A DNA stretch of 32,000 nucleotides. It comes from Acaryochloris marina S15. Its GTDB lineage: Bacteria; Cyanobacteriota; Cyanobacteriia; Thermosynechococcales; Thermosynechococcaceae. Numbering within the stretch: position 1 is the first letter of the stretch; each line of letters starts with the position of its first letter. Shown here piece after piece: positions 1 through 32,000 of the stretch. Below the pieces are notes generated by a model that searched no databases, was not told the origin of the DNA, and worked only from the letters and a program-made list of their open reading frames with translations. Made by a program: the position numbers and the translations under genes. Where the stretch lies: the NCBI RefSeq assembly GCF_018336915.1, contig NZ_CP064923.1, positions 2,040,001 to 2,072,000 of the forward strand, read 5' to 3'.

Positions 1-472
1 TGCAGATGCCGTTCTCCTCACCCCTCATATCGATCGATTGGATCGCTTGATAGATCTATCCCGTGAGAACAAATGGCGAATGGTGTTAATGGGTAGCCCC
101 AGTCTACAAACCCGAAAGATTTTGGAAATTGGTCAGGGAGATTTGAATGGCGTTGTTATTCCTGTTCCCTATCATGCTGAGATGCCAACTGCTCAAGCCT
201 TTGCCAAGGAGGTCAAAGCTCAGTTTGAGGTTGTTCCCACCTGGCGAACCTTTGCCTCCATGGATGCCCTCAGTGCCATTCTAAAAGTGGGGCAGCATTC
301 CACCCGTCGACCGCAATTTCAGCAACGATTGCGGTCAGCCAACTTCAAGATGAGTGGATCTGCAGAAGACGTCCGATTCTTGCCCTCCGGTGATCGGATC
401 GGGAACAGTGTCTTAGTTCAAATTCGCCCCGCAGCCAAGGGATATCACTTTCGCCTGATCAGTTCGAAATAA
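1..472 (+). CDS. ABC transporter periplasmic substrate-binding protein (type I PBP, branched-chain amino acid/amide family), C-terminal fragment truncated by the window edge
   Basis: The frame of ORF 38..472 stays open back to nt 2 (ADAVLLTPHIDRLDRL...), so the TTG at 38 is not the true start. The C-terminal pattern (AQAFAKEVKAQF..VPTW..FASMDALSAILK) resembles Leu/Ile/Val-binding family proteins. Confidence 0.5.
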   Translation, partial: ADAVLLTPHIDRLDRLIDLSRENKWRMVLMGSPSLQTRKILEIGQGDLNGVVIPVPYHAEMPTAQAFAKEVKAQFEVVPTWRTFASMDALSAILKVGQHSTRRPQFQQRLRSANFKMSGSAEDVRFLPSGDRIGNSVLVQIRPAAKGYHFRLISSK

Positions 473-593
473 CTCAGATTCATAGACTGTCATTTTTCTG
501 AGAGATGAGTCGAGAGATAGGTACATTAGGATGGATTGTTGACTTCATACCTATTTCCTAACTACCCAACTCGGTCCCCTTTTTTTATCAAGG

Positions 594-1520
594 ATGAGCT
601 GCATGCTACCCATTGTCTATTCAGATCGCTTTCTTGAGCATTTGACGGGTCCCTATCATCCAGAAAAACCAGAACGCTTAACGGCGATCAAAACAGCACT
701 AGAGCATGCACCCTGGGCTGATCAATTACAGTGGCTACCGCCAACTCCTGTAACTCAACGAGATCCCTTAAATTGGATCAACCGTATTCATACCACCGAC
801 TATATCCAGCAAGTTCAATCCTTGGCTGAAGCGGGGGGCAGTTATCTCGATCCCGACACAGTGGTGTCTCCTCAAAGTTATGAAGTGGCTTTGCTGGCAG
901 TGAATGCTTGGTTAGATGGAGTGGATCAGGTGCTAGCCCACCAATTCCCCGCCTTTGTGTTGGCAAGACCCCCAGGACACCATGCTGTACAAGAGACGGG
1001 CATGGGTTTTTGCCTGTTTTCGAATGCTGCGATCGCAGCCCACTACGCCCTCACTCAACCCGGAATAGAACGAGTCGCCATTCTTGATTGGGATGTTCAC
1101 CACGGGAATGGCACTCAGGCGATTGTTGAGTCTCATCCCCAAATTGCCTACTGCTCCCTTCATCAATCCCCTTGCTATCCCGGTACAGGGACTGCGGGTG
1201 AAACCGGTTTACATGGCAATATCTTGAATTTACCGATGCAGGCAGGCAGCACCCTAGCGGACTATGAGCCACAATTTAGAAACAAAATTATGCCTTTTTT
1301 TGAGGTTTTTAAGCCAGATCTACTGTTGGTCAGCGCTGGTTACGATGCCAACGCCGCCGATCCATTAGCGGGAGTTAATTTAGCGCCCCAAGATTATGGT
1401 GTTTTTACTCAGTACTGCCTACAACTGACCTCCAAGATACTATTTGGTTTAGAGGGCGGATATGACTTACCTGCTTTAGCTCAGTCTGTGTTTTCCACTA
1501 TTGAAATCTGTTTGAAATGA
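594..1520 (+). CDS. Histone deacetylase family protein (HDAC/AcuC-like zinc amidohydrolase)
   Basis: 308 aa with classic HDAC motifs: RPPGHHA, DWDVHHGNGTQ, SAGYDA and GGY. Confidence 0.9.
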   Translation: MSCMLPIVYSDRFLEHLTGPYHPEKPERLTAIKTALEHAPWADQLQWLPPTPVTQRDPLNWINRIHTTDYIQQVQSLAEAGGSYLDPDTVVSPQSYEVALLAVNAWLDGVDQVLAHQFPAFVLARPPGHHAVQETGMGFCLFSNAAIAAHYALTQPGIERVAILDWDVHHGNGTQAIVESHPQIAYCSLHQSPCYPGTGTAGETGLHGNILNLPMQAGSTLADYEPQFRNKIMPFFEVFKPDLLLVSAGYDANAADPLAGVNLAPQDYGVFTQYCLQLTSKILFGLEGGYDLPALAQSVFSTIEICLK

Positions 1521-1706
1521 CTGGGCGGCCATTGTTTTTAATGAACGGAAATAGGGTAGATTTTTCTAAATTGAATCTGATCCTGCTGTGACTTGCAGTA
1601 GCAGAGCTTCTTATCTAAAATGCTTGATCTACTTGTCATTCTTTATCCAAGTAAAAACATGGGTATCCTAATCCCAAAGAATTAAGCTGCCTCTACAGCC
1701 ATATTA

Positions 1707-2318
1707 GTGATGCAATATTCTAAAGCTTTACTCTGCGTTGTCACGTTGCTCAGCATCCCTCTAATCAGTTCGTGCAAAGAAATGACCCAAATTCAAGCTC
1801 AAAATAAGTATCTCAATGCAACCCTAAAGCCTGGAGTTGGCTTTGGCGATATTAACCTGCGCTCTACTACCCTGAGAGAAATCACTGCCCAGCTAGGACG
1901 GAACTATAAACGGAAAGTGCGTGGGTTTACTGAATCAAAATGTGATAACGGAGTATGTACATCTAGCCCCTTGGAACTCATCACCATTAACTATAAATCC
2001 CAAGGATTTCAATTTTTGTTTGAACAACGGGGCAATCAATTACAACGAGAAGGAGCTTTGCCGTTAAAAGAGATACGTGTAAATTGCATCAAAGATAATT
2101 GCCCTTATAAAGGTAAGACAGAGCAAGGGATCGGGTTAGGGGATACACGCAAACAAATCAAAGAAGTTTACGGCAACCCCAAGCGCTCACCGACTAATAC
2201 GTGGCAGTGGTCTTATCCTAAAAAAGGTATTTCTTTTGAAATTGATAAGAAGTATCAAGATCCAGTACGAGATAGCGATCGCATCAAGACCATCGTTATT
2301 TCCAAGGATTTAAGATAA
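1707..2318 (+). CDS. Hypothetical lipoprotein
   Basis: N-terminal signal peptide with lipobox LISSC. No recognisable catalytic motif. The start may be the ATG at 1710. Confidence 0.6.
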   Translation: MMQYSKALLCVVTLLSIPLISSCKEMTQIQAQNKYLNATLKPGVGFGDINLRSTTLREITAQLGRNYKRKVRGFTESKCDNGVCTSSPLELITINYKSQGFQFLFEQRGNQLQREGALPLKEIRVNCIKDNCPYKGKTEQGIGLGDTRKQIKEVYGNPKRSPTNTWQWSYPKKGISFEIDKKYQDPVRDSDRIKTIVISKDLR

Positions 2319-2526
2319 TGAGCATACAATCTTGATTGTTTTGGTCTAGTAGTGAACAAATAAAAAGTCTATGCCGAAACTTGCTTCTATATTGGGTTTG
2401 CTATGAACTATTGATTTGTTAATACCTTCGCCAACTCACGAGGACCTTGTGAAAACAGATCATTGGAATATTCTAATATCCTCTTGAATACAGTGAACAA
2501 CTTGAAATTGAGCCTCAACATCATCG

Positions 2527-2919
2527 TTAAACCTGATCTGATTCACCAGGTAGCGATGGCAAGATGAATGCTGTCGCCTGATGAATGGTTGATGATCGCT
2601 CTCGGTAAGGTACTTTGCCATCAGGGCAGGCGGTATATTGCTGGCAAAACTCTAATAGTGCGGTTACTGACTCAATCGGTGACATCCCACTGAGGATAAA
2701 AGTCAACTTGCTAGGAGCAGCCAGAGTCACATTGCAAGGTTGGCTGCACTGGGCCATACATCGCACTGGCTGCAAATCAATGGCATCTTGTAGATTATCG
2801 TGAGAGATTGCAGCTTGCATCTGGTTAATCAGGTACTGTCCTCCTGAGACTCCATCACGACTTTTCTCGGTGGCAGAAAAGCGACATAGTGCACAGATAA
2901 ATAATGTGGCTTGGGTCAT
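2527..2919 (-). CDS. DUF1636 family metal-binding protein (thioredoxin-like ferredoxin fold, typically cobalamin-cluster associated)
   Basis: 130 aa with an N-terminal LFIC..C pair and RCMAQCSQPCNV, characteristic of DUF1636. Good SD (AAGGAG) 6 nt upstream of the ATG. Confidence 0.75.
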   Translation of the reverse strand: MTQATLFICALCRFSATEKSRDGVSGGQYLINQMQAAISHDNLQDAIDLQPVRCMAQCSQPCNVTLAAPSKLTFILSGMSPIESVTALLEFCQQYTACPDGKVPYRERSSTIHQATAFILPSLPGESDQV

Positions 2920-3167
2920 GTTTCACTCCTTGAAGGATAGGGCAAATCAAACGGAAGTAGCCTGGTTTCACATAAGTCCGCTGCTGGCAGGTGATATTCT
3001 TCTCAACCTTTGCAAATACTTTCATAGCTGCATGGGGGAGCAGTGGGTAAATGTCGCAAAAATATCAACGAAGCGCGATCACCCGATTTCAGCAGAAAAA
3101 TGGTATCCGTTGCAGGATCATCGTGATCGACTGCTTGGAGAATATGGCCATTGATATGATGATTTAG

Positions 3168-3632
3168 TCAGTAACCATCTTTACACCTCCTGTCAGAGCT
3201 TGGTTCCAGAGTAAATTCTGACCTGCGGTTACATACCTCGTGATAGCAATTGGGCGGGGAGATCGCTAAATTCTGCAACCAATTGATATCTACTTGCCCA
3301 TTGCCAAAAACGGCGACGAGCATATCTTGACCCGGTGGGTAGGTCCTAACCACTTCCATCAAGTGACGCACGAAATCTGTATCCAGGTTATGGATTTTCA
3401 GGTAGGGTTGTACCTCAGGCACTGGAATGTACTGAATGCTGTAGCGCACATGATCGCTACGCCAGTCTAGAGTAGAGACATCAACAACCTCTACATCACA
3501 GGCCACTAGTCCTCGCCACTGAGTCAGGTATCCTTGCCAGGCAGCATGACCTATAGATAGAAAATTTTCTCGAATAAATGCTGACTGCCAGTAGCCTGTA
3601 TAGCCCTGCCAAACATCAACTGGTAGATACAT
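3168..3632 (-). CDS. Conserved hypothetical protein (function unknown)
   Basis: 154-aa ORF with a strong SD (GGAGGA) 5 nt upstream of the ATG at 3632. Composition matches the core genome. Confidence 0.6.
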   Translation of the reverse strand: MYLPVDVWQGYTGYWQSAFIRENFLSIGHAAWQGYLTQWRGLVACDVEVVDVSTLDWRSDHVRYSIQYIPVPEVQPYLKIHNLDTDFVRHLMEVVRTYPPGQDMLVAVFGNGQVDINWLQNLAISPPNCYHEVCNRRSEFTLEPSSDRRCKDGY

Positions 3633-3855
3633 GAATTTCCTCCTGTCACTGTTGGACCACAGCCACTATGTTTTTGAGTAAAGGTGGCCACGTCTTCCTC
3701 GTGGTGTATTTTCAAACCGTAGTCAGTCACCACTTGCGGAGTGCGGTTGTTGAAATGGCTGTTTTTGATGACGATCACATCTGCGTCCAACTGAATGATG
3801 TCGCCTAACTTGTATTAGTTCAGATACGTGTGAATCTGGGGTTGGGGGTGAGCCA
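3551..3855 (-). pseudogene. Small ORF interrupted by an in-frame TAA (possible pseudogene)
   Basis: ATG at 3855 encodes MAHPQPQIHTYLN, then a TAA. The same frame continues YKLGDIIQLDADVIVIKNSHFNNRTPQVVTDYGLKIHHEED... to the stop at 3551. It overlaps the next gene by 82 nt. Confidence 0.3.
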
Positions 3856-3873
3856 TCGCCGTTTTGGCCTAGT

Positions 3874-5259
3874 TTATTGGGATTGCTTAAATTGTTCTAA
3901 TTCTTTAAAGAAGCGGTCAAATGTTCGGATATTTTGCTTGAGAGCAGTGTTAATCGAACCAAGTTTACCCATAACCGTCATATCACGGTTAATAGGCCAT
4001 AAATAGCTGACCTCAGAAGAAAATATTTTCAAGCTTTTAAGCAATCGAGTTCGGTTTTTAACGCTCTGGTGAAATCCATCATGCTCCTCGCAGAAGCAAC
4101 GTCTCATCCACTGTTTAGCGTTCAGATGACTAAATTCGAAGATAGGAGATCTGAGTAAATAATAGACAAGTGCAAAATTATCTAATCCATCCCTAGAGGA
4201 GCTGTCAGGAATGACTGCAGAGACGCTTCCAAAGCTGCTTCTTTGCATCATATAGATAACAAAATTTGCAATCAAATTCTCGTAAAGATTAGGACCTTCA
4301 AATTCTTGATATAAGTCTTTGCCCAATAGCTTAGAAATCGTTGTATGGAAAGCTTCATCTAAGAAATGGTACCGAGAGATAGCCGTAGGAGCTGGCACAA
4401 ATTTATGATTATTTTCTAACTGCTTAGCATATTTGGCAATGGGATGTTCGATATCCTTCAACTTCAAATTCGCCATCATCCGTAATGTGTAAAATTGACA
4501 AGCCATAAAGAGAGAACCTGACCCACACCCAAATCCATACAGGCTGTGTAGGGGGGTAAATGACCCCATGGCATTTTCCAGTAGTCCTCCCATTGGAGAT
4601 TTGAAAACACGTGAATTTCTCTGCTTTTTCTTGATTTTTTCAGCGTAATGGCTTGCCTGATTTCTATCCGTAAGTTTTATAGCTAGTTTTTTAGCCATAT
4701 TAAGTTGAAAAGTCGTTGCCAGCGTTCTTTGAGGTCGCCACTTGGCTAGTTCATCCAGGCTAGAACGATCAATCAAGGACACCATCGTTGTCAGGCCAAT
4801 TTTACGGAAAGCACGGATGTGGACGACTTCCTGTTCAGTTTCCATCTGAATTTCTTTTGCCAGCGTGTCATAGCCACCCATCAGTTCTAATACATCAGCT
4901 GTCACTGGGTTATAGTCCAGTGCAGTGCATTCTGTATTTGCTGTTTTGATATAAGAAGCCGCCCAGCCTAAATGATTGAGCACTAATTTTTGAGTCCTAG
5001 ATGCCTCTGCATATAGCGGCGTGCCATAAAGCAATGATTGAGCAGGCAGTGTCCAAAAATGCTCTTGATTATCTGCATAGCGAAAGTTACGGCTAAGTGC
5101 AGCAATCTTTTCGGTGTAATCCGAGTCAATGTTGTTACTATATGTGGTTTCTATAGTCCGAAAGCATCTTTGAGAAATAGAGCTTGCTCGTTTACTTTCA
5201 GAATCTGTATGCTGTTCTATAACTTGATTATCTGAGAGTGGATGTTGAGTTTGTGTCAT
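3874..5259 (-). CDS. Diiron-carboxylate (ferritin-like four-helix-bundle) enzyme of unknown function, AurF-like or possibly CylC-like oxygenase/halogenase family
   Basis: 461 aa with a duplicated ligand pattern: E110 then E144-V-V-H147, and E271 then E302-A-F-H305. Spacings are 34 and 31 residues, as in diiron carboxylate proteins. The gene looks AT-rich relative to its neighbours. Confidence 0.6.
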   Translation of the reverse strand: MTQTQHPLSDNQVIEQHTDSESKRASSISQRCFRTIETTYSNNIDSDYTEKIAALSRNFRYADNQEHFWTLPAQSLLYGTPLYAEASRTQKLVLNHLGWAASYIKTANTECTALDYNPVTADVLELMGGYDTLAKEIQMETEQEVVHIRAFRKIGLTTMVSLIDRSSLDELAKWRPQRTLATTFQLNMAKKLAIKLTDRNQASHYAEKIKKKQRNSRVFKSPMGGLLENAMGSFTPLHSLYGFGCGSGSLFMACQFYTLRMMANLKLKDIEHPIAKYAKQLENNHKFVPAPTAISRYHFLDEAFHTTISKLLGKDLYQEFEGPNLYENLIANFVIYMMQRSSFGSVSAVIPDSSSRDGLDNFALVYYLLRSPIFEFSHLNAKQWMRRCFCEEHDGFHQSVKNRTRLLKSLKIFSSEVSYLWPINRDMTVMGKLGSINTALKQNIRTFDRFFKELEQFKQSQ

Positions 5260-5310
5260 GGCAAAAATATTTATTAGAATTGATGTTTACTTCAATGCAA
5301 TGGTTTGATG

Positions 5311-5363
5311 ACCCTAAAAACTATTTTTGAATTCTTAAGGTCATCAAAAATAGTTTTTAGGGT
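5311..5363. repeat. Perfect 20-bp inverted repeat with a 13-nt spacer, in the leader between the riboswitch and the diiron gene
   Basis: ACCCTAAAAACTATTTTTGA (5311-5330) is the exact reverse complement of 5344-5363. An alternative 9-bp pairing, TTGATGACC (5305-5313) with GGTCATCAA (5339-5347), overlaps both arms. Confidence 0.9.
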
Positions 5364-5846
5364 TGTATCTATAAATGGATATGGAACGATTAACAGCTCA
5401 AAATATTTGCAGGACTAATTTTTAGTTATTCTCAGTAACTAAGTTTTTTTGAGAATAACTATTCAAAAAACTCGCTAATACATCTGAAATGCATTGCTTT
5501 TTGTCGTAATGAATTACGAAATTACCCTAAACCGTAGCTCCCGTTTTTTTGGCTATATAGGAGAAAGTGTCAGCCTTGAGTGTCCAAGATTCCAATTGAA
5601 TATTTTAGAAAAATTTAGTTCTTAAATATTCTGATCTCTGGTTGAAATATCAGGAAAACTCTTTTCAATCGTTAAATATTGAGAATAACGGTCTTGGATA
5701 CTTAGGGATGACACTTTGGTTCAATTCCCTGGTCCTTTTCATCATCAAAGCTTTGGAGTGATGCCCCAATGACAATAAAACCCTGACCTATTCAAAACTA
5801 AAACATTCATCATCTATACCTCGCAGATGTTGTAAGTGAGTAATAA

Positions 5847-5960
5847 CTCGGCGGGCATTCTGACTTTGAGGCTAACACCTCATCACAGTTGCGGGACAGC
5901 GCCGGACTTACACCGAACTTTCCCCTTTTCTTCTAACGGCTGAACCCCGTTAGAACCGAA
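5847..5960 (-). promoter_or_regulatory. Cobalamin (B12) riboswitch aptamer
   Basis: The minus strand reads TTCGGTTCTAACGGGGTTCAGCCGTTAGAAGAAAAGGGGAAAGTTCGGTGTAAGTCCGGCGCTGTCCCGCAACTGTGATGAGGTGTTAGCCTCAAAGTCAGAATGCCCGCCGAG. It contains the conserved GGGAA..GGTG.AA.TCC..GC.G.CCCGC.ACTGTGA core, a B12-box-like AGTCAGAATGCCCGCC, and P1 pairing of TTCGGT with GCCGAG. Confidence 0.8.
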
Positions 5961-7020
5961 TCTATAAAATTGTTTCTGAATACTACCACAAGAATTAAGA
6001 TTAGAAAATGTTTTAGCCTGGGATGAGTTCTTTTAGCCTGCTTCACCTTTCAAGTATTCTGGGTCATTTTACCCAATGTTTATTTGAGCTGCTGCCAATG
6101 GCTATTGAGTGCCACAACTTACCATGAGGTGATGGCCGATGATCCCGACTCTAGCGGAATTAATCCACAAGACTGAAGGCCAATCTAGAAAATAGTTCCG
6201 GTACAAGATCGGTCTTGTTTAGTGTGAAGTCGAGAATCTAGATGATAGTTTTAGGCTCTCTATTTATGTTCTGTTCCCATGCTTTCCATCCACAGAGTAT
6301 AAGGATTGTGCTCCAATCAAACACTGAGTTTAAAGACTGGCAAAGATATCCAAATAGACTTCCATCCCGTTTAATGAAATTAAGTTGTCGCTGAAAGACC
6401 ATATCAGGCATGAATTTCAGCTCTATGACCTGTTTTTATTCGGATCGTTGCCATATCTCTATATGACTCTCAGGTTTTTTGGCCGATGCATGGGTGCTGC
6501 TGCTGATATTTTTTTGATCAAGACTAATAATCTCTCAATCTTATATTTGGTAAGTATTTGAGAATGTATTTGATAATAAATTCTTCTCTAGTAAGACTTA
6601 AATAAATTAATCTTGCCTGTTATAAGAAAAATTCAATCTATTTGAATCTCTTTTCTCGCTTGGGTTGTGGGAGAGCCGAAAACTATTAATTATTTAGATA
6701 CTATTACTATTTTTAAAAGTTAACTTATAAAGGTAATAATTCCAAAAACTAAGGGCACAATACTGGTAACTGAATTTCAAGAGCAGATGAATGGTTGTAG
6801 ATTTTTCTCTACTGCTATTTTTAGTATCAAATGGCACAATAATTCTGTTATATCTCTTTGAGCCAGCATTATTGACTTTCAATTAGTTTTTATTCAGAGA
6901 ATAGGTCAGACTATTCATAGTATCTGAATTGCAACAATTGATACATCAGCTTATTAGTTCTGGTGCCATTCTTGTACAAATTGGTCGGCCTTTATGGTTC
7001 GCGACTATATGTAATTCAGG

Positions 7021-7254
7021 ATGACCGTATTCAGAATCTTTATTGGAATTACTTACATGAAAGCCCATCTTCCCGTTGTTGGATTTGCTATTGTAGTTTT
7101 AGAGTATGTTGCTTTTAAGTTTGCTTTATTAGTAGCAATGATAAAAGGGTTTTGGCCTCCAGAAATGTGTAAAACCATTGATCTAATGATGATGTTTTGT
7201 GCTATTTCTGCAACCCTATGGTTGGCATCATTACCTGTTAAAAAAAGAAACTAA
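7021..7254 (+). CDS. Possible small membrane protein (two hydrophobic segments)
   Basis: 77-aa ORF in the AT-rich region with two TM-like stretches. No homology recognised, so it may be spurious. Confidence 0.3.
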   Translation: MTVFRIFIGITYMKAHLPVVGFAIVVLEYVAFKFALLVAMIKGFWPPEMCKTIDLMMMFCAISATLWLASLPVKKRN

Positions 7255-7382
7255 GATGCTGGTTTATAGGTGAGTTTAACTCTTAAATTCCCTATTTACT
7301 AGGGTTATATAAATTAGAAAAATTACTATTAAGATACTCCCTGCTCATCGAGTAATATCTGCGAAATTGTTACGGTCAATAC

Positions 7383-9416
7383 CTACTTTACAATTGCAGG
7401 TTCAGATTTAGGCTGTGGCTTGAGGACTTGTTCCACGCGGGCCTGTCCTAAGGAATAGGTCACTGCATAACTGCGAGCGAGTAGGCTTAGCCAAAGTTGG
7501 GGAAAACGCTCTTCCAGTAAAGGCTGCAGCCAGCGAATCATTCGCGGAAACCAGGACCGAAGCAATGCATTGCCGAAGGCATCGACGGTAAAACTCCAAT
7601 AGCTGCCAAGCCAGCGGATTAAGTCTTTGGAACCCACTACGATCCAAATCCACAGGAGTAGAGCGGGATTTATAAAAGCCGCTTTGAGAGCCATCCGATT
7701 GAGGGGAAGCCAGCCAAATCGATCTTTGATAAATGCCTCTGTTACTTCTGGATCTTCTTCCTCTAGGATGCCAAAGAAAGTATTGAGCATAGAATTCACG
7801 CGCTCAGGGGGCAGATGTTTACCCGTGGGTACCATCATCCCTCGTGAAAATAACCAGGTAACGGCCACATTACTTTGGTAGGCCCGAATTTGGTTGAGGT
7901 GTTTTGCCTGTAGCAAATCGTGTTTAAGAGCAGTATCGAGTAAGTCCGTTAACCGGGGGAGGTTGCGGACTAAGGAGCCAAACCCTGTAAAAATCAAGGG
8001 AGATTGCAAGGATGCCGAATCTCCGATCGCAATGAGTCGATCAAATGCGATGGTGCGATCGGAACTATCCAAACTAAAATGTCCTGGGATATAGCCAAAC
8101 GTTGGCTTGATCCAATTCAGGTCATCTAAATCGCAACGGCGGTACTCCGGCAGGATTGTAAAAAAGTCCTCATACATCTCCAGCAAAGAACCGGGATTGT
8201 CGGGATGGACCTGATGGTAATGGAACAGATAGAACGTTAGCTCATCCCCTTTCCCAGGGAATAGCTCCCAAATTAACTGCCGTCCTCGGGAGATATCTCC
8301 GTGGCTATTGAGCACATCCCCATAGCGGGCGTCCCAGACTTCGCGATCTAACCCAGAAATGACTGCCCCCACAGTAGGACAGACGCTGTCAAAGGAACGT
8401 CCCCCATTGAGTTGCCAGGCGATGGGGGAGGCCGTTCCCATCGCGTCTACCAGCAAGCGCCCTGTGACTGTTTTCTCTGTACCACTAGGAAGATGAACGG
8501 TCTGCACACAGGCTGCATCGCCTATATCCACTCGCTGAAATTCGGTTTGGTCCCAAATTTCTCCCCCTGCTTGTCTAAGCTTGTCACCGCATAATCGCAG
8601 CAGCTGTTCCGAGTCAATGGCAATATTGAGAACCGTCGGCGTTGTTAAGACAGGGGCTTGGCACTGGGATGGATTGTTGGCATCAAAGAACTTGTGATAG
8701 CCATCTACATATTCAGAGGCGATCAAACTTTCAAATTCAGCAGGGGTGAACAATCCCAAGTCAATTAGATTAGCAAACTCGCTGCGGGAGATATTCCACT
8801 CCCGATTCATCCGTCCAAACGGTAACCGCTCGATCAGGAGAACGCGATATCCCAGGCGAGCCATGACTGCAGCGTGAATGACCCCGAGGGCACCGCCCAA
8901 ATAAACTAAATCATACTCAGGTGCACTCGATTCAGCGTTGGAAAACACTACTTGCCGAGGTTGCTTAGGTTGGCGGACGCCTTCGCGCCAGCGTTGCTCC
9001 CACCAGTAGGCCCGAGTCAGATCATATTCACCATTCGGAAACCGTTGAAAATATTGAACGGTACGCGGATAATCCTTGGCTAAGGCTGCGAAGATCGACT
9101 CTTGCTCTAAATCAATAGCGGGGGGCTTAGGGTAGTAATAGGGAAAGTGGGTTCTTAACGCCTGCTCTAGTCCTTTAACCAGCTTCTTTTCCTGCGGTAC
9201 TGGCCCAGAACCCCAGCGAAACACCTTGAGATAAGTGGTTCGTTGCAGTGACCATACAACGATGGCCAGTTCGCTAGACTGCCCTGGGAACTGTAACCGG
9301 CAACCGGAAGGTGTCGACCGCTTTTGGCCTGAGGGGTAAGTATAAGAAGATTGCAACCAATGTCTAACAGCGTCAGTATTCGGCGTGGGAATTTCTAAAT
9401 AGGAAAGTTCTTGCAT
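7383..9416 (-). CDS. cruA: FAD-dependent oxidoreductase of the CruA/CruP lycopene cyclase family (CruA-like, with a long N-terminal extension)
   Basis: 677 aa. A dinucleotide-binding motif, DLVYLGGALGVIHAAVMARLGYRVLLIE, follows an N-terminal domain of about 170 aa. The C-terminus is hydrophobic. The overall architecture is remembered from cyanobacterial CruA. Confidence 0.55.
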   Translation of the reverse strand: MQELSYLEIPTPNTDAVRHWLQSSYTYPSGQKRSTPSGCRLQFPGQSSELAIVVWSLQRTTYLKVFRWGSGPVPQEKKLVKGLEQALRTHFPYYYPKPPAIDLEQESIFAALAKDYPRTVQYFQRFPNGEYDLTRAYWWEQRWREGVRQPKQPRQVVFSNAESSAPEYDLVYLGGALGVIHAAVMARLGYRVLLIERLPFGRMNREWNISRSEFANLIDLGLFTPAEFESLIASEYVDGYHKFFDANNPSQCQAPVLTTPTVLNIAIDSEQLLRLCGDKLRQAGGEIWDQTEFQRVDIGDAACVQTVHLPSGTEKTVTGRLLVDAMGTASPIAWQLNGGRSFDSVCPTVGAVISGLDREVWDARYGDVLNSHGDISRGRQLIWELFPGKGDELTFYLFHYHQVHPDNPGSLLEMYEDFFTILPEYRRCDLDDLNWIKPTFGYIPGHFSLDSSDRTIAFDRLIAIGDSASLQSPLIFTGFGSLVRNLPRLTDLLDTALKHDLLQAKHLNQIRAYQSNVAVTWLFSRGMMVPTGKHLPPERVNSMLNTFFGILEEEDPEVTEAFIKDRFGWLPLNRMALKAAFINPALLLWIWIVVGSKDLIRWLGSYWSFTVDAFGNALLRSWFPRMIRWLQPLLEERFPQLWLSLLARSYAVTYSLGQARVEQVLKPQPKSEPAIVK

Positions 9417-9677
9417 ACCCTGATGTATCGAAGAGAAACGGTTTATTGGCGATAAACCTTATGTGCAACTGCGCTGTAGATTGATGTTTGAGAACAAGAA
9501 CATAGGTTGTTCTGCACTGATGGGTGAAGGATCAAAACCACGAGATATCGACGCTAGGCTCATAAAATAGCACAGCTAACCACACCATAAGCTAATTTTG
9601 ACTCTTGGCGTACTTTGTTATTTCGCTTTTGCAAAATGAATTATGATAAATAGAAATATAAAGTTTTATGAAGAGTC

Positions 9678-10766
9678 ATGCAAGCCTTACCTAATCCTTT
9701 TGATCTGCCTGTAGCTGAACCTATAGCTAAACTTGCTTACGAGACGATGCAACGAGGTAAGAACGCATTTGGTGCCGTTCATCGTCAAGTCTTAGGCAAC
9801 CTAAAAAGCACGCTCTATCCTGGTTTAGGTAAGGTAGATTCCCTAGATGATGAGACCCTTGCATACCTCCAACATCGCCAAGCAGACTTGATGGAAAAAG
9901 ACTGGCAAGATGCCCAGTTAGGGGTCTATCCCATCAGTTTGCTGTTTGATAATCCTTGGGAAGAGTTTTTTCGCCTTTACCCTCAAGTTTGGTTAGATGC
10001 GCCTCAAACTTGGGCAAGAGCTGATCAAAAAAACTACCAGGATTTTTCCCCTGGGATTGATGTTGATAGCTATCCCCAATACTATATTCAGAATTTTCAC
10101 CACCAAACCGATGGCTATCTGAGTGAAACATCTGCTGAAATTTATGACTTGCAGGTTGAACTCCTATTTGGCGGTACGGCTGATGCCATGCGCCGTCGGA
10201 TTCTGGCCCCGCTAAAAAACGGATTAGCTGCATTCTCCGCTATTCCTGCCAGCCAGATTCGGATCTTGGATGTTCCTTGTGGTGCTGGACGGACGTTGAA
10301 GCAGTTACGGAGAACTTTTCCTGAGGCCGCTTTATCTGGTGTAGATTTGTCTCGCACTTATTTGCAAAAAACGAATCGACTGCTCTCGCAGGATCGAGGC
10401 AGTTTACCTCAGTTGTTGCAGGCCAATGCCGAGTCCTTACCTTACGTGGATAACTATTTTCACGGTGTCAGTAGCGTTTTTCTGTTCCATGAATTACCTG
10501 CACCAGCACGACAAAACGTGATGAATGAATGTTTCCGAGTACTGCAGCCAGGAGGGACTTTCGTGATTTGTGATTCCATTCAGCTAGATGATTCTCCAGA
10601 ACTTAAAACAGCAATCGATGGCTTCCCAGCGATGATGCATGAACCCTACTACCGTCATTACAGCACCGATAATATTGTCGAACGTCTTCAGAATGCGGGT
10701 TTTGTAGATATTGAGACAGACGTACATTTTATGAGTAAATATTTTACTGCTCGTAAACCTGCCTAG
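9678..10766 (+). CDS. Class I SAM-dependent methyltransferase
   Basis: 362 aa with SAM-binding motif I ILDVPCGAGR, then post-I/II motifs (GVDLS, VFLFHELP, LQPGGTFV). Confidence 0.85.
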   Translation: MQALPNPFDLPVAEPIAKLAYETMQRGKNAFGAVHRQVLGNLKSTLYPGLGKVDSLDDETLAYLQHRQADLMEKDWQDAQLGVYPISLLFDNPWEEFFRLYPQVWLDAPQTWARADQKNYQDFSPGIDVDSYPQYYIQNFHHQTDGYLSETSAEIYDLQVELLFGGTADAMRRRILAPLKNGLAAFSAIPASQIRILDVPCGAGRTLKQLRRTFPEAALSGVDLSRTYLQKTNRLLSQDRGSLPQLLQANAESLPYVDNYFHGVSSVFLFHELPAPARQNVMNECFRVLQPGGTFVICDSIQLDDSPELKTAIDGFPAMMHEPYYRHYSTDNIVERLQNAGFVDIETDVHFMSKYFTARKPA

Positions 10767-10794
10767 TATGGCTGATGGTCTCAACCATACACTT

Positions 10795-11394
10795 CTAGAA
10801 TGATGATCCAGGGGTTTGTAGGAACTCTATTTCGGTCTGGGTTGAGTTTCGGTGAAGGATGGCGTTGCGGTGAGGAAATCGGCCAAAGCGGTCAATGATA
10901 TCTCGATGCCGAACTGCAAAGTCAATATAGCGCTCAAAGGTATCCTTTAAGGGTGGTTCGCATTCTGCTGCAAGGCGTTGGAAGAGTTGAATGCAATGTT
11001 CTTGGTCTGCCAAGGATTCAGAGTGCTCTAAAGGCATGTAAAAAAACACTCGCTGTATGGGACGTAAGGATTGATCGATCCCATCTTTTAAGCTTTGTTT
11101 ACAGAGCATTCTTGCGATCGCATCATAAGCAAACGCTTCTGCTGTGTCCCGATACATGTTGCGAGAGAACTGATCCGTCAACAAAATCAACGCCAATGTG
11201 CCGAGCGGGGTCTGCTGCCATACCTCTAGTTCACCCCTGGCAGTCTTGGCGAGATACCTAGAGAAGCGGGCTTTGATTGCCGTATCAACGTCAGGATTTT
11301 TTGACCACCAGAGCTTGGACTGTTGTTGGGCGACTTCTAAGTCATCCTGGCTGGGTCCAAACCAAAATTCGCAGATGGTTTCAGGAGATTCCAT
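10795..11394 (-). CDS. DUF924 family protein
   Basis: 199 aa with WF..........WWSKNPDVD, DQFSRNMYR, MPLEHSE and RFGRFPHRN, typical of DUF924. Confidence 0.85.
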   Translation of the reverse strand: MESPETICEFWFGPSQDDLEVAQQQSKLWWSKNPDVDTAIKARFSRYLAKTARGELEVWQQTPLGTLALILLTDQFSRNMYRDTAEAFAYDAIARMLCKQSLKDGIDQSLRPIQRVFFYMPLEHSESLADQEHCIQLFQRLAAECEPPLKDTFERYIDFAVRHRDIIDRFGRFPHRNAILHRNSTQTEIEFLQTPGSSF

Positions 11395-11415
11395 TTTTCC
11401 ATCCTAAAAACAGTC

Positions 11416-12474
11416 TTAGGCTTTGGCTGCAAGGGCTTGAGGCCAGCGACCGACTGCATGACCAATCACCCCTAACTCTTGGGTTAAGGCATCAAACTGA
11501 TCGGGGGTCAAAGATTGGGGGCCGTCGGACAGAGCTTTGGCTGGGTTGGGATGGACTTCAATCATTAGGGAATCAGTACCGACTGCGATCGCAGCTTTTG
11601 CCAATGCCGGAACAAACTGTGCCCAACCCGTGCCATGACTGGGATCAACCATGATGGGTAAGTGGGTAAGGGTGCGCAATACGGCGACTGCTGCGAGATC
11701 CAAGGTATTCCGTAAATGTTGCCGATCAAAGGTGCGGATGCCTCGCTCACACAGAATCACATTGGCGTTCCCTGCTGCCAAGATATATTCTGCAGCCATC
11801 AGCCATTCATCAATGGTGGCGGATAACCCTCGCTTGAGTAACACGGGGTTGGGTTGTGCCCCAGCTGCTTTGAGGAGGGGGAAATTCTGCATATTGCGGG
11901 CTCCAATCTGGAGCACATCAGCTACATCAGCCACTTTCTCGACATCGGCTGTATCCATTACTTCGGTAATAATTCCCAGACCTGATGCCTCACGGGCAGC
12001 AGCCAATAGACCTAAGGCACTTTCACCATGGCCTTGGAAGGCATAGGGAGAGGTGCGTGGTTTATAGGCTCCACCGCGCAAAAAAGATGCTCCGGCTGCA
12101 GAGACTCGTTGGGCCGTCTCCACAATCATGGCTTCATTTTCTACAGAGCAGGGACCGGCAACGAGCACAATTGGATCTTGCTCACCGAAGAACACAGATC
12201 CTTTAGGGGTCGGTACCTCTATGCGGCTAGCTTCTCCATGGCGAAATGCTCGGCTAACCCGTTTATAGGGTTTCTCGACCCGCAGCACTGATTCAATCCA
12301 AGGATTTAAATCCTTGATTTGATCGGGATCGAGTTCAGCCGTCTCACCGACGAGGCCAATAACAACCTTATGTTGCCCCACAATTTTCTCTGGCGTCAGC
12401 CCCCAATCCCGCATTTCTTGATCGAGGGACTGAATTTCTGCGTCAGGTGCACCGCTTTTGAAGACGATGATCAT
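11416..12474 (-). CDS. aroF: 3-deoxy-7-phosphoheptulonate (DAHP) synthase, type I-beta, with an N-terminal regulatory domain
   Basis: 352 aa. The KDO8P/DAHP synthase I-beta core is present (LVAGPCSVE, RGGAYKPRTSPYAFQG, IGARNMQN, LLKRG, ERGIRTF, DPSH). Confidence 0.9.
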   Translation of the reverse strand: MIIVFKSGAPDAEIQSLDQEMRDWGLTPEKIVGQHKVVIGLVGETAELDPDQIKDLNPWIESVLRVEKPYKRVSRAFRHGEASRIEVPTPKGSVFFGEQDPIVLVAGPCSVENEAMIVETAQRVSAAGASFLRGGAYKPRTSPYAFQGHGESALGLLAAAREASGLGIITEVMDTADVEKVADVADVLQIGARNMQNFPLLKAAGAQPNPVLLKRGLSATIDEWLMAAEYILAAGNANVILCERGIRTFDRQHLRNTLDLAAVAVLRTLTHLPIMVDPSHGTGWAQFVPALAKAAIAVGTDSLMIEVHPNPAKALSDGPQSLTPDQFDALTQELGVIGHAVGRWPQALAAKA

Positions 12475-12485
12475 GGGGGTACTCC

Positions 12486-13109
12486 TTACGAGCTAGCTGA
12501 CTCCTCTTCAGAGGCTTCGGCTGTAGGTTCGGTTGATTCTGCTTTAGCAGACGCCTTCTCTGCTTTGGCTGCTTCTTTTTCTGCTTGCGCTTTTTCTTCT
12601 TTGAGACGCTTTCGATCTTCCTTTTGGAATTTGCGACGTTCTTGGATCCGGCCTAAGTTCAGTCTGAACTCGCTAATCCCCAGGGCAGATCCGTCGAGGC
12701 CTTCATCCCAGGAAGCAGAAATGATCCCATAGCTAACGCCTACGAGACCGAGTCCCAGGCAGGTAATGCTAATAAATAACACTACGGTGCTGGGAAAATC
12801 TATCCACCCTCGCTCCGTGACCAAATAGCTAGCTGGGATAGTTAAAAAAGCGAATAGTGTGGGGATGCCAGAAAAGATCCCAACACGCCGAATCATCCGG
12901 TTGCTAACAACTTTAGGAATAATAGAAGAAGGAGCGTCTCGCTTTGACCCTTTTGCTTTTTTCTGCTTTTTCTTCGACTTAGAAGCTTTAGCAGACAGAT
13001 TAGGAGCAGATTTGGCTTTCTTCTTGTTATCAGTAGCCGAAGCCTCGGCTAAGTCTAAACCGAAGCCAGTTTTGTTATTGGCGTTATTACCTTCAGTTTT
13101 GGGAGCCAT
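12486..13109 (-). CDS. PAM68-like photosystem II assembly factor (DUF3464) with Lys/Glu/Ala-rich tails
   Basis: 207 aa. The conserved core is IPKVVSNRMIRRVGIFSGIPT plus two TM helices and ...SASWDE. The N-terminus is K-rich and the C-terminal tail is EKA-rich. Confidence 0.75.
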   Translation of the reverse strand: MAPKTEGNNANNKTGFGLDLAEASATDNKKKAKSAPNLSAKASKSKKKQKKAKGSKRDAPSSIIPKVVSNRMIRRVGIFSGIPTLFAFLTIPASYLVTERGWIDFPSTVVLFISITCLGLGLVGVSYGIISASWDEGLDGSALGISEFRLNLGRIQERRKFQKEDRKRLKEEKAQAEKEAAKAEKASAKAESTEPTAEASEEESASS

Positions 13110-13127
13110 GGGATAAAAAAAGTACCG

Positions 13128-13397
13128 TTAACCCCGAATACCCAAGCGTTTAATTAGCTCACGGTAATGGGCTTGATCTTTTTTCATGATATAGGTCAAC
13201 AGGCGCTTACGCTGACCAATCATTTTCAAAAGACCCCGGCGGGAAGAATGGTCTTTTTTGTTGGTCTTGAGATGGTCACTCAGCTTGCTGATCCGCTCAG
13301 TTAGCATGGCAACCTGGACGTCTGCTGAACCTGTATCAGTCTCATGGACTTGATAGGCATCAATAATTTCGTGTTTCTTTTCTTGCAACAAAGCCAT
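13128..13397 (-). CDS. rpsO: 30S ribosomal protein S15
   Basis: [68 protein letters not shown] is canonical S15. I start at the internal ATG (13397), giving 89 aa, rather than the ORF-track start at 13418. Confidence 0.95.
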
Positions 13398-13528
13398 ACG
13401 CGATCCGTGATTTCTCAAAACGCTAATTCTATCATAATCACTCTTGGTTATCTCAACCGTTTTTGCTAAATAACCTTTTTCCTAGAGGACCGTTAGACTG
13501 AAGAAACAGGAGTCATAACATAGGGCTG

Positions 13529-14353
13529 ATGACGGTTCAGGATAAGCTACAACAACTGCAAACCCTCTTTGCCCAAATGGAACGTGCCCTGATTGCCTAT
13601 TCAGGGGGCATCGATAGCACTTTAGTGGCAAAAGTGGCCTTTGATGTGCTGGGAGATCAAGCTCTAGCCATTACTGCCAATTCGCCGTCACTGCTGCCAG
13701 AAGATTTTGAAGATGCTCAGGTGCAGGCGGCAGACATGGGCATTCCCCATCGAGTCGTTGCGACTCATGAGATGGACAATCCCAATTACACGACGAATCC
13801 GGTGAATCGCTGCTATTTCTGTAAAAGCGAACTCTATGACACTTTAAAGCCCCTGGCTACAGAATTGGGCTATGCCTATGTGGTGGATGGGGTGAATGCG
13901 GATGATCTCCAAGATTACCGCCCCGGAATTCGGGCGGCGAAGGAGCGAGGCACGAGATCACCCCTGGCAGAGGTGGGGATCACGAAGCTTGAAGTACGAG
14001 AAATTTCGAAGCTATTGGGTTTATCCTGGTGGGACAAACCGGCTCAACCTTGCTTGAGTTCTCGCTTTCCCTATGGGGAAGAAATTACGGTTGAGAAGCT
14101 GCGACGGGTAGGCCAGGCAGAACGCTATCTTCGCAAGTTGGGTTGGTCGACGTTAAGGGTGCGATCTCAAGGTGATACGGCCCGAATCGAACTTCCTGCT
14201 GCTGACATTCAAACGTTTACCCATCAGACCGAACTCCCTCAATTGGTTTCAGCGTTTAAAACCTATGGATTTATTTACGTCACTCTTGATTTAGAAGGCT
14301 TTGTCAGCGGCAAACTCAATCAGGAACTGCCTTTGGTTTCGTCAATGCCTTAA
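13529..14353 (+). CDS. larE: ATP-dependent sacrificial sulfur transferase LarE / PP-loop ATP-utilising enzyme
   Basis: 274 aa with the PP-loop SGGIDS, the NRCYFCK motif, and a C-terminal fold typical of the LarE (TIGR00268-type) family. Confidence 0.8.
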   Translation: MTVQDKLQQLQTLFAQMERALIAYSGGIDSTLVAKVAFDVLGDQALAITANSPSLLPEDFEDAQVQAADMGIPHRVVATHEMDNPNYTTNPVNRCYFCKSELYDTLKPLATELGYAYVVDGVNADDLQDYRPGIRAAKERGTRSPLAEVGITKLEVREISKLLGLSWWDKPAQPCLSSRFPYGEEITVEKLRRVGQAERYLRKLGWSTLRVRSQGDTARIELPAADIQTFTHQTELPQLVSAFKTYGFIYVTLDLEGFVSGKLNQELPLVSSMP

Positions 14354-14584
14354 ACGCTCTAAATTCCAAAAAATAGAGATATTCGCACCTAATTTACAGT
14401 GGTTTACACCTAATTTATTGCACCTAAAATTTATTTCTCATGCCAAAGTTATAGGACAGTGTTGCACCTGTTTTCTTCACTAGGATATAGTCACAGCCTA
14501 GATCCCTTTGAGAAAATCTTGGTTATCACGGTTGCAATCACTCTTCTCAATGTTGTTATGGTGGGAAAATAAAATTTTCAACCC

Positions 14585-15433
14585 ATGCTGAATCCTAAAC
14601 GCTTATCCCAATACTTTAGGGGAGTTCCCCTCGTCTGTATCACTTCTCTAATGGTGGTGATTGGAGGGTGTTCCACAAGTCAAACCCCCGAGACATCATC
14701 GCCAAGACTTGAATCACCCAGGACTGAATCACCCAGTACTGGCAATGCTGTAGTTCCAGAACAACCTGAAAAAACGACCGATACGGCCAACAGTACTTTG
14801 GCTCAAGTAAAGCCGTATCAGGAGGTTCCTCAAGCGTTTCAAGGTGTATGGCAGGCTGACTTAGAGCAATGTGGTTCTCAGGTCAGTGAGACTAGGCTTG
14901 AGATATCTCCTAAACAGATTCAGTTTTATGAAAGCCAAGGGCCAATTCAAGAGGTTGTCAGTGATGGACAGACAACCCTGAAAGTGAAGGTTGAGTTATC
15001 GGGTGAAGGCGAAACGTGGCTGACTGAGAGAGAATTTCAGCTTTCGGATGATCAAAATACTCTCACTGCGATCGGTGGCGATACCCCTTTAGTTCGCTAT
15101 CGATGTTCCAACAGTACTTTGGCTCAAGTAAAGCAGTATCAGGAAATTCCTCAAGCATTTCAAGGGATATGGCAGGCTGACTTAGAACAATGTAGTTCCC
15201 CGGTCAGTGAGACTAGGCTTAAGATAGTGTCTAAACAGATTCAGTTTTATGAAAGTCAGGGGCCTATTCAAGAGGTTGTAAGTGATGGGAAGACAACTCT
15301 GAAAGTGAAAATTGAGTTATCCGGTGAAGGTGAAACGTGGCTGACTGAAAGAGAATTTCAGCTTTCAGAGGATCAAAATACTCTGACTGCGATCAGTGAT
15401 GATAATCCTTTAGTTCGCTATCGATGTCCATAA
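14585..15433 (+). CDS. Lipoprotein composed of two tandem 107-aa repeats (function unknown)
   Basis: Signal peptide with lipobox VIGGCS, a Pro/Ser/Thr-rich linker, then two 107-aa modules that are 87 percent identical, each ending in RYRC. Confidence 0.75.
   Translation: MLNPKRLSQYFRGVPLVCITSLMVVIGGCSTSQTPETSSPRLESPRTESPSTGNAVVPEQPEKTTDTANSTLAQVKPYQEVPQAFQGVWQADLEQCGSQVSETRLEISPKQIQFYESQGPIQEVVSDGQTTLKVKVELSGEGETWLTEREFQLSDDQNTLTAIGGDTPLVRYRCSNSTLAQVKQYQEIPQAFQGIWQADLEQCSSPVSETRLKIVSKQIQFYESQGPIQEVVSDGKTTLKVKIELSGEGETWLTEREFQLSEDQNTLTAISDDNPLVRYRCP
14789..15430 (+). repeat. Tandem direct duplication of 2 x 321 bp inside the lipoprotein CDS
   Basis: Copy 1 (14789-15109) and copy 2 (15110-15430) both begin AACAGTACTTTGGCTCAAGTAAAGC. 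They stay in frame and differ at 14 of 107 residues. Confidence 0.9.
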
Positions 15434-15720
15434 GCCCTGGTATTGCTGATGGGGGCGGAACAAAACGATCGGTTTGAGTTGCTACGCCGAGGGGAGTCAA
15501 AACAGCAGGTTTCCATTCAGTATTGTTTATTCAAATATTTAGTAATGGGAAAAGAACGATACCAGTCTGGAATTTTTACGATTGAGCTAGATCCGAATCC
15601 CATCCGTTCTGGAACTTGAAGCTGTATGATTTTCTTGCTTAGGGAGTATGGCATTGATTCTTAAGCTGGAACTAGCCAGAGAAATCCCCTAGTCATTGAC
15701 CCATAACAGGAACAGTAGGA

Positions 15721-16647
15721 ATGGATCTAGTCCTAGATCTGGCACAGCTATTTATTAACGGAATTGCTGTGGGCAGCATTATTGCCCTAGCAGCAGTCGG
15801 TCTGACCTTAACCTATGGCATTCTCCGTTTGCCGAATTTTGCCCACGGGGACTTTATGACCACGGGGGCGTTTCTGACCTATCTGTTTAATACCCAAGTT
15901 CTAAATCACGTGGTATTTGGGGTGGACTGGTTAGATAGTTTGTTTGCCCAAGCCAATGTTTGGATCTCGATTATTCTCGCTACGATCGTTACGATTGGTG
16001 GATTCTTGGTTTGCGAGTTTCTGATCTGGGCCAAGATGCGCGATCGCAGAGCCACATCCACGACGCTGATCATTATTTCGATTGGTCTGGCGTTGTTTAT
16101 TCGCAACGGCATTATCTTTATCTGGGGTGGGGGCAATAAAAGCTATAACTTGCCTGTGGCCAAGGCCGCTGAAATTTTGGGCGTGGTTAAAATCCCCTAT
16201 TACCGTTTGATCGTGATTGGTCTGGCAATCTTGGCAGTGGTCGGTCTGCATTGCTTATTGCAGTACACCAAAATCGGAAAGGCGATGCGAGCCGTGGCGG
16301 ATGATATTGATCTTGCGAGTGTTTCAGGGATTGATGTCAGCCGGGTGGTGCTGTGGACCTGGGTGTTAGCCGGAGGCTTAACGGCTTTGAGTGGAGGCAT
16401 GTATGGTCTGATTACAGCAGTGCGACCGAATATGGGCTGGTTTCTGATTTTGCCCATGTTTGCCTCGGTGGTACTGGGAGGGATTGGCAATCCCTATGGT
16501 GCGATCGCAGGTGCAATGGTCATCGGTATCGCTCAAGAAGTAAGCACCTACTGGCTCCCCACGGAATACAAACTTGCGATCGCGCTTTTAGCAATGGTGT
16601 TAGTCCTCCTCGTACGCCCACAGGGACTATTTAGAGGAACGATTTAA
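15721..16647 (+). CDS. livH: Branched-chain/neutral amino acid ABC transporter permease (LivH/NatD-like)
   Basis: 308 aa, polytopic. The N-terminal motif INGIAVGSIIALAAVGLTLTYGILRLPNFAHGDF is typical of LivH-family permeases. Confidence 0.9.
   Translation: MDLVLDLAQLFINGIAVGSIIALAAVGLTLTYGILRLPNFAHGDFMTTGAFLTYLFNTQVLNHVVFGVDWLDSLFAQANVWISIILATIVTIGGFLVCEFLIWAKMRDRRATSTTLIIISIGLALFIRNGIIFIWGGGNKSYNLPVAKAAEILGVVKIPYYRLIVIGLAILAVVGLHCLLQYTKIGKAMRAVADDIDLASVSGIDVSRVVLWTWVLAGGLTALSGGMYGLITAVRPNMGWFLILPMFASVVLGGIGNPYGAIAGAMVIGIAQEVSTYWLPTEYKLAIALLAMVLVLLVRPQGLFRGTI
16040..16047. repeat. HIP1 palindrome GCGATCGC (representative copy)
   Basis: Exact GCGATCGC. Other exact copies seen at 1029, 2275, 11114, 11585, 16501, 16576, 17135, 17271, 22226, 26342 and 26667. 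HIP1 abundance is a cyanobacterial hallmark. Confidence 0.9.
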
Positions 16648-17014
16648 GGATTTTTGACAAAGATTATTCTTCTCTAAATCTAGAAATAAGTTTCTGTGGA
16701 TATTTCTTGTATTTAGTGGAGGAGTTCTTCAACTATCCTTGCTTTATGTGACTACTGCTCTCTAAAAATTTGAAGTAATTCTTATAAATTTACTTTCGCT
16801 AATTGTCTTCTACCGTTTATCACTAACTCAAAAGATATTGAGTATGCTCCAATATCGTTATTGGAAATAGCAGTTGATCAATACGGTCAAATTTCTAGAT
16901 TCTTTGCTTAAGCCATAGCCTACCTTTATGGACTATGGACAGATACCTTGTCAGTGGTGGGTATCCGCGCCAGTCACAATTCACCGTAAGATCTCGGCAT
17001 ATTAACGGAAAACA

Positions 17015-17620
17015 ATGTCTTCATTAATTGGCCATAGCTTGGCTGGATTAACGGTCGGGGTTACGAATAAGTATTCCTGCTTTCTAGCAACATCCTGGGC
17101 AAGACTGCTGTGGATGTTCTAGCTGGTTGTAGTTGCGATCGCACCTGACTTCGATTATGTTGTACCTTTCTTATATCCCAGTGCCAATGCAGGATTGTGC
17201 ATTACTCATTCCCTCTGCTGCGCTCTGCTTTTACCCACTCTCACCATTGTTTGTCTGAGAGTATTGGGATGCGATCGCAAATCCCTCTCCAAGGCCACAG
17301 CACAGTTGACCTTAGCAAGTTTGTCCCACATCGGCTTAGACCTTTTAGTGGGCGTCACTGCTTTGCCCCTACTGTGGCCTATCAACAGCAATGTATTTAA
17401 GCTCCCATTCGGTCTCCTTCCCAGTGCAGGCAAGCCCAGCCTGTCCAACTACTATTTCTACTACAACTTAGGCATTGAAATGGGCGCACTGATTCCCTTA
17501 AGCTGTGGCCTAATCATTAGCCAATACAAAAGACTATCCGTGTGGAGATGGGGAATTATTAGCCTGCTCTTGTCAGTGTCGGCCTATTTCATGAATTGGG
17601 CCTATGGGTTAAGTCGCTAG
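17015..17620 (+). pseudogene. Membrane-bound metal-dependent hydrolase (YdjM/DUF457 family) disrupted by an in-frame TAG
   Basis: ATG at 17015 gives MSSLIGHSLAGLTVGV...LLWMF, then TAG at 17120-17122. The same frame continues LVVVAIAPDFDYVVPF...ITHS...SHIGLDLLVG to 17620. The stop is probably a TGG to TAG change. Confidence 0.65.
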
Positions 17621-17717
17621 CACCATCTCCTGAGGGTGATGGCGGTCTCCCCCCTACATCATCCGATACAACATAGAGTAATGATTCAGACAAAAAATTC
17701 TTAGTGCCCCTTATCAC

Positions 17718-18236
17718 ATGGAACTCCATCTTGTTGATCAAAATCCAGCTGTAGTCACGGCTTGGCAAACCTCTTTTGCCCATATTGAAGGGGTGTTTAT
17801 TCACCCAGGAGATATCCTTTCGATCGCTGAAGATACGATTGTTTCCCCAGCCAATAGTTATGGATATATGGATGGAGGAATTGATAATTTATATATCAAG
17901 TTCTTCGGATTAAAAACACAGACAACACTGCATAAGATAATCGAAAAAAGATTAGAAGGATATTTACCCATTGGCTGCGCTGAAATCATAAAAACAGATC
18001 ACCACCGAATACCGTATATGATTGCCGCGCCAACAATGGTAACTCCAGAAGCAATACCTTCGAAAAACTGTTTTTATGCAATGATAGCTATCTTGAATTT
18101 AGCTTCACAATATCCACACATTGGCAAAATTTTCTGTCCGGGGCTAGGAACAGGTATCGGTTGTGTTGAACCTACTCTTGCAGCCCAGGAGATGGCAATG
18201 GCTTACAGGAAGTGGTTATATTGTTCCCCAGCTTGA
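17718..18236 (+). CDS. Macro domain (ADP-ribose binding/hydrolase) protein
   Basis: 172 aa with SPANSYGYMDGGID and a downstream GLGTGIG glycine-rich loop, typical of stand-alone macrodomains. Confidence 0.7.
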   Translation: MELHLVDQNPAVVTAWQTSFAHIEGVFIHPGDILSIAEDTIVSPANSYGYMDGGIDNLYIKFFGLKTQTTLHKIIEKRLEGYLPIGCAEIIKTDHHRIPYMIAAPTMVTPEAIPSKNCFYAMIAILNLASQYPHIGKIFCPGLGTGIGCVEPTLAAQEMAMAYRKWLYCSPA

Positions 18237-18445
18237 TAGCACAACTTTTTGTGCTATAGGAGGGAAATAATAATCGAGTGATTCTTATTATTAAGAATAT
18301 GACACAACTAATGCTGATCAAAAAGATGATTTTCTTGACCCTCAGCCTTATCGGCATGAGTCAGCCTATATTACAAAATCCAAAACAGGCAATAGCACAA
18401 AACTCGTCTTTAATTCCTTCAACATCTGCACAGAAACAGGCTGAT

Positions 18446-18999
18446 TTATTACTCTATGGAGGTCCTTGAACCCGATCTCCATTAGTATAATGGTATCTCG
18501 AAGAACTAGCAGTCCCGTATCAGTATGTTTCTTTAGATATCCGAGGCCAAGAACAGCGACAGCCTAAATTTCTAACCATCAATCCCATAACTTAAAAGTT
18601 CCAGCCATAGTAGATGGAACTTTTAAGTTATGGGAATCTGGCGCCATTCTCCTTTATTTGTCAGATAAATATGGAAAAGAACCACAGTCTATCGAAGAAC
18701 GAGCCATCCTAAATCAATGGGTCATCTTCGCTAATGCAACCCTAGGACCCGGACTATTTCGCAAAGATCGACGAGAGCGAGAAATGCCCAGATTACTGGC
18801 ACCTTTAAATGACATCGTTGAACAACAGCCCTTTATCCTTGGCTCTGAACTCAGCGCAGCAGATGTAGCAGTAGGTTCATACTTGTACTATGCCAAACTC
18901 GGGCTGTCTCTAAATTTCAGTGACTACCCAGCTGTAGACACCTATCTCAATCGCCTCTCAAAGCGGCCAGCATTTATCAAAACCATGGGGCCGCCATAA
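18446..18999 (+). pseudogene. Glutathione S-transferase pseudogene (two nonsense codons plus one frameshift)
   Basis: Frame 2 reads LLLYGGP-TGA(18467)-TRSPLV-TAA-WYLEELAVPYQYVSLDIRGQEQRQPKFLTINPIT-TAA. After a -1 shift near 18590, frame 1 reads KVPAIVDGTFKLWESGAILLYLSDKYGKEP... through an intact C-terminal GST domain to 18999. Confidence 0.8.
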
Positions 19000-19040
19000 A
19001 GTCGCACCAATGCCCTGACAATCAGTCGTTCAATGGTGAC

Positions 19041-19754
19041 TCATCCTTTTGCTAGTGATTTGAGAGCCGGATCGGTAAAGTCTTGGATACAGTATTCAGC
19101 ACCCGCCTGTTTCAGTTCTGGTTCTGAGTGAGTGGTGAGGACACCCCAGCATCGCATTCCCGCATTTCGCGCCGCTTGCGTACCTACGATCGCATCTTCA
19201 AATACCAAACATTGATCCGGTGAAACCCCCAACCGTTCTGCCACTAACAGATAGCACTGAGGATCAGGTTTGCCTCGTTCCACATCCGTTTCGATCACCT
19301 GGGCAGCAAAGAAGCCCCCGAGTTGATCTTGCTCCATCAATAAGTCCACATTTTCCCGACAGGCAGAGGTTCCTAATCCTAGCTTGAGCCCTGCGGCCTG
19401 AGCCTGTTGCAAAAATGAAATTAGCCCCGGCATCCACTGAATCTCATCCTTGATTAAAGAGCGATAAACGGCTTCCTTCTCAGACCCCCAGCGCTGAATA
19501 TCGGCATCAGAAACAGGATGTCCTAACAACTCAGGCAACAGATCTTCATTCCGTTTTCCCCCCATTTGCTCTAAACGGTCTCGGCTAGCCACGGCTAATT
19601 CTGGAATCGTCGCACTATATTGCAGCCAAGCATCCAGGTGATAGGGCATCGTATCGCAAAGAACCCCATCCATATCGAAAATTAGGGCTTGCAAAGGCAA
19701 TGTAGAATTCGCAACGACCTGACTTTGAGGAGAAATAGAAGCTGGTTCATTCAT
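19041..19754 (-). CDS. HAD superfamily hydrolase (beta-phosphoglucomutase-like subfamily IA)
   Basis: 237 aa with motif I FDMDGVLCDT, motif II GLGTSA, and motifs III/IV KPDP...FEDA..G. Confidence 0.85.
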   Translation of the reverse strand: MNEPASISPQSQVVANSTLPLQALIFDMDGVLCDTMPYHLDAWLQYSATIPELAVASRDRLEQMGGKRNEDLLPELLGHPVSDADIQRWGSEKEAVYRSLIKDEIQWMPGLISFLQQAQAAGLKLGLGTSACRENVDLLMEQDQLGGFFAAQVIETDVERGKPDPQCYLLVAERLGVSPDQCLVFEDAIVGTQAARNAGMRCWGVLTTHSEPELKQAGAEYCIQDFTDPALKSLAKG

Positions 19755-19842
19755 AAGGCAAAGGATCCAAAACTGAACACACCGTAGAAAACATGCTAAC
19801 TTTTATAAAGTTTATTTAAGCATCCTGCCTGCCTTTTGCCCT

Positions 19843-20310
19843 ATGACTTTGTCAAAACTCTTGTACTGGACCTATACCTTCATTCATCCAGTCCTGATGT
19901 GGACATTATTAGGCATCTGTATCTATGCAATGACTTTAGGGCTGAAGATTCGCACCACTCGCACCACCACAGATAAAGATCTGCGTAAATCCCTGATCAA
20001 GCAGCGGTTCAATATCAAACATCACCAAATTGGGGCATTGTTGCTATCAGTCATGGTCCTTGGGGCAATTGGCGGTATGGGAGTCACCTATATCAACAAC
20101 GGCAAGCTATTTGTGGGAGCTCACCTATTAGCAGGGTTGGGCATGACAGGACTTGTAGCAATTCTTGCCAGTCTCACTCCCCTGATGCAGCGGGGGAGTC
20201 AAACCGCTCGCAATGTCCATTTATGGCTGAGTATATTGATTCTAGGCCTCTTCGGTTGGGAGGCACTTACCGGTATGCAAATTGTGCAACGGATTATCGA
20301 ACAGGGCTAG
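19843..20310 (+). CDS. DUF4079 family membrane protein
   Basis: 155 aa with four TM helices and conserved His positions (IHPVLMW, KHHQIGALLL, GAHLLAG), typical of cyanobacterial/plastid DUF4079. Confidence 0.65.
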   Translation: MTLSKLLYWTYTFIHPVLMWTLLGICIYAMTLGLKIRTTRTTTDKDLRKSLIKQRFNIKHHQIGALLLSVMVLGAIGGMGVTYINNGKLFVGAHLLAGLGMTGLVAILASLTPLMQRGSQTARNVHLWLSILILGLFGWEALTGMQIVQRIIEQG

Positions 20311-20365
20311 AAACCCTTGCCACAACATAATATTGTTAACATAAGTTCACCTAACCTCAATAGAT

Positions 20366-20839
20366 ATGACCTCTACAGCAAGTTCCAATCGTTGGCTCAC
20401 ACTTTTATTTCAGTCCACCTCGGACACGACCGTTTGGTTCCAAGTAGCCTTGACGATCTTGCGAGTCGTCGTGAGCTTTTTCATGATTCACAATGGCTTG
20501 GATAAGCTAGCCGATGTGGACGGGTTTGCCACCAACGTGGTTGCTAATGGCATGGGCCTCCCATTTCCCGTGTTTCTCACCTATTGCTCTGCCTATGCCG
20601 AAATCATCGGCTCCATTCTGCTGATTTTAGGTCTGCTGAGTCGGCCTGCAGCCTTGTCTTTGTTCTTCACCATGGCCATGGCAATTTACTTCCACCTCAA
20701 AGTCGATGGCCTGCAAATTGGGTCTTTTGAAACCGCCACCCTTTATGCCTGTGCGTTTCTATTTTTCCTCGTCAATGGCGGGGGGCAATATTCTCTCGAT
20801 GCGCTGATTAGCAAGCAACTCAACGGATCTAACGATTAA
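20366..20839 (+). CDS. DoxX family membrane protein
   Basis: 157 aa with four TM helices and the DoxX-like pattern RVVVSFFMIHNGLDKL...AEIIGSILLILGLLSRPAAL. Confidence 0.8.
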   Translation: MTSTASSNRWLTLLFQSTSDTTVWFQVALTILRVVVSFFMIHNGLDKLADVDGFATNVVANGMGLPFPVFLTYCSAYAEIIGSILLILGLLSRPAALSLFFTMAMAIYFHLKVDGLQIGSFETATLYACAFLFFLVNGGGQYSLDALISKQLNGSND

Positions 20840-20861
20840 TCTCAGATTTTACCAATATTTG

Positions 20862-20895
20862 AAAAAGCATCCGGTCCTTAAACTGGGTGCTTTTT
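20862..20895. terminator. Bidirectional intrinsic terminator between convergent doxX-like and dnaB genes
   Basis: AAAAAGCATCC (20862-20872) pairs with GGGTGCTTTTT (20885-20895), with one G-U pair. A-run and T-run flanks give a U-tract on either strand. Confidence 0.6.
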
Positions 20896-20905
20896 CATTG
20901 AGGCA

Positions 20906-22264
20906 TCAACCCATTCCTTCCGATTTTGCCAAATTAAAAAAGCGGGTTAGCTTGGGTTCAAACAGCAGTTTTACCGTACCCACAGGACCGTTTCGGTGTT
21001 TGGCAATATTGAGTTCGCAGATGCCTCTCTCCGCGCTGTCAGGATCATAATAATCATCCCGATACAGAAGAACAATTAAATCTGCATCCTGCTCAATGGA
21101 ACCAGATTCTCTTAAGTCAGACATCAAAGGACGTTTGTTGGTCCGGGATTCTACACCCCGACTAAGCTGAGATAGGGCCACAACCGGGACATTTAGCTCA
21201 CGAGCTAAGCCTTTCAAAGCTCGGGTAATTTTAGAAATTTCCTGCACACGCCCATCTGTAGCCTCCCCGCCCATGAGCTGGAGATAGTCTAATAAAATCA
21301 TTCCCAAGCCTTCGGGATGCTCTGATTGTAGGCGTCGAGCATTGGACCGCAGTTCCGTAATCGAGGGATTAGGCGAATCATCAATATAAATCGAGAGCTG
21401 AGAGAGCTTACCAATGGCTCGACTCAGGGGTTCCCACTGGGTTTGATTAATCCGTCCAGCCCGCAGGTAGTTACTGTCAATACCGGCCTCTCCAGCCAGC
21501 ATCCGTTGAACTAACTGCTCTTTAGACATCTCCAAACTAAAGATAGCGACGCCCAAATTATGGATTTCACAAATTTGACGAGCAATTTGTAGGGCGAGTG
21601 CCGTCTTACCCATGGCAGGACGACCCGCCACAATAATCAAATCTGACCGCTGGAAACCTTGGGTCATGGCATCCAAATCGTAGAAGTTGCAGGATAATCC
21701 TGGTAAGACTTGCCCTAAAGATCGCTGTTCTAAATCAGCGAAGGTACTCGCCAAAATATCTTCCGTGGCGACCAATCCTTGCCGAACCCGATCTTGGGTA
21801 ACGTTAAAAATTTGTTGTTCAGCTTCGTCCAGAACCGTTTCCAAGGTTTTGGAGGTGTCATAGGCCAGTTGCATGACCTCTGTCGCTCCCTTGATCAACT
21901 GCCGCCGCAAAAACTTGTCTTTGATCAGGGCCGCATATTGGTCAATATTAATGGCGCTGACCGTGCGATCCACCAACTGAGCTAGCTTGCCTTGGCCTCC
22001 CACTTTGTCGAGGAGATCATGATCTTGCAGCCAAGCGGTCACACACATCAAATCAGTGGGGCTGCCTTGGCCATGAAGATTCAGTGCGGCACGATAAATT
22101 TCTTGATGCGCACTGAGATAAAAGGTCTCGGGTCGCAGTAAATCTGCAACTCGGCCAATGGCTTCGGGGTCCAGAAGAATACCCCCCAGAATGGATTCTT
22201 CGGCTTCAACATTCTGTGGGGGTAAGCGATCGCTAGCAGGCTGAAAATCTAGCTCGTAAACCAT
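20906..22264 (-). CDS. dnaB: Replicative DNA helicase DnaB (no intein)
   Basis: 452 aa with PPQNVEAEESILGGILLDPE at the N-terminus, Walker A GRPAMGKT, and the LSQLSR and RNGPVG motifs. Confidence 0.95.
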   Translation of the reverse strand: MVYELDFQPASDRLPPQNVEAEESILGGILLDPEAIGRVADLLRPETFYLSAHQEIYRAALNLHGQGSPTDLMCVTAWLQDHDLLDKVGGQGKLAQLVDRTVSAINIDQYAALIKDKFLRRQLIKGATEVMQLAYDTSKTLETVLDEAEQQIFNVTQDRVRQGLVATEDILASTFADLEQRSLGQVLPGLSCNFYDLDAMTQGFQRSDLIIVAGRPAMGKTALALQIARQICEIHNLGVAIFSLEMSKEQLVQRMLAGEAGIDSNYLRAGRINQTQWEPLSRAIGKLSQLSIYIDDSPNPSITELRSNARRLQSEHPEGLGMILLDYLQLMGGEATDGRVQEISKITRALKGLARELNVPVVALSQLSRGVESRTNKRPLMSDLRESGSIEQDADLIVLLYRDDYYDPDSAERGICELNIAKHRNGPVGTVKLLFEPKLTRFFNLAKSEGMG

Positions 22265-22334
22265 AGGTATGCCAACAGGTAAATCCCTTTAGTTAGAGGA
22301 TAATCTGACTTGGGAGGTGCCAGCACCCTAGTAT

Positions 22335-22793
22335 TTATAGAGGAACAACTTCCACTTTGACAGTAGCAATTATTTCTGGGTGGAGTTTAATATCCACGGA
22401 GTAAGTTCCCAGCTTGCGGATATCGGGGATATCGATGCCTCGCTTATCGATTTCGAAACCGCTGATATTAGCGATGAGTTCGGCAACGTCAGGAGAGGTG
22501 ACTCGACCGAATAGCATCTCTTCTTCGCCTGCTTTTTGCTCAATGCGGAAGGTGCCAATGGTTTGGAGGGCGACTTTTTGTTTCGCGGCCTCGTCCTTAA
22601 TGCCTTCTAAGCGCTTGAGTTCTTCGGCTTTGCGATACTCAATCTGCTTGAGTACACCAGGAGTGGCTCGATAAGCGATTCCCTTCGGAATTAAATAGTT
22701 GCGGGCAAATCCAGGCGCAACTTCTACTAGGTCTCCTGAATAACCTAGTTTTCTGACATCTTCATTCAATACGAGCTGAACGCGTTTTCCCAT
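22335..22793 (-). CDS. rplI: 50S ribosomal protein L9
   Basis: 152 aa starting MGKRVQLVLNEDVRKLGYSGDLVEVAPGFARNYLIPKGIA. Lies in the canonical rplI-dnaB arrangement. Confidence 0.95.
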   Translation of the reverse strand: MGKRVQLVLNEDVRKLGYSGDLVEVAPGFARNYLIPKGIAYRATPGVLKQIEYRKAEELKRLEGIKDEAAKQKVALQTIGTFRIEQKAGEEEMLFGRVTSPDVAELIANISGFEIDKRGIDIPDIRKLGTYSVDIKLHPEIIATVKVEVVPL

Positions 22794-22989
22794 AGCCCTA
22801 AGTGCGTCGATACATAAATTTCAGTGAAAGCACTTGATCATACCCAACTTGGAGGTGCTTTGGCAATGTCAATTTTCGAATATCGTAAGAGCCACTGATT
22901 TGGAGAGTTCTATTAACTGGTGATTTTTTAAAACTGTTTGCGTGGATGCAATGGAGATGTGCTAGAATCCAAAACTGTTGACAAAGTAG

Positions 22990-23071
22990 GGGTCGGTGCC
23001 CGAGTGGTTAATGGGGGCGGACTGTAAATCCGCTGGCTACGCCTACGCTGGTTCAAATCCAGCCCGGCCCA
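22990..23071 (+). tRNA. tRNA-Tyr (GTA), class II with a long variable arm
   Basis: Hand-folded. Acceptor GGGTCGG/CCGGCCC; anticodon arm GCGGA-CTGTAAA-TCCGC; 13-nt variable arm; T-arm GCTGG-TTCAAAT-CCAGC; discriminator A. No encoded CCA. Confidence 0.93.
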
Positions 23072-23084
23072 TTGTCAATAATTT

Positions 23085-23156
23085 GCCCATGTGGCTCAGT
23101 GGTAGAGCACACCCTTGGTAAGGGTGAGGTCACCGGTTCAATCCCGGTCATGGGCT
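23085..23156 (+). tRNA. tRNA-Thr (GGT)
   Basis: Hand-folded. Acceptor GCCCATG/CATGGGC; D-arm GCTC-AGTGGTA-GAGC; anticodon arm CACCC-TTGGTAA-GGGTG; T-arm ACCGG-TTCAATC-CCGGT. Confidence 0.93.
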
Positions 23157-23466
23157 TTGACTACAAACCTTATAGATTCAGTGTTTCAGCAGCTTTTATG
23201 AATGGCTTGGGTGTCATTCTTCTTTTTAATTTGTTCAAACGCTGCTCCCGAGGTCAACATCATAGTGCTGTCGAGATGACATTGATCCTCGTATAGGACT
23301 GCAATTGATCAGTTTTTCAATACTCTCTTGAGATTTATCGGGAGGTACATGAGTTTTGTTGTCTAGCCCTGGCAATACTAGTAGCGTCTCCAGAAACAGG
23401 GACTTTCATTAATCCCTACAGAAGTAATCAAGAAATATTTAATTTTGACAATCGAGAGGTGATTTT

Positions 23467-24198
23467 ATGAAGCTTAATCAGCTTATTGCTGTCATGCAGT
23501 CAGTGAAAAAAAGAGCTGCAGACGAGAAGACAAAGATATACAAACAGACTCAGAAACCTGAACTATTTCAAGGCTTATCGCGGACCTACTCACCAAAGGA
23601 TGAAGAAGGCCATGTTTATCCCCCGGAATCTCAGAAGGTCACATATAAGGCAGGGGAGGCACTAGAAGCCTTCTCAAAAGCCTGCCAGGACTTATTTGAT
23701 AGTGCTTTAACCCAAGATGAAGCTAATACCTCAGCAAGAGCCAACATAACCTTGGATGACGACACAGTGATTGCGTCCGATGTCCCGGTCACATACTTGA
23801 TGTTTTTAGACAAGCAGTTGACCGATATCAGAACCTTTCTCAGCCATATCCCTACCTTGCCCATTGATGAGGACTGGGAATATGACTCTAACCGAGGATT
23901 TTATGTCACTCGCCCCCGAGAGACCACTAAGACAAAGAAGGTGCAAGAGTTTGTGATTGCTGCTGAGGCAACAGAACATCACCCTGCCCAAGTCAAAGAA
24001 GTTACGAACGATGTGGTTGAGGGGACCTGGTCTTTGGTTAAGTTCTCTGGTGCTTTGCCACAGTCAGAACTAGATGAAATGCGGCTTCGACTTGATGTAC
24101 TTCAAAAAGCTGTAATCAAGGCTAGAGAAGAAGCAAATAGCATCGAAGTAAGTCAAAGAACTATATCGAATAACATTTTTGACTATTTATTTAGGTAA
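23467..24198 (+). CDS. Hypothetical 243-aa protein, unknown function, encoded immediately upstream of two tRNA-like RNA modules
   Basis: ORF with SD GAGAGG 7 nt upstream of the ATG. It is hydrophilic, has helical/coiled-coil-like N- and C-termini, and shows no catalytic motif I recognise. No terminator lies between its stop and the downstream RNA modules. Confidence 0.8.
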   Translation: MKLNQLIAVMQSVKKRAADEKTKIYKQTQKPELFQGLSRTYSPKDEEGHVYPPESQKVTYKAGEALEAFSKACQDLFDSALTQDEANTSARANITLDDDTVIASDVPVTYLMFLDKQLTDIRTFLSHIPTLPIDEDWEYDSNRGFYVTRPRETTKTKKVQEFVIAAEATEHHPAQVKEVTNDVVEGTWSLVKFSGALPQSELDEMRLRLDVLQKAVIKAREEANSIEVSQRTISNNIFDYLFR

Positions 24199-24239
24199 GG
24201 TTAGATTGAGTGTGAGCATAGATTTAGATTCAGTATCTT

Positions 24240-24314
24240 AAAGGTGATTGGATGGTTCAAATCCTCCCTCTCGCACTGATAGGCGAGAGTGTGCTAATTG
24301 GTAAAGCAGCTTTT
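24240..24314 (+). ncRNA. Circularly permuted tRNA-like module 1 (Y-RNA/YrlA-like architecture, degenerate T-stem)
   Basis: Elements in order: AAAGG (24240-44); variable TGATTG; T-arm GATGG-TTCAAAT-CCTCC (3 of 5 bp); acceptor 3' strand CTCTCGC (24268-74); 8-nt loop; acceptor 5' strand GCGAGAG (24283-89); TG; D-arm TGCT-AATTGGTAA-AGCA; G; CTTTT (24310-14). CTTTT pairs back with AAAGG. Confidence 0.5.
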
Positions 24315-24405
24315 GATGCATTAAGACTAAAAAATCAAACTCAGTTTATTGCTCTAGTCTTAATCTAAAATCCACTCTTGTGAATCAACCAAAGTTCAAC
24401 AACAC

Positions 24406-24478
24406 ATGGGATATACGAGTTCAACTCTCGTCCCGCTCCCCAAATCTTGAGCGGGTAGTTTAATGGCAAAACACCCTT
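24406..24478 (+). ncRNA. Circularly permuted tRNA-like module 2 (Y-RNA/YrlA-like architecture)
   Basis: Elements in order: ATGGG (24406-10); variable ATAT; perfect T-arm ACGAG-TTCAACT-CTCGT; acceptor 3' strand CCCGCTC (24432-38); loop CCCAAATCTT, which begins like discriminator plus CCA; acceptor 5' strand GAGCGGG (24449-55); TA; D-arm GTTT-AATGGCA-AAAC; A; CCCTT (24474-78), pairing with ATGGG. A possible outer helix pairs CCACTCTTG (24372-80) with CAAGCAAGTGG (24520-30). Confidence 0.6.
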
Positions 24479-24543
24479 GTATTAAACTGATTGAGCTTTA
24501 ACCGGACATAAAATAGTCTCAAGCAAGTGGCTCTTATACACTG

Positions 24544-24580
24544 AACCCCGGCAGGTGGTATTTGCTGGGGTTTGTCTTTA
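24544..24580 (+). terminator. Rho-independent terminator closing the protein plus tRNA-like RNA unit
   Basis: AACCCCGGCAG (24544-54) pairs with TTGCTGGGGTT (24562-72), including G-U pairs. It is followed by the T-rich stretch TGTCTTT (24573-24579). Confidence 0.7.
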
Positions 24581-24729
24581 GCTATACTCACTTTCGGCGA
24601 TGGTATTTCATAATGAGATCCTAGCCTGGATTAAGAGCATCTCCGAAGTACTTCTATAAAAAGATATAGGTTTCAATTGATGTAAAAAAAGAGTTATTGA
24701 CAGTCTCGGAATTGGGTGAATTAAATTCC

Positions 24730-24758
24730 AAAAAGTGTCTTTTGCTTAAAAGAACACT
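24730..24758 (-). terminator. Rho-independent terminator downstream of the small FHA gene
   Basis: The minus strand reads AGTGTTCTTTT-AAGC-AAAAGACACT followed by TTTTT. Confidence 0.55.
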
Positions 24759-24900
24759 GGTCTAATTCCTGCCTTGAGCTTATTAAGAAATTCTTACATA
24801 GAAAAATACTTGCTGATTACTGTAATTTCTGGCAGTCACCACAAAAGAGATAATTGTAAATTTAATAAAAAATCTATCCTAATGTATTTCTACCTACTAA

Positions 24901-25377
24901 TTACAACATAATCGTTGTCGCCTCATTCTCATCTAATCGGGATGAGCAACTATATTGAGTGATCTGCGAAAAATCAGCAAAAAATTCCTCTTTATTTATG
25001 AGCCGACTAGATGAATGAAAAACCGCTTTGACCACTCCTCCAAATAAAATTCGATCGCCATTAACTAGAGTGTGACTCTGAACACGGTTGCCATTGACAA
25101 AGACACCGTTGAAACTCGATTTACCATTAACTGTTCCATCAATCAGTTGATATTGATAGGTTCCTTGACTTAAATCAGATATCTTCTCTACAGTTGCATG
25201 GATACGTGAAATCATATCGTTGGCCACTACTATGTCATTAGATGAATCCCGACCAATGGTATATTTCCAATTCATTAATGTGACTATCTTTTTAGGTTTT
25301 GTATTAACAACAAGATAATGATGCTGCTTGAAGTGATGTGTTTGCTGACGCATACTATTTCTATATGTATATACCAA
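24901..25377 (-). CDS. Small stand-alone FHA domain protein
   Basis: The FHA core is IGRDSSNDIVVANDMISRIHATV...NGVFVNGNRV...LVNGDRILFG. The track start at 25377 is a TTG, so the ATG at 25353 (150 aa) may be the true start. Confidence 0.8.
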   Translation of the reverse strand: MVYTYRNSMRQQTHHFKQHHYLVVNTKPKKIVTLMNWKYTIGRDSSNDIVVANDMISRIHATVEKISDLSQGTYQYQLIDGTVNGKSSFNGVFVNGNRVQSHTLVNGDRILFGGVVKAVFHSSSRLINKEEFFADFSQITQYSCSSRLDENEATTIML

Positions 25378-25808
25378 ATACCTGAGTTTTCTTTCGCTTG
25401 AAATACGTAAGACAACTGTTTTTCTATTACAGTGATATTTAGCAAAAATGAACGTGATTTATATCACAGATTTTTTGTCAATATTCTTAAGCCATCTCAT
25501 AAATATAAGCCTGACTTCAAAAAAACTGAGACTATATTCATTCTTAGAAGTTAAACGATTATCCCATTTGGAATCTTCAGCTCAAGATCCATATGATTTC
25601 GCTTATTCTGGCCATGATCCGAAAAAAATAGGATAGTGTATTTCTTAGGGTCAATAGGCTTGAAATTAGCCCTGTACAACTCCACTAACACTTGTAGTTT
25701 GCAGAGCATGAAAGAGCAAATCAATATGATCAACAAATGCCAAGCGATGGCCATGTCTGTAGATTATGGGCAACATTTTTGTTGGGGTTCTGACTCTATA
25801 CAACCCAT

Positions 25809-26138
25809 TCAGTTTGAGTCACTGGCTGTTGGATGATCAGGCGTTTCAGGCGGCGGAACTTTTTGAAGATAAGGCTCCATGGGTACCACAGTTGTCATTT
25901 TGTTGAGAATAGCTTCAATCTCGCTCAGGTATTCACATTGAAACCGATCCTGGGTGGATAAGACCCGCCGTAGAGCATCTATCACAATTTTCTCACAGGC
26001 TTCTGCCGATAGCCCCATTTCACTCTGATGCCCAACTATAAAGTGATGCAAGAAATAGGCGTATCCTCCCGTCATTAAACCCTGTAACAGTGTATTTTCT
26101 TGCCTTAGAGCTTCTAGTTCTTGTTCAAGATTTTCCAT
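25809..26138 (-). CDS. Hypothetical protein (N-terminal coiled coil)
   Basis: 109-aa ORF beginning MENLEQELEALRQENTLLQ. No recognised domain. Confidence 0.5.
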   Translation of the reverse strand: MENLEQELEALRQENTLLQGLMTGGYAYFLHHFIVGHQSEMGLSAEACEKIVIDALRRVLSTQDRFQCEYLSEIEAILNKMTTVVPMEPYLQKVPPPETPDHPTASDSN

Positions 26139-26311
26139 AGTAGTTCGATGAAGGAAGGAGACAATTTACATAATGGTTCAATTCAAATTCTTTCATGAAA
26201 GCTGCTCTGGATGACAATACCAGTACTTCGGTCGTGCTGGTGCTTGAGGATAGTTAGATCAAATTTGTGTAGCTTGGGTCAGTTCTGATTACGATAGATA
26301 AGGCATGACAG

Positions 26312-26935
26312 ATGGAACGAAAGATGATCAAACGCTGGTTTGCGATCGCATTATTGTCTCTAATCACTTGGCTAGGCCCCATAGGCATGGCGGCTGAAGC
26401 CCAAGACCTCGCCAAGGCCACCTTTGCAGGCGGATGCTTCTGGTGCATGGAGAAGCCTTTTGATGTCATCGATGGTGTCGTATCCACTACATCAGGATAT
26501 ACCGGCGGTAAAAAACTGAATCCCACCTATAAAGAAGTATCGTCAGGAAAAACTGGTCATGCCGAATCTGTGCAGGTGGAATATGACCCCAGTAAAGTCA
26601 GCTATGAAACCCTTCTGGAGGCGTTTTGGCAAAATGTTGATCCATTAGATGCCGGGGGACAATTTTGCGATCGCGGCGACCAATACCGCACCAATGTCTT
26701 CTACCATTCAGATGAGCAAAAAGCCCTAGCCGAAAAATCTAAAGCTGAATTAGATAGCTCTGGTAAATTTGCCACGCCCATCGTCACGGAGATTGTCACA
26801 GCAGCAACCTTTTATCTGGCAGAAGACTATCATCAGAACTATTATCAAACCAACTCCAACAAGTATCGCTTTTATCGGTATAGCTGTGGCCGAGATCAGC
26901 GACTCACCAAACTCTGGGGAGAAGAAGATAGCTAG
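26312..26935 (+). CDS. msrA: Peptide methionine (S)-sulfoxide reductase MsrA with a signal peptide
   Basis: 207 aa with the active-site motif GGCFWCME, plus GYTGG and HAE...V.YDP motifs. The hydrophobic N-terminal leader suggests export. Confidence 0.9.
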   Translation: MERKMIKRWFAIALLSLITWLGPIGMAAEAQDLAKATFAGGCFWCMEKPFDVIDGVVSTTSGYTGGKKLNPTYKEVSSGKTGHAESVQVEYDPSKVSYETLLEAFWQNVDPLDAGGQFCDRGDQYRTNVFYHSDEQKALAEKSKAELDSSGKFATPIVTEIVTAATFYLAEDYHQNYYQTNSNKYRFYRYSCGRDQRLTKLWGEEDS

Positions 26936-26974
26936 CACAGTAACTATAGGAGCTAGGCATCAGACCAATTAGAG

Positions 26975-28360
26975 CTAATTGGCTTCTGTACTATCCTCTT
27001 CCTCAAAGATAAACGGAGCAATCTGCTCAGGGTTGTCTTGGAGCAACGTCGCCAACAAAAAACTAGCAATGGTCCAGGTCTGATATTTTCGAGAAGATTT
27101 ACCGACCAAACGCCCATTCTTGCCGTCATAATATTCGGGCCATTCATCTTCTTCAAATCGGTAGGAGGCCGTCATCCAAGCCTGTTCCCCTAATTTTTGA
27201 CGTTTGGTTTTAATGGCAGCCGCCATCAGCATCCACAGCAACACGGGCCAGCTGCCGCCATTGTGATAGGACCAGGGGGTATTTTTAGGATCCGAACCCG
27301 TCGTAATCCGCCACTCTAACCCTTCAACCGCCGGAAAACAGATTTTCATCGGCATCCGCCCAACTAAATCGTCCCACTGTAGTTCAATCAGATCCATGAT
27401 TTGCTGGCTTTGAGTGGAATCAGCCATAGAGGTCATGATGGCCATTAAATTGCCCAAAGCAAAGAAGCGAAAATCCATCCGACTAGGACCTAGATTTCCG
27501 GCTAAATAGCCAGCCCAATCTGGCATCCACTCCGTTAGCCAGTAAGGAATGGAATCCGGATAAATATTGAATTTATTCATCACCGACTCCCCAAATTGAT
27601 CCCCTTTATAGCGATGAATTTCATTCAGTTTGTCTAGATCTAGCCAATAGTAGTTACGCACTCGAAACAGGAGCGCCTGAAGGCGATCATTAATCTTGCG
27701 AATCCAATTCTCTCCTTCTGAGGTGGGTGTCAATAATTCCCTGGCTGACCGCAGGGCCCCATAAAACAATGCTTGAATTTCTAACGGATGGCCATCTATC
27801 CCCATCCGGCGGTCAATCATACAGGCTGCATCAGGCACCAATAAAGTGGGCGACATCTCAAATTGTGAACTGAGGCAAAGCTTGAGAATTAGATGTAACC
27901 CTTCCTGAAAATCGGGCCGCTTTGCTAAAGCAGTATCTCCAGACGCTTTCACATAAGCTCGCAGTACAATAATCCACCATAAACACGAATCAATCGGTGT
28001 CACCCGACCAATCGCATGGTCGCCAAAATCAGCAGTGAGATATTGACGCCCTGCTTCCGTTTGCACTTTAAAACTGGCAGGCATCAATCCTAAAGGAACC
28101 TCAAAACCATCCACTCGCCGAACCTGCTTTTGTAAAGCTAACGTCTCTACCAAAAAATTTTGAACAATATCATGTCGCTTCTGCAGCAAAAAAACGAAGG
28201 CGGAAGGGACAAAATCCCGCACAAAGCACTGATCGTAATTGAGGGCATCCGCGTCTGAATCCTGAGCGGCAATCGTACCTACAGGGCGATCCTGATAATA
28301 GATAATGGCAGACTCATGGAGCTTTTCTGCCATTTGGATAATCGGTAGTTCAGACATCAT
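26975..28360 (-). CDS. Alkaline/neutral invertase (glycoside hydrolase family 100)
   Basis: 461 aa with [14 protein letters not shown], the LMPASFKV region, a [11 protein letters not shown]-type motif and YHNGGSWP, typical of cyanobacterial/plant GH100 invertases. Confidence 0.85.
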
Positions 28361-28478
28361 GCCCTCTCAGACGCAGCTGGTCTAGGTGGGAACAGGGTTC
28401 CAAAACTGATGCTCCCGTTGGATAGTACTCAGGATACCCATCGAGTTGGGAGGATTACTATAGCCGCGTAAACAGCAG

Positions 28479-29705
28479 CTATAGACAGTTTTTTAGAGCT
28501 TGCTGAAGTTCCTTCGCAGTTTGAAAGCGATGATCCGGATGGGGATGGGTCACTTTTTCAATAATGGCTTTGATCTGAGTTGGAATGCTCAGGATATTCG
28601 CCAATTCAATCCGATAGCCATGACCCAGGTTTTTGTAAAATTGCAGTGGACTTTGACCTGTAATCAGGAATAAAAGAGTTGCACCAATACCGTAGAGATC
28701 CGATTGAATCGTGGGACGACCTAATCCCTGTTCTGGTGCACTATAACCCTCAACCGCAATCCGGGTTCCGGGGACAAGGCTTGCTTCTTTAACAGCTCCA
28801 AAATCAATAATAAAAACTTGGCTGTCTCGATTCCGCACCAGAATATTACCGGGCTTCAGATCTCGATGAATGATCGGTGGATTATGACAATGAATGTAGT
28901 CCAAAATGTCACAGGCCTGAATCATCCACTGCAACACCTGATGCGGTGGTAACGGGCCATGCTGATTTACCCACCGATCTAAATCTTGGCCGTGAATCAG
29001 CTCCATCACGAGATATTGTTTATCGTTCTCGGTAAAGAAATCGTATAACCGGGGAATACCAGAGTGCTGGAGAGATCTCAGCATCCGAGCTTCCCGCTTG
29101 AATAATTCCTGTGCCTTAGGAATTTTTTCCATATCGGCATTCATTTCCTTGAGCACCTGAAGCTGAGGTTTTTGACTCTTATCATCCTGGTGCCGCACCA
29201 AGAAAGTGGTTCCCATGCCTCCCATGCCAATGACCTTCATGACTTCGTAAGGACCAAGCGTCTGGAGAACCTTAAGGGATTGACCACAATGCACGCAAAA
29301 AAGGTTGCCTGGCAAATTACCCTCATGGGAGCAGGAAGAATTCTGGGAACGAGTGGTCGCCGATTGACGTTTGGCTCCAATCTGGTAGGGAAGTTGCTGC
29401 TGAAATCTCAAAATCGGCCCCGTCAATCCTAGCTGAATAATTGTGTCATCGTTGAGTTCTGCCTGGTTCGTCAGTTTTCCATTTACAAACGTTCCATTGC
29501 TGCCCAGACTATGGAGTTGCCAGGTAAAGGAGGACTCTAGCTGTTTGCTCAGACGCAGTTCAAGATGATACCGAGACACCAGTATGTCTCTGAGGACAAT
29601 GTGATTATCGGAAGAACGGCCAATATTAATCTGCTTAGACGTGGTGAACAGCCATTGTTTGATAGGAGCCTTATTGGTGGGGTCAAGAAGGGTTAATGTA
29701 ACCAC
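28479..29705 (-). CDS. FHA domain, zinc-ribbon, Ser/Thr protein kinase fusion
   Basis: 408 aa with a GTG start. The N-terminal FHA domain is IGRSSDNHIVLRDILVSRYH...NGTFVNG. A CSHEG...CVHCG ribbon follows. The Hanks kinase domain has GMGGMGTTF, VLKE, HRDLKPGNIL, DFG and APE. Confidence 0.9.
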   Translation of the reverse strand: MVTLTLLDPTNKAPIKQWLFTTSKQINIGRSSDNHIVLRDILVSRYHLELRLSKQLESSFTWQLHSLGSNGTFVNGKLTNQAELNDDTIIQLGLTGPILRFQQQLPYQIGAKRQSATTRSQNSSCSHEGNLPGNLFCVHCGQSLKVLQTLGPYEVMKVIGMGGMGTTFLVRHQDDKSQKPQLQVLKEMNADMEKIPKAQELFKREARMLRSLQHSGIPRLYDFFTENDKQYLVMELIHGQDLDRWVNQHGPLPPHQVLQWMIQACDILDYIHCHNPPIIHRDLKPGNILVRNRDSQVFIIDFGAVKEASLVPGTRIAVEGYSAPEQGLGRPTIQSDLYGIGATLLFLITGQSPLQFYKNLGHGYRIELANILSIPTQIKAIIEKVTHPHPDHRFQTAKELQQALKNCL

Positions 29706-29746
29706 ATTGCAAAATTAATCAGTCAAAGATTTTAAATAGGTTCCCG

Positions 29747-31843
29747 TTAATAGGTCTGGGAAGATCGCTGAGGTTGGACTCTCATCAGGATGGCAATGAC
29801 CGTGATGTTGTCGTGACCATTATGTTCGTTAGCCAGCATAATCAACTCATTAACCCCTTGTTGCAAGGGGATTTGAGAGTTAAGCATGGGCAATAAGTAT
29901 TGGTCACAGTGGACTTCCAATAGGTGATTATCTGTTAATCCATCCGAACAAATCAACCATAAAGTATCTTCGGCGGCAGTGAGGAGCTGGATATCGGGCT
30001 CCAAGGCCTCATTCTCTCTAGGCCCTAGAGCTTGAGTGAGTTGATAAGCATCCGGCCGGGCGTAGGCCACGGTCGGATCGGTTCCTCGTTGAATCTCTCT
30101 TTGCCCAACCTCATGATCAACCGTGATTTGTTCTAATCCTGATTGATGGGTCAGACGATATAGACGACTATCACCGACATGAGCAATTTGAATATGAGTA
30201 TCTTGAACCAAAGCCATCACTAGGGTGGTGCCCATGCGACTATTGCCAGCCTTCTCTTCATTCAACTGAAAGAGAGCATGGTTCGCAGCATAAATGGCAT
30301 CCTTCACCATTGCAGTATCGGGAAACTCAGTCTGCCAATGGGCTTGAAAATATTGAGCTAGGGTTTCTGTCGCTAAAGAACTCGCAATCTCCCCCCCAGC
30401 ATGTCCTCCCATACCATCACAGAGAATGTAGAGTCCTTGGCCAGAAACTTGGTTTTGGTGGGGGTTACAAATTTGTTGGAGCCGTTGATCAATTACAAAG
30501 TAATCTTCGTTGTGATGTCGATCTCGACCATCATCCGTTTGACCTGCCGCTGCCAAATGAACCAACTGATTGGGCAAAATCAGGGTTGGCACAGCACCCG
30601 TTCCAGCAACGGAAGATTGATGAACCTGTGTAGGAGTCGTAGGAGGCTGGGTACTAGGTAAAAGCTGACTTAATTCATTTAAGTATTCCAGAAGCTCTGT
30701 TTGAGTAACGTTCTCAGCAGATTGCAAATTGATCAACAAGGGCTGAAATTGCTCTGAGAGGGAAGCTCCCAATCCTTGCAATAAATCTAACCAGACATAC
30801 CTTAAATCGTCCCAGGTCGGGGATTGGATGGAGGTACTACCCTTTTCAGGCTTACCCGGCCAGAACTGACCGGGCTCAAATAGAAGTTGCTGAAGGCAGA
30901 GGATTTGTCCCTGATCGATCTTTAAGTTTTCTTTGTGGAGAACGCTAGGTAAGCATTGCCAGGGAGAACAAATCACTGCAAAATTCAAAGTTTGTTCTAG
31001 CCAGTACAGAATTTGAGTGGGACTCGTTTGACCTTCGGCAATGACTTCCTTTAAAGACGGCAAATCAGCGCGGTTCTCTAATAAAATGACTGCCTGTTGT
31101 TCTGACTGCCAAGCGTCATGGACATGGGGTAGCAGGAGAGGAAACTGTTGCCTCAGGGCTAGGTATGGTTCTAGAACGATCGGGAACGGCAAAGGCTGCG
31201 CTTCTAAAAAATCTTTAATCGTTTCTGGCTGACCCATGTCAGCAGGATTAATAGCTCCCTCTAACTGGTTCAACATAATAGCCAGGGGCGAGACCTGCAG
31301 CGGCTGCGTATCTAGAATAGTGAGCTCAAGGTTGCCATTTTCCGCAAGTTTCGGATCTTGAGGCACCATTGATGCTAAGAGCTGATATCGAGGGTTTTGA
31401 TCCAAAAAACTCTGGATAGCAGGAGACATGGATGGAATATCTGAGTCACCCCGCTGCGGTAACACTGCTGTTGAGGCACTAGGTGGATCGAGTTTCACAG
31501 CGTCTGATCGATCTGGCTGATCACCTACTAAACGCTCAATGGAGTCTAGCAGCTCTTCTGTAGAGGGTTCGTCATCCAGAAGGGCAACGGGTTCTCCAAC
31601 GGGAATCGTATCGATAGAAGAAAGTTCTATAAGGCTCGGGGATTGTTCGAGGCTAACGAGCGGTGTAATTAGAGTCCACCAAATGGTTCCGGTCAAATGA
31701 TCACATTGGGGACAGTGGGTAACTTCAAAATCTACTAAATGTCCACAACTTGCACAGTGTTTTTGAGTAAGGGAAGTGCCACATTGTTGACAGAAACGAT
31801 GATCGTCAATGTTGTGGTAATTACACTGGGGACATTTAATCAT
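29747..31843 (-). CDS. Double zinc-ribbon, uncharacterised middle region, PP2C-family Ser/Thr phosphatase
   Basis: 698 aa. The N-terminus has CPQC..17..CQQCG and CASCG..10..CPQC. The C-terminal PP2C motifs are RDRHHNEDY, LCDGMGGH, GTT, VGDSR, SDGL and DNIT. Confidence 0.85.
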   Translation of the reverse strand: MIKCPQCNYHNIDDHRFCQQCGTSLTQKHCASCGHLVDFEVTHCPQCDHLTGTIWWTLITPLVSLEQSPSLIELSSIDTIPVGEPVALLDDEPSTEELLDSIERLVGDQPDRSDAVKLDPPSASTAVLPQRGDSDIPSMSPAIQSFLDQNPRYQLLASMVPQDPKLAENGNLELTILDTQPLQVSPLAIMLNQLEGAINPADMGQPETIKDFLEAQPLPFPIVLEPYLALRQQFPLLLPHVHDAWQSEQQAVILLENRADLPSLKEVIAEGQTSPTQILYWLEQTLNFAVICSPWQCLPSVLHKENLKIDQGQILCLQQLLFEPGQFWPGKPEKGSTSIQSPTWDDLRYVWLDLLQGLGASLSEQFQPLLINLQSAENVTQTELLEYLNELSQLLPSTQPPTTPTQVHQSSVAGTGAVPTLILPNQLVHLAAAGQTDDGRDRHHNEDYFVIDQRLQQICNPHQNQVSGQGLYILCDGMGGHAGGEIASSLATETLAQYFQAHWQTEFPDTAMVKDAIYAANHALFQLNEEKAGNSRMGTTLVMALVQDTHIQIAHVGDSRLYRLTHQSGLEQITVDHEVGQREIQRGTDPTVAYARPDAYQLTQALGPRENEALEPDIQLLTAAEDTLWLICSDGLTDNHLLEVHCDQYLLPMLNSQIPLQQGVNELIMLANEHNGHDNITVIAILMRVQPQRSSQTY

Positions 31844-32000
31844 CCGAAAAAAATCAGTTTGCCTAGGGTGGCGGACAGTAACTATGGCAATGGTAACTAG
31901 TAATGAGAAGCTTGCACTCCGCTAAATTACGGAAGTTATCGTTACATTTGCTGTGACAAAATATAGCTCGTTATTAGGTGATCCCACTATACAACTCACA

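Follow-up and report, generated by a model that had tools for sequence, protein, structure and literature searches.

The stretch of Acaryochloris marina S15 DNA analysed here (the window, 32,000 nt) holds a known operon in a locally rewired form. We consider it likely, with a probability of roughly three in four, that part of a halogenase cassette took the place of the 5′ ~85% of metE behind the native cobalamin (Cbl) riboswitch, and that the halogenase gene now probably hitch-hikes on riboswitch transcription. The pairing of riboswitch and enzyme looks like a by-product of this gene replacement, and not like a new B12-related enzyme. Sequence comparison could establish what each part is, that the parts are collinear with intact operons, that pseudogene remnants are present and that selection has left its signatures. 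All genes of the string down to position 2527 lie on the minus strand and are headed by the riboswitch, as the first-pass annotation of this DNA had described. The features are:

5976..6010, minus strand: probable promoter region of the riboswitch transcript, inferred from a similarity step against the related locus L081 and a -10-like TAGTAT at 5985-5980
5833..5975, minus strand: cobalamin riboswitch aptamer (RF00174), short 143-nt form, from its Rfam score and orthologous aptamers
5729..5832, minus strand: conserved expression platform, ~105 nt, 86.4% identical to L081, ending at the putative 5′ junction of the replacement
5260..5728, minus strand: imported, decaying leader, 30.5% GC, without homology to A. 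marina MBIC11017 (below, A. marina) or to metE-bearing loci
3874..5259, minus strand: CylC-like dimetal-carboxylate halogenase homologue, 461 aa, intact, from PF28091, motifs and fold
3622..3862, minus strand: metE pseudogene remnant, MetE residues ~656-708 and 765-785, broken by in-frame stops and internal deletions
3168..3632, minus strand: p154, conserved 154-aa protein, intact, with 47 homologues
2928..3161, minus strand: p160 pseudogene remnant, C-terminal half only, with one stop, from tblastn with the p160 of locus L090
2527..2919, minus strand: DUF1636 protein (PF07845), 130 aa, intact, last gene of the string

The riboswitch and the remains of its operon

An aptamer had been proposed at 5960-5847 on the minus strand, to be checked against the Rfam cobalamin model. 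It lies within the RF00174 call made by cmscan at 5975..5833 (-), which, at 52.4 bits (E 1.7e-10), exceeded the gathering score of 31.5 and covered model positions 1-189 of 189. The conserved core (GGGAA...GGUG.AA.UCC...CCCGC.ACUGU) and the B12 box, which reads AGUCAGAAUGCCCGCC, were matched by a regular expression at 5925-5885 and downstream. Orthologous aptamers scored 67.8 bits in L081, 63.8 bits in A. marina and 60.8-61.7 bits where they precede an intact metE (L087/L088/L090), and such aptamers lie ahead of metE, or of what remains of it, in L081, L083/84, L087/88, L090 and L093-L097. Judged by its score, its core and B12 box, its place in a co-oriented 5′ leader and its orthologues, the riboswitch is genuine.

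The conserved cyanobacterial operon runs in the order Cbl riboswitch, long leader, metE, p154, p160, DUF1636 and cobW (then cbiMNQO). On sequence grounds, this is the cyanobacterial B12-starvation operon, and the riboswitch is its native regulator. With a Cbl riboswitch ahead, p154 immediately follows an intact metE in L087/L088/L090, L093/L094/L096 and Picosynechococcus PCC 73109; it lies directly after metE in L087-L094, L096 and PCC 73109, and elsewhere overlaps the metE stop codon by 17 nt. The conserved operon repeatedly loses metE.

In the window, an intact frame of ~750 aa with Meth_synt_1 and Meth_synt_2 is absent, and metE is reduced to a remnant of ~240 nt. The MetE proteins of L087/L090 matched it with 57% identity over 53 aa (tblastn, E 2e-10) across one stop, their C-terminal 21 aa matched as well, again with a stop, and 3862-3723 was 67-68% identical to the metE of these loci by blastn. 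The interrupted small ORF that had been pointed out earlier (3790-3551, overlapping the next gene) is present, and its identity is now clear as the decayed metE 3′ end. Behind it, p154 shows a dN/dS of 0.17-0.23, and its AF2 model, of moderate confidence, is CcmS-like. Its paralogue p160, the next gene in intact operons, survives in part, with residues 80-157 of the L090 protein matching the window at 56% identity (tblastn, E 2.6e-25) through an in-frame stop. The DUF1636 protein scored 108.9 bits against a threshold of 31.6 over profile positions 1-116 of 117, is 70% identical to its A. marina orthologue at the DNA level and has a dN/dS of 0.21; the fold of this family is of the thioredoxin-like [2Fe-2S] ferredoxin type (PMC4520260). 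Its proposed association with cobalamin genes is borne out by its membership of the riboswitch-metE-p154-p160-DUF1636-cobW operon. No match to cobW, which follows DUF1636 elsewhere, was found in the window.

Similarity to L081 rises from 47.5% upstream (6250-6011) to 85.7% over the probable promoter region, in which a consensus promoter scan returned nothing significant; homology to the A. marina plasmid pREB2 begins at 5999 and ends at 5729. The platform contains the 26-nt motif CAACAUCUGCGAGGUAnnGAUGAUGA (5832-5807), an SD-like GAGG (5821-5818) and a short ORF of 22 codons (5813-5745). The motif was invariant in 17 loci, always immediately 3′ of the Cbl aptamer, and is common to metE, TonB-receptor and membrane-protein leaders. 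The distance from the aptamer to the ATG of the 461-aa gene is 573 nt. This gap, previously put at about 590 nt and raised as a caveat, is real but weighs less than was thought, as intact metE copies of this riboswitch clade begin 350-420 nt after the aptamer; the clade's native leaders span 140-420 nt.

The diiron enzyme and the proposed replacement of metE

The view of the 461-aa protein as a diiron-carboxylate enzyme was upheld by a complete ligand set: Q143-E144-V-V-H147 (QExxH), H298-F-L-D301-E302-A-F-H305 (HxxDExxH), E110 and E271, all invariant across 71 sequences. QExxH and HxxDExxH are the active-site motifs of CylC-type halogenases, and the chemistry demonstrated for the CylC-like family is chlorination of acyl chains bound to acyl carrier protein (ACP) (PMC12101540). 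Precomputed annotation assigned PF28091 (CylC-like) to this exact protein and to 120/120 listed homologues, and a Pfam search gave a sub-threshold AurF match (24.5 bits). The AF2 model is all-helical (pLDDT 86.4, pTM 0.85), and the top PDB folds were CmlI, AurF and R2lox (5hyg, 3chi, 2jcd, 6f6h) with probabilities of 0.87-0.98, target TM of ~0.45-0.53 and a Foldseek E of ~0.1; sequence-level searches of the PDB, a profile search included, gave no match. Family membership, motifs and the modelled AurF-like fold identify the protein as a predicted CylC-like halogenase. About 25 residues near position 195 are absent relative to most homologues, and identity to any other CylC-like member is at most 55%, the one 90%-identical relative being that of L081. 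The gene (dN/dS 0.12 against L081) is, from its substitution pattern, under purifying selection; its dS is 0.40, below the 0.75 of p154.

Upstream of CylC-like homologues, a FAAL gene occurs in 60/80 loci and an ACP gene in 75/80. In the 32-kb window no ACP or acyl-AMP ligase gene was found; some published CylC-like subgroups likewise have no carrier proteins (PMC8406957). A cobalamin riboswitch adjoins none of the 80 homologous loci (26 searched with Rfam and all 80 with the core regular expression, which recovers 10/10 positives), and neither the window's neighbour genes nor cob/met genes lie beside any of them. Linkage to a Cbl riboswitch, one part of the co-occurrence that had been suggested as a check, was seen at 0/80 loci, and riboswitch and halogenase are linked only in the window and L081. 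To our knowledge, there is no candidate for a B12-dependent counterpart of a CylC-like enzyme.

Homology to A. marina is confined to three collinear blocks, 5999-5729, 3726-3175 and 2920-2605. The halogenase gene, between the first two, has 40.2% GC (GC3 36.8%) against 45-53% in its neighbours, in agreement with the earlier remark that it is richer in AT than the downstream genes. Within the leader, at about 5407-5376, lies the edge of a C-terminal remnant of an acyl-AMP ligase (FAAL). The remnant is better preserved in L081, where 1121-1207 matches the FAAL C-terminal motif for 43/61 FAAL queries (best E 5e-7; 2.3e-6 among 61 full-length FAAL queries); the trace spans only 29-45 aa, and the window itself has lost most of it. 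L081 has the same arrangement with different metE pieces (residues 701-785), which points to one replacement followed by independent decay, and these two sequences are the only ones with the rearrangement.

We propose that a cassette fragment, comprising the 3′ end of an acyl-AMP ligase gene and a CylC-type gene, took the place of the distal leader and of about 650 codons at the start of metE before the lineages of this organism and L081 separated. Upstream, the promoter, the aptamer and the ~105-nt platform would have stayed intact, and downstream the metE 3′ end, p154, p160 and DUF1636 would have remained. The ligase trace, the metE 3′ end and p160 would later have decayed as leftovers, while selection would have preserved the riboswitch and the genes for the halogenase, p154 and DUF1636. 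The nearest CylC-like relative, on the possible donor side, is only 55% identical. The first-pass annotation had suggested that riboswitch and enzyme together form an acquired cassette; the enzyme gene does appear to be imported, along with about 470 nt of its upstream sequence, but the riboswitch is native and of the metE-operon type.

Control of the halogenase gene

The riboswitch module works on its native genes from a distance of hundreds of nucleotides, and a consensus scan predicted no terminator-like site on the minus strand in 2300-7400, so that the halogenase gene is probably co-transcribed. B12-repressed read-through into the gene is plausible: the riboswitch promoter would probably drive it along with p154 and DUF1636, and ample B12 would repress it. 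Such control would be a regulatory hitch-hike without a functional link to B12.

It is possible, though doubtful, that the halogenase gene is instead driven by its own promoter within the imported leader, with riboswitch transcripts ending or being degraded before the gene; the riboswitch would then be irrelevant to the diiron enzyme, with at most residual read-through into p154 and DUF1636. The 470-nt AT-rich leader could harbour a promoter or a non-canonical terminator; it is rich in -10-like sequences and contains palindromes (5304-5363 and 5423-5461 by inverted-repeat search). It also evolves at about the neutral rate (67.8% identical to L081, or 53.9% counting gaps, about the level of synonymous sites), and donor-type clusters express the gene without a riboswitch. 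However, the consensus scans found neither promoter-like sites in 5260-5728 nor terminator-like sites on the minus strand, and the riboswitch and platform have stayed strongly conserved since the rearrangement (identity to L081 of 91% for the aptamer and 86% for the platform, against 68% for the imported leader). This conservation suggests that they still regulate something downstream, all of which lies beyond the halogenase gene.

Rather unlikely is an adaptive capture, in which the CylC-type enzyme, expressed from the metE riboswitch, was kept because B12-limited cells benefit. In one possible form, the co-transcribed ferredoxin-like DUF1636 protein would act as reductant, and the substrate would be carried on a non-cognate ACP or be a free lipid. 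Were this true, vitamin-B12 control would be seen for the first time in a halogenase or lipid-tailoring enzyme, and nature would offer an example of gene replacement bringing a riboswitch module into a new pathway.

We regard it as quite improbable that the riboswitch is, like the metE fragment, a dead relic that has lost ligand binding and regulation. An alignment with 15 relatives revealed four lineage-specific substitutions at aptamer positions fixed in at least 14/15 of them, the score falls 11-15 bits short of those in L081 and A. marina, its two nearest orthologues, and metE, the original main target, is gone. Yet the aptamer stands 21 bits over the gathering threshold across the full model and is 90.9% identical to L081 with zero indels, where neutral sequence retains ~68%. 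The four substitutions lie in or beside loops and J2/3 and break no helix; one keeps pairing (U-G to U-A) and two are in loops. At least five other loci without metE but with p154 and/or DUF1636 still carry the same riboswitch.

The first-pass reading, in which the diiron enzyme serves B12 metabolism as a B12-independent substitute or a corrinoid-pathway step and the linkage is adaptive, is very improbable: two lineages do keep the arrangement, with purifying selection acting on the gene, and the string does include a ferredoxin-like DUF1636 protein while CylC-type enzymes require a ferredoxin-type reductant in vitro (PMC12101540), but all 80 homologues stand apart from riboswitches and cob/met genes, their partners elsewhere are acyl-AMP ligase and ACP, the family's chemistry is that of acyl-chain chlorination, the flanking metE and FAAL remnants indicate a linkage born of replacement, and DUF1636 is an ancestral member of the metE/cobW operon and did not arrive with the enzyme.

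The replacement reading removes a tempting false lead, that of a new B12-related diiron enzyme, and documents how an operon was rewired, its riboswitch and platform standing intact before a foreign gene and molecular fossils flanking the junction. If the halogenase gene is B12-repressed, the riboswitch would be a portable, distance-acting module that regulates whatever lands behind it. The metE-losing cyanobacterial operon and the invariant 26-nt platform motif deserve a study of their own.

Comparison with known systems

The window protein shares with the CylC/NocO dimetal-carboxylate halogenases (PF28091; Eusebio et al. 2021, PMC8406957; PMC12101540) its family, the nine-residue active-site signature, a ferritin-like helical fold and a cyanobacterial distribution. 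Unlike CylC/NocO, with their CylA/CylB and NocM partners, its gene has no adjacent acyl-AMP ligase, ACP or biosynthetic cluster and has a B12 riboswitch ahead; the protein, a predicted halogenase, is ~25 residues short near position 195 relative to most homologues and at most 55% identical to any other member. The ferritin-like diiron oxidases AurF/CmlI (arylamine N-oxygenases) and R2lox, its best structural matches and, for AurF, a sub-threshold Pfam match, are 150-180 residues shorter, and the Foldseek E is only ~0.1.

The riboswitch belongs to the same family as that of the cyanobacterial metE operon, exemplified by the plasmid metE locus of Picosynechococcus sp. PCC 73109, where p154 overlaps the metE stop; according to PMC9313322, which cites the work, the metE riboswitch was validated in vivo by Perez et al. 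2016 (J Bacteriol 198:2743). The metE-bearing loci L087/L090/L093/L094 supplied the riboswitch-to-ATG distances and the invariant platform motif, and the window's leader length is consistent with the mutations 320 bp upstream of metE that relieve B12 dependence in PCC 11901 (PMC9313322). In contrast to that operon, the window has a ~240-nt pseudogene piece of metE with a halogenase gene in its place, and lacks cobW and cbiMNQO downstream.

The closest named relative of the window's native parts is plasmid pREB2 of A. marina MBIC11017 (NC_009927.1, 109.7-111.5 kb), with DNA identities of 87.6% for the riboswitch block, 78% for the p154 block and 70% for DUF1636. Like the window, pREB2 has the short 143-nt aptamer and a degraded metE, in the order riboswitch, 94-aa metE remnant, p154, 58-aa remnant, DUF1636 and cobW. 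It differs in keeping cobW, followed by an acyl-AMP ligase gene, in having no CylC-like gene, and in its metE, which an in-frame internal deletion has cut down to a 94-aa fusion of N- and C-terminal parts. As the window keeps MetE residues 656-708, which are absent from A. marina, the two metE losses are independent.

The riboswitch and the CylC-like gene

The first-pass annotation had claimed a minus-strand B12 riboswitch heading a string of co-directional ORFs, and had named Rfam as the check. Scanned against Rfam over its full length, the window contains a single cobalamin riboswitch, scoring above the gathering threshold, which confirms the claim; all of the downstream ORFs were found as listed:

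5975-5833, minus strand: cobalamin riboswitch RF00174 (full model, 52.4 bits, gathering threshold 31.5, E 1.7e-10)
5259-3874, minus strand: 461-aa CylC-like protein (ORF call; PF28091)
3790-3551, minus strand: short ORF (ORF call)
3632-3168, minus strand: p154, 154 aa (ORF call)
2919-2527, minus strand: DUF1636 protein, 130 aa (PF07845, 108.9 bits)

The 461-aa protein has 451 homologues, essentially all cyanobacterial, with the precomputed Pfam assignment PF28091 (CylC-like). The family signature consists of nine residues, seven of which lie within QExxH and HxxDExxH motifs (PMC12101540). The window protein has both, as Q143-E144-x-x-H147 and H298-x-x-D301-E302-x-x-H305, and the motif residues, plus E110 and E271, are invariant across 71 aligned homologues. 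The AlphaFold2 model is all-helical (pLDDT 86.4, pTM 0.85), and its closest PDB folds are CmlI, AurF and R2lox, albeit as weak matches (E ~0.1, probability up to 0.98). The predicted fold fits published accounts in which CylC is a remote, AurF-like enzyme of the ferritin fold. Neither the single sequence nor an 18-sequence profile gave a relevant PDB sequence match, and no NCBIfam family was found for the 461-aa, 154-aa or 79-aa ORFs. The gene had also been described as AT-rich, and its composition (GC 40.2%, GC3 36.8%, against 45-53% in surrounding genes) bears this out.

The genomic context of the protein was compared with 80 genome loci encoding homologues at 37-55% identity. An acyl-AMP ligase (FAAL) of ~611 aa was present at 60 of the 80 loci and an acyl carrier protein (ACP) at 75, directly upstream of the CylC-like gene and co-directional with it. 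None of the 80 loci had p154, DUF1636, the 677-aa FAD protein, HDAC or orf203 of the window nearby, and none had a cobalamin riboswitch (Rfam on 26 loci; on all 80, a regular expression for the core plus B12 box that recovers 10/10 known positives). The earlier suggestion of a B12-independent isozyme or corrinoid enzyme is therefore without comparative support, the conserved partners being the ligase and ACP. Within the CylC-like family the window's enzyme is divergent, and an orphan in that its carrier-protein partners are missing. In Moorena bouillonii, an unrelated HEARO RNA (RF02033, 137.9 bits; L026, 2044-2289) lies ~4 kb upstream of the CylC-like gene.

A metE operon, since decayed, as the probable landing site

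The remainder of the string has a different affiliation. For p154, 47 homologues were found, and the closest with a named source is from Acaryochloris marina (74% identity). In other cyanobacteria its reading frame opens 17 nt ahead of the stop codon of an intact metE (749-786 aa), which is itself preceded by a cobalamin riboswitch. p154 is followed elsewhere by a ~160-aa protein (p160, a p154 paralogue at 26% identity), DUF1636, cobW and sometimes cbiMNQO. Judged from gene order at the comparison loci (L087-L096, L101, L105 on a Picosynechococcus PCC 73109 plasmid, and L083/L084 on A. marina plasmid pREB2), riboswitch, metE, p154, p160, DUF1636, cobW and then cbiMNQO form a conserved cyanobacterial operon, and the riboswitch is an ordinary RF00174 member of the cyanobacterial metE-operon class. 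The window lacks cobW and retains the riboswitch block and remnants of metE and p160:

5999-5729, minus strand: block homologous to the A. marina riboswitch block (87.6%), homology ending at 5729
3862-3716, minus strand: MetE residues ~656-708 (57% identity, one stop, 4-codon gap, E 2e-10)
3684-3622, minus strand: MetE C-terminus, containing a stop
3161-2928, minus strand: p160 residues 80-157 (56% identity, one stop, E 2.6e-25)

The small interrupted ORF of the first-pass annotation is thus present, but as a metE fossil, and the spacer ahead of DUF1636 is a p160 fossil. Only three native blocks are common to the window and A. marina. Since the metE remnant starts at 3862, the imported piece has its 3' end no more than about 10 nt from the stop codon of the halogenase gene. 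The window keeps MetE residues missing from the 94-aa remnant of A. marina, so the two losses of metE were independent. Overall, there were at least five independent losses or truncations of metE (A. marina, window/L081, L095, L097 and L101/L103; L095, L097, L101 and L103 are metagenome loci with the same riboswitch), and in these loci the riboswitch and p154/DUF1636 outlast metE.

The closest relative with the same rearrangement is Logan contig L081. Its CylC-like protein is 90% identical to that of the window and is followed by p154, with a riboswitch (67.8 bits) 657 nt upstream. Of the metE 3' end the contig retains another portion (residues 701-785), and we therefore infer one replacement event followed by independent decay. 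An 89-nt deletion in the window corresponds to L081 positions 1121-1207, which translate to FALCLIKPEKILQITSGEMQHYACLSPWL. This peptide matches the acyl-AMP ligase C-terminal ...KPGSIPKTSSGKIQRxACRxxFL for 43 of 61 ligase queries (best E 5e-7 in one search, 2.3e-6 in another), identifying the imported piece as part of a ligase-(ACP)-CylC cassette. Apart from this trace in L081, nothing significant was found when the 573-nt leader was searched for a metE 5' or ACP remnant. The trace is 48% identical to the best cassette-linked ligase and ~45% identical (13/29, by eye) to the A. marina ligase C-terminus, where tblastn returned no match. That A. marina gene is an orphan fatty acyl-AMP ligase just downstream of cobW on pREB2 (L083 8543-10423 / L106 6342-7767) and shares 54-56% identity with the ligases of CylC cassettes. 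Possibly it is left over from a neighbouring halogenase cassette, which would make it a local source of the rearrangement.

The p154 model (AlphaFold2, pLDDT 71, pTM 0.64) has CcmS, the Synechocystis carboxysome assembly factor (9iur, 8zlh), as its sole significant PDB match (E ~1e-4, TM 0.47-0.56, 15-16% identity). A p154 profile gave no match to PDB sequences; some homologues carry PF26649.

Expression platform and control of the halogenase gene

The window aptamer scores 11-15 bits below its closest orthologues (L081 and A. marina) because of four lineage-specific substitutions within 5833-5975, all at sites where at least 14 of 15 related aptamers have the same base: L2 loop A>U, P2 G>A, J2/3 C>A and L4 A>G. 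Two of these changes fall in loops, one falls in J2/3, and the remaining one replaces a U-G pair by U-A, a pattern that does not indicate decay. Directly after the aptamer, 17 loci share an invariant 26-nt motif, CAACAUCUGCGAGGUAnnGAUGAUGA (the window, element 5832-5745; L081, L083, L087, L090 and L093-L104), and the genes behind it vary: metE, p154, DUF1636, a TonB-dependent receptor plus BtuF-like protein, or a 197-220-aa membrane protein. The motif contains an SD-like GAGG and opens a 20-44-codon ORF starting MM, closed in many of the 17 loci by a second GAUGAUGA. This short ORF occurs in 17/17 loci, but its peptides diverge and its variable sites by codon position (7/11/9) show no third-position excess, giving no evidence of selection on the peptide. 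RNAalifold proposed alternative pairings for the platform, including motif with B12 box, all built from invariant bases, so neither has covariation support.

The first-pass annotation had flagged a gap of ~590 nt as a caveat. The gap is real, 573 nt from aptamer end to start codon, but is by itself no argument against control. In native contexts of the clade the riboswitch precedes metE by 350-420 nt, p154 by about 440-500 nt at loci that lost metE, and other genes by 140-380 nt; in Synechococcus PCC 11901, B12-independence mutations lie 320 bp upstream of metE (PMC9313322). The riboswitch module thus works over a distance, and the element carrying the 26-nt motif may be a distance-acting expression platform.

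Conservation between the window and L081
CylC-like gene: dN/dS 0.12, dS 0.40
p154: dN/dS 0.17, dS 0.75
Aptamer: 90.9% identical, no indels
Platform (5832-5729): 86.4% identical
Imported leader (5728-5260): 67.8% identical, 53.9% counting gaps
Sequence upstream of the promoter: 47.5% identical

The leader value is near the synonymous-site identity of the halogenase gene (about 69%), and therefore the riboswitch module is constrained and the imported leader is not. The halogenase dS is about half that of adjacent p154, possibly from composition or codon-usage effects or later recombination.

Our best reading is that the halogenase gene would be read through from the riboswitch promoter, and would thereby be B12-repressed as a side effect of its landing site. 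MFE folding found no intrinsic terminator in aptamer plus platform, consensus scans no significant promoter or terminator, and no minus-strand terminator-like site was predicted between 7400 and 2300. An internal promoter in the AT-rich leader (5260-5728, 30.5% GC) may nonetheless uncouple the gene from B12. A functional tie between enzyme and B12 is unlikely in view of the CylC-like family membership, the native metE-operon string and the origin by rearrangement. There is one notable coincidence: the DUF1636 protein is of the thioredoxin-like [2Fe-2S] ferredoxin type (PMC4520260), and CylC-type enzymes require a ferredoxin-type reductant in vitro (PMC12101540). That a B12-controlled halogenase was selected as such strikes us as improbable. 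With aptamer and platform so conserved, a dead riboswitch is unlikely.

The leader contains a perfect 20-nt inverted repeat (5311-5330 / 5344-5363) interleaved with a 17-nt repeat (5304-5320 / 5332-5348), 45-100 nt ahead of the halogenase start codon and largely missing in L081, and a 12-nt hairpin (5423-5461) retained there with one compensatory change. Besides the riboswitch, a permissive Rfam scan of 2400-7400 gave sub-threshold, chance-level matches only, including LOOT RNA at the palindrome (28 vs 46.4 bits). Upstream of the riboswitch, about 1.4 kb (6000-7380) is ORF-poor, 31-36% GC and without homology to A. marina or L081; beyond it the minus strand encodes the 677-aa FAD-type protein (7383-9416), which weakly matches geranylgeranyl reductase and the flavin halogenase CmlS.

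Comparison with known loci

The juxtaposition of a cobalamin riboswitch and a CylC-like gene is novel, with a clear fossil record of its origin. At homologous loci, the ligase-ACP-CylC order is the CylA-CylB-CylC arrangement (PMC12101540, PMC8406957). On the operon side, the Picosynechococcus PCC 73109 plasmid carries the same metE-p154 pair, and A. marina pREB2 has the order riboswitch, 94-aa metE remnant, p154, 58-aa remnant, DUF1636, cobW. Whereas both of those loci lie on plasmids, the dnaB, rplI, DAHP synthase and two tRNA genes also encoded in the window suggest that here the locus is probably chromosomal.

What the first reader, a model, noticed from the sequence alone, without database searches (positions are those of the whole stretch)
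23467..24580. Operon-like unit: an unknown 243-aa protein plus two tandem circularly permuted tRNA-like (Y-RNA/YrlA-like) modules, with no Ro60 partner
Downstream of the 243-aa ORF there is no intervening terminator, and two modules share one unusual order. That order is anticodon-stem 3' strand, variable loop, T-arm, acceptor 3' strand, short loop, acceptor 5' strand, U8-like dinucleotide, D-arm with GG loop, anticodon-stem 5' strand. Module 2 (24406-24478) has perfect T (ACGAG/CTCGT), acceptor (CCCGCTC/GAGCGGG) and D (GTTT/AAAC) stems, and its acceptor loop starts C-CCA. Module 1 (24240-24314) has perfect acceptor and D stems but a degenerate T-stem. A closed acceptor stem with termini emerging from the anticodon-stem position is the published architecture of bacterial YrlA Y RNAs. 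Those normally sit beside the Ro60 orthologue Rsr (TROVE domain), often with RtcB. No TROVE-like ORF or RtcB is in this 32-kb window. Instead the RNAs follow a protein with no recognisable domain, and the unit ends in a good intrinsic terminator (24544-24580). This may be a previously undescribed tRNA-mimic RNA-protein system, possibly mobile because it sits in an AT-rich patch next to tRNA genes.
Basis: partly seen in the sequence, partly recalled or inferred. Interest (0 to 1): 0.86.

Follow-up and report, generated by a model that had tools for sequence, protein, structure and literature searches.

The report
Double tRNA-mimic RNA with DUF7873 protein
A 243-aa protein of unknown function is followed by a roughly 370-base structured RNA carrying two rearranged tRNA look-alikes, and this gene-RNA pair recurs across many bacterial phyla and cultured phages, often inside phage tRNA gene clusters, without the Ro60 protein that normally partners such RNAs.

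Summary
ORF 23467-24198 belongs to Pfam DUF7873. It is followed by one conserved RNA of about 370 nt (about 24214-24579). The RNA holds two circularly permuted tRNA-like domains (24240-24314 and 24405-24479) on a helical scaffold and ends in a conserved hairpin.

In 243 related loci from at least seven phyla, metagenomes and cultured phages, the gene and RNA are almost always adjacent on the same strand. On 61 diverse RNAs, 95% of cells are paired and 44 of 46 pairs show compensatory changes. Re-joined at the acceptor loop, 277 of 280 modules are called tRNA by ARAGORN.

No Rfam 15 family covers the RNA. YrlA scores 31-37 bits against a threshold of 69. The Ro60-binding motif is not conserved. 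No TROVE or RtcB gene is nearby. Gordonia phages carry either Ro or DUF7873, never both, at equivalent positions in tRNA islands.

The protein model is confident (pLDDT 87) but has no significant structural match.

Best reading: a Ro60-independent ribonucleoprotein, analogous to Y RNA, that acts on tRNA biology. I found no prior description. The function itself is inferred.

The parts
23467..24198 (+). DUF7873 protein gene (243 aa, acidic, pI 5.2)
   Evidence: ORF listed. Pfam PF25283 E 1e-95. There are 2083 homologous 90% clusters and 2647 50% clusters. AF2 pLDDT is 87. pI.
24179..24207 (+). sigma-70-like promoter for the RNA (-35 TTGACT, 17-nt spacer, -10 TAGATT)
   Evidence: Found by the scan. 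Similar -10 boxes lie 6-8 nt before the first helix in L002, L017, L021, L022, L064 and L082 (read by eye). This is an inference, not a mapped transcription start.
24214..24579 (+). whole conserved structured RNA (predicted ends), about 366 nt
   Evidence: Alignments of 30-61 homologous regions. MFE z-score -3.1. No Rfam family reaches its threshold.
24214..24218 (+). P1 5' strand (GAGCA), pairs with 24350-24354 (UGCUC) and encloses unit A
   Evidence: Compensatory variants seen by eye: GAGCG/CGCUC, GGAGUA/UACUCC, GGGUGAA/UUCAUCC, GGCGCAA/UUGCGCC, GAAGUG/CACUUC. MAFFT did not align this helix in register, so it was not counted formally.
24240..24314 (+). module 1, a permuted tRNA-like domain: AC-like stem 24240-24244/24310-24314, T arm 24251-24267 (degenerate stem), closed acceptor hairpin 24268-24289, D arm 24292-24308
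   Evidence: Model R1 scores 39.5 bits. ARAGORN calls it tRNA after un-permuting. Covariation. Coordinates.
24350..24354 (+). P1 3' strand (UGCUC), within the conserved motif UUAUUGCUCYAG
24372..24399 (+). 5' strands of the unit-B stem: a CCACU 24372-24376, b CUUGUG 24377-24382, conserved loop AAUCAACC 24383-24390, c AAAGUUCAA 24391-24399
   Evidence: Helices b and c are predicted by RNAalifold, and every pair has compensatory changes. Helix a was judged by eye with compensatory examples. Coordinates.
24405..24479 (+). module 2, a permuted tRNA-like domain: AC-like stem 24405-24410/24474-24479, T arm 24415-24431, acceptor hairpin 24432-24455 (loop C-CCA-AAUCUU), D arm 24458-24472
   Evidence: R1 scores 51.2 bits. 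Rfam YrlA scores 30.6 bits. ARAGORN calls it tRNA after un-permuting. Covariation.
24491..24530 (+). 3' strands of the unit-B stem: c' UUGAGCUUU 24491-24499, cyanobacterial motif AACCGGACAU 24500-24509, b' CUCAAG 24518-24523, a' AGUGG 24526-24530
24546..24579 (+). terminal hairpin (CCCCGGCA...UGCUGGGG) with the family-conserved GG-N-UA loop, followed by the U-tract UUUGUCUUU
   Evidence: The hairpin and its loop motif are conserved in both GC-rich and AT-rich homologues. The terminator scan missed it because the loop exceeds 8 nt.

Best explanation
The DUF7873 gene and the adjacent RNA of about 370 nt form one two-component functional unit. It is most likely a ribonucleoprotein built on the Y-RNA plan but independent of Ro60.

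The RNA is a stand-alone transcript. Two helical units each end in a tRNA-shaped elbow (T arm, closed 7-bp acceptor stem, D arm). Where a tRNA would have an anticodon loop, the RNA continues into a conserved scaffold. A conserved hairpin closes the 3' end.

Proposed steps, all inferred:
1. The tRNA-like domains are handled by the cell's tRNA machinery. RNase P opens the acceptor loops and the 3' ends are trimmed or extended to N73-CCA, as shown for M. smegmatis YrlA. T- and D-loop modification is also likely.
2. DUF7873 binds the conserved non-tRNA scaffold (loops AUCGAC, UUAAACG, GCGCAAAUGG) or the elbows.
3. The particle acts on tRNA integrity or surveillance. It could be a tRNA decoy, or an adaptor that brings DUF7873 together with tRNA-recognising enzymes. 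For phages this would help keep translation running, and it fills the niche that Ro-YrlA fills in other actinophages.

My sub-probabilities:
- Gene and RNA are functionally coupled: about 0.85.
- They form a physical RNP: about 0.6.
- RNase P/CCA processing occurs: about 0.5.
- The role lies in tRNA-centred conflict or quality control: about 0.4.
For: Linkage of gene and RNA:
- With model R1, 86 of loci L001-L099 carry two modules, 11 carry one and 2 carry none. All are on the gene's strand and next to it (my tally). The same pattern holds in L100-L243.
- One of the two negatives, L086, has the RNA with an insertion of about 210 nt.
- In the reverse direction, all 6 genuine RNA hits from a scaffold-motif scan of IMG/VR have DUF7873 adjacent. 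The 3 other matches have no modules and are chance.
- Homologues at 30-34% identity in Vibrio and Rhizobium phages still have a module downstream.

Structure:
- 95.4% of cells are paired, 44 of 46 pairs have double changes, 0 of 500 shuffles reach this, and slid controls give at most 48%.

tRNA mimicry:
- 138 of 140 module-1 and 139 of 140 module-2 constructs are called tRNA after re-circularisation.
- Acceptor stems are 7 bp.
- Acceptor loops start ACCA in 46 of 128 module-1 copies and N-CCA in 42 of 128 module-2 copies. Other loops hold insertions of 60-210 nt.
- M. smegmatis YrlA, which has a 7-bp acceptor stem, is cut by RNase P and receives CCA in vivo (PMC4201824).

Same kind of domain as YrlA, shown in both directions:
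- Rfam YrlA hits module 2 at 30.6-36.9 bits.
- R1 hits the YrlA region 190 nt upstream of the Bxz1 Ro gene at 32.7 bits.

Equivalent niche without Ro:
- 39 of 80 IMG/VR loci have tRNA genes within 5 kb and 21 have three or more (up to 36). Across all 240 loci, 279 of 281 tRNA/tmRNA genes lie on the gene's strand.
- GodonK gene 152 and Mimi gene 144 sit inside or next to tRNA arrays.
- In Gordonia phage Mareelih the Ro gene heads a tRNA/tmRNA array.
- 12 Gordonia phage records have DUF7873 and 11 have Ro, with no overlap.

Independent transcription:
- A promoter precedes the RNA.
- The RNA lies upstream of the gene in L083 and L084.
Against: - Nothing here shows binding, expression or processing. 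All of this is comparative inference.
- The protein is acidic (pI 5.2; family median 5.6), with only one clear basic patch and many invariant charged residues. It could be an enzyme or could act on other proteins rather than bind RNA.
- No fold or profile match gives a biochemical handle.
- One locus, L004, has the gene without the RNA.
- Module 1 can be lost, so the double tRNA mimic is not obligatory.
- Chromosomal loci are not enriched for tRNA genes: 11 in 638 kb. The tRNA-island context is specific to phages.
- Whether Rsr is encoded elsewhere in the Acaryochloris genome could not be tested.
Confidence: 0.6

Rival explanations
1. The RNA is an ordinary Ro60-binding Y RNA (a divergent YrlA). 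Its protein partner Rsr is encoded elsewhere in the genome or by the host, and DUF7873 is only an accessory or coincidental neighbour.
For: The permuted T-acceptor-D architecture is the same as in YrlA. The Rfam YrlA model hits module 2 below threshold. Eight of 61 RNAs carry GCCGAACG at one fixed position in the unit-B 5' strand. Phage Ro-YrlA loci occupy similar tRNA islands.
Against: YrlA genes lie within 4 kb of rsr on the same strand (PMC4201824). Here there is no TROVE ORF in the 32-kb window and none among 150 nearest neighbours of 135 non-redundant loci. The Ro-contact motif GNCGAAN0-1G is found in 15 of 61 RNAs against 11.4 expected by chance, and is absent from the window and from cyanobacteria. 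Complete Gordonia phage genomes with DUF7873 have no Ro gene, and those with Ro have no DUF7873. No phage of Pseudanabaena, Arthrobacter, Klebsiella, Serratia, Rhizobium, Ralstonia or Microcoleus appears among the genera named for the Ro-positive records; one further genus is not named. The tight DUF7873 linkage across phyla would be left unexplained.
Confidence: 0.1
2. A two-component selfish or defence cassette of the type III toxin-antitoxin or abortive-infection kind. The structured RNA neutralises or senses for the DUF7873 protein, and the tRNA-like shape serves stability or acts as bait.
For: The cassette is compact, one gene plus one RNA. It is patchily distributed across phyla, flanking genes vary even among Streptomyces species, and it occurs on both chromosomes and phages. 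RNA-repair genes (RlaP) are occasional neighbours.
Against: PADLOC gives no hit. The RNA is not a tandem array of identical repeats upstream of the gene, as in ToxIN-like systems. Its two modules are different families on a conserved scaffold. Placement inside phage tRNA arrays on the tRNA strand points to a translation or tRNA function rather than a toxin.
Confidence: 0.12
3. The modules are functional permuted or split tRNA genes. Processing and ligation would turn them into real decoding tRNAs, as in Cyanidioschyzon merolae.
For: Every tRNA element except the anticodon loop is present. N73-CCA is often encoded. ARAGORN accepts the re-joined sequences.
Against: No anticodon loop exists. The anticodon-stem position continues into long helices that are conserved and covary (helices b and c). 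ARAGORN and RF00005 find nothing at the native sequences. Acceptor stems vary freely, so there is no fixed aminoacyl identity. Module 1 can be replaced by a simple hairpin.
Confidence: 0.03
4. A non-functional remnant or a purely cis-acting element: decayed tRNA or att-site debris, or a 3'-UTR stabiliser or terminator of the DUF7873 mRNA.
For: The RNA directly follows the ORF with no terminator between them. In the window it lies next to two tRNA genes. Module 1 has a degenerate T stem here.
Against: Covariation across phyla is massive. Loops and scaffold are conserved. Several taxa show a separate promoter. The RNA lies upstream of the gene in L083 and L084. It persists next to protein homologues at 30% identity.
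Confidence: 0.03

Closest known systems
Bacterial and phage YrlA Y RNAs with Ro60/Rsr (Rfam RF02553; Chen et al. 2014, PMC4201824)
   Same: Both have a tRNA-like domain in the same permuted order (variable region, T arm, closed acceptor stem, D arm) on top of a long stem formed by the flanking strands. Both are encoded next to, and on the strand of, a dedicated protein gene. Two RNA units in tandem are also seen with rsr (YrlA/YrlB). Both occur in actinophage tRNA/tmRNA islands. The two models recognise each other's RNAs.
   Different: The partner gene is DUF7873 (243 aa, no TROVE or vWA domain, no detectable similarity to Ro60). Scores are below the Rfam gathering threshold. The Ro-contact motif is not conserved. 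Here both tRNA-like domains sit in one RNA of about 370 nt with its own conserved scaffold motifs and terminal hairpin. In Gordonia phages the two systems are mutually exclusive.
M. smegmatis YrlA processing by RNase P and CCA addition
   Same: Both have a 7-bp acceptor stem closed by a loop. The loop often begins with discriminator plus CCA, and it tolerates long insertions, as expected for a segment that is cut out.
   Different: Processing has not been shown for this RNA. If it happens at both modules, the result would be a three-piece base-paired RNA.
Circularly permuted (two-piece) tmRNA genes of cyanobacteria and alpha- and beta-proteobacteria
   Same: Both have the gene order T arm, then acceptor 3' strand-CCA, then intervening segment, then acceptor 5' strand.
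   Different: There is no tag reading frame or pseudoknot series. The D arms are genuine. ARAGORN finds no tmRNA here.
Phage tRNA gene arrays used against tRNA-targeting host defences (e.g. T5 tRNA-Tyr versus retron Ec78, bioRxiv 10.1101/2023.03.15.532788; Septu cutting tRNA-Tyr, PMC13096335)
   Same: The phage copies of the unit are embedded in such arrays, on the same strand, sometimes with a tmRNA gene.
   Different: No role of this unit in counter-defence has been shown. Chromosomal copies are not in tRNA arrays.

Membership tests
YrlA / bacterial Y RNA (Rfam RF02553) | Reaches the curated Rfam gathering score (69 bits) | tested here: not met
   Scores are 30.6 bits in the window, 36.9 bits in L034 and 31.3 bits in L243. 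Gathering-threshold scans of the window and 18 loci gave nothing.
YrlA / bacterial Y RNA (Rfam RF02553) | Encoded within about 4 kb of, and on the same strand as, an rsr (Ro60/TROVE) gene | tested here: not met
   No TROVE domain among the 20 largest ORFs of the window. None among 150 nearest neighbours of 135 loci. Gordonia phages with DUF7873 lack Ro genome-wide.
YrlA / bacterial Y RNA (Rfam RF02553) | Ro60-contact motif GNCGAAN0-1G near the 5' end | tested here: not met
   Present in 15 of 61 RNAs against 11.4 expected from shuffles. At a fixed position in only 8 of 61. Absent from the window RNA.
YrlA / bacterial Y RNA (Rfam RF02553) | tRNA-like domain with T, closed acceptor (AS) and D stem-loops in permuted order | tested here: met
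   model R1 also detects the Bxz1 YrlA region
YrlA / bacterial Y RNA (Rfam RF02553) | Bound and stabilised by Ro60/Rsr | not testable with these tools
   Needs immunoprecipitation or an rsr mutant.
tRNA (RF00005) | Contiguous cloverleaf with an anticodon loop | tested here: not met
   ARAGORN and RF00005 detect only tRNA-Tyr and tRNA-Thr in the window. The modules are recognised only after artificial re-circularisation and addition of a loop.
Two-piece permuted tmRNA | Tag-peptide reading frame with resume codon; detected by ARAGORN's permuted-tmRNA search or the Rfam cyano/alpha/beta tmRNA models | tested here: not met
Pfam DUF7873 (PF25283), for the protein | Full-length match above the gathering score | tested here: met
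   320 bits against a cutoff of 27, covering residues 2-242 of 243
Ro60 / TROVE, for the protein | TROVE HEAT-repeat ring plus vWA domain, about 500-550 aa | tested here: not met
   No Pfam TROVE hit. A profile search against PDB sequences found nothing below E 0.1. No Ro60 among the top 50 Foldseek matches. The protein is 243 aa.
Type III toxin-antitoxin / known defence systems | Toxin matches a known defence-protein model; the antitoxin RNA is a tandem array of near-identical repeats upstream of the toxin | tested here: not met
   No PADLOC hit. The two modules are different families and lie downstream of the gene.

The most novel reading that the evidence does not exclude
DUF7873 plus its double tRNA-mimic RNA is a previously unrecognised class of ribonucleoprotein, carried by bacteria of many phyla and by phages. 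It takes the place of Ro60-Y RNA in phage tRNA islands. It would use RNase P/CCA-processed tRNA look-alikes as decoy or adaptor in conflicts over tRNA integrity, with a protein of a new fold as the effector.
Probability: 0.4. Interest if true: 0.9.

Novelty: new variant of a known kind. Interest (0 to 1): 0.82.

Why it matters
Bacterial tRNA-mimicking Y RNAs have been defined by their Ro60 partner. This unit shows the same RNA design recruited by an unrelated protein of unknown fold.

The unit is widespread. There are at least 2,600 protein clusters at 50% identity. It occurs in at least seven phyla and in cultured Gordonia, Arthrobacter, Rhodococcus, Pseudanabaena, Rhizobium and Vibrio phages.

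If this reading is right, several things follow:
- It gives a DUF a testable partner and function.
- It adds a large, well-supported RNA family that is missing from Rfam.
- It corrects phage annotations, which place spurious small ORFs on the RNA.
- It offers tractable SEA-PHAGES systems (GodonK, Ziko, Mimi) for asking what tRNA-shaped domains do in Y-RNA-like particles, which is still open for YrlA.
- It allows a test of whether phage tRNA islands carry dedicated tRNA-surveillance or decoy machinery.

Tried and rejected
- Libraries with no hit for the protein: NCBIfam, PHROGs and PADLOC. A profile search against PDB sequences also found nothing.
- Structure search: Foldseek against PDB and BFVD gave nothing with E below 1e-3. 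Weak Cas7/Cascade hits recur among the top 50 (E 0.009-0.2, TM at most 0.16). I treat these as a lead only.
- Conserved protein-coding neighbours: an all-against-all BLAST of ORFs in 80 loci and a Pfam census of 150 nearest neighbours found none. High-GC loci gave spurious antisense ORFs. RlaP occurs in only 4 of 240 loci.
- Literature: searches for DUF7873, YrlA, permuted tRNA, tRNA-like with phage or defence terms, and RlaP found no description of this pair. Subscription-only papers were not searchable.
- Supplementary tables of Chen et al. 2014 are not held, so I could not check which species have rsr.
- A column-pair scan for the P1, AC-like and 'a' helices on the MAFFT alignment was too noisy. 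Those helices rest on inspection by eye.
- Model R1 gives false hits, by construction, at junctions of tandem tRNA genes, for example window 23037-23115. I did not count these.
- Rejected ideas: box C/D-like CUGA motifs (they are simply helix strands), a permuted tmRNA, and an att-site remnant.
Full report
**What is in the window**

The ORF 23467-24198 (+) encodes 243 aa. It is a full-length member of Pfam DUF7873 (E 1e-95). It has no NCBIfam, PHROG or PADLOC match.

The nearest genomic relative is Acaryochloris marina MBIC11017, at 96% protein identity and with the same flanking genes. The surrounding genes are ordinary chromosomal genes: dnaB, rplI, tRNA-Tyr and tRNA-Thr upstream, and an FHA protein, msrA, an invertase, an FHA-kinase and a PP2C phosphatase downstream. 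Pfam on the 20 largest ORFs of the 32 kb finds no TROVE or RtcB ORF.

- The Rfam YrlA model aligns to 24393-24500 at 30.6 bits. That is E 1e-4 but well below the gathering score of 69.
- No Rfam 15 family reaches its threshold there.

**The pair is conserved far beyond chance**

DUF7873 is a uniform single-domain protein of about 245 aa. It forms 2083 clusters at 90% identity and 2647 at 50%. I fetched 80 loci from species-representative genomes, 80 from metagenomes and 80 from IMG/VR. The genome loci cover cyanobacteria, Streptomyces, Nocardia, Actinomadura, Chloroflexota, Myxococcota, Planctomycetota, Deinococcales and Abditibacterium.

- A simple T-loop scan already showed two GTTCRANYC motifs about 150 nt apart after almost every ORF.
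- A rule-based parse showed each T arm followed by a 7-bp acceptor hairpin, U8/N9 and a D arm.
- Covariance model R1, built from 109 such modules, found two modules in 86 of loci L001-L099, one in 11 and none in 2. All hits are on the gene's strand (my tally).
- The same pattern holds in L100-L243.

Of the two negatives, L086 has the RNA with an insertion of about 210 nt in the acceptor loop. L004 truly lacks the RNA. In L083 and L084 the RNA lies upstream of the gene.

I also tested the reverse direction. A degenerate 18-mer from the RNA scaffold retrieved 9 IMG/VR sites.
- Six contain R1 modules, and all six have DUF7873 adjacent.
- The other three have neither and are chance matches.

**It is one large structured RNA**

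Alignments show conservation from just after the stop codon to a terminal hairpin, about 370 nt.

- Unit A is a closing helix P1 (window 24214-24218 with 24350-24354), a small hairpin, a CUGA/UCAG helix and an anticodon-like stem. It is capped by module 1.
- Unit B is a long stem made of helices a, b, c and an anticodon-like stem, interrupted by conserved loops (AUCGAC, UUAAACG, GCGCAAAUGG). It is capped by module 2.
- The terminal hairpin has a conserved GG-N-UA loop in both GC-rich and AT-rich taxa.

Covariation on 61 diverse RNAs:
- The 46 pairs found by RNAalifold are 95.4% paired.
- 44 of 46 pairs have changes on both sides, in 727 cells.
- None of 500 shuffles reaches this, and slid controls give at most 48% paired.
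- A separate count on 46 module-1 sequences gave 98.7% pairing for the T stem and 99.4% for the acceptor stem.

Two caveats apply. The structure was derived from the same alignment. P1, helix a and the anticodon-like stems rest on inspection of compensatory examples, because MAFFT did not keep them in register.

The window RNA folds with a z-score of -3.1.

**tRNA mimicry**

I cut each module at its acceptor loop, re-joined it in tRNA order and closed it with an artificial 7-nt loop. ARAGORN then called 138 of 140 module-1 and 139 of 140 module-2 constructs tRNA, including both window modules. The native sequences are not called tRNA.

The two modules are different, consistently distinguishable families:
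- Module 1 has D arm UAGCCCAAC.UGGCAGAGGC.
- Module 2 has D arm UAGUUCAAAGGAAGAAC, or UAGCUCAAU.GG.AGAGC, which is closest to YrlA.

Acceptor loops begin ACCA in 46 of 128 module-1 copies and N-CCA in 42 of 128 module-2 copies. Other loops hold insertions of 60-210 nt. This is what one expects if the loop is removed by RNase P and 3' trimming. That was demonstrated for M. smegmatis YrlA, whose 7-bp acceptor stem is cut by RNase P and receives CCA in vivo (PMC4201824).

Module 1 is replaced by a plain hairpin in a Streptomyces subgroup and is deleted in Actinomadura chibensis. The scaffold and module 2 remain in both.

**Transcription**

The window has TTGACT-17-TAGATT at 24179-24207, ending 6 nt before P1. 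Comparable -10 boxes sit 6-8 nt before P1 in several low-GC homologues, judged by eye. In actinobacteria a strong hairpin follows the ORF. Together with the loci where the RNA lies upstream, this favours an independent RNA gene rather than a 3' UTR.

**Relation to Y RNA and Ro60**

The defining features of YrlA come from Chen et al. 2014: adjacency to rsr, the Ro-contact motif GNCGAAN0-1G, and the tRNA-like domain. Only the tRNA-like domain is met here.
- The motif occurs in 15 of 61 RNAs against 11.4 expected, and not in the window.
- YrlA scores are 31-37 bits against a threshold of 69.
- No TROVE protein is among 150 nearest neighbours.

R1 does recognise the YrlA region 190 nt upstream of the Ro gene of mycobacteriophage Bxz1, at 32.7 bits. 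So the tRNA-like domains are of one kind.

**Phage context**

A tblastn search of 50,697 GenBank phages finds DUF7873 in 75 records, all annotated as hypothetical. Hosts are Pseudanabaena, Gordonia, Arthrobacter, Rhodococcus, Microcoleus, Rhizobium, Vibrio, Klebsiella, Serratia and Ralstonia.

- R1 modules follow the gene in GodonK, Ziko, Pam2 and Mimi.
- One module follows the gene in Rhizobium phage RHph_TM16 and Vibrio phage D505, where the protein is 30-34% identical.
- In IMG/VR loci, 39 of 80 have tRNA genes within 5 kb and 21 have three or more, up to 36. That is 249 tRNA/tmRNA genes in 764 kb. Bacterial genome loci have 11 in 638 kb. Across all 240 loci, 279 of 281 are on the gene's strand.
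- GodonK gene 152 lies in the middle of a tRNA array, and Mimi gene 144 lies just after one.
- In Gordonia phage Mareelih, the Ro-like gene heads a tRNA/tmRNA array.
- The 11 Gordonia phage records with Ro and the 12 with DUF7873 do not overlap. None of the named Ro-positive phage genera is Pseudanabaena, Arthrobacter, Klebsiella, Serratia, Rhizobium, Ralstonia or Microcoleus; one further genus is not named.

The two systems therefore occupy equivalent positions as alternatives.

**The protein**

The AlphaFold2 model is confident (pLDDT 87, pTM 0.71). It is an alpha/beta fold with long helices and a long beta-hairpin.

Foldseek against PDB and BFVD gives nothing significant. About half of the weak top PDB hits are Cas7-type subunits, which I treat as a lead only.

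The protein is acidic (pI 5.2), with a basic patch at 146-160 and many invariant charged residues. Whether it is a binder or an enzyme remains open.

RlaP is an RNA-repair nucleotidyltransferase that adds 1-2 nt to RNA 3' ends (bioRxiv 10.64898/2025.12.29.696909). It lies directly upstream of the gene in two loci and nearby in two more. This is a weak hint towards RNA 3'-end biology.

**Conclusion**

- Shown: a conserved gene-RNA pair, the RNA's structure with its two tRNA-mimicking domains, failure of the YrlA membership tests, absence of Ro in Gordonia phage genomes that carry the pair, and placement in phage tRNA islands.
- Inferred: physical association of protein and RNA, RNase P/CCA processing, and a role in tRNA surveillance or in conflict over tRNA.

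I found no description of this pair in Rfam 15 or in the searchable literature. Papers in subscription journals could not be searched.

Noticed in passing
window 5833-5975 (-): Cobalamin riboswitch, RF00174, 52.4 bits.
   Followed up: no
window 22990-23156 (+), R1 hit 23037-23115: tRNA-Tyr and tRNA-Thr are 13 nt apart. The junction (3' half of one tRNA plus 5' half of the next) scores 29.4 bits with the permuted-module model. Tandem tRNA genes therefore imitate the permuted order, which is a conceivable evolutionary origin of the modules.
   Followed up: partly
window 7383-9416 (-): A 677-aa ORF with no Pfam match at E 1e-3.
   Followed up: no
window 24901-31843 (-): A cluster of an FHA protein, an FHA-Ser/Thr kinase and a zinc-ribbon PP2C phosphatase. 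GC content drops to 31-39% across 24.0-25.8 kb.
   Followed up: no
L170 3479-3876; L227: A phage-encoded tmRNA gene lies about 1.1 kb from DUF7873 in L170, inside a tRNA island. L227 also carries a tmRNA within its ±5-kb locus.
   Followed up: partly
L166 3968-4927; L134 3-470; L004 5584-6543; L175 1322-2269: An RlaP-like (PF10127) RNA-repair nucleotidyltransferase lies next to DUF7873 in 4 of 240 loci. In two of them it ends 32-74 nt upstream on the same strand. L004, which has RlaP downstream, is the one locus that truly lacks the RNA.
   Followed up: partly
L012, L029, L038, L041, L042, L045, L049, L053 (Streptomyces); L009 (Actinomadura): Module 1 is replaced by a short hairpin or deleted, while P1, the scaffold and module 2 are kept.
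   Followed up: yes
L241 4994-5122 (GodonK gene 151); L243 3720-4188 (Ziko genes 125-126); L253 3278-3520 (Vibrio phage D505 genes 0061 and 0060): GenBank annotations place small 'hypothetical protein' CDSs on the RNA region. These are probably mis-annotations.
   Followed up: partly
L245 2214-2324 (-); L247 1028-1139 (+): A third, weaker R1 hit (33-34 bits) lies right after module 2 in two viral contigs. It could be an extra module or a tRNA junction.
   Followed up: no
window 24546-24570 and homologous hairpins: The terminal hairpin keeps a GG-N-UA loop motif (CUGGAUACG, AGGCUAGC, GGUGGUAUU) across phyla. This suggests a role beyond termination.
   Followed up: no
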